The notes beneath the pieces are model-generated. The model worked only from the letters and a program-made list of their open reading frames with translations, made no database searches and was not told the DNA's origin. The position numbers were made by a program, and so were the translations under genes. A DNA stretch of 51,050 nt from Anaerolineae bacterium (GTDB lineage: Bacteria; Chloroflexota; JAHJIN01), in contig DAOTYG010000346.1 of assembly GCA_034435155.1 (NCBI GenBank), positions 1 through 51,050 of the forward strand, read 5' to 3'. How positions within the stretch are numbered: the stretch's first letter is position 1; the number at the start of each line of letters is the position of its first letter. This document shows positions 1 through 51,050 of this stretch, in pieces.

Positions 1-2
1 GA

Positions 3-1199
3 CAGAAATCAGCCTGGCGAGATGCAGCTCTTATCAAATCCGTGGCAGACATCCCGGTGGTACTGGGTGGCCCCCACCCCACGGTTCTACCAACAGAGTC
101 GGTAGAACGCCCCGAAGTGGACATTGTCGTGCGAGGCGAGGGGGAAACAACCTGGGAGGAATTGTGCCAATGGCGGGCAACCCATGATCAATGGCGAGAG
201 GCAATCTCTGGCCTGCAATCGGTGCCCGGTATTTCATACCAGACTTCCGACGGCCAGGTGTACCATAATCCTGACCGCCCCCTGATCGAGGACCTGGACA
301 GCCTGCCTTTTCCGGCCTACCATCTCTTCAAGATGGACCGCTACACCAATTTGCAGCCCACCGTTGACCACATCGCCGGGCCGAGCTATCCCATCCTCAC
401 CTCCCGGGGCTGCCCCTATCGCTGCACCTATTGCTCCCAGATCGGGCCACGTCGCTGGCGGATGCGCTCGCCGGAGAATGTGGTCGCCGAGTGGCGCTGG
501 CTGGTGCGAGACCTGGGCGCAGCCGAGATTGGGGTTCTGGACGACTCCTTCAATATCAACCGCCAGCGTGTGCTGGACATCTGCGACCTGCTCATCCAGG
601 AGGACCTCACCCATGTGCCCTGGATCATGATCAACGGCATCCGCGCCAACCTGGCGGATAAGGAGCTTCTGGGCCGCATGAGGCAGGCGGGCTGTATCCG
701 CACCGCCTTCGGCGTGGAAAGCGGCAACCAGGAGATATTGGATTCCGTCATTGAGAAGCAACTCACCCTGGAGCAGGTCCGTGCCGCTTTCAGAGCAGCC
801 AGAGAGGTGGGCATGGAGACCATCGGCTTCTTCATGATTGGTCTGCCCGGCGAGACGGAAGAGACCATGGAGGATACCATCCGCTTTGCCATCGAGCTGG
901 ACCCGGTGGTGGCCAACTTTTCCATGGCTACCCCGTTTCCCGGAACCGAGATGAGTCGCATGGTTCAGGAGAGAGGGCGGCTGTTGGCCAAAGACTACGA
1001 CGACTTTGCTTTCTTTGAGAGCCGGGCCAGCTTTGAGATGGACGGGATGCCCGCTGAGCTGGTGGAGCGGAAGTGGAAGGAAGCCTATCGGCGTTTCTAT
1101 CTGCGTCCATCCCGGGTGGTGCGCACCCTGTTGAAAAAGGAGACCTGGCTGGACCTGCCACGCACGGTGCGGGTAGCCTGGCGGACGGTGGTGGGGTGA
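3..1199 (+). CDS. B12-binding-domain radical SAM protein (5' end outside window)
   Basis: Frame open from base 3; GGPHPT and GEGE cobalamin-domain motifs; CxxxCxxC (RGCPYRCTYC); GVESGN and FMIGLPGET motifs. Confidence 0.9.
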   Translation, partial: QKSAWRDAALIKSVADIPVVLGGPHPTVLPTESVERPEVDIVVRGEGETTWEELCQWRATHDQWREAISGLQSVPGISYQTSDGQVYHNPDRPLIEDLDSLPFPAYHLFKMDRYTNLQPTVDHIAGPSYPILTSRGCPYRCTYCSQIGPRRWRMRSPENVVAEWRWLVRDLGAAEIGVLDDSFNINRQRVLDICDLLIQEDLTHVPWIMINGIRANLADKELLGRMRQAGCIRTAFGVESGNQEILDSVIEKQLTLEQVRAAFRAAREVGMETIGFFMIGLPGETEETMEDTIRFAIELDPVVANFSMATPFPGTEMSRMVQERGRLLAKDYDDFAFFESRASFEMDGMPAELVERKWKEAYRRFYLRPSRVVRTLLKKETWLDLPRTVRVAWRTVVG

Positions 1200-1282
1200 T
1201 ACCATCTGTCCACCATAACGTCCCATATGGTCTGACATGGACGGGTTGCGAGTTGGTTTGGAGAAGCCAGAAGAGGTGAACC

Positions 1283-1975
1283 ATGCGCTCAACGCATCCT
1301 GCCGCCGAAACCCTTGCGGTTGAGGCCGAACCCATCGAGCCACAACCGCTGCATATGACCTATGAAGAATTCCTGGCGTGGGCTGGTGAGGACGTCCATG
1401 CCGAATGGGTGAACGGAGAGGTGATTGCCCAGATGCCGCCAAAGGATCCGCATCAAACACTGATCGAGTTCTTGCATCATGTTCTCGGGCTGTTTATCCG
1501 CATCTTCGATCTGGGCCGCCTGCGCCTGGCACCCTTTGAGCTTCGGCTTCGTCCGGACGGCCCCGCCCGTGAACCTGACCTGATGTTTCTGGCCAAAACG
1601 CATCTGGATCGGCTCACGCCGGAACGGGTGGCAGGCCCGCCCGACCTGGTCATCGAGGTCGTCTCGGACGAGAGCCTTTACCGTGACCGGGTGGACAAGT
1701 TTGATGAGTACGAAGCGGCCGGTGTGCCAGAGTACTGGGTGCTGGACAACCGCCCCGGTCAGCAGCGGGCCTGGTTCTATCAACTTGATCGGACGGGCCG
1801 TTATCAACCTGTCCAGCCTGATGCCCAGGGCATCTATCGCTCAGTGGTATTGCCAGGCTTCTGGTTGCGGGTGGAATGGCTGTGGGAAGCACAGCCGGAC
1901 GCACTACGCGCTCTGGGTGAGATCGTTGGGCTGGAACAGTTTGTCGAGGCACTGCGGCGTACGCTCCAGGGTTGA
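1283..1975 (+). CDS. Uma2/DUF820 family PD-(D/E)xK endonuclease-like protein
   Basis: EWVNGEVI..MP...HQ, REPDL, PDLVIEVVS, DK..EY..AGVPEYWVLD motifs; SD gaggtg. Confidence 0.9.
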   Translation: MRSTHPAAETLAVEAEPIEPQPLHMTYEEFLAWAGEDVHAEWVNGEVIAQMPPKDPHQTLIEFLHHVLGLFIRIFDLGRLRLAPFELRLRPDGPAREPDLMFLAKTHLDRLTPERVAGPPDLVIEVVSDESLYRDRVDKFDEYEAAGVPEYWVLDNRPGQQRAWFYQLDRTGRYQPVQPDAQGIYRSVVLPGFWLRVEWLWEAQPDALRALGEIVGLEQFVEALRRTLQG

Positions 1976-2150
1976 TCCGCAAAACCATTTCCGCTCAACC
2001 ACGGCACTGGCTGCCTCGACATTGTTAGATTTGCCATGGCTGCCGACCTCACCTACCACCCGACGGCATTGCCGTCGGCAACCCCTTCCTGCACACGGTA
2101 TAGGGACCCGGCGGCAGGCGTTGGGATGAATTCTCGCCACAGGAGGGTTC

Positions 2151-3092
2151 ATGCAATATCCATCACCCACCAAGATCAGGTGCAGTGTAGGCATCACCGC
2201 CTACAACGAAGAGGCCAACATCGGCCAACTGTTGCAGGCCATGTTGGATCAGCGCCTCTACAGCGTGGAGATCAGTGAAATCATCGTGGTGGCCTCTGGC
2301 TGCGAAGACCGGACGGTGGAGATCGTCCAGGAGTACATGGCCAAAGACCCACGCATCAAACTCATCGTCCAGGAATGTCGGGAGGGCAAAACCTCGGCTG
2401 TCAACCTCTTTCTCCAACAAGCCAAGGAAGACATCTGCGTGCTGGAGAGTGGCGATACTCTGCCCGGCGAAGACAGCATTGAAAAGATGGTCCGCATGTT
2501 TGAGGACCCGCAGGTAGGCATGACCGGAGCGCAGAAGGTGCCCGTCAATGCCCCACAACACATCATCGGCTATCTGTCTCACCTCCGCCTCCGGCTGGAG
2601 CATCAACTGTGCCTGGAGATACCCCGCACCGGGGAACTCATCGCCTTCCGCAAAGTCTTTGACCACATCCCGCCCGATGTGGCGATGGATGAGGCTTTTG
2701 TCGAGGCCCTGATTATCCAACGGGGGATGCAGGTGCGCTATGCCCCTGAGGCGGTCGTCTTCAACATGGGGCCGGAAACCCTGGGCGATTTCGTCCGCCA
2801 GCGCCGTCGCAACTTTGCCGGCCACCTCTACCTGAAAGACAAATACGGCTACAAAGTTTCCAGTCTGGAAAACAGCCGCGTCCTGCGCATCGCCCTGGAG
2901 GAGCTCTGGAGTGCCATCCGCCTGATCTACATGCTGGTCGCTCTGGCTGGCATAGAGGCCTTCTCACGCCTTTTGGGAGCCTACGATTATTACCTTAGAG
3001 GGAGAAAGCATGTGGTTTGGGATATGGCCTGGACAACCAAGCGGGTGGCGAGGCCCCATCCGTCCCCGCTGGAAAGCAGGAGGCCGTCTTGA
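2151..3092 (+). CDS. Glycosyltransferase family 2
   Basis: SVGITAYNEE..I, IIVVASGCEDRT, GK..AVN, RQRRR motifs; SD aggagg. Confidence 0.88.
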   Translation: MQYPSPTKIRCSVGITAYNEEANIGQLLQAMLDQRLYSVEISEIIVVASGCEDRTVEIVQEYMAKDPRIKLIVQECREGKTSAVNLFLQQAKEDICVLESGDTLPGEDSIEKMVRMFEDPQVGMTGAQKVPVNAPQHIIGYLSHLRLRLEHQLCLEIPRTGELIAFRKVFDHIPPDVAMDEAFVEALIIQRGMQVRYAPEAVVFNMGPETLGDFVRQRRRNFAGHLYLKDKYGYKVSSLENSRVLRIALEELWSAIRLIYMLVALAGIEAFSRLLGAYDYYLRGRKHVVWDMAWTTKRVARPHPSPLESRRPS

Positions 3093-4066
3093 GAGTCAGG
3101 CTCTCCACCATCCTCAAGGTGCTCATCAGCCTGGGTCTGATCGCCTACCTCTTCACACGCATCAACCTGGCCGAAGTGAAAAAAGCCCTGGCTGCGGCCC
3201 ATTATGGGTATCTGGCTCTGGCTCTGGCGTTGTACTTTGGGGCTATTGCCCTTAACGTCTATAAGTGGGGCTATCTGCTGCGGGCTCAAAGGCTGAGCGT
3301 GCCTTTCACCAGGCTCTTGAGCCACACTCTTGTGGGCCTCTTCTTCGCCAATCTGCCCCTTTCGCAGGTCACGGGTGACATCGCCCGCGGCGTGGACCTG
3401 GTTCGCCACACCCAGGGACAGGCAGCAGAGGTGGCCGTCTCCGTCTTGATGGACCGACTCGTCGGACTGACCTCTTTCCTTTTCGCCTCCGCGATTACAT
3501 TGGCCTTCGCCGTCTTCTCCCTGGGTCGCACTGACCTGAGCTCTTTGTGGGTGACCGTCTTGTTGACGCTGCTGGCTCTGGCCACTGCCCTGGCCGTATT
3601 GCTCAGCCGCCGCCTGCGAGGGCAGATGGAACAACTCTTCACATGGCGGCCCCTGAGCCGCTTCACAACCCTGTATCAGCATCTGTCAGGGGCGGTGCAA
3701 AGGTATCGGTCCGACACAGGGACGTTAGCCGTGGCCTTTGTGATCGCCTTGTTGGGTGTACTGATGACCAGCGTCGTCAACTTTTTGGCAGCCGAGTCGG
3801 TCCAGGCCGCTATCCCCTTGCTCTGGATTTTCATTTTCAATCCTCTGACTCCTATCGCCCAGTTCATCCCTTCCATCGGGTCAGGGCTGGGAGTCAATCA
3901 GGGCGTCTTCGTGCTGCTGTATAGCGTCATCGGTGAGGTCGCCAGTCAGCCCCAGGCTCTGGCCATGTCGCTGGTGATGCAGGTGATTATCTATATTGCC
4001 AGCCTGCCCGGCGGGGTGCTCTGGTGGCGGACCAGGAAACCCCACGGCGGCCAGGCTTCATCATAG
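3089..4066 (+). CDS. Lysylphosphatidylglycerol synthase TM / UPF0104 flippase-like membrane protein
   Basis: Multi-TM; N-terminal LK..ISLGLIAYL, GD..R, SV..DR..G, IP..GSGLGV.QG motifs; TTG start overlapping GT2 stop, SD caggagg. Confidence 0.8.
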   Translation: MRVRLSTILKVLISLGLIAYLFTRINLAEVKKALAAAHYGYLALALALYFGAIALNVYKWGYLLRAQRLSVPFTRLLSHTLVGLFFANLPLSQVTGDIARGVDLVRHTQGQAAEVAVSVLMDRLVGLTSFLFASAITLAFAVFSLGRTDLSSLWVTVLLTLLALATALAVLLSRRLRGQMEQLFTWRPLSRFTTLYQHLSGAVQRYRSDTGTLAVAFVIALLGVLMTSVVNFLAAESVQAAIPLLWIFIFNPLTPIAQFIPSIGSGLGVNQGVFVLLYSVIGEVASQPQALAMSLVMQVIIYIASLPGGVLWWRTRKPHGGQASS

Positions 4067-4104
4067 TTCGTTCCGGGTGTGCCGACTGAAGGGACGAGGC
4101 GCGC

Positions 4105-4262
4105 CTGGCCCCATTGGCATCAAGCGACTCAAGTCGCACCTCAGGGGCTTACAGCCGGGCGTCCACCGGCGTGGACGCCCCCGTCCGCGCAGGCGGACGG
4201 TCGGGTAGCCGAAGGCAATGCCTTCGGCTACCCGGTGCGATTTCTAATCGCCCGCGCCTTAA
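4105..4262. repeat. REP-like palindrome cluster
   Basis: gcgactcaagtcgc, gggcgtccaccggcgtggacgccc, gggtagccgaaggcaatgccttcggctaccc, gcgatttctaatcgc hairpins. Confidence 0.7.
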
Positions 4263-4697
4263 GTTGACGCCTATGGGGGGTGGGGTGAGGGCGGCCTGAC
4301 CCAGCAGTCCGCCCACCTTGCGCCCGTTCACCAGCACGTCGTTGGGCCATTTCAACCAGGCGGAGAGGTGCGCCACCTGCTCGATGGCCTGGGCGACGGC
4401 GCAGCCGGTGAGCATGAGCAGTCGGTTCATGGCCGTGAGCGGCAGGTCTGGCGGCCGGAACACCAGGGAGAACCACAGGCCCACGCCCGGCGGCGACTCC
4501 CAACGCCGGCCCAGGCGACCCCGGCCGGCCGTCTGCTCCTCGGCGATGACCAGCAGCCCGTCGGCGGCCCCGCGCGAGGCGGCCCGGGCGGCCACCGTGT
4601 TCGTGCTGTCCACCGTGCGCAGGTAGGTGATGTCCTGCCCGATGAGACGGGTGCGGAGGCCCCGGCGGATGAGGGTCGGCGAGAGTTCGTCACGCAT
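4149..4697 (-). pseudogene. birA: Biotin-[acetyl-CoA-carboxylase] ligase, C-terminally truncated
   Basis: VDSTN, AEEQTAGRGRLGRRW, KWPNDVLVNGRKVGGLL and IGVN present; sequence then runs into a palindromic repeat and stops after about 180 aa. Confidence 0.7.
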
Positions 4698-4725
4698 TGG
4701 CTCACCTATCTTTGCCACTAATTTA

Positions 4726-4848
4726 GTAACTGCTGCTCACCCTCCCGCAGGTTCGTGCGTTTTCGCGGCGGCCCAACACGCCCGTGGACGGCGCGCAGAC
4801 AGAAACATGGTTCACAGCAACCTGCGGGAGGGTAGGCTGAGCAATTAC
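4726..4848. mobile_element. MITE family A copy with perfect 8-bp TSD
   Basis: Ends GTAACTGC...GCAATTAC, inner IR CCCTCCCGCAGGTT/AACCTGCGGGAGGG; CTAATTTA at 4718-4725 and 4849-4856. Confidence 0.8.
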
Positions 4849-4867
4849 CTAATTTATTTGTGATGGT

Positions 4868-5130
4868 TTTGCTCGCACCCACGCTCTGCGTGGGTGCGAA
4901 ACGCCGGGTCGCGCGGTCAGGAACGCCTGGCTGTATACCTTACCAACCGAAGGCGGTCTTGCCCCTGCTGCGTGCCCACGCGGAGCGTGGGCACGAGGGG
5001 GAAAGGCGGTCTCGCCCATGCTGCGTGCCCACGCGGAGCGTGGGCACGAGGGGGAACGCGGATGCGCGCAGATTTTCGCGGATCACCCTGTAGATCCGTG
5101 TGTATCTGCGTGAATCTGCGTCCCAATAAA
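4868..5130. repeat. REP/BIME-like cluster (CCCACGC..GCGTGGG family) plus ATCTGCGT tandem units
   Basis: Three gcccacgc.g.gcgtgggc palindromes; related inverted cluster at about 20200-20450. Confidence 0.8.
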
Positions 5131-7707
5131 GGCGCGCTCATCGTCTTCGGTGGATACCAGACCATCGAGCCGGGCGTCCAGCAGGGCCTCCAACACGCGG
5201 CGGTAGATCGGGCTGGGGGGAAGGCCCAGCGACCGCAGGTAGTTGCCGTCCAGGATGGGACGCACGTGCTGCCACTCCTCATGGTAGCGACGCAACCTGT
5301 CCCGCACCAGCTCGTCGTCGCAGGCGACCCAGGTGACAAAGAGGGCCTCAGCCGGATGGGGGCGCAGACGCCGGGCGATCTGGCTGGGCGTCAAATCCAG
5401 GGCTGTCAGGTCTGGTAACGCCAATTGGAGGGTGTGGACGGAATGCAAGACCTGAATATCCCGCGCCTCCGGCCGCAAACGGTCAATCAATCTCTCCAAT
5501 TCTGGAGTGCTCATGCGATATGTGAGCAGGGCCAGATAGGTTTGCACCGGGGTCGGCAAGCCCCACGAACTGGCGACACGTCGAGCCAGGGCAAATCGCT
5601 CCATGAGCCAGTCATCCACCACCAGGGCCGGATGCAGATGGGCCAGCACGCCCAACTCGGCCAGGCGCGCCAGGGCCCGTTCCGGTTCGCGTTCCTCCAG
5701 GATAAGCTCCAACTCATGGCGGATGCGCTTGGGCGAGACCCGCCGTAGCAGCCCCACCGCATCCAGGATCAGCTCCTCCGTCCGCTCCTCGATGCGAAAG
5801 CCCAGGCGTTGCTCGAAACGCACGGCCCGCAGGATGCGGGTGGCGTCCTCGACGAAGCTGAGGTTGTGCAGCACCCGGATAAGCCGTTTGTCCAGGTCCC
5901 GACGGCCACCGTAAAAGTCCACCAACTGCCCAAACCGGGCGCGGTTCAGGCGCAAGGCCATGGTGTTGATGGTAAAATCGCGGCGATAGAGGTCTCGTTT
6001 GATGGAACTGACTTCCACCTGGGGCAGGGCGGTGGGGTGTTCGTAGAACTCGGTGCGGGCGGTGACGAAATCCACGGCCGACGGCAGATCGTTCACGGCG
6101 AATGTCTGGCCGTTCACGGTGATGATTGACGGGGCGGCCGGTCGTTTCTCCGCGATGAGCCATTTGGCCGTGCCGAAACGGGCGTGGGAGCGGACCCGGC
6201 CGCCCAGTTCGGCGGCCAGGGTACGGGCCAGGGCGATGGCGTCGCCCTCTACCACCAGGTCCAGGTCCAGGTTTGGCAGGCCCAGGAGCAGGTCACGCAC
6301 CGGGCCACCCACCAGGTAGACGTTAAAGCCCAACCCATCGGCCACGTGGCCGATATGGCGCAGCAGGGCCACGACCGGGGTCGGGAGCGCGCTACTCATC
6401 TGGGCCGTCAGGTTGGGCGGGGCGGCGGCCGGCGGCTCGATGGAGAGACGGATGACGTCGGTGCGAGTGACGATACCGACGAGCCGGTCGCCGTCCACCA
6501 CCGGGATCTGGCCCACATCGTATTCCATCATCAGGCGGCGGATCTGGCTGACCGAGGCGGTGGGGGGGACCGAGACCGGGCCGGTGCGCATGTAGACGCG
6601 GATGGGGGCGGCACCCAGGTTATGGTAGAGGGCCTTGTCAATCTCGCGGCGGGTGAGGATGCCCAGGAGCGCGCCGCGTTCATCTACCACCGGGAATCCC
6701 TCGTAGCCGAAGCGTTGCATCATCTCGGCGGCCTCGGCCACGGTGGTGTTCGGCGAGAGGGTCTGCACGTTGCGGCTCATCAGTTCGGCGGCGGTGACGG
6801 CCGGGGGCACACAACTGGCCAGCAGTTCCAGCAAACGGTGATAGGTGGTGGTGAGATCAGTATCCCGTTGAAGGGCGGAAGCGGCTTTGGTGTGGCCGCC
6901 GCCGCCCAGCGGTTTCAGGATCGCCGCGACATCAATGGCATCTGTCTGGCTGCGGGCGATGATCTGGAGGTGTTGGTCCAACTGCACCAGCACAAAGCAG
7001 GCGGCCGGGTCGTATAGCTCCATCAATTTGTGGGCCAGGGTGGCCAGCTCCTCCACATAGCCGGCCACCTGGGCCGTGGCGATCAGCACGGTGTGGCCCT
7101 CATAGTCGCGGGTCTCCAGGTGACGTTCCAGGTCCTCGTAGACGGCACGTTGCTGGGGCGTGAGGGGCCGGTACAAAAAGTCGTTGAGCACGTCCAGACT
7201 GGCCCCGTGTTCCAGGAGCCAGGCAGCGGCCTGGAGGTCGCGGGGCGTGGTAGTGCTGTAGCGCAGGCAGCCGGTATCCTCGTAGATGCCCAGGAGCAGG
7301 AGGGTGGCCTCTACCGGGGTGAGGGCGATATGGGCCTCGACCAGGCGTTCCAGGAGCAGGGTGGTGGTGGCACCCACCTCCTCGCCGGTGTACGAGTCGC
7401 CGGGGCGCAGCTCACGCTTGAGGGGGTGGTGATCAATGATCAGCAGGGCTGTGTCGTCGCTCAGACCGCGCAACGGCGGCAGGGATTGGGTGTCCACCAG
7501 GATGGCGCGCTCGATCCGGGCGTGCTTGGGAATGTCACCCGGTTCGATGAAGGGTAGCAGATGGCGATAGAGGGCCAGGAAATCGCGGAGGTTGCGGTTG
7601 AGCATCCCCGGCAAGACCGGTACGGCGCCCGGGTAGAGCCTGGCCGCCGCCAGCATGGCCGCCAGCCCGTCAAAATCGGTATTGGGGTGGGTGACGATGA
7701 TCTCCAC
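5083..7707 (-). CDS. cca: DHH-DHHA1-CBS-containing tRNA nucleotidyltransferase (CCA- or A-adding enzyme)
   Basis: THPNTDFDG and IDHH (DHH), paired CBS domains, VGGPVRDLL, DLDLVV, RRDFTIN, EDATRILRA; probable GTG start 7707. Confidence 0.88.
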   Translation of the reverse strand: MEIIVTHPNTDFDGLAAMLAAARLYPGAVPVLPGMLNRNLRDFLALYRHLLPFIEPGDIPKHARIERAILVDTQSLPPLRGLSDDTALLIIDHHPLKRELRPGDSYTGEEVGATTTLLLERLVEAHIALTPVEATLLLLGIYEDTGCLRYSTTTPRDLQAAAWLLEHGASLDVLNDFLYRPLTPQQRAVYEDLERHLETRDYEGHTVLIATAQVAGYVEELATLAHKLMELYDPAACFVLVQLDQHLQIIARSQTDAIDVAAILKPLGGGGHTKAASALQRDTDLTTTYHRLLELLASCVPPAVTAAELMSRNVQTLSPNTTVAEAAEMMQRFGYEGFPVVDERGALLGILTRREIDKALYHNLGAAPIRVYMRTGPVSVPPTASVSQIRRLMMEYDVGQIPVVDGDRLVGIVTRTDVIRLSIEPPAAAPPNLTAQMSSALPTPVVALLRHIGHVADGLGFNVYLVGGPVRDLLLGLPNLDLDLVVEGDAIALARTLAAELGGRVRSHARFGTAKWLIAEKRPAAPSIITVNGQTFAVNDLPSAVDFVTARTEFYEHPTALPQVEVSSIKRDLYRRDFTINTMALRLNRARFGQLVDFYGGRRDLDKRLIRVLHNLSFVEDATRILRAVRFEQRLGFRIEERTEELILDAVGLLRRVSPKRIRHELELILEEREPERALARLAELGVLAHLHPALVVDDWLMERFALARRVASSWGLPTPVQTYLALLTYRMSTPELERLIDRLRPEARDIQVLHSVHTLQLALPDLTALDLTPSQIARRLRPHPAEALFVTWVACDDELVRDRLRRYHEEWQHVRPILDGNYLRSLGLPPSPIYRRVLEALLDARLDGLVSTEDDERAFIGTQIHADTHGSTG

Positions 7708-7749
7708 GCGGTTACCTGCCGACAGTTTCCGGCTGCCATCTCGTGAATA

Positions 7750-7925
7750 GCTCACTGCTCGCGGCGGCGATCGTTGACCCGCCGCCGGCGCGGGGTGGCA
7801 CACCCCGCGCGAGCATAGAGGGTGACCCGCCGCCGGCGCGGGGTGGCATATCCGGCGCGAGCACGGTTGCGCAGCATATTTTCATCCTATGGGGTGCGCC
7901 CCGCGCGCCAGCCGGAGCTGGGTGG
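7750..7925. repeat. GC-rich repeat family (CCGCCGCCGGCGCGGGGTGGCA) tandem copies
   Basis: Two direct copies at about 7777 and 7826; inverted copy at about 20103-20180. Confidence 0.75.
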
Positions 7926-7936
7926 GAAACTCTCGT

Positions 7937-8929
7937 TCAGTTGCGTCGGCGCACCACATAGCTGGCCAGTTCGTGGAGCGAATGGCAGTGCTGGCTGTCG
8001 GCCAGGGTCGCCAGGGCAACCTGGGCCTCACGAGCAAAGGTTGCGGCTTCCTGATAGCTCTTTTCAATGGCGGCTGAGGCCGCGATGGCCGCCACGGCCT
8101 CGGCCAGTTGGCGTTCCTTTTCTGGCCCTGGAGCCTCGATGCCGCGATCCAGGTAGCGACGCACCGGGTTATCGGCTGGCGCGTCGGCCAGATAATATAG
8201 GGTGGGCAGGGTCACCGTGCCCTGGCGCAGGTCACTGCCCACTGGTTTGCCCAGTTCCTGGCAGGTACTGGTGAAATCCAGGATGTCGTCCACGATCTGG
8301 AAGGCCAGCCCCAGCTTGTGGCCGTATTCCCGCAGGGTTTCTTGCGCGGCCTGCGGTGCGCCCACGAGCAGAGCACCGCCCTCGGTCGCCAGGATAAAGA
8401 GGGCGGCTGTCTTGCTATAGATCTTTTGGTAATAGGCGGCCTTGCTTTGTCGCCAGTCTCGATTGCTGAACGCCTGGCGCAACTCGCCGCCGCAGATGGT
8501 CTCCAGGGTGCGGGCATAGAGGAGGGTGAGGGGGGTGTTTTCCACCCCGGCCCCCAGCACTGCCGACCGGGCGAATAGATAGTCTCCCACCAGGACGACC
8601 AGGCCGGCGGGCAAGATGGTATTGAGAGTCGGCTGACCGCGCCGCAATTCGGCTCTGTCCACCATATCATCGTGAATGAGGGTGGCTGTATGGAGTAACT
8701 CGGTGCCGGTGGCAAAGCGGATCGCCTTGTCCCGGTCAAAGTCGCCATCAGCCGCCACATGCACGGCCAGGAGGGCCAGCGCCGGGCGGATGCGCTTGCC
8801 CCCGGCCCGGAGCAGATGGTTCAACGCCGTGTTTAACCCGGCATAAGGGGTCGCGGCCTCCGCCAGCAGGCGCGCTTCTACCTGAGCCAGTTCGTCTTGG
8901 ATCGGGTGCAAGATTGTTTGGATATCCAA
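7937..8929 (-). CDS. Polyprenyl diphosphate synthase (HepT/IspB-like)
   Basis: GGKRIRP, HDDMVD..ELRRG (FARM), FQIVDDILD (SARM), GSDLRQG..TLP; TTG start 8929. Confidence 0.92.
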   Translation of the reverse strand: MDIQTILHPIQDELAQVEARLLAEAATPYAGLNTALNHLLRAGGKRIRPALALLAVHVAADGDFDRDKAIRFATGTELLHTATLIHDDMVDRAELRRGQPTLNTILPAGLVVLVGDYLFARSAVLGAGVENTPLTLLYARTLETICGGELRQAFSNRDWRQSKAAYYQKIYSKTAALFILATEGGALLVGAPQAAQETLREYGHKLGLAFQIVDDILDFTSTCQELGKPVGSDLRQGTVTLPTLYYLADAPADNPVRRYLDRGIEAPGPEKERQLAEAVAAIAASAAIEKSYQEAATFAREAQVALATLADSQHCHSLHELASYVVRRRN

Positions 8930-8944
8930 GATAGTTCCCTTGCG

Positions 8945-9035
8945 ATTGGATAATGGATGAGGGATGATGGAAGATGGAAGATGGATGATGGAAGATGGAT
9001 GATGGATGATGGATGATGGATGATGGATGATGGAG
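8945..9035. repeat. Heptanucleotide tandem repeat (GATGGAW), 13 units
   Basis: attggat aatggat gagggat, then 10 GATGGA(T/A/G) units ending in the SD of the regulator. Confidence 0.95.
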
Positions 9036-9040
9036 GGCTT

Positions 9041-9709
9041 GTGCACATCCTGATCGTGGAAGATGAACAACGGCTGGCGCGGCTGTTGGGGCGCGTGCTG
9101 GGGGAGCAGGGGCACCGGGTGGAGCTGGCCTTCGACGGCGAGACGGGGCTGGAGCTGGGACTGGCCGGCGACTTTGACCTGATCGTGCTGGACCTGATGC
9201 TGCCCAAACGCGATGGTCTGGACGTGTGCCGCGCGTGGCGCGCGGCCGGGATGCACGCCCCGGTGCTCATGCTCACGGCCAAAGATGCGGTGAGCGACCG
9301 GGTGCGCGGCCTGGATGCTGGCGCCGACGACTACCTGGTGAAACCCTTTGCGATGGACGAGCTGCTGGCCCGGGTGCGGGCGTTGGGCCGGCGTGCGGCC
9401 GGCGGAGCAGAGACAACGCGCCTGCAAGTGGGCGACCTGACGCTGGACCGGCTGCGCCACGAGGTCCGGCGCGGCGATACGCCGGTCCACCTCTCCGTCA
9501 AGGAGTTCGACTTGTTGGAATGCCTGATGCGCCACGCCGGGCAGGTCCTCACCCGCGACCAGATCCTCGACTACGTCTGGCGGTACGATTTCGACGGCCA
9601 GAGCAACGTGGTGGACCTGTACGTGCATTACCTGCGCCAGAAGTTGGACCGGTTGGGGCCGCCGTTGATCCACACGGTCCGGGGAGTGGGCTATGTCCTC
9701 CGCGAGTGA
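9041..9709 (+). CDS. OmpR/PhoB-family response regulator
   Basis: ILIVEDE, LIVLDLMLP, LTAKD, GADDYLVKPF, winged helix VRGVGY; GTG start with SD ggagg. Confidence 0.95.
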   Translation: MHILIVEDEQRLARLLGRVLGEQGHRVELAFDGETGLELGLAGDFDLIVLDLMLPKRDGLDVCRAWRAAGMHAPVLMLTAKDAVSDRVRGLDAGADDYLVKPFAMDELLARVRALGRRAAGGAETTRLQVGDLTLDRLRHEVRRGDTPVHLSVKEFDLLECLMRHAGQVLTRDQILDYVWRYDFDGQSNVVDLYVHYLRQKLDRLGPPLIHTVRGVGYVLRE

Positions 9710-10988
9710 CCAGGAGGCCCGCCTGTTCCGGGGCATCCGGTGGCGGCTGGTGGGCTGGAACCTGCTGGTGCTGGGCACGATCCTGCTGATCCTGGGCGTG
9801 AGCATCTTTGCGTTGACGTCGTATCGGCTGCGGACAGAGGGCGATCAACTGCTGCGGGCGCGAACGGAGGTGCTGCGGCGCGGGCTGGTGCTGTTGCGCG
9901 CGGTCCAGCGCGACGCGCCGCTGCGCCCCGTCTTGAGAGGTGTCGTCGCCGAGGGGGTCTTTTATCTGGTGGTGGATCGCAGTGGCCGCGTGTTGCTCAA
10001 TCCCCAGGATGTGGAACTGGGCGTATTGCCGGACATGGCCGCCGTGGCCGGGGCGACTCGTCGGTCCAATGACCTGCGCACGGTGGACCTGGGTGATGGG
10101 CAGCTCGTGCGGCTCTATACGGTGCCCCTGGGCGAGCAGTACAGCGGGATGTATCTGCAAGTGGGGCGGTCACTGACGGCAGAGCGGCGAGCCGAGCAAC
10201 TCCTGGCGCTGACTTTGCTCGGCGGGGGATTGGCCGGGCTGGGGCTGGCGGCCATGGGAGGATACTTTCTGGCCGGCCGGGCGTTGGTCCCCATCCGGCA
10301 GGCGTTTTACCGCCAGCAGGCGTTCGTGGCCGACGCCTCTCACGAGCTGCGCACGCCGCTCACCCTCATCCGCGCCAATGCCGAGGTGCTGGCCCGTCAT
10401 CCAGAGCAGACGGTGGGGCAGAACGCGGACCTGGTGAGTGACATCGTGACGGAGACGGCGCACCTGAGCCAACTGGTGAGCGATCTGCTGACGCTGGCCC
10501 GCGCCGACGCCGGCCAGGTTGTCCTCAGCCGGGAGCCGGTGGCGTTGGACCAGGTGGTGCAGGACGTGGGCCGACGGTTCGCGCCGCTGGCCGAGGCGCG
10601 CCGCCAGACGGTGGAGGTGCTGGCCGATAGACCGTGCGTGGTGCGCGGCGACGCTGGCCGGCTGCACGAGCTGGTGGTCATCCTGCTGGACAACGCCGTG
10701 AAGCACGGCAACGAGGGCGGGCACATCCGCGTGGCGTTGGAGCCGGTGCGGGGCCAGGCCCGCCTCGCCGTCGCTGACGACGGCCCCGGCATCGCGCCGG
10801 AGCACCTGCCGCACCTCTTTGAGCGCTTCTACCGGGTGGACAGGGCGCGTTCCCGCGAGCCGGGTGGCTCAGGGTTGGGCCTCTCCATCGCCCGCTGGAT
10901 CGCCCAGGCGCACGGCGGGCGCATCCAGGTGACGAGCACCCTCGGCCTGGGGACCACGTTCACGGTCACGTTACCGCTGGCGAGGTAA
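9693..10988 (+). CDS. Membrane sensor histidine kinase
   Basis: Two TMs; ADASHELRTPL H-box, LLDNAVK N-box, DDGPGI, FERFYRVD, GSGLGLSI. Confidence 0.95.
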   Translation: MSSASDQEARLFRGIRWRLVGWNLLVLGTILLILGVSIFALTSYRLRTEGDQLLRARTEVLRRGLVLLRAVQRDAPLRPVLRGVVAEGVFYLVVDRSGRVLLNPQDVELGVLPDMAAVAGATRRSNDLRTVDLGDGQLVRLYTVPLGEQYSGMYLQVGRSLTAERRAEQLLALTLLGGGLAGLGLAAMGGYFLAGRALVPIRQAFYRQQAFVADASHELRTPLTLIRANAEVLARHPEQTVGQNADLVSDIVTETAHLSQLVSDLLTLARADAGQVVLSREPVALDQVVQDVGRRFAPLAEARRQTVEVLADRPCVVRGDAGRLHELVVILLDNAVKHGNEGGHIRVALEPVRGQARLAVADDGPGIAPEHLPHLFERFYRVDRARSREPGGSGLGLSIARWIAQAHGGRIQVTSTLGLGTTFTVTLPLAR

Positions 10989-11012
10989 CAGCCCGGGCCT
11001 GATATTCCCCCC

Positions 11013-11384
11013 TCAGGCCCGGGCCAGGCGCACCCTGGCGCCGCTCCGCACGGCACGGAAGACCGTGGCATCGCCCAGCACCTGCCCCACGATGTTGACG
11101 GGGCTGGCGGCGCGGGGCCGATCATCGGTGCTGGCCGGTGTACGCCCGAAGAAGATGCAGAAGGCGTGGCCCACCGGCCAGTAGCCCAGTTCCCCCACCG
11201 TGACCTCGGCCCGTGCATCCGGCGACTTTTCAGCCAGGACCGGGATCTCGAAATAGATCTCGTCGCCCCAGGTGTTAGCGGTGCCCTCGATGGGCAGCGC
11301 GTCCCAAATCTGCCGGGCTGTGGCGCTGTCGTTCAGCTCGGCTGGCATGGTCACCGGGCCGGCCGTGATGACGATCTTGCTCAT
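11013..11384 (-). CDS. Cyclophilin-like fold protein (DUF369/TM1367-like)
   Basis: LNDSATA..IWDALP, WGDEIYF, GELGYWP.G.AFCIFFG.TP, ASPVN motifs; SD aaggag. Confidence 0.8.
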   Translation of the reverse strand: MSKIVITAGPVTMPAELNDSATARQIWDALPIEGTANTWGDEIYFEIPVLAEKSPDARAEVTVGELGYWPVGHAFCIFFGRTPASTDDRPRAASPVNIVGQVLGDATVFRAVRSGARVRLARA

Positions 11385-11402
11385 GAGTTCATCTCCTTCG
11401 TC

Positions 11403-11528
11403 CCACCCTCCCGCAGGTTGCTGGGAACTGTGTTTCCCGTCTGCGCGCCGTCCACGGGCGTGTCCACGAAAACGCACGAACCGTTCGGCTGAGCTCACGG
11501 CGAAGCCTGCGGGAGGGTAAACAGTTAT
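11403..11528. mobile_element. MITE family A copy carrying a 25-nt nested insertion
   Basis: CCCTCCCGCAGGTT...AA[CCGTTCGGCTGAGCTCACGGCGAAG]CCTGCGGGAGGG. Confidence 0.75.
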
Positions 11529-11531
11529 CAG

Positions 11532-11560
11532 TTGCGTATATCTGGGCGATGGTGTATAAT
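11532..11560 (+). promoter_or_regulatory. sigma70 promoter of tRNA-Sec
   Basis: TTGCGT-17 nt-TATAAT, 7 nt before tRNA 5' end. Confidence 0.8.
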
Positions 11561-11567
11561 CGGCTCC

Positions 11568-11667
11568 GGGAGTGGAAGGGTCCCGGTGGGCCCCGCGGGC
11601 TTCAAACCCGTTTGTTGGGCATGGCAAAGATGTCCAAGGTGGGTTCGACTCCCATGCACTCCCGCCA
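11568..11667 (+). tRNA. selC: tRNA-Sec (anticodon TCA)
   Basis: Anticodon loop CTTCAAA; 6-bp D stem with CGGT loop; long variable arm; GGTTCGACTCC T arm; ends GCCA. Confidence 0.93.
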
Positions 11668-11726
11668 GAACAATACGGGGTTGCCGGACTGATCGGCGAC
11701 CCCGTTTTTTGGCATGGCTCTGGCCC

Positions 11727-11787
11727 CTTGCGCCCCAACCGTTCGGCTGAGCTCACGGCGAAGCCTGCGGGAGGGCAGGCATTCAAT
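11727..11787. mobile_element. MITE family A half copy (subtype 2) with the same 25-nt insertion
   Basis: Inverse of the 34270-34305 end; identical insertion at AA^CCTGCG. Confidence 0.7.
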
Positions 11788-12325
11788 CATCCAGAGATGG
11801 GGATTGCAGCCGCCCGCCACCCACCAGACGGTAATAGAGGCCCAGGTAGGCGCGCCCGCGTTCCTCCGGGTGCTCGGCCAGGCGCACGCGCACGGATTCG
11901 GTCCGTCCCAGCCGCCATATTGTCAGATTGACCTCCTCACCGGGCCGATACTTGCTGATGATCTGCTTCAGGTCTTGGGTCGGCCCCACAGACTGGCGAT
12001 CCACGCGGAGGATGAGATCGCCAGGGCGCAGGCCAGCCTGATCGGCCGGGCTACCTGGCACTACTTCGGTGATCAACGCGCCGGCTCGCCCGGTGTCGGG
12101 CACGGGGCGCACCGGTGGTCCCGGCGTCGGGATTACCGGGCCGGCCGGGGGCGCCGGCGGGGTAGGATATACCGGCCCTGGCAGACCAGCTAACGTGCCG
12201 GAGGATAACGTAAAGCAGCTACAGAGCAGCCCACCCAATACACACCCGCTCAACAGCCCCACCAGCAGGGTAACCAGCAGGATCAGGATGCCGATCAGAG
12301 CCAGTACCACATTGCGCGTTTCCAT
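11783..12325 (-). CDS. Membrane-anchored PDZ-domain protein
   Basis: N-terminal TM, Pro-rich linker, GALITEVVPGSPADQAGLRPGDLIL PDZ signature. Confidence 0.85.
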   Translation of the reverse strand: METRNVVLALIGILILLVTLLVGLLSGCVLGGLLCSCFTLSSGTLAGLPGPVYPTPPAPPAGPVIPTPGPPVRPVPDTGRAGALITEVVPGSPADQAGLRPGDLILRVDRQSVGPTQDLKQIISKYRPGEEVNLTIWRLGRTESVRVRLAEHPEERGRAYLGLYYRLVGGGRLQSPSLDD

Positions 12326-12398
12326 GGATTCACCTCCCATGCGTAATTGTGTAAAACGCAATCTCCTGCTCCCGTTATTACGTTTCACGTTTTACCTT

Positions 12399-12968
12399 TT
12401 ACCTCCGCCCGTTCTGGATCAGCGAGATGAACTCGGCGCGCGTAGCCGCCCGGCTGCGGAACAGGCCCCGGTTGGCCGAGGTGATGACTACAGAGCCGGG
12501 CTTCTTCACCCCCCGCATGGTCATACACAGGTGAACAGCCTCGATCACCACGCCGACCCCGTCCGGCTGCAAGGTCTCGTCAATGATGTCTGCGATCTGG
12601 CTGGTGAGGCGTTCCTGGACCTGGGGCCGGCGCGACAGGATGTCCACCAACCGCGCCAGTTTGCTCAATCCCACGATGCGACCGTTGGGGATATATCCCA
12701 GATGTGCCACTCCATGAAAGGGCAGGAAATGGTGTTCGCACATGGAGTAGAAGGGGATGTCACGGACGATGACCATCTCCTTGTGTCGCTCTTCCTCAAA
12801 GCCCACCAGGAGAACCTGGCGGGGGTCCTGTTCCAGGCCCCAAAACACCTCTTCGTACATCTGGGCGATGCGCTGAGGTGTGCCGATCAGCCCCTCGCGA
12901 TTGCTGTCCTCACCGATGGCCTCGATGATCAGCCGCACAGCCTGTTGGATCTTGTCGTGATCGATCAT
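12399..12968 (-). CDS. folE: GTP cyclohydrolase I
   Basis: [41 protein letters not shown]. Confidence 0.97.
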
Positions 12969-12995
12969 TTCTTCATCCCCTTATAATCATTTCGC

Positions 12996-13361
12996 TCAAG
13001 AACGCGATGGCTCACCAGGGGGCAATCTATTTCCCTGGCAGCAGACAACCTCATCCAGCCAGGCCAGATAGCGGTCTGCCCCGGCCGCCAGGGGCAGGGC
13101 GATGATCTCCGGCACCTCATAGGAATGCACTTCCAGCACTCGTCGAGCCAGCTCGTTGAAGCGGTCAGCTCGAGTCTTGACGATCAGCAAGACTTCTGGA
13201 TCATCGTGAACGGCACCTTCCCACAGGTAGAGGCTACGAATGCCGGGCACGATGTTGACACAGGCGGCCAGCCGTTCCTCCACCAGGGTCTGGGCAATAG
13301 CCGTGGCCTCGTCCGTTGAGCCAGCCGTGATAAAGACAACCAGGTGCGGTGAAATGCTCAT
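12996..13361 (-). CDS. cutA: Divalent-cation tolerance protein CutA
   Basis: LVEERLAACVNI, SLYLWEG, LIVKT, HSYEVPEI; SD ggagg. Confidence 0.95.
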   Translation of the reverse strand: MSISPHLVVFITAGSTDEATAIAQTLVEERLAACVNIVPGIRSLYLWEGAVHDDPEVLLIVKTRADRFNELARRVLEVHSYEVPEIIALPLAAGADRYLAWLDEVVCCQGNRLPPGEPSRS

Positions 13362-13394
13362 CAGATACCTCCGGGTGTCGCGTGCGCCAGGGTG

Positions 13395-13424
13395 ATTATA
13401 CTCGATAGCCCTGGCAGGTGTCAA
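13395..13424 (-). promoter_or_regulatory. sigma70 promoter of cutA-folE-PDZ
   Basis: TTGACA-18 nt-TATAAT on minus strand. Confidence 0.75.
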
Positions 13425-13434
13425 CGTATTGGGT

Positions 13435-13616
13435 TTGACATCCGTGCGTAATTAAACGCACACTCCCCACTTTGCGGCCCTTCGCCGCTACGCGATGCGG
13501 GGAGAGGAAAGAATGCCTGGTAAGGGGTTTTTGCGGCGGCGAAGCCGCCGCAAAAACCCCGAAAGGCTTTCCCTCTCCTTGTCCCCTCCCTGACAGAAGT
13601 TATGCACGGATGTCAG
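13435..13616. mobile_element. MITE family B copy 1
   Basis: TIR TTGACATCCGTGCGTAA...TTATGCACGGATGTCAG; internal TTTTGCGGCGGCGAAGCCGCCGCAAAA hairpin; no ORF. Confidence 0.85.
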
Positions 13617-13626
13617 GTGTAAACCC

Positions 13627-13655
13627 TTGCGTTCTCGGTCAAAACCGGCTATAAT
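13627..13655 (+). promoter_or_regulatory. sigma70 promoter
   Basis: TTGCGT-17 nt-TATAAT. Confidence 0.75.
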
Positions 13656-13692
13656 GGGCCGTTGTTTGGAGACACCCGAAGGAGAGCATAAG

Positions 13693-14628
13693 ATGGTCAA
13701 GGGCAATCAGACGATAATGCCGTTGCGTCGTTACCATCCGCGCGAATCGTATGCGGTGGGCGAGCGAGTTGATTTTGGCCCTCTGGGGCCGGGCACCGTC
13801 ACTGATGTGTTGACCTGGGCTTCCCCTCCGACCACGGCTCGCCATTCCCTGGCTGTGACCCTGGACAATGGCCGGCTGGTGTATTTTGCGGCGGGTATGG
13901 GGGAGGAGGCTGAGGCTGTGGATATGGCGGCTGTGCCGGCCATGTTACCTGATGAAAAGGTGGCTGTGGATATGGGCCCGGGTCCAGAGCACTGGCGGGC
14001 AGCTCTGGCCCGCCTGATCCGTCAAGAAGTGGGGATCCCAGAGTCCCGTAAGTCGTTGCATATCCAGGCTCTATCTGGAGATGGTGTCCTGGTGGCGGTC
14101 GGACATGGTCCTGAGACCCTGTTGCCCTGGCGGAGCCTGGAGACCAGTCGGCACCGCTTGCAGGACTATGGCTATCTGGCGCTGAGCGACCTGGAAACCC
14201 TGATTCCAGAAGTGGATGCCAGCCTGGTGGCTGCGCTGCTCCTGGTGATCCCCAACGTGGTACTGGCTGGCAAACCTCCCCGGTTGTACTACCCGGCTGC
14301 CCTGACCCCTGACGAAGCGGCCCGCTTCAATCTCTCTTTGCAGCCGGTTCACCTGTCCAAGTCTTTTGTCTCTATCCCTTCCGATGCCTGGTCGCTTCTC
14401 CCTCTGCCCCCGGTGGGCGAGCATGTGTATATCCCGGTACTCATCGGTGAGACCATGACCTTGTGCCGGCTCTCGCATCGGGCATCGCCAGCGGAAGTCC
14501 GGCTCTATCTGCGCGACGCGGCCGGCCAATGGCTACGCCAGCACTGTCAAGAGAATGACACGTTGCAGTTGTGGTTCTGGCGCAACTCCCGGGGCGAGGT
14601 GGTGGCTGTAGCCCTGGAAAAACAATGA
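13693..14628 (+). CDS. Hypothetical protein
   Basis: Long ORF behind a clear promoter and SD (ggagag), adjacent to lspA; no family recognised. Confidence 0.7.
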   Translation: MVKGNQTIMPLRRYHPRESYAVGERVDFGPLGPGTVTDVLTWASPPTTARHSLAVTLDNGRLVYFAAGMGEEAEAVDMAAVPAMLPDEKVAVDMGPGPEHWRAALARLIRQEVGIPESRKSLHIQALSGDGVLVAVGHGPETLLPWRSLETSRHRLQDYGYLALSDLETLIPEVDASLVAALLLVIPNVVLAGKPPRLYYPAALTPDEAARFNLSLQPVHLSKSFVSIPSDAWSLLPLPPVGEHVYIPVLIGETMTLCRLSHRASPAEVRLYLRDAAGQWLRQHCQENDTLQLWFWRNSRGEVVAVALEKQ

Positions 14629-14629
14629 G

Positions 14630-15139
14630 GTGAACACCTTGAGCCTGCGTAACTGGCGCCGCGAAAGCTTGCTGATCGTGAGCGCACTCCTGATCGTGCT
14701 GGCAGACCAGGGCACCAAGCTCTGGGCCGTGCAGAACCTGCGCGATGGGGGTATCGTCCCCCTGATCGGCGACATCCTGCGGCTGCGCTATACCACCAAC
14801 ACCGGGTCGGCTTTTGGCCTGTTTCAGGATCAGGGCACCGTGCTCACCGTTATCGCCCTGCTCGTGGTGGGGGTGATCGTGTTCTACTATCGCCGCCTGC
14901 CCGACCACATGATCCTGGTGCGCCTCAGCCTGGGCCTGCAACTGGGCGGGGCAGTTGGCAACCTGATTGACCGGCTGCATTATGGCAGTGTGGTGGACTT
15001 TATCGAGTTCGTTCTGTGGCCGGTGTTTAATATCGCCGATGCCGCCATCGTGGCCGGCGTGGCCCTGCTGGCCTATTACCTGATCTTCCTGGCCCCGGGC
15101 GAGGAAAAGCTGACACCGGACGTGGAACGTGAAGCGTGA
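14630..15139 (+). CDS. lspA: Lipoprotein signal peptidase II
   Basis: DQ.TK, N.GSAFG, GGA.GN.IDR, G.VVDF, PVFN.AD. Confidence 0.97.
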   Translation: MNTLSLRNWRRESLLIVSALLIVLADQGTKLWAVQNLRDGGIVPLIGDILRLRYTTNTGSAFGLFQDQGTVLTVIALLVVGVIVFYYRRLPDHMILVRLSLGLQLGGAVGNLIDRLHYGSVVDFIEFVLWPVFNIADAAIVAGVALLAYYLIFLAPGEEKLTPDVEREA

Positions 15140-15187
15140 TTCGTGATGCGCGCGTAGCGTGCGAGTCACGAGTCACGAGGAGCTCTC

Positions 15188-16057
15188 ATGCGCATACTGG
15201 GGTTAGTGGGTTCCAGCCGCAAGCTGGGCAACACCGAGGTTTTGGTCAAGGAGGTGGTCCGCTCCGCCGCCGCTGATGATGATGACGTGCGTCTGCTGCG
15301 GCTCACGGACCTGCGCCTGGAGTATTGCACCGGCTGCATGGCCTGCGCCTTCCGCGACGGCGGCCCCTGTCGCCTGGATGACGATATGGAATTCCTGCTG
15401 GCCGAGATGCAGGCCGCCGATGCCCTGGTCTTGGGCGCGCCGGTCTATGCCCTGCTGCCTCCCGGGCCGGTGAAGCTCATGGCCGACCGCTTTATCATGG
15501 CCCTGGCCCGCCAGGAACGCTTCGTCGGTAAGGTGGCTGTCACTGTGGGCGTGGCCGGGCTGGCAGAATGGAGCCAGCTCATGCTGCCACTCCTCAACAG
15601 CGCGGTCATGGCCTTTGGCTACCGGCTGGCGGATGCGCTGCTGGCCTGCGCGCCAGGGCCAGGCCAGGTGCTGCTGGACCCGGCTAACGTGGAGCGGGCG
15701 ACCACGGCCGGGCGCAATCTGCGTCGCGCCTTGAACGGCGAGGACGTGCGCCCGGATTTTGGGCCGGGGCACTGCCCTGTCTGCGGGGCGGATTTTTTCC
15801 GGCTCACCCCCACCGGCCTGGAGTGCCCGGTCTGCCTGGCCCCAGGTCAGTTGTTGGACGGTGTGCCGATCTTTGGCGAATCCCCGGCGCATCGCTGGGA
15901 ACCGGCAGCCCTGAGACACCATTTCCACGACTGGATCCGCGCCACCGGCCCGGCCTACCTGGCCCTGCGTTCCGAGATCAAGGACCGGCAACAGCCATAT
16001 CGGGCGCTGGATGGCTGGTGGATCCAACCCCCACGGGAAATGCCCCGGTCCCGGTGA
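15188..16057 (+). CDS. Flavodoxin / iron-sulfur flavoprotein family with C-terminal Zn-ribbon
   Basis: GSSRKLGNT, CTGCMAC...C, ADALVLGAPVY; later CPVC...CPVC. Confidence 0.85.
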   Translation: MRILGLVGSSRKLGNTEVLVKEVVRSAAADDDDVRLLRLTDLRLEYCTGCMACAFRDGGPCRLDDDMEFLLAEMQAADALVLGAPVYALLPPGPVKLMADRFIMALARQERFVGKVAVTVGVAGLAEWSQLMLPLLNSAVMAFGYRLADALLACAPGPGQVLLDPANVERATTAGRNLRRALNGEDVRPDFGPGHCPVCGADFFRLTPTGLECPVCLAPGQLLDGVPIFGESPAHRWEPAALRHHFHDWIRATGPAYLALRSEIKDRQQPYRALDGWWIQPPREMPRSR

Positions 16058-16062
16058 CGGTC

Positions 16063-16974
16063 ATGAGTCTGCTCACCTTCGCGGCCACGGCTCAGGACCG
16101 GGGCACCCGGCTGGACCAGTATCTGGCCGCGCAAACCGGCCTCTCCCGCGCTCAGGTCCAACGCCTCATCACCGCCGGGCAGGTGACGGTGGCCGGCGAA
16201 GCGGTCAAGGCCAGCCTGCGTTTGGCCGGCGGCGAAACCATCGTCGTGCAACTGCCGCCAGCGGTAGAACCGCTTGCACCCACCCCGGAGCCTATCCCGC
16301 TGAACGTCGTCTACGAGGACCGGGATGTGCTGGTGATTGACAAGCCGGCCGGCCTGGCAGTCCACCCCGCCGTGGGGCACGAGACCGGCACGCTGGTGAA
16401 TGCCCTGCTGGCCCGTTATCCCCATCTGGAAGGCACCGACCCGGCCGGCCGGCCCGGCATCGTCCACCGCCTGGACAGGGACACTTCTGGCCTGCTGGTA
16501 GTGGGCAAGTCCCAACGCGCCGTGGAGGGCCTGAAGGCGCAATTCAAATCTCAACAGGTGAGCAAACGCTACCTGGCGTTGGTGGTAGGCCACCTGCCGG
16601 TGCCCCAGGGCCTCATAGATGCGCCGGTGGGCCGGCACCCACGCTGGCGGCAGCGGTTTGCCGTGCGCTCCGACGGGCGCGAGGCGCGAACCCGGTTCAC
16701 CGTGTTGGAGGCGTTGCCCGGCTATTCGCTCCTGGAGGCCCGGCCGGAGACCGGTCGCACCCATCAGATCCGCGTCCATTTCGCCTACATCGGCCATCCG
16801 GTGGCCGGCGACCCAGTCTATGGCCCTCGCAAAGACCGGCTGGGCTTGGGTCGGCAGTTCCTGCACGCCAGCTTTCTGGGCTTCCGGCACCCCATCACCG
16901 GCCAGCCGCTAGAATTCACCAGTTCCCTGCCCGCCGACCTCCAGCGCGTGCTGGACCGGCTGCGTGAGGGGTAG
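16063..16974 (+). CDS. rluD: RluA-family (RluD-like) 23S rRNA pseudouridine synthase
   Basis: S4 domain RLDQYL, DKPAGL.VHP, HRLDRDTSG, TGRTHQIRVH, LHA. Confidence 0.93.
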   Translation: MSLLTFAATAQDRGTRLDQYLAAQTGLSRAQVQRLITAGQVTVAGEAVKASLRLAGGETIVVQLPPAVEPLAPTPEPIPLNVVYEDRDVLVIDKPAGLAVHPAVGHETGTLVNALLARYPHLEGTDPAGRPGIVHRLDRDTSGLLVVGKSQRAVEGLKAQFKSQQVSKRYLALVVGHLPVPQGLIDAPVGRHPRWRQRFAVRSDGREARTRFTVLEALPGYSLLEARPETGRTHQIRVHFAYIGHPVAGDPVYGPRKDRLGLGRQFLHASFLGFRHPITGQPLEFTSSLPADLQRVLDRLREG

Positions 16975-17047
16975 TGCTCTCCTTTTCCCCCCACCATCCA
17001 CTCTCCCCAACTTGGGAAGGGCCAGGGGGGAGGGCCAGGAGAATCAC

Positions 17048-17356
17048 ATGGAACCCGTTGGCCTGAACGAGAAGATGATGGAGGTCCGCGCCCTGGCCGA
17101 TGCCAAAGGCTTCTCCTCGGACCCGGCGCGCATCTGGGAGATGTTGGCTCTCATCCACACCGAGGTCTCGGAGGCCACCGATGCCTATAAAAAGGGCCAG
17201 CCTTACGAGGCCGTCGGCGCCGAGTTGACCGATGCCATCATCCGCATCCTGCACCTGCTCTCGGCCCTGGACCAGGACGCTGAGGCGTTATTCCGCCAGG
17301 TGATGGACCGCAACTGGGAGCGGCCCCACAAATACAACACCGTGCGAGGTGGGTGA
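17048..17356 (+). CDS. MazG-like nucleotide pyrophosphohydrolase
   Basis: LIHTEVSEA.DA, EL.DAIIRIL, M..N..RP.KY. Confidence 0.8.
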   Translation: MEPVGLNEKMMEVRALADAKGFSSDPARIWEMLALIHTEVSEATDAYKKGQPYEAVGAELTDAIIRILHLLSALDQDAEALFRQVMDRNWERPHKYNTVRGG

Positions 17357-17370
17357 ATGAAACCCCGGTT

Positions 17371-17484
17371 GTAATTGCTCGGCCTACCCTCTCGCAGGTT
17401 GCTGGGAACCGTGTTTCTGCAAAGCCGTCCCCCGGCGTGCTGGGCCGCCGCGAAAACGCACGAACCTGCGGGAGGGTGAGCAAT
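17371..17484. mobile_element. MITE family A copy flanked by 21-bp direct repeat
   Basis: GTAATTGCTC...CCCTCTCGCAGGTT...AACCTGCGGGAGGGTGAGCAAT; GTGGGTG(A/T)ATGAAACCCCGGT at 17349-17369 and 17485-17505. Confidence 0.8.
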
Positions 17485-17573
17485 GTGGGTGTATGAAACC
17501 CCGGTCCACAGAGTAGGAGGATTGACCCCTGCCCGCTGACGACCGACCAGCGGGTTGCGGTCAGCGACCTTTT

Positions 17574-18425
17574 ATGATCGTTGATTTCCACACCCATATC
17601 TTTCCGCCGGACCTGTGTGCGAACCGCGACCGCTACCTGGAACGCGACCGCTGGTTCCGTACCCTATACAGCGATCCCAGGGCCAGGATGGCGACGGCCG
17701 AAGACCTGATCGCCGCCCTGGACGAGGCCGGCGTGGATATGGCGGTGACGTTCGGGTTCGCCTGGGCCGATGAGGACCTCTGCCGCGAGCACAACGATTA
17801 TGTGTTGGACGCGGTGCGCCGTTACCCCGGCCGGCTGGTCGGTTTTGCGGTGGTGCAGCCGTTGGCCGGCCACCAGGCTATGGCCGACGCCGGGCGGGCA
17901 TTGGACCAGGGGCTGCGGGGCATCGGTGAGCTGATGCCGGACGGTCAGGGGTACACCTGGGATGATGAAGCGGTGCAGCCTTTCGTCCGGTTCGTGGCCG
18001 GGCGCGGCGTGCCGCTATTGACCCACGCCAACGAGGGGCCGGGGCACGATTACCCCGGCAAGGGTGGCGTAGGCCCGGCCATGCTCTATCGCCTGGCGTT
18101 GCGCCATCCCGACCTGGTCCTGGTCTGCGCCCACTGGGGCGGCGGTCTGCCCTTCTATGAGCTGATGCCGGAGGTCCGCGCTGCCTGTCGTAACGTCTAC
18201 TACGACACCGCCGCCAGTGTCTTCCTGTACGACGATGCCATCTACCGCGTGGCCCAGGCGTGTGCGCCGGGCAAGGCCCTCTTCGGCAGCGACTACCCGC
18301 TGGTCAGGCCCGGTCGCTACCTCCGGCGCATCCGGGCGCTGGGATTACCACCAGAAGTCGAGGCCGCGCTCCTGGGCGGTATGGCAGCCCGGCTGGTGGG
18401 CCTTGCCGGAATGCGTGACGTGTGA
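17574..18425 (+). CDS. Amidohydrolase family protein (Amidohydro_2)
   Basis: DFHTH, GIGEL, LTHA, AHWGGG, YYDTAA, FGSDYP. Confidence 0.9.
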   Translation: MIVDFHTHIFPPDLCANRDRYLERDRWFRTLYSDPRARMATAEDLIAALDEAGVDMAVTFGFAWADEDLCREHNDYVLDAVRRYPGRLVGFAVVQPLAGHQAMADAGRALDQGLRGIGELMPDGQGYTWDDEAVQPFVRFVAGRGVPLLTHANEGPGHDYPGKGGVGPAMLYRLALRHPDLVLVCAHWGGGLPFYELMPEVRAACRNVYYDTAASVFLYDDAIYRVAQACAPGKALFGSDYPLVRPGRYLRRIRALGLPPEVEAALLGGMAARLVGLAGMRDV

Positions 18426-18460
18426 TAGACTTGGTGTCACCCTGCGCAGAGAGCAACATC

Positions 18461-20101
18461 ATGATCAGAGACGACATCGCTGCCCTGTTCCGCCAGGCCC
18501 TGGAAGCCGCCTGGGATGCCGGCGGTTTGCCACGCTTCCCGGTAGAGCAGGTGCCGGTTGAGCATCCGCGCCAGGCTGACCACGGCGACTATGCCACCAC
18601 CCTGGCCCTGCGGCACGCCCAAGACGCGCGCCAGAACCCCCGCGTCCTGGCCGAGACCCTGGTGCGCCACCTGCCGGCCGCCCCCTTTATCGGCCGGGTG
18701 GAGGTGGCCGGGCCGGGCTTTATCAACCTCACCCTCGCCGACGACTGGCTGGCCCAACAGGTGGAGACCATCCTGGCCGCCGGGGACCACTGGGGTGGCC
18801 TGGACCTGGGCCACGGCCGCAAAGCCCAGGTCGAGTTCGTCAGCTCCAACCCCACCGGGCCTCTCACCGTGGGCCACGGCCGGGGCGCGGCCATCGGCGA
18901 TACCCTGGCCCATCTCCTGACGGCTGCCGGCTATGAGGTGACCCGCGAATACTATTTCAACAACGCCGGCCGCCAGATGACCATCCTGGCCGATAGCGTC
19001 CGGCTGCGCTACCTGGAGCTGCTGGGTCAGCCCATTGATTTTCCCGCCGATTACTACCAGGGCGACTATATCGTGGACATCGCCCGTGTTGTGCGGGACA
19101 GATACGGCGACAGCCTGGCGAATGCCACCGATCTCACCGTCTTCAAGGAGACGGCCGAGCGGCTCATCTTTGACGAGATCCGAGCCACCCTGGAACGCCT
19201 GGGCGTCATCTTTGACGTGTACTACAACGAAGACGACCTCTACAAGACCGGCAAGGTCTGGGAGACGCTGGCCACCCTGCGCGCGCGGGGCTATATCTAC
19301 GACCAGGATGGCGCGGTCTGGTTCCGCACCAGCGCCCTGGGGGGCGAAGAAGACCGGGTGATGGTCAAAAGCGACGGCGAACCCACCTATCGCCTGCCAG
19401 ACATCGCCTATCACGTGGACAAGCTTAACCGGGGCTTTGCCCTCATTGTGGACGTACTGGGCGCAGATCACATCGCCGAGTTCCCGGACGTGATGCGGGG
19501 CCTTCGCGCTTTGGGCTACCCCACCGACGGGGTTCACCTGGTGCTGAACCAGTTCGTCACGGTGCTGCGCGACGGGCAGGTGGTCAAGATGAGCACGCGC
19601 CGGGCCAACTTTATCACCCTGGACGAGCTGATAGACGAGGCCGGCCCCGACGCCGTGCGCTACTTTATGCTGGCCCGCGCCGCTGAGAGCCACATGGAGT
19701 TCGACCTGACGCTGGCGGTAGAGCAATCGGAGCGCAACCCGGTCTATTATGTGCAATATGCCCATGCCCGCATCGCCAGCATCTTGCGTAAGGCCGGCGA
19801 GATAGACTGGCGTGACGGTGACGTGTCCCTGTTAACCCACCCGGCGGAACTGGCGCTCATCCGCCAGATGCTCTGGCTGCCGGAGGTGGTGGAGAAGGCC
19901 ATACGGGAGCTGGCCCCCCATCACCTGCCCTATTATGCCCAGGAACTGGCTACCGCTTTCCACCTTTTCTACCGCGATTGCCGGGTCCTGTCTGAGGACC
20001 AGGCCTTGACTAAGGCCCGGCTCAAGCTGGCCGCCGCGGCCCAGGTTGTCCTGGCCCGTGTCTTGAGGCTCATGGGCGTTTCGGCCCCGGAACGCATGTG
20101 A
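18461..20101 (+). CDS. argS: Arginine-tRNA ligase
   Basis: HGDY, GPGFIN, EFVSSNPTGPLTVGHGRGA (HIGH), KMSTR, NPVYYVQYAHAR, APERM end. Confidence 0.98.
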   Translation: MIRDDIAALFRQALEAAWDAGGLPRFPVEQVPVEHPRQADHGDYATTLALRHAQDARQNPRVLAETLVRHLPAAPFIGRVEVAGPGFINLTLADDWLAQQVETILAAGDHWGGLDLGHGRKAQVEFVSSNPTGPLTVGHGRGAAIGDTLAHLLTAAGYEVTREYYFNNAGRQMTILADSVRLRYLELLGQPIDFPADYYQGDYIVDIARVVRDRYGDSLANATDLTVFKETAERLIFDEIRATLERLGVIFDVYYNEDDLYKTGKVWETLATLRARGYIYDQDGAVWFRTSALGGEEDRVMVKSDGEPTYRLPDIAYHVDKLNRGFALIVDVLGADHIAEFPDVMRGLRALGYPTDGVHLVLNQFVTVLRDGQVVKMSTRRANFITLDELIDEAGPDAVRYFMLARAAESHMEFDLTLAVEQSERNPVYYVQYAHARIASILRKAGEIDWRDGDVSLLTHPAELALIRQMLWLPEVVEKAIRELAPHHLPYYAQELATAFHLFYRDCRVLSEDQALTKARLKLAAAAQVVLARVLRLMGVSAPERM

Positions 20102-20102
20102 G

Positions 20103-20460
20103 TTGCCCACGCTCGCGCGGGGTGTGCCACCCCGCGCTGGCGGCGGGTCGCATTCCCTGCGGTCGCCACCGCGAGCAGTGGGCTATCTTATGCTTACCTC
20201 GTGCCCACGCTCCGCGTGGGCACGCAGCAACCGCCTGCTCACAGGGCATAGACAGTTACAGCCAGGCGTTCCTGGCCGCGCAACTCGGCGTTTCGCACCC
20301 ACGCAGAGCCGTTTCGCACCCACTCAGAGCGTGGGTGCGAGCAACAGATCCATTGCCTCGTGCCCACGCTCAGCGTGGGCACGAAGCAGGCGAGACGGCC
20401 CTGACCGCGCGACCCGGCGTTTCGCACCCACGCAGAGCGTGGGTGCGAGCAAGGGGGGGA
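20103..20460. repeat. Composite REP cluster (inverted copies of the 7750 and 4868 families)
   Basis: Four or more CCCAC(G/T)C...GCGTGGG palindromes; inverse of 4870-4920 and 7750-7812. Confidence 0.8.
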
Positions 20461-20515
20461 CCGCGCCAGCGGGACCCGCCGCGAGCCAGGCAGGGGGGTA
20501 TTTACGGAGGAGACC

Positions 20516-21706
20516 TTGTTTGCCTACCGTAGACCGGAAATGACAGCCTGGGTAGTGCTATGGAGCGCCTTTGGCATTTGGTTGCTCCTTTGCGCCGCCT
20601 GTGTCCTGACCGGTTTTTGGTATGTAGACACGGCGGCGGAGGCGCAGCCGGCCGTCCTGGAGGTCTGGGGTGGAACCGTGGCGGTACGCGCCTCCGGTTC
20701 CAAAGACTGGACCGTGGTCACGGAACGGCAGATCACTATCCGGGAAGGCGACAGCGTGGAGACCCGGGCTGCTTCTCGCGCCTTGATCACGACGTTTGAT
20801 AACAGCACTGTGACGCTGTTCCCCCAGACGCGGGTCACGGTGCAACAGTCGAGCACTCCACGGTATAAAAGCCCGGTCTACCTGATAGTGTTAACTGTAG
20901 ATGCTGGCGTGACGCGCATCGGTGTGGCGCCGCCCCGCGAGGGGGTATCCCGGCGATTCACCGTGATCACACCCCAGGCCACTCACGAACTGACGGAGGG
21001 TAGCTACCGGGTAGAAGTGGGGGATATTGTCAGCGCCATCTCGGTGCGCCAGGGTCAGGTCGTAATCTCGGCTCAGGGCACAGCGGTGTCGTTGAGCCGG
21101 GGGCAACGCGGCGAGGTTCTGGTGGGCCAAAGCCCTTCCATCCCTAAACCAGCCGAGCAGGAATTGCTGGTCAACGGCGATTTCAGCCAGGGTTTTGAGG
21201 GCTGGCAACTGGCTGATACGGCCATCAGTGGCGCAGAGGGCCGGATCACGCTGACCAGGTCCGAGGGGCGGACGGTGGTGCGCTTTGCACGCCGGGGCAG
21301 CGAAGGTGGGCACGGCGAGAGCGTTATAGGCCAGGTGGTGGGCAAGGACGTGACCGATTTCTTGCGCCTGCGCCTGGCGGTGGATGTGAAAGTGATCTAT
21401 CAGAGCCTGCCCGGGGGCGGGGTCATGGGTTCCGAGCATCCTATCGCCGTGCGGATCCGCTACCGGACCGGGTCCGATCAGGTGGATCGGATCTGGTATC
21501 ATGGCTTCTACTATCTGGTGGATGATAACAGCCCGGCCGGCCCGGCCGATAGGGTCCCCCAAAGCGACTGGCAACACTTTGAGTTCAACCTCTATGACCC
21601 GGAGATCATGCCTCTGCGCCCATCGGAGATCCTCACCTTTGAGGTTTTGGCTTCCGGGCACGACTATGAGAGTCTGGTGGGGGAGGTAAGCCTGGTGGGC
21701 GAATAG
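20516..21706 (+). CDS. Membrane-anchored FecR-domain protein with C-terminal jelly-roll/CBM-like domain
   Basis: N-terminal TM; GDSVET, FDNSTVTLFPQT, VITP.A (FecR-like); L.NGDFSQG..GW (CBM-like). Confidence 0.7.
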   Translation: MFAYRRPEMTAWVVLWSAFGIWLLLCAACVLTGFWYVDTAAEAQPAVLEVWGGTVAVRASGSKDWTVVTERQITIREGDSVETRAASRALITTFDNSTVTLFPQTRVTVQQSSTPRYKSPVYLIVLTVDAGVTRIGVAPPREGVSRRFTVITPQATHELTEGSYRVEVGDIVSAISVRQGQVVISAQGTAVSLSRGQRGEVLVGQSPSIPKPAEQELLVNGDFSQGFEGWQLADTAISGAEGRITLTRSEGRTVVRFARRGSEGGHGESVIGQVVGKDVTDFLRLRLAVDVKVIYQSLPGGGVMGSEHPIAVRIRYRTGSDQVDRIWYHGFYYLVDDNSPAGPADRVPQSDWQHFEFNLYDPEIMPLRPSEILTFEVLASGHDYESLVGEVSLVGE

Positions 21707-21717
21707 CTGGGGAAAAG

Positions 21718-21800
21718 GTAATTGCCCACCCTGTACCCTCCCGCAGGTTAATACTATCTCCTCAGAATGACGAAATGCGGTTGTAGTAATAGGCAGTTAC
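21718..21800. mobile_element. Short MITE family A copy
   Basis: GTAATTGC...GCAGTTAC ends; flanks GGGAAAAG / GGGAAAGG (7 of 8 match). Confidence 0.7.
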
Positions 21801-21815
21801 GGGAAAGGAAAGGAC

Positions 21816-21863
21816 GAGGGTTTGGTGGTCGGGGCGATTGACTACCAAACCCTCTTTCTTTCT
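21816..21863 (+). terminator. Intrinsic terminator (possibly bidirectional)
   Basis: GAGGGTTTGGTGGTC/GACTACCAAACCCTC stem followed by TTTCTTTCT. Confidence 0.75.
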
Positions 21864-22035
21864 CCCCCTGGCCCAGACGCCAGGGAGTAACCACTGACCC
21901 GTTACGACAGGGGGTCTATCGAGGTACTACCAGGGTCGTAAACTGAAACCAGACCTGTGCCCGATTGTGCTGCCATGCTCCCCATATTATACTGCTGCTC
22001 AGCAGCAAGCAAACCCGTCGTTGAGGAGGGCGGGC

Positions 22036-22284
22036 GTGTCTATCGTTCCCAGGGGTCTTATTGTCCAGTTGCACAATCGGGGGCTGGCCGATAACGAGAT
22101 CGCGCGCCAGATGAAGCAAAGCCCGGATGTGGTAAGCTCATGCATCAATGATTATGAGCGGGTGGTGTCCCTGTTGGGGCAGGGCTACACGGTAGATGAG
22201 ATCGGGGCGGCCACAGGCATCCCGCGGGCGGTGGCCCTGGAGTACCTGAGCCTGGCTTATCGCTTCAATCCGCACCTGAAGTAA
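22036..22284 (+). CDS. Small tandem-HTH protein resembling the DUF1670 C-terminal region
   Basis: SD GAGGAGG + GTG; G....EIAR.M.QS...V...I.DYERV..L...G....EI...TGI....A.EY pattern. Confidence 0.6.
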   Translation: MSIVPRGLIVQLHNRGLADNEIARQMKQSPDVVSSCINDYERVVSLLGQGYTVDEIGAATGIPRAVALEYLSLAYRFNPHLK

Positions 22285-22362
22285 AGGCGGGTGCTCTACC
22301 AGGGGTTCAGTCAGTGGCGCCCACCAGGTATGGCCCGCCCAAGTCTGATGCCCTCTACCAGA

Positions 22363-22399
22363 CCACGGGGCCGGCGAAGGCGATTCGCCGGCCCCGTGG
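22363..22399. terminator. GC-rich hairpin between convergent genes
   Basis: CCACGGGGCCGGCGAA-GGCGA-TTCGCCGGCCCCGTGG. Confidence 0.55.
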
Positions 22400-22456
22400 C
22401 ATGGTTGGAACAGTGAACGCAGCGACCTGGCTCATCGGCGAGGGGGACAAAGGTAG

Positions 22457-24907
22457 TTACTTATCGGCTGGTTCCATCGCCCGGAAGCGTAGGCCCTGAC
22501 CAGTCTCGTCCCGCTCCACATGTACTGTGTCACCGGGGTGAATCTGGCCGGCCAGCAACTTCTCTGACAGGGGGTCTTCCACCAGGGTCTGGATCACCCG
22601 GCGCAGGGGTCTGGCCCCCAGGTGTGGGTCGTAGCCTTTGTCGGCCAGCAACTCGCGGGCCTCATCGCTGACCACCAGGGTCAGGTTATGTTCGCGCAGG
22701 CGTTCGTTCACATCCCGCAGCATCAGCTCGGCGATCTGGAGGATGTCAGCCCGAGACAGGGCCCGGAACACGATCACCGCGTCCAGGCGGTTGAGGAACT
22801 CGGGTCGGAAGGTGCGCTTGAGCTGGTCCATGAGCGTCTCGCGCATCTTCTCATAGTCGGCTGCGGCCCGCTGGGCCTCGTTGCGGCGGGTAGTGAAGCC
22901 CAGTTGAGTCTCCCGGCTGATCAATTCGGCCCCGATGTTGGAGGTCATGAGGATGATGGTATTGCGAAAGTCCACCCGCCGGCCCTTCGCATCGCTCAGG
23001 TGGCCGTCTTCCAGGATCTGGAGCAGGATGTTCCAGACCTCTGGGTGGGCCTTTTCCACCTCATCGAAGCAGACCACGCTGTAGGACTTGCGGCGCACGG
23101 CCTCGGTGAGCTGGCCGGCATCCTCGTAGCCGATGTAGCCGGGGGGTGCGCCGATGAGCCGGGCCGTGGTGTGCCGCTCCTGGAACTCGCTCATGTCGAG
23201 CTGGATGAGGGCCTCCTCGCTGCCAAAGAGGAACTCGGCCAGGGCTTTGGCCAGCTCGGTCTTGCCCACGCCGGTGGGGCCGAGGAAGATGAAGGAGCCG
23301 ATAGGCCGGCGGGGGTCTTTGAGGCCGGCCCGGGCGCGGCGCACCGACCGGGCGATGGTGGTGATGGCCTCGTCTTGCCCCACGATACGCCGGTGCAGGG
23401 CCTCTTCCATCTGCAAGAGCCGTTCGGATTCCTCGCCAGCGATGCGCGTAACCGGGATGCCGGTCCACATGCTGACGATCTCGGCCACGTGCTCCTTGTT
23501 CACCCGGGGCAGTTCTGTCAGACGGAGTTCGCCTCGCTCCAGGGCCGTGATCGCGGCCCGCAGTTCCTGTTCCCGTTGGTCCAGGTCGGCCAGGCGTTGG
23601 TAATCTTGGGCTGAGAGGGCTGCTTCGCGTTCGCGCAGCAACGTTGCCAGGTCATGCTGGCAACGCTTCAAACTGGGCTCACCACGCTGGAAGAGACGCA
23701 CCCGGGCTGCCGCTTCATCAATCAGGTCAATGGCCTTATCGGGCAGATACCGATCCGGCACATAGCGGGCCGAAAGGGCTGCCGCGGATTCCACGGCGTC
23801 ATCAGTGATATACAGGTTGTGATGGGCCTCGTAGCGGCCCTTGATGCCCCGCAGGATCTCCACCGTCTCCTCAATCGTCGGTTCTTCCACCAGGATGGGC
23901 TGGAAGCGACGTTCCAGGGCCACATCACGTTCCACGTATTTGCGGTATTCGTCCAGGGTGGTGGCCCCGATGCACTGCAACTCGCCCCGGGCCAGGGCTG
24001 GCTTGAGGATGTTGGCGGCGTCCAAAGCCCCTTCAGCGGCGCCGGCGCCGATGAGGGTATGTAGTTCATCAATGAAGAGGATGCTGCCGCTGTGCCGGAT
24101 CTCATCCACGATGTGTTTGATGCGCTCCTCAAAGTCGCCCCGGTAGCGGGTGCCGGCGACCAGGCGGCCCAGGTCCAGCATGACCAGGCGTTTGCCCAGC
24201 AGGGTGTCCGGCACGTCGCCGACCACGATGCGCTGGGCCAACCCCTCCACGATGGCGGTCTTGCCCACGCCCGGTTCGCCAACCAGGGCCGGGTTGTTCT
24301 TGGTGCGGCGGGAGAGCACCTGCATCACCCGTTCGATCTCGCTCTGCCGCCCGATCACCGGGTCCAACTGCCCGTTACGCGCGGCGGCCGTCAGGTCTAT
24401 CCCCAGGTGATCCAGGTAAGGGGTGGAAGAGGTCTCGCGGGTCTCGACGCGTTTCTCCCGCGAGCCGTGGCCGATCATCTCCAGGACTTTGGCCCGCATC
24501 CCCCGCGCCGAGACCCCCAGGCTCTCCAGGATGCCCACGGCGATGCCTTCTTCCTCACGCAACAGGCCCAGCAACAGGTGCTCGGTCCCGATGTACCGAT
24601 ACCCCATTTGCCGGGCCTCTTCTACCGCATATTCGATGACTTTTTTGGTGCGCGGGGTCAGGGTCGGCTCACTGCGGGTCGGACCAGACTCTTTACCGAC
24701 TACAAACTCCACCGCCTCGCGGGTCCGCTCCAGATGGATGTCCATCTCCGCCAGGGCCTGGGCGGCCAGGCCCCGGCCCTCAGCCAGCAGACCCAGGAGC
24801 AGGTGTTCTGTGCCGATGTAGTTATGTCCCATGCGCCGGGCTTCCTCTTGGGCCAGGCGTAACGCCTGCCGGGCCCGGTCACTGAACTTGTCTAGTCCGC
24901 TACCCAT
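22457..24907 (-). CDS. clpC: ATP-dependent Clp protease ATP-binding subunit ClpC
   Basis: Clp-N repeats, [17 protein letters not shown] coil, [32 protein letters not shown]. Confidence 0.96.
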
Positions 24908-24993
24908 GACCTTCCCTCCGCTGACCTGGCGTATCCAGGCTGTACTTTTTCCTGCCTTGTAGCGAGCGTGGTGAGCGCAGTTCACAGGTAGGG

Positions 24994-25116
24994 GTAAGAG
25001 CCTACCCTCCCGCAGGTTGGGGCGCTCTGGCTAGACCAGAGCACGCCCAGATGACCGGCTGCATCGCTTGCCAGCCCCTTTCTAACCTGCGGGAGGGTAG
25101 CCGGGTAGGCAGTTAC
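24994..25116. mobile_element. MITE family A copy (subtype 2)
   Basis: CCCTCCCGCAGGTTGGGGCGC...AACCTGCGGGAGGG...GCAGTTAC. Confidence 0.7.
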
Positions 25117-25177
25117 GTTGGGTGATAAAGTCCCACGTACAGGCCAGCATGTAATTCGCTGGCTTATGATACGGTGG

Positions 25178-26611
25178 TCATACCTGACTGGGCAGGCTGT
25201 CTGGCCGGGAGGTCTCGGCCTGAACGACCGCCCGCGCCGGCCCGGCCGGCGTAGCGGGCAACGCACGTTGATATTCCAGGAGCTGCTCTTGCCATTCGCT
25301 CAGGAGATCTTCTTCCTTTTCCTGGGGGGGTTCTGGTTCAGGAGGCGCAGCCCGCCGCCGGCGCCTGCGCCCGCCCTGTTTGGTCAGCGCTTCCGGTGTG
25401 GGGATGTCTTCTATCTCCGCCTCATCTTCCGTCGTCTCTTCCAACTGCTTCAGGCTCAACCGCATCCGTCGCCGGGCGCTGTCAATGCGGATGATGCGAA
25501 ACTCGCGTTCCTCCCCCTCCTGGACTACCTCGCGGGGGTGTTGGATATGGCGTGATGATAGCTCCGAGATGTGGATCAGGCCCTCGACCCCTTCCTCCAG
25601 CCGCACAAAGGCGCCGAAGGAGGCCAGCTTGGTGATCCGGCCCTTCACGACTTGCCCGACCTGATAACGCTGCTGGATGTTGAGCCACGGCTCGGCCCTG
25701 GTACGCTTGATGCTCAGGGCGATCCGTTTGCGCTCCCGGTCCACGTTCAATACATAGACATCCACCACATCGCCCACTTTGAACATCTCGCGGGGGTGAG
25801 TCACCTGTTCCCAGGCCAGCTCGGACAGGTGTACCAACCCATCGGCTCCGCCAATGTCCACGAAAACGCCGAAATCGCACAGGCCACTGATGCGCCCTTT
25901 GCGGATCTCCCCTTCGTGCAGGTTTTCCAGCAACTGGGCGCGTTCCTTCTCCTGCCATTCGCGCATGGCCGTGCGTTCTGACAAGATCAGGCGGTTGTTG
26001 TCCCGATCCAACTCGATGATCTTGAGCTTGAGGGTCCGGCCCACCAGTTTGGAGAGCTGCTTCATACGCTCTTCCGGCTTGCTATTGCTGGTGATACGCT
26101 GGTCTAGTTGCGTGGCCGGGATGAACCCGCGGACCTCTCCCAAACGCACGATCAGGCCACCTTTGTTGTAGCCCACCACTTGCAGGTCCAGGAGTTCCTG
26201 GTTCTCGAATCTTTGCTGGGCGGCGCGCCAATCGCGTTCAGCCTGGGCGCGGGCCAGGGACAGGACAGCATGACCATCTTTGTTGGCCGGCTGAATTACA
26301 TAGACCAGGACGTGGTCCCCGACCCGGGGACAGGTGGCGGGATCGCGTTGCAGTTGCTCCACCTCAGTGGGATGGATAAAGCCGTCTAGCTTGGCCCCGA
26401 TGTCCACCAGGATGGCCCCGGGGTCCACCTGGACCACCTCGCCTTCCACGACCTGCCCCCGTTTGAGACGGCTGACTAACGGCGTCTCTACCTCTTCCAG
26501 CAGATCGCTCATGGTGATGGCTTCGCGGGTCTCGGTTTCTTCCTCCGCTGGCCCGCCTTCGTCAAGCACGTACTCCTCGCTTGAGTTCTGCTCCTCGTAG
26601 TATTCCTCCAT
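25178..26611 (-). CDS. rpsA: 30S ribosomal protein S1
   Basis: Four S1 repeats (GFIP, FGVFVD.G..DGLVH.SE, FGAFV.L..GVEGLIH.SE). Confidence 0.93.
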   Translation of the reverse strand: MEEYYEEQNSSEEYVLDEGGPAEEETETREAITMSDLLEEVETPLVSRLKRGQVVEGEVVQVDPGAILVDIGAKLDGFIHPTEVEQLQRDPATCPRVGDHVLVYVIQPANKDGHAVLSLARAQAERDWRAAQQRFENQELLDLQVVGYNKGGLIVRLGEVRGFIPATQLDQRITSNSKPEERMKQLSKLVGRTLKLKIIELDRDNNRLILSERTAMREWQEKERAQLLENLHEGEIRKGRISGLCDFGVFVDIGGADGLVHLSELAWEQVTHPREMFKVGDVVDVYVLNVDRERKRIALSIKRTRAEPWLNIQQRYQVGQVVKGRITKLASFGAFVRLEEGVEGLIHISELSSRHIQHPREVVQEGEEREFRIIRIDSARRRMRLSLKQLEETTEDEAEIEDIPTPEALTKQGGRRRRRRAAPPEPEPPQEKEEDLLSEWQEQLLEYQRALPATPAGPARAVVQAETSRPDSLPSQV

Positions 26612-26877
26612 AGATCCTCATACCCCTTGTGTGTAATTTGCCGGCCCCCGCGGGCACGGCCGCCACGAAACGCCTGTGCGTTCTTATTATACCTGATCTC
26701 ACTGCAAAAAGCAAAGACGGTGGTCACTCTGTGGATAAACCTGCTTCCCCCGCAGGGGAGAGGGGTTTTTAGGGGTTTGGCGATGGCTTCGTCACCAAAC
26801 CCCATACCCCGGGGGCAGGGAGCTAGGAGTATCCCTGCTCGGGCCTGGAGCTTATAATCAAAGACAGCCCCTGGCGG

Positions 26878-27801
26878 TTAACTGCCAGGCGAACGGACCA
26901 GGCGCAAGAATACGAACAGTGCCGGTGCTCCCAGGCTCCCCCAGACCCCCATGAGTCCATAGCGCAGGAACGCTTCCCAGTCGGCCGACATGCCTGGTAT
27001 CAGGCTGAATAGCGGTTTCAAGGCCAGGCGCAGGATGATCAGGCCAGCCAGGCCGATGATGATCTTGAGCAGGTGTTTCCACCAGGCCACACCCCGGGGC
27101 TGAAAGCGCACATAGCGCCGCTCTAGCAGGTAGCCGATGCTGATCCCGGTCACCACGCCCAGGGCATGGGCATCGGTATCCACTGTCCCCGGCGTGGCGG
27201 TCTGTTGGGCCACTATCAGGAGTGCCAGCGGGATGAGCAGGCTGAGGAGGAGCGCCGCCCATAGGGGCAGGGACCACCCGCGCCGGTCCCAGAGGCTCCA
27301 GATGCCGCCAGCAGCAAGCAGAAACACCAGGCCCACCAGGAACCCTCCCACCACGTCTTGCGGCCAATGCAGGCCCAGATAGACCCGGGAGAGGGCCACC
27401 AGCAGCACCATGAGGCTGGCTAACGCCCACCCTAAAGGTCTCCACCAGCCCTGCGCAATCTGGCGGGCCAGGTAAAACCAGAACACCGTGGCGTTCTGCG
27501 TGTGGCCGCTGGGCCAGGCATAGCCGCCGCCGGTGTCTGTCATTAGCGACCGCACACGGTGATCCACCAGATAAGGCCGCGTGGTCTGGAAAAAGTCTTT
27601 GAGCAGACCATTGGTATAGACAGAGAGCAGAAACACCATCACCAGGTGCCACCCTATCCGTACCTCGTAGCACCACAAGACGAGAGGCAAGGCGATGAGG
27701 AAGAACTCTTCTGAGGCAGTGTTGGTGACCAGGCCAAAGAAGGCATCCAGGGCCGGGCTGGCGAAATTTTGGAGCCAAAGGATAACGTCAACAGGGTTCA
27801 T
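26878..27801 (-). CDS. PAP2-family membrane phosphatase
   Basis: K.....RP, PSGH, SRVYLGLHWPQD; multi-TM. Confidence 0.92.
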   Translation of the reverse strand: MNPVDVILWLQNFASPALDAFFGLVTNTASEEFFLIALPLVLWCYEVRIGWHLVMVFLLSVYTNGLLKDFFQTTRPYLVDHRVRSLMTDTGGGYAWPSGHTQNATVFWFYLARQIAQGWWRPLGWALASLMVLLVALSRVYLGLHWPQDVVGGFLVGLVFLLAAGGIWSLWDRRGWSLPLWAALLLSLLIPLALLIVAQQTATPGTVDTDAHALGVVTGISIGYLLERRYVRFQPRGVAWWKHLLKIIIGLAGLIILRLALKPLFSLIPGMSADWEAFLRYGLMGVWGSLGAPALFVFLRLVRSPGS

Positions 27802-27815
27802 GGGTCAATCCCCTC

Positions 27816-28673
27816 TCATACTTTGCTGCTATGTGTAGAAGCACGAAGCACTTCTTCCCAGACGCGCTGTAGCTCCGCCAGGTTCTCAACTACCAGGTCT
27901 GGGACGATGTTGGATGTAGCCAGGTCTTCCCGCCGGGTCACGCCGGTGAGGACCAGGATCGTCAGGAGGCCGACGCGCTGCCCGGCCAGGATGTCCGTCT
28001 CCAGCCGGTCCCCGACCAGGGCCAGTACGGGCGATGAGTTGCCTTGCCCCGGCATCGCCAGCCCCAGTCGCTGCACGGCCAGCTCGATGAGAGGTCGCTC
28101 CGGCTTGCCGATGATGAGCGGTTCCACCCCGGTGTAAGCTGTCAGGGCGGCGAGCACGACCCCGGCCCCAGGCCGGATCTCGTCAGCGGCGGGGAAGGTC
28201 CGGTCTGGATTGGTGCCGATAAAGACGGCCCCGGCCCGGATAGCCTGGCCGGCCCGCTTGATGGTCTCATAGCGCAGGTGCCAGTCCACGCCCACCACGA
28301 CATAGTCGGCCGGGCTGGTATCTACCAGGGTAAAGCCGGCCTCGTAGATGGCCGCGCGCAAACCCTCGTGGCCCACCACCAGGACACGGGCCCCAGCCGG
28401 AGCCAGTTGTTGCAGGTACAGAGCCGTGGCCTGGGCCGAGGTCAGGATCTCGGTGGCGGTCACGGTGAGACCCAGGCGCGCCAGATGGTTTTGGATCTGT
28501 CGGCCTGTGCGCGACGAGTTGTTCGTGACCAGGATGAAAGGGATAGCCTGAGCGCGGAGAAAGTCGAAAAAGCCCGGCACCCCGGGCAGAGCCTGGCTCC
28601 CCCGATAGATCACCCCGTCCATGTCCAGCAGCAAGCCCCGCACAGCGCGCAGGGGCATATAGTCACCGGTCAT
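27816..28673 (-). CDS. HAD-IIA hydrolase (NagD-like)
   Basis: LLDMDGV, VTNNS, TNPD, IGKP, VGDRLETDI, VLTG; ATGA overlap with dnaE stop. Confidence 0.93.
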   Translation of the reverse strand: MTGDYMPLRAVRGLLLDMDGVIYRGSQALPGVPGFFDFLRAQAIPFILVTNNSSRTGRQIQNHLARLGLTVTATEILTSAQATALYLQQLAPAGARVLVVGHEGLRAAIYEAGFTLVDTSPADYVVVGVDWHLRYETIKRAGQAIRAGAVFIGTNPDRTFPAADEIRPGAGVVLAALTAYTGVEPLIIGKPERPLIELAVQRLGLAMPGQGNSSPVLALVGDRLETDILAGQRVGLLTILVLTGVTRREDLATSNIVPDLVVENLAELQRVWEEVLRASTHSSKV

Positions 28674-31600
28674 AGCCGCACCTGCTCCACGGTCACGGCA
28701 GTGCGGCCCACAATGCGGTACAGTTCTCGCTCCAGTTGCGGGCAATAGCCGGTCTGGTCATTGGGGAACTCGATGCAGAGCTGTTCCGACCCGCGGATCA
28801 GGTGGAAGTAGAACTGGTCCTGGCCGGGGTATTTGAGCAAGACCTCTCTGACGCGCCGCAGCCGGCTGATGTCTTCATTGTGATCGTCCGTCCGGTGCAG
28901 GGTGATGTGGATGCACCACCGACCATTGCCCGGCCCAGCCTCAGCCGGGGGCGATTCGGCTGAGGGTGACACCACATAGGACGCCGGGGATTCGGCCAGG
29001 ACTGGCGGGTACGGGGCCGGCACCACCGGCTCCAAGCTCTCCGCTTCGGGTGGCTCGACGTCTGGCACGGGCTGACTGGGGTCATATTCCTGGACGCTGT
29101 GGCAGATGATCTGTACCTTATCCTGGCGCGATTCGACCGTCCCCTGGACCAGCAGGATACGGTCCGGGGTCCACAGTTCGGCCGTGGCCGCGTAGACGCG
29201 CGGAAAGATCACCACCTCCACCGGGCCGTGCAGGTCTTCCAGTTCGGCGAAAGCCATGTCCTCACCCTTGCGGGTGACTATGCGGCGGACATTGCTCACC
29301 AGGCCGGCCACCGTCACCGCCTGGCCCACGTACTCGGCGTCGATCTCGCCACAGAAGGCCGTGATGGTATGGCCCAGCCGGGTGATAACCTCGCTCAGGG
29401 GATGCTCGGAGAAATACGTGCCCAGGAGTTCTTTCTCCCAGGAGAGACGGGCTTTGGCGTTGACCTCGGCCATCTCGGGCAAGGGGATAAAGGTAGTGGC
29501 CTGAGCGGTTGCGCCGAGCAAACCGAACATGGTTAACTGGCCGGCTCGTTCGGCCTGCTGCTGGCTCTGCCCTTGAGCCAGGGCCAGGTCCAGGATCTCC
29601 AGCAGTTGGGCGCGATGGCCCAGGCTATCCATGGCCCCGGCCTTGATCAGACTTTCCAGGACCTTGCGATTGATCTGTCGGGCGTCCACCCGCCGACAAA
29701 AATCCTCCAGGGAGGTGAAAGGGCCGCCCTGCTCCCGCGCCGCCACGATGGCCGCCACGGCCCCGGCCCCGACGTTCTTGATGGCGTTCAGCCCATAGCG
29801 GATGGCGGTGGGACCGGCCACGGTGAACGGCCCGTGGCTGTGGTTCACATCCGGCGGCAGCAAGGTGATCCCCAACCGGGCGCATTCGGCGGCACTGCCA
29901 GCGATCTTGTCATGGTTCTCGCTGACGGTGGTGAGGAGGGCAGTCATGTATTCCACCGGGTAGTTGGCCTTGAGGTAGGCCGTCTGGTAAGCCAGCAAGG
30001 CGTAGCAGGCGGCGTGGGCTTTGTTGAAGCCATACCCGGCGAAGGGGGCTATGAGATCAAAGATCTCGCTCGCTATCCGGGCCTCGACTCCCTGTTTTTG
30101 AGCCCCGGCGATGAATTTGTCGCGTTCCTGGTCCATCACCTCCTTTTTCTTTTTGCCCATGGCCCGGCGCAGTATATCGGCCTGCCCCAGCGTATAGCCG
30201 GCGATAGCCTGGGCGATAAACATCACCTGATCCTGGTAAACGATGACGCCGTAGGTCGGTTCCAGGATGGGCCGAAGCTTGTCGTGCAGGTAGGTGGGCC
30301 TGGTGTGGCCGAACTTGTTGCTGATGTAGACCGGGATCTGGTCCATCGGGCCGGGGCGGTAGAGGGCAATGAGGGCCGCCAGCTCTTCCACGGAACCGGG
30401 GCGCAAGGCCCGGATATTACGGCGCATCCCGGGGCTTTCCAGTTGAAAGACCCCCGTGGTCTCGCCGGTGCTCAACATGGCATAGGTTTTCTGATCATCC
30501 AGGGGAATGTGCTGGATGTCCACCTCTTCGCCCCGGGTCTGGCGAATCAGATCCACGGTCAGCCCCAGGATGGTCAGGTTCGCCAGGCCCAGGAAGTCCA
30601 TCTTGAGCAGACCGATGGTCTCCAGGTCTTCGGCGGCGTATTGGGTGACCATAAGCCCGTTGCTGTCCTCACCCCGGCTCATACGTTGCAACGGCACGTG
30701 GTCGGTCAAGGGGTCCCGGGCGATGACGACGCCGGCGGCGTGGACAGAGGCGTGCCGGGCCACGCCCTCCAGCCCGCGCGCCGTGTCAATGAGGGAGCGC
30801 ACGGTGGGGTCCTCATCATAGGCCTGGCGCAATTCGCGGCTCTCGGCCAGGGCCTGTTCGATGGTGATACCCACCGGCAAGGGGGGGATCAGACGGGCGA
30901 TGTGGTCTACCTGGCCCAGGGGCAGGTCTAGAGCGCGGCCCACGTCCCGGATCGCGGCCCTGGCCCCCAATGTGCCGAAGGTGACGATCTGGGCCACGTG
31001 GTCGGCCCCGTATTTCTGGATGGTGTATTCGATCATCTCGGCGCGCCGGTTATCGGCAAAGTCCATGTCCACGTCGGGCATCTGGTGGCGCTCGATGTTC
31101 AGGAAACGCTCGAAGGGGAGTTGCCAGGCCAGAGGGTCCACCTCGGTGATACCCAGGGAGTAGCAGACGATGCTGCCGGCGGCGGAGCCGCGCACGCCAA
31201 AGGGGATACCTCGCCGGCGAGCCTCGTGGGCAAAGTCCCGCACGATGAGGATATAGCGCACGAACCCGGCCCGGTCAATCACATCCAGTTCATAGCGCAG
31301 TCTCTCCTCAGCCGCCGGGGTCACCGGCCTGTACCTCTCGCGCAACCCTTGTTCGCACAGGGCGGTGAGGTAGCCCAACTCGGTCTGGCCGGCCGGCACT
31401 TCCACCTCTGGCAGGCGTAACCGCCCGCGCGAAGCGTCCAGGCGCAGATCGCATTTCTCGGCAATGACCCGGGTGTGGTGCAGGCTCTCCGGTAATTCGG
31501 CAAAGAGTTCGGCCATCTCGGCGCCGCTTTTCAGGTAAAAACTGTCGCCATACATCCGTATCCGCTTGGGGTCATCTACCACCGTCTGGGTCTGGATGGC

Positions 31601-32260
31601 CAGGAGCACGCTGTGATACTCGGCCTCGGCGCGTCTAACATAGTGCGAATCATTGGTGGCGACCAGGGGAATGTCCAGAGCGCGGCCCAGGGCGATGAGT
31701 TGCCGGTTGAGGTCTTTTAACTCTGGGATGCCGTGTTCCTGCACTTCCAGGTAATAGTCCTCGCCAAAGACCTCACGATACCAGTCGGCGATCCGGCGGG
31801 CGCCCTGTTCGTCGCCGGCCAGGAGCAAGGCCGGCACCTCGCCAGCGGCACAGGCACTCAAGGCGATGAGACCCTGGTGGTATTGGGCCAGCAGGTCGTG
31901 ATCAAGGCGCGGCTTGTAGTAAAAACCTTCCGTATTGGCGATGGTGGCCAGCTTGATGAGGTTGCGGTAGCCGGTCTGGTCCCGGGCCAACAGGATCAGG
32001 TGCGGCGGGTTCTTGTCCTGAGGTGTGCGGTCGGCGATGGTGCGCGCGGCCAGGTAGGCTTCCATGCCGATGATGGGCTTGATGCCGCACTGCCGGGCTG
32101 CCTGATAAAAGCTCAACGCCCCATACATGTTGCCGTGGTCCGTGATCGCCAGGCTGTCCATGCCCAGGGCCTGGGCCTGGGCCAGCAGGTCGGTGATGCG
32201 GGCCATGCCGTCCAGCAACGAATACTCGGTATGGACATGGAGATGGGTAAAGTCGGTCAT
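28670..32260 (-). CDS. dnaE: DNA polymerase III alpha subunit
   Basis: HLHVHTEYSLLDG, AITDHG, RGSAAGS, PDVDMD, LLKMDFLGL, GFNKAHA, OB fold; no intein seen. Confidence 0.98.
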   Translation of the reverse strand: MTDFTHLHVHTEYSLLDGMARITDLLAQAQALGMDSLAITDHGNMYGALSFYQAARQCGIKPIIGMEAYLAARTIADRTPQDKNPPHLILLARDQTGYRNLIKLATIANTEGFYYKPRLDHDLLAQYHQGLIALSACAAGEVPALLLAGDEQGARRIADWYREVFGEDYYLEVQEHGIPELKDLNRQLIALGRALDIPLVATNDSHYVRRAEAEYHSVLLAIQTQTVVDDPKRIRMYGDSFYLKSGAEMAELFAELPESLHHTRVIAEKCDLRLDASRGRLRLPEVEVPAGQTELGYLTALCEQGLRERYRPVTPAAEERLRYELDVIDRAGFVRYILIVRDFAHEARRRGIPFGVRGSAAGSIVCYSLGITEVDPLAWQLPFERFLNIERHQMPDVDMDFADNRRAEMIEYTIQKYGADHVAQIVTFGTLGARAAIRDVGRALDLPLGQVDHIARLIPPLPVGITIEQALAESRELRQAYDEDPTVRSLIDTARGLEGVARHASVHAAGVVIARDPLTDHVPLQRMSRGEDSNGLMVTQYAAEDLETIGLLKMDFLGLANLTILGLTVDLIRQTRGEEVDIQHIPLDDQKTYAMLSTGETTGVFQLESPGMRRNIRALRPGSVEELAALIALYRPGPMDQIPVYISNKFGHTRPTYLHDKLRPILEPTYGVIVYQDQVMFIAQAIAGYTLGQADILRRAMGKKKKEVMDQERDKFIAGAQKQGVEARIASEIFDLIAPFAGYGFNKAHAACYALLAYQTAYLKANYPVEYMTALLTTVSENHDKIAGSAAECARLGITLLPPDVNHSHGPFTVAGPTAIRYGLNAIKNVGAGAVAAIVAAREQGGPFTSLEDFCRRVDARQINRKVLESLIKAGAMDSLGHRAQLLEILDLALAQGQSQQQAERAGQLTMFGLLGATAQATTFIPLPEMAEVNAKARLSWEKELLGTYFSEHPLSEVITRLGHTITAFCGEIDAEYVGQAVTVAGLVSNVRRIVTRKGEDMAFAELEDLHGPVEVVIFPRVYAATAELWTPDRILLVQGTVESRQDKVQIICHSVQEYDPSQPVPDVEPPEAESLEPVVPAPYPPVLAESPASYVVSPSAESPPAEAGPGNGRWCIHITLHRTDDHNEDISRLRRVREVLLKYPGQDQFYFHLIRGSEQLCIEFPNDQTGYCPQLERELYRIVGRTAVTVEQVRL

Positions 32261-32404
32261 GGAAGGTTTCACCTGGACTAAACCACGTAGGGGGTAGTGG
32301 GACGGGGGGAATTATACCATAGCCGGGGCTGGTTGTGAAACCCCCTCGAAGGGCGTTATGTGCCTGGGACATAGGGCGCAGGCGTGCCGGAACGATTATG
32401 GGCA

Positions 32405-32461
32405 CTGGAGTGGACTTCAGGCGGGTCTTGCGGGAAGACCAGCTAAAGCTTCGACTCCAGG
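32405..32461. repeat. REP-like imperfect palindrome
   Basis: CTGGAGTGGACTTCAG...CTAAAGCTTCGACTCCAG. Confidence 0.55.
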
Positions 32462-32564
32462 CGTGAGATCTGTCCCCGCCATGGAACGCTCACTCTCGAA
32501 ATGAGGGGCCGCCTTGCGCATTCTGGCGTTTTGGAGTACAATTCGCTGTGGGAGCAACAGGACC

Positions 32565-33272
32565 ATGGAATTGCGTCGCTATTGGAATATCGTGCTCCGC
32601 CGCTGGTGGATCGTCCTTGTACTGGTATTGGCCGCCCTGGCGACCACGCTGGTGCTTAGCCCGGCCCCGGCCCCCGTGTACGTGGCCTCGGTGCGCCTGA
32701 CGGTGGGTATCCGGCCAGAGGAGGGCACCGGCCGGTTCTATACTTACGACCGCTACTATGCCTGGATGGCGGCCGAGTATCTGGCCGATGACCTGTCGGA
32801 GGTGGTGCGCAGCCATGGTTTTGCCCAGGCGGTAGCCCGGCGCGCGAATCTGCCAGTCCCGGCCGGGGCCATCGCCGGGGCTACCATGGCCGGCAAGACC
32901 CACCGCATCCTCACCATCACCGTGGTCTGGGGCGATGAGGCCGGCGCCCGGGCCATCGCCGACGGCGCCGTGGCCGAATTGCGGGAAAACAGTGCCGCCT
33001 ACCTGGCGCAACTGGGGGCGGAGAACGCCCAGGTCCACGTCATTGACGAGACTACCGTGGCCCCGGTGACCGGCGGGCTGCGGGAGAAGCTGGACCTCCC
33101 CATCCGCCTGGGGTTGGCCCTGGCGGCCGGCATCGCTCTGGCCTTCTTGCTGGACTACCTGGACGACTCGGTGCGCGACGCCGCTGAGCTGGAGACCCTG
33201 GGTTTCACGGTCCTGGGTCAGATCCCCCGCCGGCGGTGGGACTGGCTGCCCGGTCGCCGGGCGCGGGATTGA
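32565..33272 (+). CDS. Wzz/YveK-like polysaccharide chain-length modulator 1
   Basis: MELR.YW..V.RRWW + TM; C-terminal TM, LLDYLDD.VR...E.E..G..VLG.IP. Confidence 0.85.
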   Translation: MELRRYWNIVLRRWWIVLVLVLAALATTLVLSPAPAPVYVASVRLTVGIRPEEGTGRFYTYDRYYAWMAAEYLADDLSEVVRSHGFAQAVARRANLPVPAGAIAGATMAGKTHRILTITVVWGDEAGARAIADGAVAELRENSAAYLAQLGAENAQVHVIDETTVAPVTGGLREKLDLPIRLGLALAAGIALAFLLDYLDDSVRDAAELETLGFTVLGQIPRRRWDWLPGRRARD

Positions 33273-33445
33273 AGGCTCGTGGAGGCATCGGCATACCTGC
33301 CAGCCTCCCGCGGGTTTGCAGACCCTTCACTTCGTTCAGGGCAGGCTCTGCGGCATGGTAACAGTTACGCTTCGTGTGGAACATGGCGAGCGGCGCCGGG
33401 GCGGTTCATGGGGACTGACCTGAAAGCTTACAAGCGGAGGTTTCC

Positions 33446-34273
33446 GTGCAGATACGCGATTATGTGCTGGTATTCCTCAAGCGGGGTTGGATCATCATCC
33501 TGGTGGCGGCGATGGCTGCGGTCGGGGCGTTCGTCTTTACCCGGTTCCAGCCCACCATCTACCGCTCCAGCATCAAGCTCCTGGTGGTCCCGGCCCGCAG
33601 TGACTATGGCCTGACCCTGGCGGCCGGCAATCTGCTCCGCCAGTACAGCGTCCAGGTGACGGCGCAGAGCCTGGTGAGCCGCGTGATTGACCAATTGCGG
33701 CTGGATACCTCGGTGGAGACCCTCAAGGGCAACATCGTCGTCAGCTCTATCCCGGAGGACTATATCATCCAGATTGATGTGTATGACCGGGACATGGACC
33801 AGGCCCCCAAGATCGCCAATACCCTGGCGGCCGTCTTTGTGGAGGCTCACGCCCTGCGTCAAAAAGAGATTGACCGGCGCGATCGGGTGGAGATCTCCAT
33901 CTACGAGCCGGCCAGCCCGCCGGCCAAAGACAGCCCCAAGACCATCCCCACCGTGCTGGCCGGCGGCATCTTGGGGCTGGTGCTGGGCGCGGTCATCGCC
34001 TTTGGGCTGGAATACCTGGATGACAGCCTCAAGACCACCCAGGATGTGGAACGCTATGCGCCAGGGCTGACCGTGCTGGCTACCGTGCCGCCCATCACGC
34101 CGGTGACCCTGGCTGACCGGGAGAAAGGCGCGGCCGAGGTTAAAGCCGGGGTCGCCACCATGCGCCAGGGGGTCAGCAGGCGGGTAGGTTCTGGCGTGGA
34201 CCAGGCCCGACGTGGTGCCCGGCAGACCCGTCGTCGCCTCTTCGGCGAGAGCCATGATCGTGAAAATGATTGA
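33446..34273 (+). CDS. Wzz/YveK-like polysaccharide chain-length modulator 2
   Basis: MQIRDY...F.KRGW + TM; P...SP, GLVLG, EYLDDSLKT.QDVE; GTG start. Confidence 0.85.
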   Translation: MQIRDYVLVFLKRGWIIILVAAMAAVGAFVFTRFQPTIYRSSIKLLVVPARSDYGLTLAAGNLLRQYSVQVTAQSLVSRVIDQLRLDTSVETLKGNIVVSSIPEDYIIQIDVYDRDMDQAPKIANTLAAVFVEAHALRQKEIDRRDRVEISIYEPASPPAKDSPKTIPTVLAGGILGLVLGAVIAFGLEYLDDSLKTTQDVERYAPGLTVLATVPPITPVTLADREKGAAEVKAGVATMRQGVSRRVGSGVDQARRGARQTRRRLFGESHDREND

Positions 34274-34415
34274 TTAACTGCCTGCCCTCCCGCAGGTTGG
34301 GGCGCAATGGGTCAGAGCCTGCCCTGAGCGAAGCCGGCGGGTCAGACGCCGGTGGGCGCGCCCCAATGAACGGCTGCCTCGGCGGCCAGCCGTTTTCTGA
34401 CCTGCGGTAGGGTAC
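34274..34415. mobile_element. MITE family A copy (subtype 2) with nested CAGAGCCTGCCCTGAGCGAAG unit
   Basis: TAACTGCCTGCCCTCCCGCAGGTT...GACCTGCGGTAGGG; nested unit also at about 33322-33350 inverted. Confidence 0.65.
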
Positions 34416-34423
34416 AGGGCTAA

Positions 34424-35140
34424 ATGTATCCCGAGGAGGAACCTTTGACTGAAATAACTGACAAGGAACCACGCGCCCTGGATACCCGGCTCGTCACGTT
34501 TACCCATCCCCGGTCACCGGTGGCCGAGGCCTATCGCGCCCTGCGCACGAGCATCCAGTTCTCCAGCCTGGATAAACCGCTGGAGACCTTGCTGGTCACC
34601 AGCACTGGGGCCAAAGAGGGCAAGAGCACCACGGCGGCCAACCTGGCCATCACTTTCGCCCAGGCCGGCAGCCAGGTGATCCTGGTGGATGCCGACTTGC
34701 GCCGGCCGAGCCAGCACCGGCTCTTTGGCCTGCCCAACGAAAAGGGGTTGACCACCATGCTGCTGGAGGAGCAGGGGGAGTCGCCGCTGCAATATACGGC
34801 CATCCCCGGCTTGCGCTTGCTCCCCAGTGGTCCCCTGCCCCCTAATCCAGCCGATGTGTTGGGCTTTCGTCGTATGGACGAGGCCATTGCCCGCTTGAAA
34901 AAAGAGGCCGACCTGCTCATCTTTGACACGCCGCCCATCATCGCGGTGACGGATGCTGCCGTGCTGTCGGTCAAAGTAGATGGCGTGCTCCTGGTGTTCA
35001 GTGCTGGCCAGACCAGGCGTGATCATGCCCGGCGCGCCCAGGCCCTGCTGGAAAAAGTTAACGCCCGCATCCTCGGTGTGGTGCTGAACAACGCCCAGTT
35101 GGACCGCGCTGCCTATAGCTACTACGCCCAGGCCGACTGA
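34424..35140 (+). CDS. CpsD/CapB-family bacterial tyrosine kinase
   Basis: AEAYR.LRT, S...KEGKST (Walker A), LVDADLRRP, FDTPP, Tyr-rich tail YSYY. Confidence 0.93.
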   Translation: MYPEEEPLTEITDKEPRALDTRLVTFTHPRSPVAEAYRALRTSIQFSSLDKPLETLLVTSTGAKEGKSTTAANLAITFAQAGSQVILVDADLRRPSQHRLFGLPNEKGLTTMLLEEQGESPLQYTAIPGLRLLPSGPLPPNPADVLGFRRMDEAIARLKKEADLLIFDTPPIIAVTDAAVLSVKVDGVLLVFSAGQTRRDHARRAQALLEKVNARILGVVLNNAQLDRAAYSYYAQAD

Positions 35141-35164
35141 TGTTTTCCCCCTTGGGATAGACCA

Positions 35165-35198
35165 ACGGGGAACCCGGGCGGGTTCCCCGTTATCTTTC
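35165..35198 (+). terminator. Intrinsic terminator
   Basis: ACGGGGAACCC-GGGC-GGGTTCCCCGT followed by TATCTTTC. Confidence 0.65.
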
Positions 35199-35213
35199 AC
35201 CGGAGGAAGGCAG

Positions 35214-35468
35214 ATGGCTTTGCCCAGATTCTTGCGTAACGGGATCGTCCGCATCGCCAGACAAGACCTCCTGAGCTTTCTGGATGAATACCAGGAGCAG
35301 TTGATCCGCTATTTTCGGGAAGAACTTCAGGCCCTGGATGATCGCCTGGATGAGGAAAAGGTATTCATAGACATCCACATGCAGCCGCTGGGTGAGGAAT
35401 TGCTGCGCGCGGTCTTGCGAGCCGTCCGACGCTTTATCGCGGATTTTGGGGAGGAAGATGAGGACTGA
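35214..35468 (+). CDS. Small acidic hypothetical protein
   Basis: SD ggagg, helical composition, overlaps start of next gene. Confidence 0.7.
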   Translation: MALPRFLRNGIVRIARQDLLSFLDEYQEQLIRYFREELQALDDRLDEEKVFIDIHMQPLGEELLRAVLRAVRRFIADFGEEDED

Positions 35469-36183
35469 GTGGCTGGCTTGCCCACCCGCAGGGTGGCGCG
35501 ATCCGGCGCGCATCCGGGCCATCTTCGCCCGCATTGTTCGCCGCTATGACCGGATCAACCGGGTGCTGAGCCTGGGGCTGGATCGAGGCTGGCGGGAAGT
35601 GGCGGCAGAGGCCGTGGCCCAGGCCCCACCCGGCCCGGTGCTGGATGTGGGCGTGGGCACTGGGGAGCTATCGTTGGCGGTGGCCCGGCGCGGCCGACCA
35701 GTCGTCCTGGGCGTTGACTTTTGCCGGCCCATGCTGCAAGCCGCGCAGCCCAAGATCGCCGGCCAGAGTCCGCTCATCGCCCTGGTAGAGGGCGACGCCC
35801 TGGCCCTGCCCTTTGCCGACGGCGCGTTCGCGGCGGCGATGGCCGGGTTCTCCCTGCGCAACGTGGCCGATCTGGATCGCGCCCTGCAAGAGGCCCGCCG
35901 CGTGACGATGCCCGGCGGCCGCCTGGTTTCATTGGAGATGTGCGCGCCACAACGCTGGCAGCGGATACACCAGCTCTACCAAACCCTGGCGATACCGATC
36001 CTGGGCGCGCTCTTCGGGGGCGCTGTGGCCGCGTATCTCTACCTGCCGGTCTCCATCCGTACATTCCCCACGGCCGAGGGTCTACGCCAACGCATGGAGA
36101 GCGCCGGCTGGCAACGGGTTCGCTACCGTTTCCTGGCATGGGGTGCTGTGGCGATTCACATAGGCGAGCGGCCCTCATCATAA
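35458..36183 (+). CDS. menG: UbiE/MenG-family quinone C-methyltransferase
   Basis: F..I..RYDRINRVLSLGLD..WR, LDVGVGTG, GDALALPF.D..F, LRNV. Confidence 0.88.
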   Translation: MRTEWLACPPAGWRDPARIRAIFARIVRRYDRINRVLSLGLDRGWREVAAEAVAQAPPGPVLDVGVGTGELSLAVARRGRPVVLGVDFCRPMLQAAQPKIAGQSPLIALVEGDALALPFADGAFAAAMAGFSLRNVADLDRALQEARRVTMPGGRLVSLEMCAPQRWQRIHQLYQTLAIPILGALFGGAVAAYLYLPVSIRTFPTAEGLRQRMESAGWQRVRYRFLAWGAVAIHIGERPSS

Positions 36184-36216
36184 AACCCCTGGGGTCTCTG
36201 AGACCCCAGGGGTCTT
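36184..36216. terminator. Bidirectional hairpin between menG and tRNA-Arg
   Basis: AAACCCCTGGGGTCTC-T-GAGACCCCAGGGGTCTTT. Confidence 0.65.
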
Positions 36217-36237
36217 TCAAACGTGGATCATCTCCTC

Positions 36238-36314
36238 TGGCGCGCCCGGAGGGATTCGAACCCCCGACTCCCGGTTCCGAAGACCGGAGCTCTAGTCCGC
36301 TGAGCTACGGGCGC
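36238..36314 (-). tRNA. tRNA-Arg (anticodon TCG)
   Basis: Minus strand GCGCCCGTAGCTCAGCGGACTAGAGC-TCCGGT-CTTCGGA-ACCGG...GGTTCGAATCC...CGCGCCA; 77 nt. Confidence 0.93.
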
Positions 36315-36330
36315 TGGCCGGCACAGGTGC

Positions 36331-36359
36331 ATTATAGCCTACGCCGGAAATCCCGTCAA
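36331..36359 (-). promoter_or_regulatory. sigma70 promoter of tRNA-Arg
   Basis: TTGACG-17 nt-TATAAT. Confidence 0.85.
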
Positions 36360-36369
36360 GCCCTGGCAG

Positions 36370-36547
36370 CTGACATCCGGGCATAACTTCTGTTAGAGAG
36401 GGAACAAGGGGGGAAAAAGCCTTTCTGGGGTTTTTGCGGCGGCGAAGCCGCCGCAAAAACCCCCTACGAAGCATTCTTTCCCCTCCCCGAAGGGAGGCGA
36501 AGCGGGGAGCGAGGCGGTGCCACCATGATTTCACGCACGGATGTCAA
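36370..36547. mobile_element. MITE family B copy 2 (inverted) with 16-bp direct repeat
   Basis: CTGACATCCGGGCATAA...CGCACGGATGTCAA; CGTCAAGCCCTGGCAG at 36354-36369 and 36548-36563. Confidence 0.88.
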
Positions 36548-36702
36548 CGTCAAGCCCTGGCAGATCTCGAACAGCAGTGGTATAATAGCGACGGTTGAGC
36601 CACGTTCGCGGCGGGCGTGCCCGGCCCAGGCCGGACCGGGTCACCCGCCGCCGGTCGCCGGGTCGCAGATCCCTGGTGAACACAATAGAGGAGGGAGTTA
36701 CC

Positions 36703-37776
36703 ATGTACGATTACCGGAGAATCCAGGAGTTGCTGGGGGACCAGGCTGAGAGCCTGTTGACCCACCAATGTCAGACCATCGCCAAATCGCAATTGCATCT
36801 GCCAGGGCCGGACTTTGTGGACCGGGTCTGGGCGCTATCGGACCGGCCGCCGGCCGTGTTGCGCAACCTGCAAGCCCTATTCGATCACGGCCGGCTGGCC
36901 GGCACCGGCTACCTGTCTATCCTGCCGGTGGACCAGGGGATCGAGCACTCGGCCGGGGCCTCATTCGCCCCCAACCCCATCTATTTCGACCCGGAGAACA
37001 TCGTGAAGCTGGCCATCGAGGGTGGATGTAACGCCGTGGCCTCCACGCTGGGCGTATTGAGCGCGGTCTCCCGCAAATACGCGCACAAGATCCCCTTCAT
37101 CCTCAAGTTCAACCACAACGAGCTGCTCACCTATCCCAACAAGTACGATCAGGTATTCTTTGCCTCCGTCGAACAGGCATTTAACCTGGGGGCCGTGGCC
37201 GTGGGAGCCACCATCTACTTCGGCTCGCCGGAATCCACGCGGCAGATCGTAGAGGTCAGCCAGGCCTTCGAGCGCGCGCACGAATTGGGGATGGTGACGG
37301 TCCTGTGGTGTTACCTGCGCAACCCGGCCTTCAAGGTCGGCGGGGTGGACTATCACGCCAGTGCCGATCTCACCGGCCAGGCTAACCACCTGGGGGCCAC
37401 CATCGCTGCCGACATCATCAAGCAAAAACTGCCGGAGAACAATGGCGGCTACAAAGCCGTGCGCCTGGGGGACTCGAGCTATGGCAAGACTGACGAGCGT
37501 ATCTACACCAGGCTCACTACCGATCACCCCATTGACCTGGTGCGCTATCAGGTGGCGAACAACTACATGGGCCGGGTCGGACTGATCAACTCCGGCGGGG
37601 CATCCGGCCAGAACGACCTGGCCGAGGCGGTTTATACCGCTGTCGTCAACAAGCGCGGCGGGGGCATGGGCCTTATCAGTGGCCGCAAGGCTTTCCAGAA
37701 ACCCCTGCCCGAGGGCGTGGAGCTACTGCACGCCATCCAGGACGTCTATCTCTGCCCAGAGGTGACAGTGGCGTGA
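36703..37776 (+). CDS. fbaB: Class I fructose-bisphosphate aldolase (DhnA type)
   Basis: [53 protein letters not shown]; extended -10 TGGTATAAT at 36578-36586. Confidence 0.95.
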
Positions 37777-37836
37777 TTCACAGACCGTGCCAGACCCTTT
37801 GCCAGGGCCTGGCACGTTTCTCAGAGGGGTCTGACA

Positions 37837-38604
37837 ATGCGCAGATGGCTGGCACTTCTGATCGGTGTCCTGCTTCTGGCCACGATCCTGGTGGGGGCCG
37901 GGGTCTTGATCACCTCCTGGTCGCCGGCCCCCACCCCGCCGGTGGAATCGCCCGGCCTGACCAGCCCGGCGCCAGATGCTTATGCCGGGCAACGCCAACG
38001 CATGGTGCAAGAGATCGCCGCCCAGGGGGTGACCAACGCGCAGGTGCTGGCGGCGTTTCAGGCCGTGCCGCGCCATGAACTGGTGCCGCCGGAGATGGTC
38101 CCCCTGGCTTACGCCGACCGCCCTCTACCCATCGGCTACGGGCAAACCATCTCCCAGCCATATATGGTGGCCTATATGACCGAGTTGCTGGAGCTGAAAG
38201 GCGGAGAGCGCGTGCTGGAGATCGGCACCGGGTCCGGCTATCAGGCGGCTATCCTGGCCGAACTGGGGGCGGAGGTCTATTCCGTGGAGATCATCCCGGA
38301 GCTATACGAACGGGCCACCGCTAATCTGGCCCGGCTGGGTTATCGGGTGCATACCCGTCGTGCCGACGGCTACTACGGCTGGGCCGAACACGCCCCCTAT
38401 GATGCCATCGTGGTCACGGCGGCGCCGGACCACATCCCCCCGCCACTGGTACAACAACTCAAACCTGGCGGTCGCCTGGTCATCCCGGTGGGGCCGCCGG
38501 GCCTGTACCAGACCCTGTGGTTGGTGATCCGGCGCGAAGGCGACCAGGTGGAGATGCTCAACAAGGGGGGCTGTGTCTTTGTCCCCCTGACCCGGGAGCA
38601 ATGA
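37837..38604 (+). CDS. pcm: Protein-L-isoaspartate O-methyltransferase with N-terminal TM/signal
   Basis: VPRH, AYADRPLPIG.GQTISQPY, LEIGTGSGYQAA, PYDAIVVTAA, FVPL. Confidence 0.93.
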   Translation: MRRWLALLIGVLLLATILVGAGVLITSWSPAPTPPVESPGLTSPAPDAYAGQRQRMVQEIAAQGVTNAQVLAAFQAVPRHELVPPEMVPLAYADRPLPIGYGQTISQPYMVAYMTELLELKGGERVLEIGTGSGYQAAILAELGAEVYSVEIIPELYERATANLARLGYRVHTRRADGYYGWAEHAPYDAIVVTAAPDHIPPPLVQQLKPGGRLVIPVGPPGLYQTLWLVIRREGDQVEMLNKGGCVFVPLTREQ

Positions 38605-41086
38605 CTAACTCACGCCGGCCGGGCATCAGACCGGCCAGGGCATAGCACAGTATGGCAAGCCCCAGCACGGCTGTAAAGCCAGCCTCCAGGGCCAGCATCG
38701 TCGTTACCACTGCGCTGACCACGGAGGCGCAGCCGTTGATGGCCCAGGCCCAGGGCACGATCCCTGGGTGTTGCCCGGCCGCGCGGCGCAGGCCAGCCGG
38801 GAAGGGCATACCCATCAAAACCCCCAGCGGGGCCAGAATCAGGGCCGCTGCCAACAGGCGCGCCCAGAGCGGCCACCCCAACAGAGCCTGGAACGTCAGT
38901 CCCCACCCCCACACAGCGACCAGCAGGACCACCACCAACGCGGCCAGCAGCAGGCGCAGGGGCAAACGCGCCGCGACAAGGCTCCCCAGGCCAGAGTAGA
39001 ATAACAATGCCCCCAGAACCAGCGCAAAGGCAAAGGTGGGGTGGTCAAGAAAGAGTATGAAACGTTGCATCAATGCGAGTTCGGCCAGGAGATAGCCGCC
39101 GCCGAGCAACGCAAAATAGGCCATCCACCGGCACGGAACTTGTCCGATCTGATCAGTATCAGTAGATGAAAAAAGTTGCTCAAAGCGGCGACCGCAGGGC
39201 GCGCCTGGAGCGACTTTTCCCAACCTCACCTCTTCCCCGGCCGGGTTTCCCCGCCGGGCGGCCACCAGCGGCCCCACGATGAGCACCCCAGAGGCCGCCA
39301 GCGATAGCCCCAACGCGGCTACCAGGATCAGATACCCACTGCCCCCGAAGGGCTGCCAGGTGCGGCCCAGAGTGCTCAGGATGGCCGGCACCTGGTTCCA
39401 CTTGAAATAGTGATGGAAAAAGGGCCGGTCATCTGTGGGTGAGGTGAGGGCATAGGCGGCAGTGTGCAGAGCAATTTCCCGCCGGGTCGGATCCACCAGG
39501 CGCGCGGCCAGCTCCTCATAGACCGGTTCGGTCAGCCGGTTATAGCGATTGACCTCGTCCGGGCGCAGGTCAGCGCTCCAGACCAGGTCAAAGCGACGTG
39601 CAGCGCAGAACTCGCGTACTGCTGCCAGGTCGGCCGGGGAGAATGGCGTGGGACAGGCCAGTACGGTAAGGGTGGACCAATCGCGGATGGCCACCAGGTG
39701 CGCGCCGATGTCCGACCAGCCGGCCCGTTCCCCGGCTGCCAGCACCAACGCGAACAGACGCATCTCCTCGCTGGGTGGCTGCTGGAGCCACCGCTGGGCC
39801 ACGAACAGGCCCGTGGGCCGCAGTCGCGCCAGGCAGGCCATCACCCCCTCGATAGTGAGCGTATAGTCCTCGCCCAGCCCGTAGGACCCCACCAGCACCG
39901 GCCGGTAGCTGTCGGTCAGGGCCACCTGGACAATGTCGAATGGCTCTGGCTGGCTGGCCAGCGCGCTGCGCACCCCGGTGGTCTGGACCGTCACGCCGGC
40001 CGCCCTGTATAACCCGCCGCTGAAGGTGGCGAACTCATCGCGCACTGCCTGGACGACAAGGGCGTTAGGTTCCACGACAGTGATAGTCGCCGCCCCGCCC
40101 CGGCGGGCCTGCCATACTTCCAGGCCGCCACGGGGAGCCAGGATCAGGGCCTGGGCTGTGGGCCGGAGGAGATAAGGCAAGGCCGTGGGCCGATAATCCA
40201 GGAACGACAGGTCGCCTGCGCCGGCCGTGATGGGGCTGAGGTTGTCGCCATCCACCGTCAAGCCCAACTGAGCCGGGGGCAGAGCTGGAGAGGCCAGGCT
40301 CAGGCCAGGGGCGGAGCGGATCGCGCTGCTCTCGACCACGTCCACCCGGCCGCTGGCGTCCCAGGCCCGGTAGCAGAGCCGGGCATCCGGGTAGCGCAGC
40401 GCGTAACTCAGGGCCTTGTACGGGGATAGTGACCATTCCAGTGCCGGCGGCCGGGCCACCAGAACGCCGGCTAACAGGGCAACCCCACCCAGGTAGACCA
40501 GGAGCGTGCGGCGGCGGATTCGCCCTGGCTCGGCCCGGCGTAACATCCCGGCGGCGCACCAGGCCAACAGGGCCGTGGCCCAGACGGTCCCTTCACCGCC
40601 CAGGAGGGGCAACAAGATCAACACCACCAGGCAACCGGTCGCAGCACCGGCCATGTTCGCGGCATAGAGGGCCGGCGCGCGGTCCGACCAGCGGGCCAGG
40701 GCCAGGGCCATGACCAGGCCGCCGGCCAGAAATGGGGCCACCAGGAGCAGGTAGCAGGCCACCAGATAAACCCATTGCACGCTTTCCAGGGCCAGGCGAT
40801 ACGTGTCGAAAGGCAGGGCCTTCAGCAGCAAATGACCCCCCGCCAGGGTTCCGGCCATGCTGACGGCGGCGGCCGTCAGGCTATGGCGGCGATCACGCCA
40901 GCCGGGTCGCCAGGCCAGCAAGGACCCACTGGCCCCGGCGCCCAGCAGGGCGATGCTAACACTCAGGAAGGCAAAATGATAACCCTGGGTCAGAGAAAAG
41001 AGCCGGGTGAGGGCGATCTCGAAGGTCAGAGTGGCTGCGGCGATCAGGAACAGCCCGGCGTAGAGTGCGCTGGGTGGCCGGTACAT
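38558..41086 (-). CDS. Spermidine-synthase-like polytopic membrane protein (SAM-dependent fold)
   Basis: FEIALTRLFS..GYHF, YAAN..GAA.G, TDDRPFF, MG.PFP, WAWAING..SV; probable start 41086. Confidence 0.8.
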   Translation of the reverse strand: MYRPPSALYAGLFLIAAATLTFEIALTRLFSLTQGYHFAFLSVSIALLGAGASGSLLAWRPGWRDRRHSLTAAAVSMAGTLAGGHLLLKALPFDTYRLALESVQWVYLVACYLLLVAPFLAGGLVMALALARWSDRAPALYAANMAGAATGCLVVLILLPLLGGEGTVWATALLAWCAAGMLRRAEPGRIRRRTLLVYLGGVALLAGVLVARPPALEWSLSPYKALSYALRYPDARLCYRAWDASGRVDVVESSAIRSAPGLSLASPALPPAQLGLTVDGDNLSPITAGAGDLSFLDYRPTALPYLLRPTAQALILAPRGGLEVWQARRGGAATITVVEPNALVVQAVRDEFATFSGGLYRAAGVTVQTTGVRSALASQPEPFDIVQVALTDSYRPVLVGSYGLGEDYTLTIEGVMACLARLRPTGLFVAQRWLQQPPSEEMRLFALVLAAGERAGWSDIGAHLVAIRDWSTLTVLACPTPFSPADLAAVREFCAARRFDLVWSADLRPDEVNRYNRLTEPVYEELAARLVDPTRREIALHTAAYALTSPTDDRPFFHHYFKWNQVPAILSTLGRTWQPFGGSGYLILVAALGLSLAASGVLIVGPLVAARRGNPAGEEVRLGKVAPGAPCGRRFEQLFSSTDTDQIGQVPCRWMAYFALLGGGYLLAELALMQRFILFLDHPTFAFALVLGALLFYSGLGSLVAARLPLRLLLAALVVVLLVAVWGWGLTFQALLGWPLWARLLAAALILAPLGVLMGMPFPAGLRRAAGQHPGIVPWAWAINGCASVVSAVVTTMLALEAGFTAVLGLAILCYALAGLMPGRRELVIAPGSGGQRHSPPC

Positions 41087-41141
41087 TTGCTTGTTCCCCC
41101 TCATGATGCGCCATGTCCCCTGATCGGCGGAGAATAAAGAT

Positions 41142-41170
41142 ATTGTACCACGGCCGGGCCGGCCAGACAA
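41142..41170 (-). promoter_or_regulatory. sigma70 promoter of spermidine-synthase-like gene
   Basis: TTGTCT-17 nt-TACAAT. Confidence 0.65.
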
Positions 41171-41181
41171 GAGTCCCCCAA

Positions 41182-41365
41182 TTGACATCCGTACGTAAAT
41201 TAAACGCACGATGGCACTGCCCCCCGCTCCGCTTCGCCTCCCTTCGGGGAGGGGAAAGAATGCTTCGTAGGGTTTTTTTGCGGCGGCTTCGCCGCCGCAG
41301 AAACCACCAGAAGGGCTTTCTCTCTCCTTGTTCCCTCCCTGACAGAAGTTATGCACGGATGCCAG
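41182..41365. mobile_element. MITE family B copy 3 with 8-bp TSD
   Basis: TTGACATCCGTACGTAA...TTATGCACGGATGCCAG; TCCCCCAA at 41174-41181 and 41366-41373. Confidence 0.85.
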
Positions 41366-41390
41366 TCCCCCAAACGTCAACCCGGCCCAT

Positions 41391-41419
41391 TTGACAGAAA
41401 TCTCATCCTGTGGTATTAT
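41391..41419 (+). promoter_or_regulatory. rrn P1 promoter
   Basis: TTGACA-17 nt-TATTAT. Confidence 0.8.
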
Positions 41420-41526
41420 TATAATCTCATATGGGGAAGGGCAAAGTCGAGGGCAGACCTACAGCTGGGGGGTAAAAGTTGCCGGGCAGCCTCAAGCCCT
41501 TATAATCGAACAGCGTAGAAACGCCC

Positions 41527-41556
41527 TTGACACAAAGACCGAGGATATGCTATAAT
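41527..41556 (+). promoter_or_regulatory. rrn P2 promoter
   Basis: TTGACA-18 nt-TATAAT. Confidence 0.8.
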
Positions 41557-41583
41557 AAAAACGGCGGTGGGAAAAGCCGCGAG

Positions 41584-41612
41584 TGTACCTTAACAACTGA
41601 AGAGTGGTAGGA
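41584..41612 (+). promoter_or_regulatory. boxA / 16S processing-stem 5' arm
   Basis: TGTACCTTAACAACTGAAGAGTGGTAGGA pairs with TCCTATCACTCTTGAGTTGTTTAAGGTAC at about 43303-43331. Confidence 0.75.
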
Positions 41613-41660
41613 AGGCGCAGCAGATCCAGAGGTTCACACACCAAAGAACCCTAAATTTCT

Positions 41661-43193
<1,533 letters not shown>

Positions 43194-43338
43194 CTAGGGA
43201 GCACACCCTGCGGGAATACCCAAAACCCAAGCCCAAGATGATTGGGATTTGGGGCTTGGGATTTCCGTTAGGCCACTCCCAGGTCGATCCTCTGGAAGTC
43301 CTTCCTATCACTCTTGAGTTGTTTAAGGTACCCCCAGC

Positions 43339-43415
43339 GGGCCTTTAGCTCAGTCGGTTAGAGCGTTCCTCTGATAAGGGAAAGGTCTCAGGTTCGAATC
43401 CTGAAAGGCCCACCA
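43339..43415 (+). tRNA. tRNA-Ile (GAT)
   Basis: Cloverleaf, loop CTGATAA, ends CCA. Confidence 0.97.
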
Positions 43416-43512
43416 ACTGGCGGTTAGCCACTGGCTATTGGCTATTAGCTTTTTGAAAGCAAGGTCAATGGCTAATCGCCCAGAGCTAATCGCCAGTAGC
43501 TAATCGCTAACT

Positions 43513-43587
43513 GGGGATGTAGCTCAGTGGGAGAGCGCCTCCCTTGCACGGAGGAAGTCAGGGGTTCGAATCCCCTCATCTCCACCA
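43513..43587 (+). tRNA. tRNA-Ala (TGC)
   Basis: GGGGATG acceptor with G3:U70, loop CTTGCAC, ends CCA. Confidence 0.97.
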
Positions 43588-43640
43588 GCCTTGACAGGTG
43601 CCAAGAGCAGAAACCACGAAAGCAAGGAAGGAGGAGGTAA

Positions 43641-43940
43641 ATGATGAAGAAAGTATCTGTGAAAATCTTCATTGCAATGGCAATCGTTGCGCTTTTACTT
43701 ACCACAACCGGTCTTGTAGTTCTTGCTGAGCCTCTGGCACCACAGGCTGATGATCCGGGCGGCGGCGGTGGCGGATGTGGGTGTTGTACTATGCGAGTTG
43801 AACGAATGTGTTTCAACAATGGCTGTGGCGGAGAAACGTGTTGGTGTAGGCGCTGTTTCTACAATAGTTGTGGTCAGCTCGTGGATTGTGGAAGGTGGTA
43901 TCGGTGTTCTCATAGCTGCATAACCAGCATAGAACGATAG
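43641..43940 (+). CDS. Secreted cysteine-rich peptide (12 Cys) within the rRNA ITS
   Basis: SD aaggaggaggt; Sec-type signal ending VLA; Gly6 linker; 12 Cys in last ~54 aa. Confidence 0.8.
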   Translation: MMKKVSVKIFIAMAIVALLLTTTGLVVLAEPLAPQADDPGGGGGGCGCCTMRVERMCFNNGCGGETCWCRRCFYNSCGQLVDCGRWYRCSHSCITSIER

Positions 43941-44078
43941 AACAAATAACGCCTGAATCAATCCTGGAATAAGCATAAGACAATTGATGAGTGAAGGGCA
44001 CGCTCTTAACTGAACTGTGCTGGGTTCAACTAAGGAGCCTCTGCCCTTCCGTCTTATATGTCATGTGAGAGGAGCAAA

Positions 44079-44975
44079 GTGAAGCAAAGGCGCGTCTTGG
44101 GGTTGATAGTCCAAGGCATATTCTTGGTTATGACCATAAGCATTGCTGGGTGCAAAGAACAATATGTACCTTCTACCATCATACCACACACTCCCCCTGC
44201 AGAGGGGACTTTCATAGCATCACCCCAAGCTTCTACAGTTGAAGCCTTCACTCCAACGCCACGCATCAAGGCGGCAGAGTCTCAGCATTTCGTATTCTTT
44301 GTGGATGAGAGCAACGTTGATTTTATAATACAAGTGGACAAGATTGAACAAGTATATGCCTATGTGACGCAACGGACAGGTAGCCCAATTAGAGGAAAGG
44401 TTGACGTAACCTTCAGGCAACCTCAGGTTCAACCATGTCCTATAAGAGGGATAGCAGTTTGGCCTGATCTTCAGATCGCCATTTATGCTGATGAGAGTGC
44501 GGGCCAAGACTGCATCTTGGCCGTCATTGCCTGTGAGATAGGCCATCTGATTCAATTTCAAAGTTTTGACGGGGGGCCAACTGATCCGATCCTTCTTGAG
44601 GGCTGGGCGACCTGGGTGGCGGGTTCCTATTGGATTGAGTGGCAGAGGATGCCCTCTTTTGATGAGGGGGTCCGCTCTTACTTGCGGGATAAGCGATTTG
44701 TTTCCATTTCTAGATTTGATATTTCAACCTTAATCTACAAGAGTGAAGAGTGCCTTGAGCGCAGGGATATTGTCTATACTGAATATGCCTCATTCCTCAA
44801 CTACCTCATTGAGCGATATGGAATTAACGCTTTGAATTCACTCATAACTGCAAATATCCCAACAAGCCCTCCCTCTGAGGGTGCTGATCCTCGAGCTGAC
44901 TATCAAACTGTATATGGCAAAACACTCCAGGAATTGGAAAACGACTGGATCAAGTATCTCATGGGAGGGAATTGA
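44079..44975 (+). CDS. Lipoprotein, peptidase MA/gluzincin-like fold with CEIGH...EG motif
   Basis: SD gaggag + GTG; lipobox IAGC; ACEIGH, LLEGWATW, Y..YASFLNYLIERYG, YG..L.ELE..W pattern. Confidence 0.72.
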   Translation: MKQRRVLGLIVQGIFLVMTISIAGCKEQYVPSTIIPHTPPAEGTFIASPQASTVEAFTPTPRIKAAESQHFVFFVDESNVDFIIQVDKIEQVYAYVTQRTGSPIRGKVDVTFRQPQVQPCPIRGIAVWPDLQIAIYADESAGQDCILAVIACEIGHLIQFQSFDGGPTDPILLEGWATWVAGSYWIEWQRMPSFDEGVRSYLRDKRFVSISRFDISTLIYKSEECLERRDIVYTEYASFLNYLIERYGINALNSLITANIPTSPPSEGADPRADYQTVYGKTLQELENDWIKYLMGGN

Positions 44976-45011
44976 ACGTTCCGGGTGGTCCAAAGTAGTC
45001 CAAAATGGCAC

Positions 45012-45040
45012 TTGACAGGGGTGAGAGATTAAGGTATACT
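45012..45040 (+). promoter_or_regulatory. Internal sigma70 promoter for 23S-5S
   Basis: TTGACA-17 nt-TATACT; boxA-like CACATTAACAACTGAA at about 45262-45277. Confidence 0.8.
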
Positions 45041-46019
45041 TGGGGTGAAATTAGAAACTAGCTAGGCTAGAAGGTGGAACATAACATGGCTGGTGAGGAC
45101 ACATAGAACGGTTTGCACGAGACCCCGGCAGCCCCAGGCGGCGCGAGGGTTCTCGGGCCGTTTTTTGTGCCTCTGAGAAGGTTGGCCGTCGGCCAGCGGG
45201 CGTGAGTGCCGAAGAGCATTGGCGTCCGGGGGCTGGTGACCAACAAGGTCACTGGGATCGCACATTAACAACTGAATAGAGATGCATGGCTTCAATTTCG
45301 CTGGCTTAACGAGGACAAGCTACTAAGGGCACATGGTGGATGCCTGGGCGTAAGGAGCCGAAGAAGGGCGCGGTAGGCGGCGATACGCCCCGGGGAGCGG
45401 CGAACACGCGTCGATCCGGGGATGCCCGAATGGGGAAACCCGGCGTGGGTAATACCACGTCACCCCCCGCTGAACACATAGGCGGGGTGGGGGGAACCGG
45501 GGGAACTGAAACATCTAAGTACCCCGAGGAAAAGAGAGTATTCCCTGAGTAGTGGCGAGCGAAAGGGGAACAGCCCAAACCGGTGTCGTGTCAAGGTCGC
45601 AGCCGTTGCGATACTGGGGTTGGAAGGCGCGGCGGGGTTGCTGCGAAGACCCACAGGAGTTACCAAACTGGTTTGTAATCGAAGGAACCTGGGAAGGACG
45701 TGCCATAGAGGGTGATAGCCCCGTAGATGAAACAAACCAGTCTCCTGCCGCTGACCTTGAGTACCACGGGGCACGCTAATCCTGTGGGAAGCAGGGGGGT
45801 CCACCTCCCAAGGCTAAATACTCCTTATGACCGATAGTGAACGAGTACCGTGAGGGAAAGGTGAAAAGCACCGGGGTGACCGGAGTGAAATAGTACCTGA
45901 AACCGTGTGCCTACAAGCAGTGGAAGGGTGTTGCCTCACTTTGAGGTAGCCTGACCGCGTGCCTTTTGGAGAATGAACCGGCGAGTTAATCTGTGTAGCC
46001 AGGCTAAGGGAGAGACACC

Positions 46020-46053
<34 letters not shown>

Positions 46054-46373
46054 CTATGGTTGCACGGATTAGACCCGAAACCAGGTGAGCTACCCATGGC
46101 CAGGGTGAAGCGAGGGTAATACCTCGTGGAGGCCCGAACCTTTCAGTGTTGCAAAACTGCTGGATGAGCTGTGGGTAGAGGTGATATGCCAAACGAACCT
46201 GGAAATAGCTGGTTCTCCCCGAAATAGCTTTAGGGCTAGCCTCAGGCGTTTAGCGATGGAGGTAGGGCTCTGGATGGGCTAGGGGCCAGAATGGTTACCA
46301 AACTCAACCAAACCACTAATGCCATCGCTCTAGAGCCTGGGAGTCGGACAGTGGGGGATAAGCTTCATTGTCG

Positions 46374-46408
<35 letters not shown>

Positions 46409-46445
46409 GAAGTCCAGGCTAAGTGGGAAAGGATGTGGGGGCGCG

Positions 46446-46527
<82 letters not shown>

Positions 46528-46564
46528 TAATCCAACGGGGCTTAAGCCTGGCACCGAAGCTGCG

Positions 46565-46648
46565 GGAGGTTGGGAACTGGTAAATCAGGGAATTGGTAGA
46601 TTGGGCAACCAATTTACCAGACTACCAATTTACCAATGTACCAACTTC
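46565..46648 (+). repeat. Helix-45 expansion / IVS built from 8-mer repeats
   Basis: Between CACCGAAGCTGCG and GGTAGGGGAGCG; five ACCAnnnT units pairing with TGG-containing arm; GCAA loop. Confidence 0.8.
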
Positions 46649-47287
46649 GGTAGGGGAGCGTTCTGCGCGCGGCGAAGCCAGACCGTAAGGACTGGTCGAG
46701 AGCGCAGAAGTGAGAATGCCGGTATGAGTAGCGTAAGGCGAGTGATGAAACTCGTCCGCCGAAAGCCTAAGGTTTCCTGGGGAAGGTTAATCCGCCCAGG
46801 GTCAGCCGGTCCTAAGCCGAGGCCCACCGGCGTAGGCGATGGATAACTGGTGTATATTCCAGTGCCATGAGGCATCGTTTGAGCGATGGGGGGACGCGGA
46901 AGGGTAGGCTAGCGCATTACTGGATTTGCGTTCGATGCCTGTAGGGGGTGGACCCAGGCAAATCCGGGTCCATATCCAACCCTGAGGGGCAAAGTAGGCC
47001 TTCGGGCCATAAGTAGTCAATCCCAGGCCGTCAAGAAAAGCCTCTAGCAAGATGCCCTCGTGACCGTACCGCAAACCGCCACTGGTAGGTAGGTAGAGCA
47101 TACCCAGGCGATCGGGAGAACCCTCGTTAAGGAATTAGGCAAATTGACCCCGTAACTTCGGGAGAAGGGGTGCCCCGGTAGGGTGAAAGTACAAGTTGCT
47201 GGAGCCCGAGGGGGTCGCAGCGAACAGGCTCGGGCGACTGTTTAACAAAAACACAGGTCTCTGCTAAAGCGAAAGCTGATGTATAGG

Positions 47288-47318
<31 letters not shown>

Positions 47319-47360
47319 AGGGAGGGGTTAGCTTCCCTTTGGGGGAGCGAAGCTCTGAAC

Positions 47361-48174
<814 letters not shown>

Positions 48175-48188
48175 AACGGTCCTAAGGT

Positions 48189-48876
48189 GACAGTCGTTGC
48201 CTGCCCCGGCGGTAACGTCGGGGGCAATACCTGGCTGTATGCGGGAATACCCTTAGAGCCCGTCCTACTCGGGAGATGATCTCCCAGTAAAAATGGCCGG
48301 GATTGGGCAATCCGCAGGAAACCCTTTGGAAGGGGATCCTCAGAGACTACACGCCAGGCGTCCAGTGTGGAGGTATCTATGGACCTCTCCCCCGACTGGG
48401 TAGTCGGGTTCGTGGATGGGGAGGGATGCTTCTACGTGGGCATCAATCCCCACCGCGAAATGACGGTAGGATACCAGGTTTTGCCCGAGTTCCGTGTGGT
48501 CCAGCATGAGAGTGATGTCCAGGTGCTTTACGCCCTGAAGAGATTCTTTCGATGTGGCGTTGTCCGTCGCAATCGAGAGGATCGTTACGAACTGAGAATC
48601 CGCAAACTATCTTGTCTGCAAGAGGTGGTAGAGTTTTTCGAGCACCATCCCTTGAAGACGAAGAAGAATGTGGATTTCAAAAAGTTCGCCCGGATTGTGA
48701 GATGGATGAGCGAAAAACAGCATCTCACGCCGGAGGGGTTGATCAAAATCGCTGAAACATCACTTTCAATGAATCACGCGGACAAGGTCAAGACCCAGGA
48801 AATCCTGCAGCTGCTGAAACAGCAGTATGGACGAAGAGATAGTCCACCCCAGGCAGAAATGTCTGGATGATAGGTG
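48189..48876 (+). ncRNA. Group I intron at 23S position 1931 (688 nt)
   Basis: Exons CCTAAGGT^AGCGAAAT; P1 AGGT/GCCT; P10 TCGTT/AGCGA; core ATGCGGGAA, AATCCGCAGG, TCAGAGACTAC, GATAGTCC; terminal G. Confidence 0.93.
48379..48870 (+). CDS. Single-motif LAGLIDADG homing endonuclease (L1931 intron)
   Basis: WVVGFVDGEGCF, FRVVQH, L.TKK..DF.KF, HLT.EG; SD ggaggt. Confidence 0.95.
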   Translation: MDLSPDWVVGFVDGEGCFYVGINPHREMTVGYQVLPEFRVVQHESDVQVLYALKRFFRCGVVRRNREDRYELRIRKLSCLQEVVEFFEHHPLKTKKNVDFKKFARIVRWMSEKQHLTPEGLIKIAETSLSMNHADKVKTQEILQLLKQQYGRRDSPPQAEMSG

Positions 48877-48896
48877 AGCGAAATTCCTTGTCGGGT

Positions 48897-49589
48897 AAGT
48901 GTAAACGAGCCCGTATCGGCTAATAACGGTGAAGCCCTACCTCGTTGCGGTGCACAAGGACACCGTGCCAAAGAGAGGGTGATACCGTGGGAAGTCGTCC
49001 GCAAGGATTGACCCCGTAACGACTGAGGCGCAAGCCGAGGTGGTGTCTCCTGCCCCAGCGGGCAAATCTATGAGCGCCACAACACGCCGATATCTCTCCC
49101 GAGGAGTGAAGCCCATGGATATCAAGTCCTATCTAACCGGGTATGCCGATGGTGAGGGATGCTTCTGCGTCTCCATTAACAGAAGCCGCAGGCACGCTTT
49201 TGGCTGGGAGATAAGGCCAAGTTTTTCCATCAGCCAAAACCGTGACCGCGCAGAGGTATTGGAGATATACCAACGTCAGTTTGGTTGTGGGAGCATCCGC
49301 CCGGACAGATCGGACAAGACGCTCAAGTATGAGGTTCGGAGCGTGAGGGAGCTAGTGCAGCGGGTAATACCTCATTTCGAGGAGACTCCTCTACTGTCCG
49401 GGAAGCGTCATGACTTTGAGAGGTTTGCTGTTATCTGTAGGATGATGTATGAGAGGCAGCACCTCACGAGGGATGGTTTCGACCGGATTGTGGACCTGGC
49501 TTTTGAGATGAATCCATCGGGTAATAGAAAGTATGCCAGGAGAGAGATAAAGATATAGTCTGTGCCCCTGGTAACAGGGGGAGCACACG
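48897..49589 (+). ncRNA. Group I intron at 23S position 1951 (693 nt)
   Basis: Exons TGTCGGGT^AAGTTCCGAC; P1 CGGGT/GCCCG; core AACGACTGA and AAGATATAGTCT; terminal G. Confidence 0.9.
49115..49558 (+). CDS. Single-motif LAGLIDADG homing endonuclease (L1951 intron)
   Basis: [35 protein letters not shown]; SD gaggag. Confidence 0.95.
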
Positions 49590-49686
49590 AAGTTCCGACC
49601 CGCACGAACGGCGTAACGATCCGAGCACTGTCTCGACGAGGGACCCGGCGAAATTGAAGTACCCGTGAAGATGCGGGTTACCCACG

Positions 49687-49717
<31 letters not shown>

Positions 49718-49923
49718 ACAGCTTGGCATTGAGTTGGAATCTGGCTTGTGTAGGATAGGTGGGAGACTGGGAAGCTGGGGCGCCAGCCTCGGTGGAGTCG
49801 GCGTTGAAATACCACTCTGGTCAGATTTTGACCCTAACCGGCGACCGTGAATCCGGCGCTGGGACAGTGCCTGGTGGGTAGTTTGACTGGGGCGGTCGCC
49901 TCCCAAAAGGTAACGGAGGCGCC

Positions 49924-49954
<31 letters not shown>

Positions 49955-49998
49955 CCAGAGAGTGTAAAGGCACAAGGGAGCTTGACTGCGAGACCCAC

Positions 49999-50034
<36 letters not shown>

Positions 50035-50063
50035 TACGGTCCCGTGTGGAAGGGCCGTGGCTT

Positions 50064-50096
<33 letters not shown>

Positions 50097-50126
50097 TATC
50101 TTGCCCAAGAGTTCACATCGACGGCA

Positions 50127-50168
<42 letters not shown>

Positions 50169-50172
50169 GAGT

Positions 50173-50258
<86 letters not shown>

Positions 50259-50374
50259 CGTGGGCGCAGGGGACTTGAGGGGAGTTGTCCACAGTACGAG
50301 AGGACCTGGATGAACAGACCTCTAGTGTGCCAGTTGTACCGCCAGGTGCATTGCTGGGTAGCTACGTCTGGAAG

Positions 50375-50407
<33 letters not shown>

Positions 50408-50591
50408 CCCCCCAAGATGAGGTCCCCCACCGGGTTAACCGGGTAAGACCGCAGGAAGAAGACCTGCTTGATAGGCGGCCAGTGTAAGCGCAGCAATGCG
50501 TTCAGCTTAGCCGTACTAATGGTCGAGGGCTTGTTCACGTTGAGCCAGCGACATTGAAGCTATGCACTCTATTCGACTGTCATAACAACCT

Positions 50592-50708
50592 TCTCCGTGA
50601 CTTTAGCGAAGGGGATCACCCAGTTCCATCCCGAACCTGGTCGTTAAGCCCTTCAGCGCCGACGATACTGGGGGGGCAGCCCCTTGGGAAAATAGGTCGT
50701 TGCGGAGA
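50592..50708 (+). rRNA. rrf: 5S rRNA
   Basis: CCATCCCGAAC, GTTAAGC, AGCGCCGACGATAC, ATAGGTCG; terminal stem TCTCCG/CGGAGA. Confidence 0.95.
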
Positions 50709-50748
50709 AGGTTGTTGTGTTATTGCTCTGCTTGAGAGGAGGGCAACC

Positions 50749-51050
50749 ATGTCCCGCTTCCGTATGTGGCTCATTGGCGGCGTTGGCTTGCTGGCGCTGC
50801 TGGTCCTGGTGGTGGTCCTGGCCGGGCTATTTGGTGGGTTGGCCGGCCCGGCGCCTGCTCAGACTATCACGTCCACCCGTTTGGCTGGGGCCGCCACCGC
50901 CACCCCACCGCCCTACCCGCCGCCACGGACCCCGCCTCTGGTGCCTACGGCGATACCACCATCGGCAACCGCTACCCCGGTCCCGCAGGTGACGGTGGTG
51001 CCTGGGCCGCTGCCGCCGGGCCTGAAGATCGTCTGCGCGGAAGAATGGGT
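50749..51050 (+). CDS. Membrane-anchored Pro/Thr-rich protein (3' end outside window)
   Basis: SD gaggaggg; MSRFRMWLIGGVGLLALLVLVVV TM, then ATATP-type linker. Confidence 0.7.
   Translation, partial: MSRFRMWLIGGVGLLALLVLVVVLAGLFGGLAGPAPAQTITSTRLAGAATATPPPYPPPRTPPLVPTAIPPSATATPVPQVTVVPGPLPPGLKIVCAEEW

Follow-up and report, generated by a model that had tools for sequence, protein, structure and literature searches.

We find that a short segment of low-GC DNA, lying in the 16S-23S spacer of an otherwise complete rRNA operon, carries two genes whose products are predicted to be exported. The reading that we favor, and to which we give a somewhat better than even chance, is that this segment is a horizontally acquired, integrase-less two-gene islet situated directly 3′ of the spacer tRNA-Ala. 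Few bacterial loci are as highly conserved or as strongly transcribed as ribosomal RNA operons; protein genes within their 16S-23S spacers are, to our knowledge, rare. Throughout, the window denotes the whole stretch of DNA that was analyzed, 51,050 nt in length.

Organization of the rRNA operon

The features of the operon and its spacer are collected in Table 1. The three promoters upstream of the 16S gene have 10-12 of 12 matches in a consensus scan, and a relative (L013) has the same sites. The 16S-23S spacer, measured from 43193 to 45313, is 2119 nt long; a relaxed-threshold Rfam search of it returned only the tRNAs and the rRNA ends, and no other known RNA family. Within the 23S gene, intron sequence of about 2.2 kb interrupts the rRNA, as seen from the split RF02541 match together with RF00028, and the 5S gene follows at 50593-50708.

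Table 1. Features of the rRNA operon and of the cargo in its spacer, in window coordinates.
Feature	Position	Strand	Basis or remark
Three sigma-70-like rrn promoters 5′ of 16S	41391..41556	+	TTGACA-17-TATTAT; TTGCCG-16-TATAAT; TTGACA-18-TATAAT
Leader boxA-like 12-mer TTAACAACTGAA	41590..41601	+	Small GGCGG..GCCGC hairpin before it; read from sequence
16S rRNA gene	41658..43193	+	Rfam RF00177, 1523 bits, full length
tRNA-Ile (GAT)	43339..43415	+	ARAGORN and Rfam
tRNA-Ala (TGC), CCA encoded	43513..43587	+	ARAGORN and Rfam
Left boundary repeat CTTGACAGG	43590..43598	+	
ORF1, 99-aa precursor	43641..43940	+	
ORF2, 298-aa predicted lipoprotein	44079..44975	+	
Recombination breakpoint within ORF2	44310..44345	n/a	
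Internal promoter-like element TTGACA-17-TATACT	45012..45040	+	
Conserved GC-rich hairpin then T6, terminator-like	45140..45166	+	
Spacer boxA-like 12-mer TTAACAACTGAA	45265..45276	+	Kept in L001 and L002
23S processing stem, 5′ strand	45274..45311	+	Pairs with 50538-50574; near-perfect complementarity, read from sequence
23S rRNA gene	45313..50526	+	Rfam RF02541 in two pieces, and RF00028

A low-GC segment with defined edges

A sequence-only reading of this DNA had remarked on a visibly lower GC content between tRNA-Ala and the 23S leader, and the computed values bear it out: positions 43588-45011 contain 47.4% GC, compared with 63.9% for positions 1-41000 of the window and 57-59% for the rRNA genes. 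The same is true of third codon positions, at which GC3 is 0.43-0.47 in the cargo and 0.75-0.83 in eight host genes. The composition of the cargo is foreign to its host.

A repeat, CTTGACAGG(TGC), coincides exactly with each border of the low-GC segment. It is 9 nt long in the window and 12 nt long (CTTGACAGGTGC) in relatives, and in the lineage of L001 and L015 the left copy has mutated to CTTGATGG. The right copy serves as the -35 hexamer of the internal promoter, and the left copy has no -10 partner. Taken alone, the 9-nt repeat of the window is at chance level; the 12 nt of L003 exceed 500 shuffles.

An insert so sharply unlike its flanks, in a window that is itself an entire contig of metagenome type, might have arisen from the chimeric joining of rRNA fragments to unrelated low-GC metagenome DNA, particularly as rRNA operons are often misassembled. 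Both junctions recur, however, in NCBI, JGI, ENA and Logan assemblies from at least three diverged lineages with 84-94% protein identity, and fragments joined by mistake would not pass from ancestor to descendant and diverge in step with the operon. The same layout of 16S, tRNA-Ile, tRNA-Ala, ORF1, ORF2, promoter and 23S (L001, L015, L002-L007, L013, L014, L016, L021, L025) spans three lineages and more than ten assemblies. On this comparison an assembly artefact appears effectively refuted, and we leave it next to no probability; a misjoin, which had been named beforehand as one outcome that would undo the case, is excluded by junctions common to so many assemblies.

Two genes for exported proteins

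Two exported-protein genes on the + strand, each with a Shine-Dalgarno sequence, had been called from the sequence, and both calls stand with one amendment. ORF2 was first listed from an ATG at 44058, and the relatives and the database gene call begin at GTG 44079, giving 298 aa. The Shine-Dalgarno sequences are GGAGGAGG at 43630-37 for ORF1 and GAGAGGAG, directly upstream of the start, for ORF2. The ratio dN/dS is 0.25-0.29 for ORF1 and 0.20-0.30 for ORF2, and the differences in ORF1 fall preferentially on third codon positions (11/9/19; Fisher p=1.5e-4). Ratios of 0.2-0.3 show that both are, as judged from their substitution patterns, real genes under purifying selection.

ORF1 encodes a predicted N-terminal signal peptide of the Sec type and a G6 linker, and there are 12 cysteines in its mature domain. 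It has no match in Pfam, NCBIfam or the PDB and is an orphan. The copy in L001 is frameshifted.

The N-terminus of ORF2 reads ...FLVMTISIAG-C. Its lipobox, I-A-G-C, agrees with the pattern [LVI][ASTVI][GAS]C, and A-G-C is invariant in five homologues; ORF2 is therefore a predicted lipoprotein. In all, 303 cluster representatives match its family. In a 74-member alignment of that family, the HExxH active-site motif shows conservation of 90% or more at its first His and no variation at its Glu and second His. The third zinc ligand of gluzincins is a Glu placed about 18-20 residues beyond the second His; ORF2 has it at residue 18 of that count (E of LLEGWATW), and in the family it is likewise at least 90% conserved. 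The motif itself reads HEMGH in L002 and HEVGH in L008; in the window, L001 and L015 it is CEIGH. An early AlphaFold model built from a 4-sequence alignment had a pLDDT of 35 and was discarded; the AF2 model reported here has a pLDDT of 86.2 and a pTM of 0.82. When this model is compared with the PDB by Foldseek, the best matches are catalytic domains of M1 aminopeptidases (E=4e-5 to 1e-3, TMq 0.34-0.46; TM 0.40-0.46 at E=4e-5). ORF2 scores 22 bits against Pfam Peptidase_MA_2, below the gathering score of 32.4, and 30 of the 74 family members have such sub-threshold matches; there is no NCBIfam match. We conclude that ORF2 belongs to an uncharacterized family of gluzincin (thermolysin-like, clan MA(E)) metallopeptidases that has no curated assignment. 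With M1 and other thermolysin-like gluzincins and with Peptidase_MA_2 it shares the fold, and the consensus of its family combines HExxH with a Glu placed 18 residues after the second His; ORF2 differs from them in being a single-domain lipoprotein of about 300 aa that falls below the Pfam gathering score, with Cys in place of the first His. Because of this His-to-Cys change in the zinc site, the ORF2 zincin is possibly altered or inactive. A conserved pair of cysteines in ORF2 suggests an extracytoplasmic disulfide.

The ORF2 of the window is, moreover, a mosaic: upstream of the breakpoint it resembles L002, and downstream of it L001, with informative sites divided 89:12 and 29:66, respectively (Fisher p=3e-17). 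Judged by these sites it is shown to be a chimera, and homologous recombination carries alleles of the islet from one lineage to another. The His-to-Cys variant of the zinc site, which is a natural one, has moved between lineages. Both proteins are uncharacterized, the one an orphan 12-Cys secreted peptide, the other a member of a zincin family of about 300 clusters. It may be that ORF2 acts as a membrane-tethered extracytoplasmic zincin and that ORF1 is its secreted disulfide-rich partner, substrate or inhibitor; this is the weakest part of our account, the one sign of a functional link between ORF1 and ORF2 being their conserved adjacency in three close lineages.

That adjacency might also be taken to mean that the pair is a dedicated new system, either bacteriocin and immunity protein or peptide signal and processing protease, sited in the rrn spacer for the sake of very high expression coupled to growth rate. 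Both products are exported, their order and orientation are kept in the three lineages, and both genes have strong Shine-Dalgarno sequences and no promoter of their own; the neighboring blocks described below are also two-gene exported sets, one of them with a secreted Amidase_6 protein, and resemble effector/immunity cassettes. The proteins themselves, however, give this proposal, which had been made from the sequence, no specific support. ORF1 has an ordinary Sec-type signal with a hydrophobic core rather than a leader of the double-glycine kind, and neither a dedicated transporter nor modification genes occur in the spacer or nearby. Of the features of a class II bacteriocin, we found neither a double-glycine leader nor an ABC/C39 exporter nor a small membrane immunity protein. 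ORF2, a 298-aa thermolysin-like zincin, is not a known immunity type, and its first zinc ligand in the window is Cys. Other members of its family lack a Cys-rich partner: a homologue in L008, 58% identical, has no ORF1-like neighbor, and none was found among the ORFs neighboring more distant members. Finally, the ORF1 of L001 is frameshifted, and nothing links expression to growth rate. We consider a dedicated system improbable.

Further blocks in the same spacer

The sequence-only reading had proposed a search of related spacers for swapped cargo, and the search is positive, with two further two-gene blocks in sister populations. In a sister population that is 96% identical to the window in its chromosomal flanks, the spacer measures about 5.3 kb and contains six genes, all co-oriented with the rRNA, whose products all carry export or anchor signals. 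The second block, a 1382-bp block at the same tRNA-Ala (L003, L013, L021), includes one secreted protein with an Amidase_6 domain. It is flanked by a 55-nt direct repeat, 54/55 identical (L003 601-655 and 2038-2092), which consists of the 3′ half of tRNA-Ala, from the anticodon onward, together with the next 13 nt beyond the gene. Such a duplication of a tRNA half has clearly the form of a classic integrase att signature, and we regard the Amidase_6 block as bearing putative att sites. The third block precedes the 23S gene; repeats flanking it were tested in L002 and are not significant. Sequence searches of Pfam, NCBIfam and the PDB with the other cargo proteins of the expanded spacer (A2, B1, B2) gave nothing credible. 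Two sizes of the spacer have thus been seen, 2.1 kb (two genes) and about 5.3 kb (six genes), and one of the gains is marked by a tRNA-half duplication.

For the ORF1-ORF2 block, the DNA upstream of the right repeat copy is without significant similarity to the tRNA half. Because the flanking repeat is only 9-12 nt long and the DNA beside it lacks that similarity, an integrase-type origin of the window's islet is proposed by analogy with the neighboring block. Following this analogy, blocks would enter by site-specific recombination at the 3′ half of tRNA-Ala; the catalyst would be a tyrosine-type integrase, encoded elsewhere or lost; and the blocks would pile up by tandem accretion, as is the case for CIME-type elements. 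A decayed remnant of the tRNA half at the right edge of the ORF1-ORF2 block, for which this comparison was the test, is not claimed.

The block in the window consists of ORF1 and ORF2 only and, like a CIME, has no integration or transfer genes inside it. A Pfam scan of the larger window ORFs, which cover 41 kb upstream and only 340 nt past the 5S gene, found no recombinase domain, so that the earlier statement that integrase and transposase are lacking holds for all of the larger ORFs scanned; no integrase was found in the relatives' flanks either. Scans of genomes, metagenomes and viral contigs revealed neither an empty site nor a circle junction, and none of the blocks turned up in them as a free or alternative copy. 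The tRNA-Ala end plus CTTGACAGG had four unrelated matches in a genome collection (MAGs of Synergistetes, Phycisphaerales and Betaproteobacteria) and none in relatives, a longer att pattern recovered from metagenomes only one JGI population, which was already known, and neither ORF2 nor the Amidase_6 protein nor the att pattern had any match in the viral contigs scanned.

Transcription of the islet

A scan for the sigma-70 consensus, which could pass over weak promoters in AT-rich DNA of a GC-rich host, finds no + strand promoter-like site between 41556 and 45012. In L002 and L013 there is likewise no + strand promoter between the 16S promoters and the internal promoter, and no credible terminator. 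In the window, the only terminator-like matches over that stretch are weak, lie within coding sequence and are no commoner than in shuffles. The earlier observation that the cargo has no complete promoter, and tRNA-Ala no terminator after it, is upheld by the consensus scan.

The internal promoter-like element matches the consensus at 11 of 12 positions. Both of its hexamers are invariant in four sequences, in which the DNA around them is only about 78% identical, and it is the sole + strand promoter-like site in the 5.3-kb spacer of the relatives. The sequence-only reading had drawn the end of the segment at 45040, which is the -10 hexamer of this near-consensus promoter, an element missed there. 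The hairpin downstream of it has one internal mismatch in the window, is perfect in relatives, and ranks first among the terminator matches of L002 and L013 (10 pairs, 7 of them GC). An identical boxA-like 12-mer occurs in leader and spacer, which would make the operon antitermination-competent.

Read-through from the rrn promoters is a plausible, and the simplest, route by which the cargo would be expressed, given that two real genes for exported proteins, foreign in composition, point in the direction of the rRNA and have no promoter of their own in the consensus scan. Polymerase modified at boxA and starting from the 16S promoters probably transcribes the islet, and 3′ processing of tRNA-Ala would create the 5′ end of the cargo mRNA. 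If read-through is confirmed, this would be a natural case in which tRNA processing releases mRNAs from an rRNA precursor.

It is also conceivable that the operon has come apart into two transcription units, a pair of unlinked rRNA halves on either side of ordinary accessory genes, which would have their own promoter, weak or not of the sigma-70 type, and whose position would have no functional meaning. The invariant internal promoter, followed by a hairpin and boxA before the 23S gene, mirrors the 16S leader, and the spacer, at 2119 nt, exceeds the 1500-bp limit by which a published survey (10.1101/705046) calls rRNA genes unlinked; it tolerates even an IS-like insertion, which some members of a sister population carry. 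Yet no promoter-like site for the cargo is seen in three lineages, no terminator lies between tRNA-Ala and the cargo, all six genes of the expanded spacer are co-oriented with the rRNA, and the terminator-like hairpin and its T-run stand after the internal promoter and not before it, which is a poor fit to a simple two-unit design. We hold this alternative to be unlikely. It had been foreseen as an outcome that would refute the notion of rrn-driven cargo, and one part of it stands: because the 23S-5S part has its own near-consensus promoter, hairpin and boxA, the locus is on the way to unlinked halves, although only partly so. A conserved promoter before the 23S gene implies that the operon can probably also run as two units, and such two-unit operation may be an intermediate stage towards "unlinked" rRNA genes.

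Comparison with known systems

In its anatomy the locus fits a small islet without an integrase, situated at a hot spot for integration into tRNA genes, and rRNA genes with a spacer above 1.5 kb already have a published name, "unlinked rRNA genes", so that the earlier description of the locus as an undescribed system was too strong. Searches of the literature on protein genes inside rrn spacers were mostly uninformative. The spacer between rrs and rrlA of Borrelia contains ORFs. A hypervariable region adjoins the rRNA genes of SAR11 (Wilhelm 2007 and Grote 2012, as cited in bioRxiv 10.64898/2026.04.03.716430). These regions resemble the present locus in having variable or accessory genes beside or between rRNA genes; they differ from it in being tens of kb long or in holding ORFs of housekeeping type, and they are not known to be tied to duplications of a spacer tRNA.

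Closer parallels are found among tRNA-targeted islands. CIMEs (cis-mobilizable elements) are decayed islands of this kind that have piled up through accretion in tandem (Guedon et al. 2017, PMC5704250), and Dehalococcoides has islands at tRNA-Ala and ssrA that are flanked by repeated tRNA-Ala 3′ pieces (McMurdie et al. 2009, PMC2764846). The islet and its relatives have in common with these the insertion at a tRNA 3′ end, the foreign composition, the lack of a recombinase inside the block, a repeated tRNA 3′ half beginning in the anticodon loop (the 55-nt repeat of the relatives), and, again in the relatives, two blocks in tandem with the newer one beside the intact tRNA. In contrast, the blocks described here are very small, with two genes in about 1.4 kb, lack promoters and all share one orientation, their target tRNA lies within an rRNA operon spacer, the repeat of the window's block has only 9-12 nt, and we have seen no cognate integrase, excised circle or empty site.

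A stronger version of our account would treat the spacer tRNA-Ala as an integron-like platform for capture and expression, in which promoterless two-gene cassettes for exported proteins are inserted serially at the tRNA 3′ half by an integrase acting in trans, transcribed from the rrn promoters with antitermination, released by tRNA processing, and traded as alleles between lineages. Like the arrays of integrons, the blocks are promoterless, co-oriented and stacked 3′ of a strong fixed promoter, with copies of the recombination site separating them and the newest one nearest to the promoter; unlike those arrays, they have no adjacent integrase of the intI type and no identified attC-type sites, their repeat is a tRNA half, there are two genes per block, and only three blocks are known. 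We regard this platform as a long shot.

The remaining comparison is with unlinked rRNA genes. According to Brewer et al. (10.1101/705046), 98.7% of 16S-23S pairs fall below the 1500-bp limit, and pairs above it averaged about 410 kb apart; a term search of that paper gives no mention of mobile elements or integration. The present locus agrees with unlinked genes, on the limit stated there, in a 16S-23S distance above 1500 bp (2119 nt, and about 5.3 kb in relatives), in the protein genes between its rRNA genes, and in a 23S gene with its own promoter-like element. It departs from them in that its rRNA genes are still neighbors in one orientation, with processing stems and boxA elements around them that remain intact. 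The locus therefore looks like an early intermediate towards unlinked rRNA genes, and the accretion of islets at a spacer tRNA, with a promoter for the 23S gene already present, offers a testable mechanism for their origin.

A low-GC gene pair within a single rRNA operon

The 3' end of the window is occupied by a single rRNA operon, whose 16S-23S spacer is 2119 nt long. Within this spacer, positions 43588-45011 have a GC content of 47.4%, compared with 63.9% in window 1-41000 and 57-59% in the rRNA genes. Third codon positions show the same disparity: GC is 0.43-0.47 in ORF1 and ORF2, as against 0.75-0.83 in eight host genes (including dnaE, clpB, rpsA and argS). The sequence-only reading, which had described a low-GC two-gene cargo between tRNA-Ala and the 23S gene, was correct as written, apart from the start of ORF2. 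Elsewhere the window consists of ordinary core chromosome, and there, as that reading had also stated, we found no integrase or transposase.

Features of the window's rRNA operon and of related loci
Feature	Location	Strand	Remarks
tRNA-Sec (TCA)	11568-11667		
940-aa ORF	38558-41380	-	ends just upstream of rrn promoters
16S	41658-43193	+	
tRNA-Ile(GAT)	43339-43415	+	
14-nt unit (..GCTAATCGC..)	43429-43507		3-4 copies between tRNA-Ile and tRNA-Ala
tRNA-Ala(TGC)	43513-43587	+	
ORF1	43641-43940	+	99 aa, strong SD
ORF2	from GTG 44079 (most likely)	+	298 aa
Promoter-like element	45012-45040	+	TTGACA-17-TATACT, near-consensus
boxA 12-mer	45265-45276		same as 16S-leader 12-mer
23S	~45313 to 50526	+	
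23S interruption	47390-49657		~2.2 kb
LAGLIDADG-type ORFs	47534-48040, 48367-48870		both Pfam-confirmed
Group I intron in 23S	48132-48866		Rfam RF00028
Third LAGLIDADG-type ORF	49040-49558		called from sequence alone
5S	50593-50708	+	
Block A	sister population		secreted Amidase_6 protein, membrane-anchored 224-aa protein; 1382 bp
Block B	sister population		two signal-peptide proteins, 310 and 147 aa
Sister 16S group I intron	L013 5499-6315; L017 2473-3289 (-); L019 11034-11850		
IS-like element in rRNA spacer	L016 1-416; L017 1-1763		

Transcription signals around the cargo

Upstream of the 16S gene, three strong promoter-like sites are succeeded by a small hairpin and then by the 12-mer TTAACAACTGAA. 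From the 16S leader to 45012, scans of the window and of two related contigs, L002 (JGI) and L013 (ENA), returned neither a plus-strand sigma-70-like site nor a credible terminator, which bears out the earlier remark that the cargo has no complete promoter and that no terminator follows tRNA-Ala. That is, under a consensus scan for sigma-70-like sites, the cargo has no start or stop transcription signal of its own. A left TTGACA copy beside tRNA-Ala lacks a -10, and the NCBI metagenome contigs L001 and L015 have it in mutated form. Both hexamers of the internal promoter-like element, by comparison, are invariant in four sequences, while the surrounding DNA is just ~78% identical. About 100 nt further on stands a conserved hairpin, GC-rich and followed by T6, which is perfect in the relatives and carries one mismatch in the window. 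Beyond the spacer boxA comes the 23S processing stem, whose 5' strand pairs with 50538-50574. The positions of these stems and signals therefore place the cargo after the last tRNA and outside either processing stem.

Such an arrangement might also consist of plain unlinked rRNA halves, with a cargo promoter that the scans failed to see. According to one study (10.1101/705046), 16S-23S spacers measure ≤1500 bp in 98.7% of pairs, with a mean of 419 bp, and by the length criterion given there the window's rRNA genes count as unlinked. We nevertheless consider plain halves with an unseen cargo promoter unlikely. We favor read-through from the rrn promoters as the probable means of cargo expression, in which case 3' processing of tRNA-Ala would set the 5' end of the cargo mRNA, and the internal promoter may enable the 23S-5S part to run independently as well.

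The promoter and hairpin/T6 together (45012-45166) resemble the layout of a ~120-nt small RNA or of a leader attenuator before 23S; an alternative stem (~45118-45155) overlaps the terminator hairpin, and no Rfam family matches the region.

The two gene products

The ORF1 product consists of a Sec-type signal peptide, a G6 linker and a mature part of ~55 residues containing 12 cysteines. It has no match in Pfam, NCBIfam or PDB, and its relatives among 5.8 billion proteins form only two clusters (94% and 80% identity), both occupying the same spacer position. Compared with the more distant copy, differences at codon positions 1/2/3 number 11/9/19 (synonymous excess p=1.5e-4), and dN/dS is 0.25-0.29. 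In the L001 copy (9566-9841), loss of one base from an A-run shifts the frame, whether by assembly error or as a polymorphism; the near-identical copy in L015 is intact.

ORF2 is a gene, as previously noted, although its start is most likely GTG 44079, as in the relatives and the database gene call, rather than the ATG at 44058 first proposed. Its lipobox (IAG-C) is invariant, and dN/dS is 0.20-0.30. When 1.84 billion cluster representatives were searched with a profile, 303 relatives emerged, 86 scoring below 1e-30. An alignment of 74 members shows little or no variation in HExxH, in a Glu 18 residues beyond it and in a Cys pair. The AlphaFold model built with this alignment (pLDDT 86, pTM 0.82) has its Foldseek matches (E=4e-5, TM 0.40-0.46) among the M1 aminopeptidases, in their thermolysin-like catalytic domain. 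A profile search of PDB sequences gave a weak match to the same active-site segment, and a Pfam Peptidase_MA_2 match fell below threshold. The first zinc-binding His is replaced by Cys (CEIGH) in the window, L001 and L015; L002 has HEMGH and L008, a more distant relative, HEVGH.

Judging from adjacency alone, we would guess that ORF2 is an extracytoplasmic lipoprotein zincin that cooperates with the secreted disulfide-rich ORF1 peptide. A dedicated bacteriocin or signal system, to which such a pairing of peptide and lipoprotein was at first likened, seems to us quite improbable. No ORF1-like partner stands beside the distant ORF2 family members examined or beside the L008 homologue.

That homologue (L008 1-1849) is the sole one of intermediate identity (58%); it retains a lipobox and an intact HEVGH, and lies outside any rRNA context on a contig of 56% GC. 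Upstream of it there is no Cys-rich ORF1-like gene, and the ORF found there looks, by eye, like the C-terminus of a thioredoxin-like protein.

Inheritance and allele exchange

Both the tRNA-Ala/ORF1 and the ORF2/23S-leader junctions recur in L001 and L015, in JGI contigs L002-L007, L016 and L021, and in ENA contigs L013 and L014; Logan contig L025 is 100% identical to window 43560-45441. Misassembly is thus effectively excluded, and the islet layout is inherited. L013 and L019 share ~10 kb of upstream synteny with the window at 93-96% nucleotide identity (16S 98.9%); in L001 the 16S is 97.8% identical and the upstream genes differ.

Compared with L002, the window's cargo is 1-8% different up to ~44310, and the rest of ORF2 is closer to L001. 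On either side of the switch, at 44310-44345, informative sites divide 89:12 (before) and 29:66 (after; Fisher p=3e-17). In the window, ORF2 is chimeric, L002-like in its 5' part and L001-like in its 3' part, and the CEIGH allele falls within the imported part. Homologous recombination thus both maintains the islet and exchanges it between lineages, which accounts for the islet's greater divergence (90% identity) relative to the chromosomal flanks (96%). The block directly after the spacer tRNA-Ala is foreign, selected and recombining.

The spacer as an insertion hot spot

The earlier suggestion to look for swapped cargo in relatives was fruitful: in a sister population (JGI/ENA contigs) the spacer is ~5.3 kb long and holds six genes, in the order tRNA-Ala, block A, ORF1 and ORF2, promoter and hairpin, block B, boxA, 23S. 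A 55-nt direct repeat, with 54/55 positions identical, frames block A; it starts within the tRNA-Ala anticodon and extends 13 nt past the gene. A repeated tRNA half is the usual footprint of tRNA-targeting tyrosine integrases acting at an anticodon-loop site. In this near relative, a further block has entered at the tRNA-Ala site, accompanied by tRNA-half duplication. Block A contains no recombinase and stands in tandem, which fits the published picture of CIME and accretion (PMC5704250); the locus operates in the manner of a CIME-type array of islets at a tRNA gene. Blocks would have entered by site-specific recombination, with an integrase acting in trans or since lost.

Both edges of the ORF1-ORF2 segment carry CTTGACAGG in the window, and 12 nt, CTTGACAGGTGC, in the relatives. 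Before the right copy no tRNA-derived sequence is detectable, and the evidence for insertion of the window's own block is thinner than for block A. Similarity flanking block B is not significant, and scans of a genome collection and of metagenomes found no empty site. An integron-like capture and expression platform at tRNA-Ala is very doubtful; the locus has no integrase, further cassettes or sign of mobility. What is new is the combination of very small, promoterless, co-oriented exported-protein blocks inside an otherwise intact operon, together with step-wise spacer growth between ~96%-identical populations.

Other features of the locus

Some members of the sister population carry a GC-rich IS-like element, with a gene for a 492-aa HTH protein, inserted into block A's Amidase_6 gene. 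L002 has ~130 extra nt relative to the window between the ORF2 stop and the promoter (2612-2745), flanked by two 15-nt palindromes, AGGTGCGACGCACCT and AGGTGCGTCGCACCT; a small insertion of the MITE or REP kind is one possibility. Variants of the 14-nt repeat are present in L001 and L003.

The sister population's group I intron, with a LAGLIDADG ORF, lies at the extreme 3' end of the 16S gene and is absent from the window and L001; L001 and L002 have shorter intron sets in the region of the 23S interruption. The 940-aa ORF, which has no Pfam match, is conserved in both L013 and L019, with a gene call of 842 aa there. Finally, the window contains a tRNA-Sec gene, and selenocysteine is therefore used by the organism.

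Follow-up and report, generated by a model that had tools for sequence, protein, structure and literature searches.

Is the short reading frame found in the 16S-23S spacer of this locus a genuine gene, and what would an exported protein with 12 cysteines be doing in an rRNA operon? The frame lies in a stretch of DNA of 51,050 nt, here called the window. The initial annotation described the peptide; it missed the rRNA-spacer location and the pairing with a peptidase gene, which are the two most telling facts. Our preferred reading, to which a probability of about 0.5 is given, is that a genuine pre-pro-peptide gene (the mini-gene) and the gene following it (the partner gene) form a horizontally acquired two-gene "secretome" cassette in the 16S-23S spacer, the exported peptide working as proposed below.

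Sequence features of the mini-gene

The mini-gene (positions 43641-43940, + strand) encodes a product of 99 aa, MMKKVSVKIFIAMAIVALLLTTTGLVVLAEPLAPQADDPGGGGGGCGCCTMRVERMCFNNGCGGETCWCRRCFYNSCGQLVDCGRWYRCSHSCITSIER, and is preceded by a Shine-Dalgarno sequence, read from the sequence as GGAGGAGG (43630-43637, + strand). Residues 1-29 (43641-43727, + strand) have the composition and hydropathy of a signal peptide, with an n-region MMKK, a hydrophobic core of 24 residues and a putative cleavage motif V-L-A|E, which was placed by eye by using the (-3,-1) rule. The acidic, Pro-rich linker EPLAPQADDP and a run of exactly six Gly codons (43758-43775) follow, and together make up a putative pro-piece (43728-43775, + strand). 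The Cys-rich domain (residues 46-99) and the stop codon occupy positions 43776-43940 (+ strand). Its 12 Cys, at residues 46-93, were verified to have exactly the spacing originally claimed, CGCC-x7-C-x4-C-x4-CWC-x2-C-x4-C-x5-C-x5-C-x3-C, behind the Sec-type signal, EPLAPQADDP and Gly6. The domain contains the motifs CGCC, CWC and CxxC (C69-RR-C72), one His, and as aromatic residues two W, two Y and two F. The pattern exceeds what chance would give: no other stop-to-stop segment in any of the six frames of the window is as dense in Cys (12 Cys in 55 aa), and the runner-up, with 9 Cys, lies in a spurious frame.

Coding evidence and conservation

Frame +1 is the sole frame open across all four lineages compared. 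Over the mini-gene, comparison with L007 gave a dN/dS of 0.25 with synonymous changes exceeding non-synonymous ones (Fisher p = 2e-4); for the Cys-rich part alone, dN was 0.07 against a dS of 0.27. All 12 Cys are invariant in three close lineages, and Gly6 is retained in three lineages through synonymous codon changes. A more distant homologue, P0005, is 48 % identical to the mini-protein, with synonymous sites saturated. It keeps 12 Cys, the linker EPLxPxADDPG and the C-terminal SIER; one Cys has been lost (C83 to V) and one gained, by which the even count is preserved, and neither W68 nor W86 is kept. The "hexaglycine hinge" of the initial annotation is lineage-specific, P0005 having PGDGGC in its place. 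The suggestion that the acidic segment is a pro-piece fared better: conservation of A|EPLxPxADDPG in P0005 and, in the window copy, a net charge of -3 in the linker versus +3 in the Cys core would both fit it.

The mini-gene very probably codes for a real, exported, Cys-rich protein. It was overlooked or mis-framed by standard gene callers, and the different frame that the JGI annotation gives in L035 (57 aa) was rejected, being closed in the homologues. The gene can be lost: L012 holds a copy frameshifted by a 1-nt deletion within an A-run, and in L013 only a remnant without the Cys domain adjoins an intact peptidase gene.

Family searches and class membership

The mini-protein founds, as far as sequence searches reach, a tiny uncharacterised family present in very few lineages. 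No significant match to a characterised family was obtained in Pfam, NCBIfam, PADLOC, PHROGs, PDB sequences or by Foldseek. The sole line of the Pfam scan (E = 0.54) lay over the signal peptide, and phmmer against PDB sequences returned nothing below E = 1. An exhaustive HMMER search of the Cys domain against 1.84 billion representatives yielded P0002 and P0005 as the only true relatives; three further matches were discarded as repeats within long unrelated proteins. A profile search with the family gave no additional relatives, a metagenome DNA scan returned the same three groups only, and no described equivalent was found in the literature. Viral contigs and plasmid records held no relatives of either the mini-gene or the peptidase, and a phage or plasmid origin was therefore dropped.

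The AlphaFold2 (AF2) model of the mini-protein is weak to moderate (pLDDT 63), the Cys-rich domain being modelled as three beta-strands (pLDDT about 75) with no helix predicted in the core. Kinship with knottins or defensins, to which the Cys density had been likened, finds no support: in Foldseek searches of PDB and the viral BFVD the model had no match with E below 0.2. Knottins have a core of about 30 aa with six Cys in knotted I-IV, II-V and III-VI disulfides; no knottin was among the PDB matches of the model at pLDDT 63 (best E 0.29). CSalpha-beta (cis-) defensins, with six or eight Cys, carry CxxxC on an alpha-helix and then CxC on a beta-strand. Here the order is reversed, CWC (67-69) coming before CSHSC (89-93), the core has no predicted helix and there is no Pfam or PDB match; this class was rejected.

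Four further classes were rejected. Metallothioneins, including bacterial SmtA/BmtA, are cytoplasmic proteins of about 30 % Cys with essentially no aromatic residues and a conserved cluster Cys pattern; the mini-protein has a signal peptide, core aromatics and no Pfam or NCBIfam match, and its Cys positions vary among paralogues. Class II bacteriocins have an amphipathic leader of 15-30 aa that ends in GG and is cleaved by a nearby C39-domain ABC exporter; the N-terminus here is a hydrophobic Sec signal, and the spacer contains no ABC/C39 gene. Cys-based RiPP precursors (sactipeptides, ranthipeptides, lanthipeptides) have leaders without a Sec signal and lie beside a radical-SAM or lanthionine-forming enzyme; here the signal is of Sec type, and no such enzyme is encoded in the window island or any related locus. 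MauA-type quinoprotein small subunits are homologous to MauA, conserve the Trp pair for TTQ and are encoded in a mau gene cluster; no family match was found, W68 and W86 are not conserved, and the relatives hold only a MauD/ResA-like redoxin.

The partner gene

The partner gene (44079-44975, + strand, GTG start) encodes a lipoprotein of 298 aa with an M1-like gluzincin metallopeptidase domain; if translation began at the in-frame ATG at 44058, the product would have 305 aa. Its N-terminus, MKQRRVLGLIVQGIFLVMTISIAG-C25, contains the lipobox IAG-C25, in agreement with the bacterial lipoprotein pattern [LVI][ASTVI][GAS]C, and the lipobox Cys is kept in P0008-P0012. Gluzincins of clan MA(E) combine HExxH with a downstream Glu as third zinc ligand in a thermolysin-like fold. 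The fold and the Glu (44598-44600, + strand) are present in the partner, and the motif is CEIGH (44532-44546, + strand), that is, CExxH. HExxH...E occurs in 14 of 16 partner homologues, the L001 variant reads HEMGH, and the first His is replaced by Cys in the window, L007 and L012. Peptidase activity of the window protein appears uncertain because its first zinc ligand would be Cys, not His. The Pfam match to Peptidase_MA_2 is weak, below the gathering cut-off; the AF2 model (pLDDT 80.6) retrieves M1 aminopeptidase catalytic domains in Foldseek with E about 1e-5, and shows residues 26-60 as a disordered stalk, the peptidase having no pro-domain of its own. With a dN/dS of 0.30 the gene is, like the mini-gene, under constraint, and both genes have a strong Shine-Dalgarno sequence.

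A gluzincin lipoprotein gene adjoins the mini-gene in every carrying locus (L001-L012, L008-L011, L031, L033-L035), lying immediately downstream of it except in L033 and L034, where the mini-gene follows the peptidase gene. More distant peptidase homologues (L016, L020, L030 and L032) are without a mini-gene, and a peptidase-profile scan of genome representatives returned only distant homologues, in Roseiflexaceae/Chloroflexi MAGs, likewise without one; the only named relatives of the peptidase are in Chloroflexota. A functional link between mini-protein and peptidase is somewhat favoured; that the mini-protein is the substrate of the enzyme is conceivable, at odds clearly below even.

On another reading of this pairing, the mini-protein would inhibit or regulate its cognate peptidase, as a small, rigid, disulfide-rich blocker of the active site and not a substrate. 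Protease-inhibitor gene pairs have precedents in AprA/AprI and the Streptomyces metalloproteinase inhibitor SMPI, protease inhibitors are typically small disulfide-rich proteins, and adjacency at every locus that carries the mini-gene would suit such a role, as would a peptidase that has a disordered stalk and no pro-domain. Paralogous mini-genes at L008 (4289-4528) and L033 (1212-1517), however, adjoin redoxin genes and have no peptidase gene in the vicinity; hypervariable mature parts contrast with a conserved active-site region in the peptidase; in L013 and L030, which have lost or lack the mini-gene, the peptidase is still intact; and the two genes differ in their divergence histories, with a dS between window and L001 of 0.046 for the mini-gene and 0.29 for the peptidase gene. 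An inhibitor is therefore considered unlikely.

Paralogues, redoxins and disulfides

An intact mini-gene homologue is present in a non-rRNA locus. Paralogues outside rRNA operons have a common signal peptide and hypervariable Cys-rich mature parts that are rich in aromatic residues. All six paralogue types carry a small-x-small (AxA-type) cleavage motif at the same place, and their Cys counts (12, 12, 10, 8, 12 and 9) are even in five of the six, the odd one belonging to the mature part of L013 1012-1329. The core charge is +3 in the window copy, but paralogues have a core that is nearly neutral or carries a net negative charge; there is therefore no consistent cationic antimicrobial signature.

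In relatives, redoxin genes precede mini-genes as pairs, of which L008 has two and L033 one. The redoxin of L008 is membrane-anchored, carries CPAC and scores highest in NCBIfam against MauD and ResA, the top match (MauD, E = 5e-23) falling below the family cut-off. In L030 the gene of a close relative of the peptidase is flanked by two redoxin genes, and the L030 redoxin has a weak match to SCO1-SenC (E = 0.003). No redoxin gene occurs in the window. The initial proposal of up to six disulfides from an even number of Cys gains from the even count kept in P0005 and from the redoxin neighbours; disulfides are favoured and not proven, because redoxins of the ResA/TlpA type are as often reductants as oxidants. 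We regard disulfide cross-linking of the mini-protein as likely.

The reductant side of this ambiguity leads to an exported metal-binder (Cu, Zn or an Fe-S thiolate cluster) with Cys held reduced by TlpA/ResA-like reductases. Metal binding had been named at the outset as the alternative role. In its favour, TlpA/ResA/Sco-type redoxins are typically extracytoplasmic reductants for metal or haem insertion and would fit a thiolate protein, the SCO1-SenC match in L030 points the same way, and the sequence has CGCC, CWC and CxxC motifs and a His. A classical metallothionein is opposed by export and by W, Y and F in each mature part. Neither a metallothionein nor a copper-storage family was matched in the Pfam and NCBIfam scans, the Cys positions vary among paralogues although metal clusters need fixed geometry, and the even Cys number has survived a compensating loss and gain. 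This reading is accordingly judged quite improbable.

A structural component of the envelope or sheath, joined by intermolecular disulfides and analogous, without homology, to Chlamydia OmcA, would likewise be exported and very Cys-rich, and would be abundant if co-transcribed with rRNA; in the odd-Cys paralogue one thiol would stay unpaired and could bond between molecules. The mini-protein, however, carries neither an anchor nor a lipobox nor a sorting motif, hypervariable paralogues and sporadic loss are unusual for structural proteins, and the family is limited to very few lineages, which makes such a component very unlikely.

The cassette in the rRNA operon

The operon runs in the order 16S, tRNA-Ile, tRNA-Ala, mini-gene, lipoprotein metallopeptidase gene, 23S. 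The 16S rRNA gene (41658-43193, + strand; Rfam SSU_rRNA_bacteria, 1523 bits) is preceded by promoter-like sites at 41391-41556. Its processing stem is intact, 41564-41665 pairing with 43232-43340 (-86.7 kcal/mol). The spacer of 2,133 nt contains tRNA-Ile(GAT) (43339-43415, + strand) and tRNA-Ala(TGC) (43513-43587, + strand), both identified with ARAGORN and Rfam, and the island begins directly 3' of the latter. The 23S rRNA gene (45327-50526, + strand; Rfam), interrupted at 47487-49657, also has an intact processing stem (45224-45331 with 50509-50600, -92.5 kcal/mol). Both stems carry a boxA-like element, that of 23S being TTAACAACTGAA (45265-45276). The two rRNA genes thus share one strand, have tRNAs in the spacer and are flanked by stems for RNase III, as in a linked rRNA operon. 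Other mobile elements abound in the operon, with three LAGLIDADG ORFs and one group I intron.

The two-gene island is foreign, low-GC DNA in the 16S-23S spacer: GC3 is 0.43 and 0.47 in its genes versus 0.76-0.83 in host genes. The arrangement is kept in three related lineages (16S identity 97.6-99 %), the rRNA-spacer position being identical in those of 99.0 % and 97.6 % identity. Between tRNA-Ala and the mini-gene ATG neither a sigma-70-like promoter on the + strand nor a convincing terminator was found, and the cassette is probably co-transcribed with rRNA. Between the island and 23S lies a promoter-like site, TTGACA-17-TATACT (45012-45040, + strand; 11/12 consensus), identical in all four lineages, and 3' of it a long hairpin including a T6 run (45095-45174, + strand; consensus fold -37.6 kcal/mol), which is conserved across the aligned lineages. 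Scanned against Rfam at relaxed thresholds, the island yielded snoRNA matches at chance level only.

In L001 the 3' half of tRNA-Ala plus 13 nt is duplicated, giving a 55-nt direct repeat that flanks an extra gene module. Whether a decayed duplicate of the 3' half of tRNA-Ala also delimits the window island was examined, and the idea was rejected: only an 11-nt repeat, CTTGACAGGTG, is in common, and the 44 nt upstream of it resemble the tRNA-Ala 3' half no more than shuffled sequence does. Other spacer modules in relatives encode an Amidase_6 protein with a 224-aa protein, and proteins of 310 aa and 147 aa; all inserted spacer genes, up to six per relative, encode exported proteins. It is a bold and rather doubtful generalisation that in this clade the spacer 3' of tRNA-Ala captures foreign exported-protein cassettes and serves to express them, their mRNAs being excised from pre-rRNA as tRNA processing and RNase III cut it, with a new kind of bacterial six-disulfide extracellular peptide made in step with ribosome synthesis.

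That the cassette is instead a selfish or decaying hitch-hiker of the spacer, conserved through recent insertion and without productive translation from pre-rRNA, would agree with its foreign composition, the L012 and L013 copies, the other mobile elements in the operon and the failure of gene callers, but is highly improbable in view of purifying selection on both genes across lineages 1-2.4 % apart in 16S, a strong Shine-Dalgarno sequence at each gene, a Gly6 length constant despite synonymous changes, and the intact homologue at a non-rRNA locus.

Proposed mechanism

For the preferred reading, a horizontally acquired secretome cassette, the following course is proposed. Having no recognisable promoter of its own, the cassette would be transcribed from the rRNA promoters within pre-rRNA, and the mRNA would be freed by 3' processing of tRNA-Ala and RNase III cuts at the 16S and 23S stems. 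The 99-aa product would be exported by Sec and cleaved after VLA29, a step suggested by its sequence. Outside the membrane the 12 Cys could pair in as many as six disulfides and so yield a compact mini-protein of about 54 aa, rich in beta-structure. Relatives encode alongside it a membrane-anchored ResA/MauD-like protein that may form or proof-read these bonds; in the window genome a thioredoxin-fold helper would be encoded elsewhere. The tethered M1-like gluzincin on its flexible stalk might then trim the acidic, Gly-rich pro-piece or protect the producer. The mature peptide would act extracellularly, as an antagonist (bacteriocin-like) or a signal. Such a role is proposed because the paralogues combine a common signal peptide with hypervariable Cys-rich mature parts; it is put forward tentatively, at somewhat less than even odds.

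Significance

If made with six disulfides in about 54 residues, the mini-protein would rank with the bacterial mini-proteins of highest cross-link density and would be, once cross-linked, a new and probably very stable scaffold from a high-GC bacterium. The family resembles the gene families of animal venom and immune peptides, with a conserved signal, a hypervariable Cys-rich part and a position near thiol-redox and protease genes; if the venom-like resemblance holds, that evolutionary mode extends to bacteria. Foreign secretome genes kept for long in an otherwise intact rRNA operon allow two matters to be tested directly, namely the ways in which mRNA can be expressed from pre-rRNA and the route by which such operons turn "unlinked". 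Genes of this kind are also shown by the locus to escape standard gene callers or to be called in the wrong frame.

Comparison with known systems

The closest likeness in layout is to precursors of eukaryotic secreted Cys-rich peptides, that is, defensins, knottins, conotoxin superfamilies and mussel MgCRP-I (PMC4558851). Shared with these are the order of signal peptide, short acidic pro-region and compact Cys-rich mature part, a pre-region that is conserved while the mature part is hypervariable around its Cys among paralogues, and, in the window copy, an anionic linker that offsets a cationic core. Unlike them, the mini-protein is bacterial, has 12 Cys instead of 6-8, shows no sequence or fold match, lacks the CSalpha-beta motif order, and its gene is paired with that of a lipoprotein metallopeptidase and, in relatives, of a thioredoxin-fold protein.

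Laterosporulin and AdDLP are unmodified disulfide bacteriocins or bacterial defensin-like peptides with 2-3 disulfides. They too are small, ribosomally made, exported bacterial peptides with several disulfides (predicted here) and their genes form small clusters together with others for accessory functions or immunity, but their leaders are different, no homology was detected, and the mini-gene has no ABC/C39 exporter or double-glycine leader. MauA, the small subunit of methylamine dehydrogenase, has 12 Cys in six disulfides and a dedicated membrane thioredoxin-like helper, MauD. In the relatives, likewise, the gene of a small exported protein with 12 Cys adjoins that of a thioredoxin-fold protein with CxxC and a membrane anchor; the mini-protein differs in having neither MauA homology, a conserved Trp pair nor other mau genes, and the window has no redoxin.

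With M1-type gluzincins the partner family shares HExxH and a Glu about 18-21 residues further on, aligned to the aminopeptidase N motif, and the predicted fold of the partner matches M1 catalytic domains. The partner differs in being a lone catalytic domain on a lipoprotein stalk, without the GxMEN exopeptidase motif, and in the Cys that replaces the first zinc-binding His in the window (CEIGH).

Protein genes directly downstream of tRNA genes are also found in the E. coli tufB operon, one of the known cases of tRNA-mRNA co-transcripts. As to the rRNA genes themselves, a survey by Brewer et al. (bioRxiv 10.1101/705046) puts 98.7 % of 16S-23S pairs at a distance of 1,500 nt or less and finds unlinked rRNA genes to be enriched in Chloroflexi. 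The spacer described here exceeds that 1,500-nt limit for "linked" genes, as in unlinked operons; unlike these, the window operon looks intact, because both stems and their boxA-like elements are retained.

Ribosomal RNA operon of the window

The mini-gene (43641–43940, + strand; an ORF of 99 codons for a 12-cysteine mini-protein), preceded by the Shine–Dalgarno sequence GGAGGAGG (43630–43637, + strand), was located within an rRNA operon by using Rfam and ARAGORN. The order of features is 16S rRNA (41658–43193), tRNA-Ile (43339–43415), tRNA-Ala (43513–43587), mini-gene, a second ORF (44079–44975) encoding a lipoprotein with an M1-like gluzincin metallopeptidase domain (the peptidase), 23S rRNA (45327–50526, interrupted at 47487–49657) and 5S rRNA (50593–50708). 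The 16S–23S spacer is 2,133 nt long; among the complete genomes of one survey (bioRxiv 10.1101/705046), the mean distance between 16S and 23S was 419 nt, and 98.7 % of the pairs did not exceed 1,500 nt. Both ORFs form a low-GC island (46–50 % GC), regarded as foreign DNA because their GC3 values are 0.43 and 0.47 versus 0.76–0.83 for host genes; elsewhere the window has the character of ordinary chromosome, with genes for DnaE, ribosomal protein S1 and a CCA-adding enzyme. A tRNA-Sec gene (anticodon TCA; 11568–11667) implies selenoprotein synthesis in the organism.

Both stems for rRNA processing are preserved (−86.7 and −92.5 kcal/mol), and each has a boxA-like TTAACAACTGAA. Co-transcription of the mini-gene and peptidase gene with the 16S rRNA and tRNAs would be the simplest reading, because no sigma-70-like promoter was found between tRNA-Ala and the mini-gene ATG, and no convincing terminator inside the island. 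Transcription of the 23S rRNA could be re-started from a promoter-like site, TTGACA-17-TATACT (45012–45040), which is identical in four lineages and is followed after about 55 nt by a long conserved hairpin (∼45095–45174) with a T6 run in its 3′ arm. This element (45012–45174) had no Rfam match, and in the related locus L002 it precedes two more genes instead of the 23S rRNA. Just past tRNA-Ala, CTTGACAGGTG (43590–43600) was noted, which recurs at 45011–45021 as CTTGACAGGGG (exactly as CTTGACAGGTG in the related loci L001 and L007) and there coincides with the −35 box of the promoter-like site that lies downstream of the peptidase gene. The pair may be a short duplication of target sequence flanking the two-gene module; the 44 nt upstream showed no residual similarity to the tRNA.

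The 23S insert (47487–49657, about 2.2 kb) contains three LAGLIDADG_1 endonuclease ORFs (47534–48040, 48367–48870 and 49040–49558) and one Rfam group I intron match (48132–48866); the corresponding position in L002 holds only a short group I intron without an ORF.

Coding evidence

The mini-gene is a real, conserved gene for an exported-looking, cysteine-rich mini-protein. Frame +1 is the sole open frame in the window and the three homologous loci compared. A 57-residue ORF in frame +2, which the gene caller had picked over the mini-gene on an identical metagenomic contig (L035 2693–2866, equivalent to window 43750–43923), was rejected as lying in the wrong frame, and the exact 99-residue product was absent from a collection of 15 billion proteins. 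Between the window and L007, 18.5 synonymous changes at 66 sites and 18.5 non-synonymous changes at 222 sites were counted (dN/dS 0.25; Fisher p = 2e-4); dN/dS of the neighbouring peptidase gene was 0.30, and purifying selection acts on this gene in each of the three lineages. Glycine codons of the mini-gene vary synonymously among lineages, with the run constant at six.

Sequence and fold of the mini-protein

As read from the ORF, the mini-protein starts with MMKK and a 24-residue hydrophobic core ending in VLA, followed by EPLAPQADDP, six glycines, the cysteine part CGCC-x7-C-x4-C-x4-CWC-x2-C-x4-C-x5-C-x5-C-x3-C and the C terminus ITSIER; the initial annotation had described signal, acidic segment, glycine run and cysteine spacing correctly in every detail. 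No other segment of the window, in any frame, has so high a cysteine density. Matches were found neither in Pfam, NCBIfam, PADLOC and PHROGs nor among PDB sequences. A defensin fold was not supported, as the order of the CSαβ motif is absent. An AlphaFold2 model from a four-sequence alignment (mean pLDDT 63) showed three β-strands, with pLDDT ∼75 for residues 50–90, and a Foldseek search of PDB and BFVD returned nothing below E = 0.2, with no knottin among the PDB matches. RiPP classes and double-glycine bacteriocins were rejected because radical-SAM, lanthionine and C39/ABC genes are lacking nearby; aromatic residues and export speak against a metallothionein.

Relatives in rRNA spacers

In three lineages, the mini-gene and peptidase gene sit within an rRNA operon that is otherwise intact: independent assemblies show the same order (16S, tRNA-Ile, tRNA-Ala, mini-gene, peptidase gene, 23S), and their 16S identity to the window is 99.0 % (L001/L002/L003) or 97.6 % (L012/L007). 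Two additional modules were found in the spacer of the L001 lineage. The upstream one (1.4 kb) encodes an exported Amidase_6 protein and an anchored 224-residue protein, contains no integrase and is bracketed by a 55-nt direct repeat (L001 6709–6763 and 8146–8200; 98 % identical) that comprises the 3′ half of tRNA-Ala and 13 further nt, an att-like signature. The downstream module encodes proteins of 310 and 147 residues. All four extra proteins (L001 6801–8144; L002 2990–4362) start with a signal peptide or membrane anchor, so every spacer-borne gene in the clade encodes an extracytoplasmic protein. At the 3′ end of the L001 16S rRNA, a group I intron (5499–6315) with a LAGLIDADG_3 ORF (5743–6291) was observed, which is missing from the window 16S.

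Comparison of 43641–44975 with L001 8238–9578 gave near-identical mini-genes (dS 0.046) versus a dS of 0.29 for the peptidase gene, which in the window is nearer to L007 than to L001, a pattern suggestive of recombination between mini-gene and peptidase gene. In L012 (9566–9841), an A4 run has lost one nucleotide, which shifts the frame after CGGK; a sequencing error may account for this.

Partner peptidase

The peptidase is a 298-residue lipoprotein (lipobox IAG-C25). In its AlphaFold2 model (overall pLDDT 80.6), residues 1–56 are disordered (pLDDT below 50), forming a flexible stalk before a well-modelled domain, which in a Foldseek search matched the catalytic domains of the M1 aminopeptidases IRAP and ERAP1 and of the M1 enzyme from D. 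radiodurans (E about 1e-5). HExxH-x18-E of its profile aligns to the aminopeptidase N motif, and HExxH is present in 14 of 16 homologues. The zinc-binding motif (44532–44546) reads CEIGH in the window and the L007/L012 lineage and HEMGH in the L001 lineage, the His-to-Cys swap requiring two nucleotide changes. The closest relative outside rRNA operons (L030, 58 % identity) has two flanking redoxin genes and no mini-gene, and more distant homologues, those of Roseiflexaceae and Chloroflexi MAGs included, also occur without it.

Distant relatives and paralogues

Two close relatives, P0001 (94 %) and P0002 (80 %), were found in a collection of 5.8 billion proteins. In addition, a single genuine distant relative, P0005 (107 residues, 48 % identical overall), came from an exhaustive HMMER search across 1.84 billion representatives. 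It retains the signal, the segment A|EPLxPxADDPG, the motif [FY]YN[SG]CGQLV, SIER at the C terminus and 12 cysteines; C83 is lost and one cysteine gained in the preceding segment. Its locus lies outside any rRNA operon, in the order membrane-anchored CPAC redoxin (thioredoxin fold; best matches MauD and ResA), mini-gene, HEIGH lipoprotein peptidase, solute-binding protein.

Further small ORFs on the same contigs share a near-identical signal (MRKNGK[IM]QR.VMGILA...) and a small-x-small cleavage motif, and have unrelated mature parts rich in Cys and Trp. Two directly follow membrane-anchored redoxin genes (L008 4289–4528, 10 Cys; L033 1212–1517, 8 Cys), another follows the peptidase gene (L033 4951–5231, 12 Cys) and the last has the motifs CDPSWCC...FYNGCGQLV (L013 1012–1329, 9 mature Cys). 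Conserved signals, hypervariable cysteine-rich parts and adjoining thioredoxin-fold genes thus characterise the paralogue set. A decayed copy (L013 5762–5971) has kept the signal and ADDP, has lost the cysteine domain and is followed by an intact peptidase gene. Relatives were absent from the viral contigs and plasmids searched; none of the libraries searched describes the family, which is confined to few lineages.

Proposed function

Expressed from pre-rRNA, the mini-protein would be exported by Sec, cleaved after A29 and oxidised on folding to form up to six disulfides; the peptidase may trim the acidic/glycine linker or protect the producer, and the extracellular role would be antagonistic or signalling. 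The mini-gene is obligately adjacent to a lipoprotein gluzincin gene, and its product might instead be a cognate inhibitor of the peptidase, which is considered unlikely. The neighbouring redoxin genes show that thiol chemistry outside the cytoplasm is important here. Since proteins of the ResA/TlpA type often act as reductants, a metal-thiolate protein is retained as an alternative, rated slightly less likely still. An envelope cross-linking protein is improbable, and a non-expressed hitch-hiker pair, set beside the purifying selection, most improbable of all.

An exported, disulfide-bonded mini-protein with a processing or protective peptidase would belong to a kind already known, secreted disulfide-rich peptides with accessory genes. 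Unusual in this family are the cysteine density, for bacteria, and the M1-like lipoprotein partner with its His-to-Cys ligand swap; the address in an rRNA spacer is very unusual.
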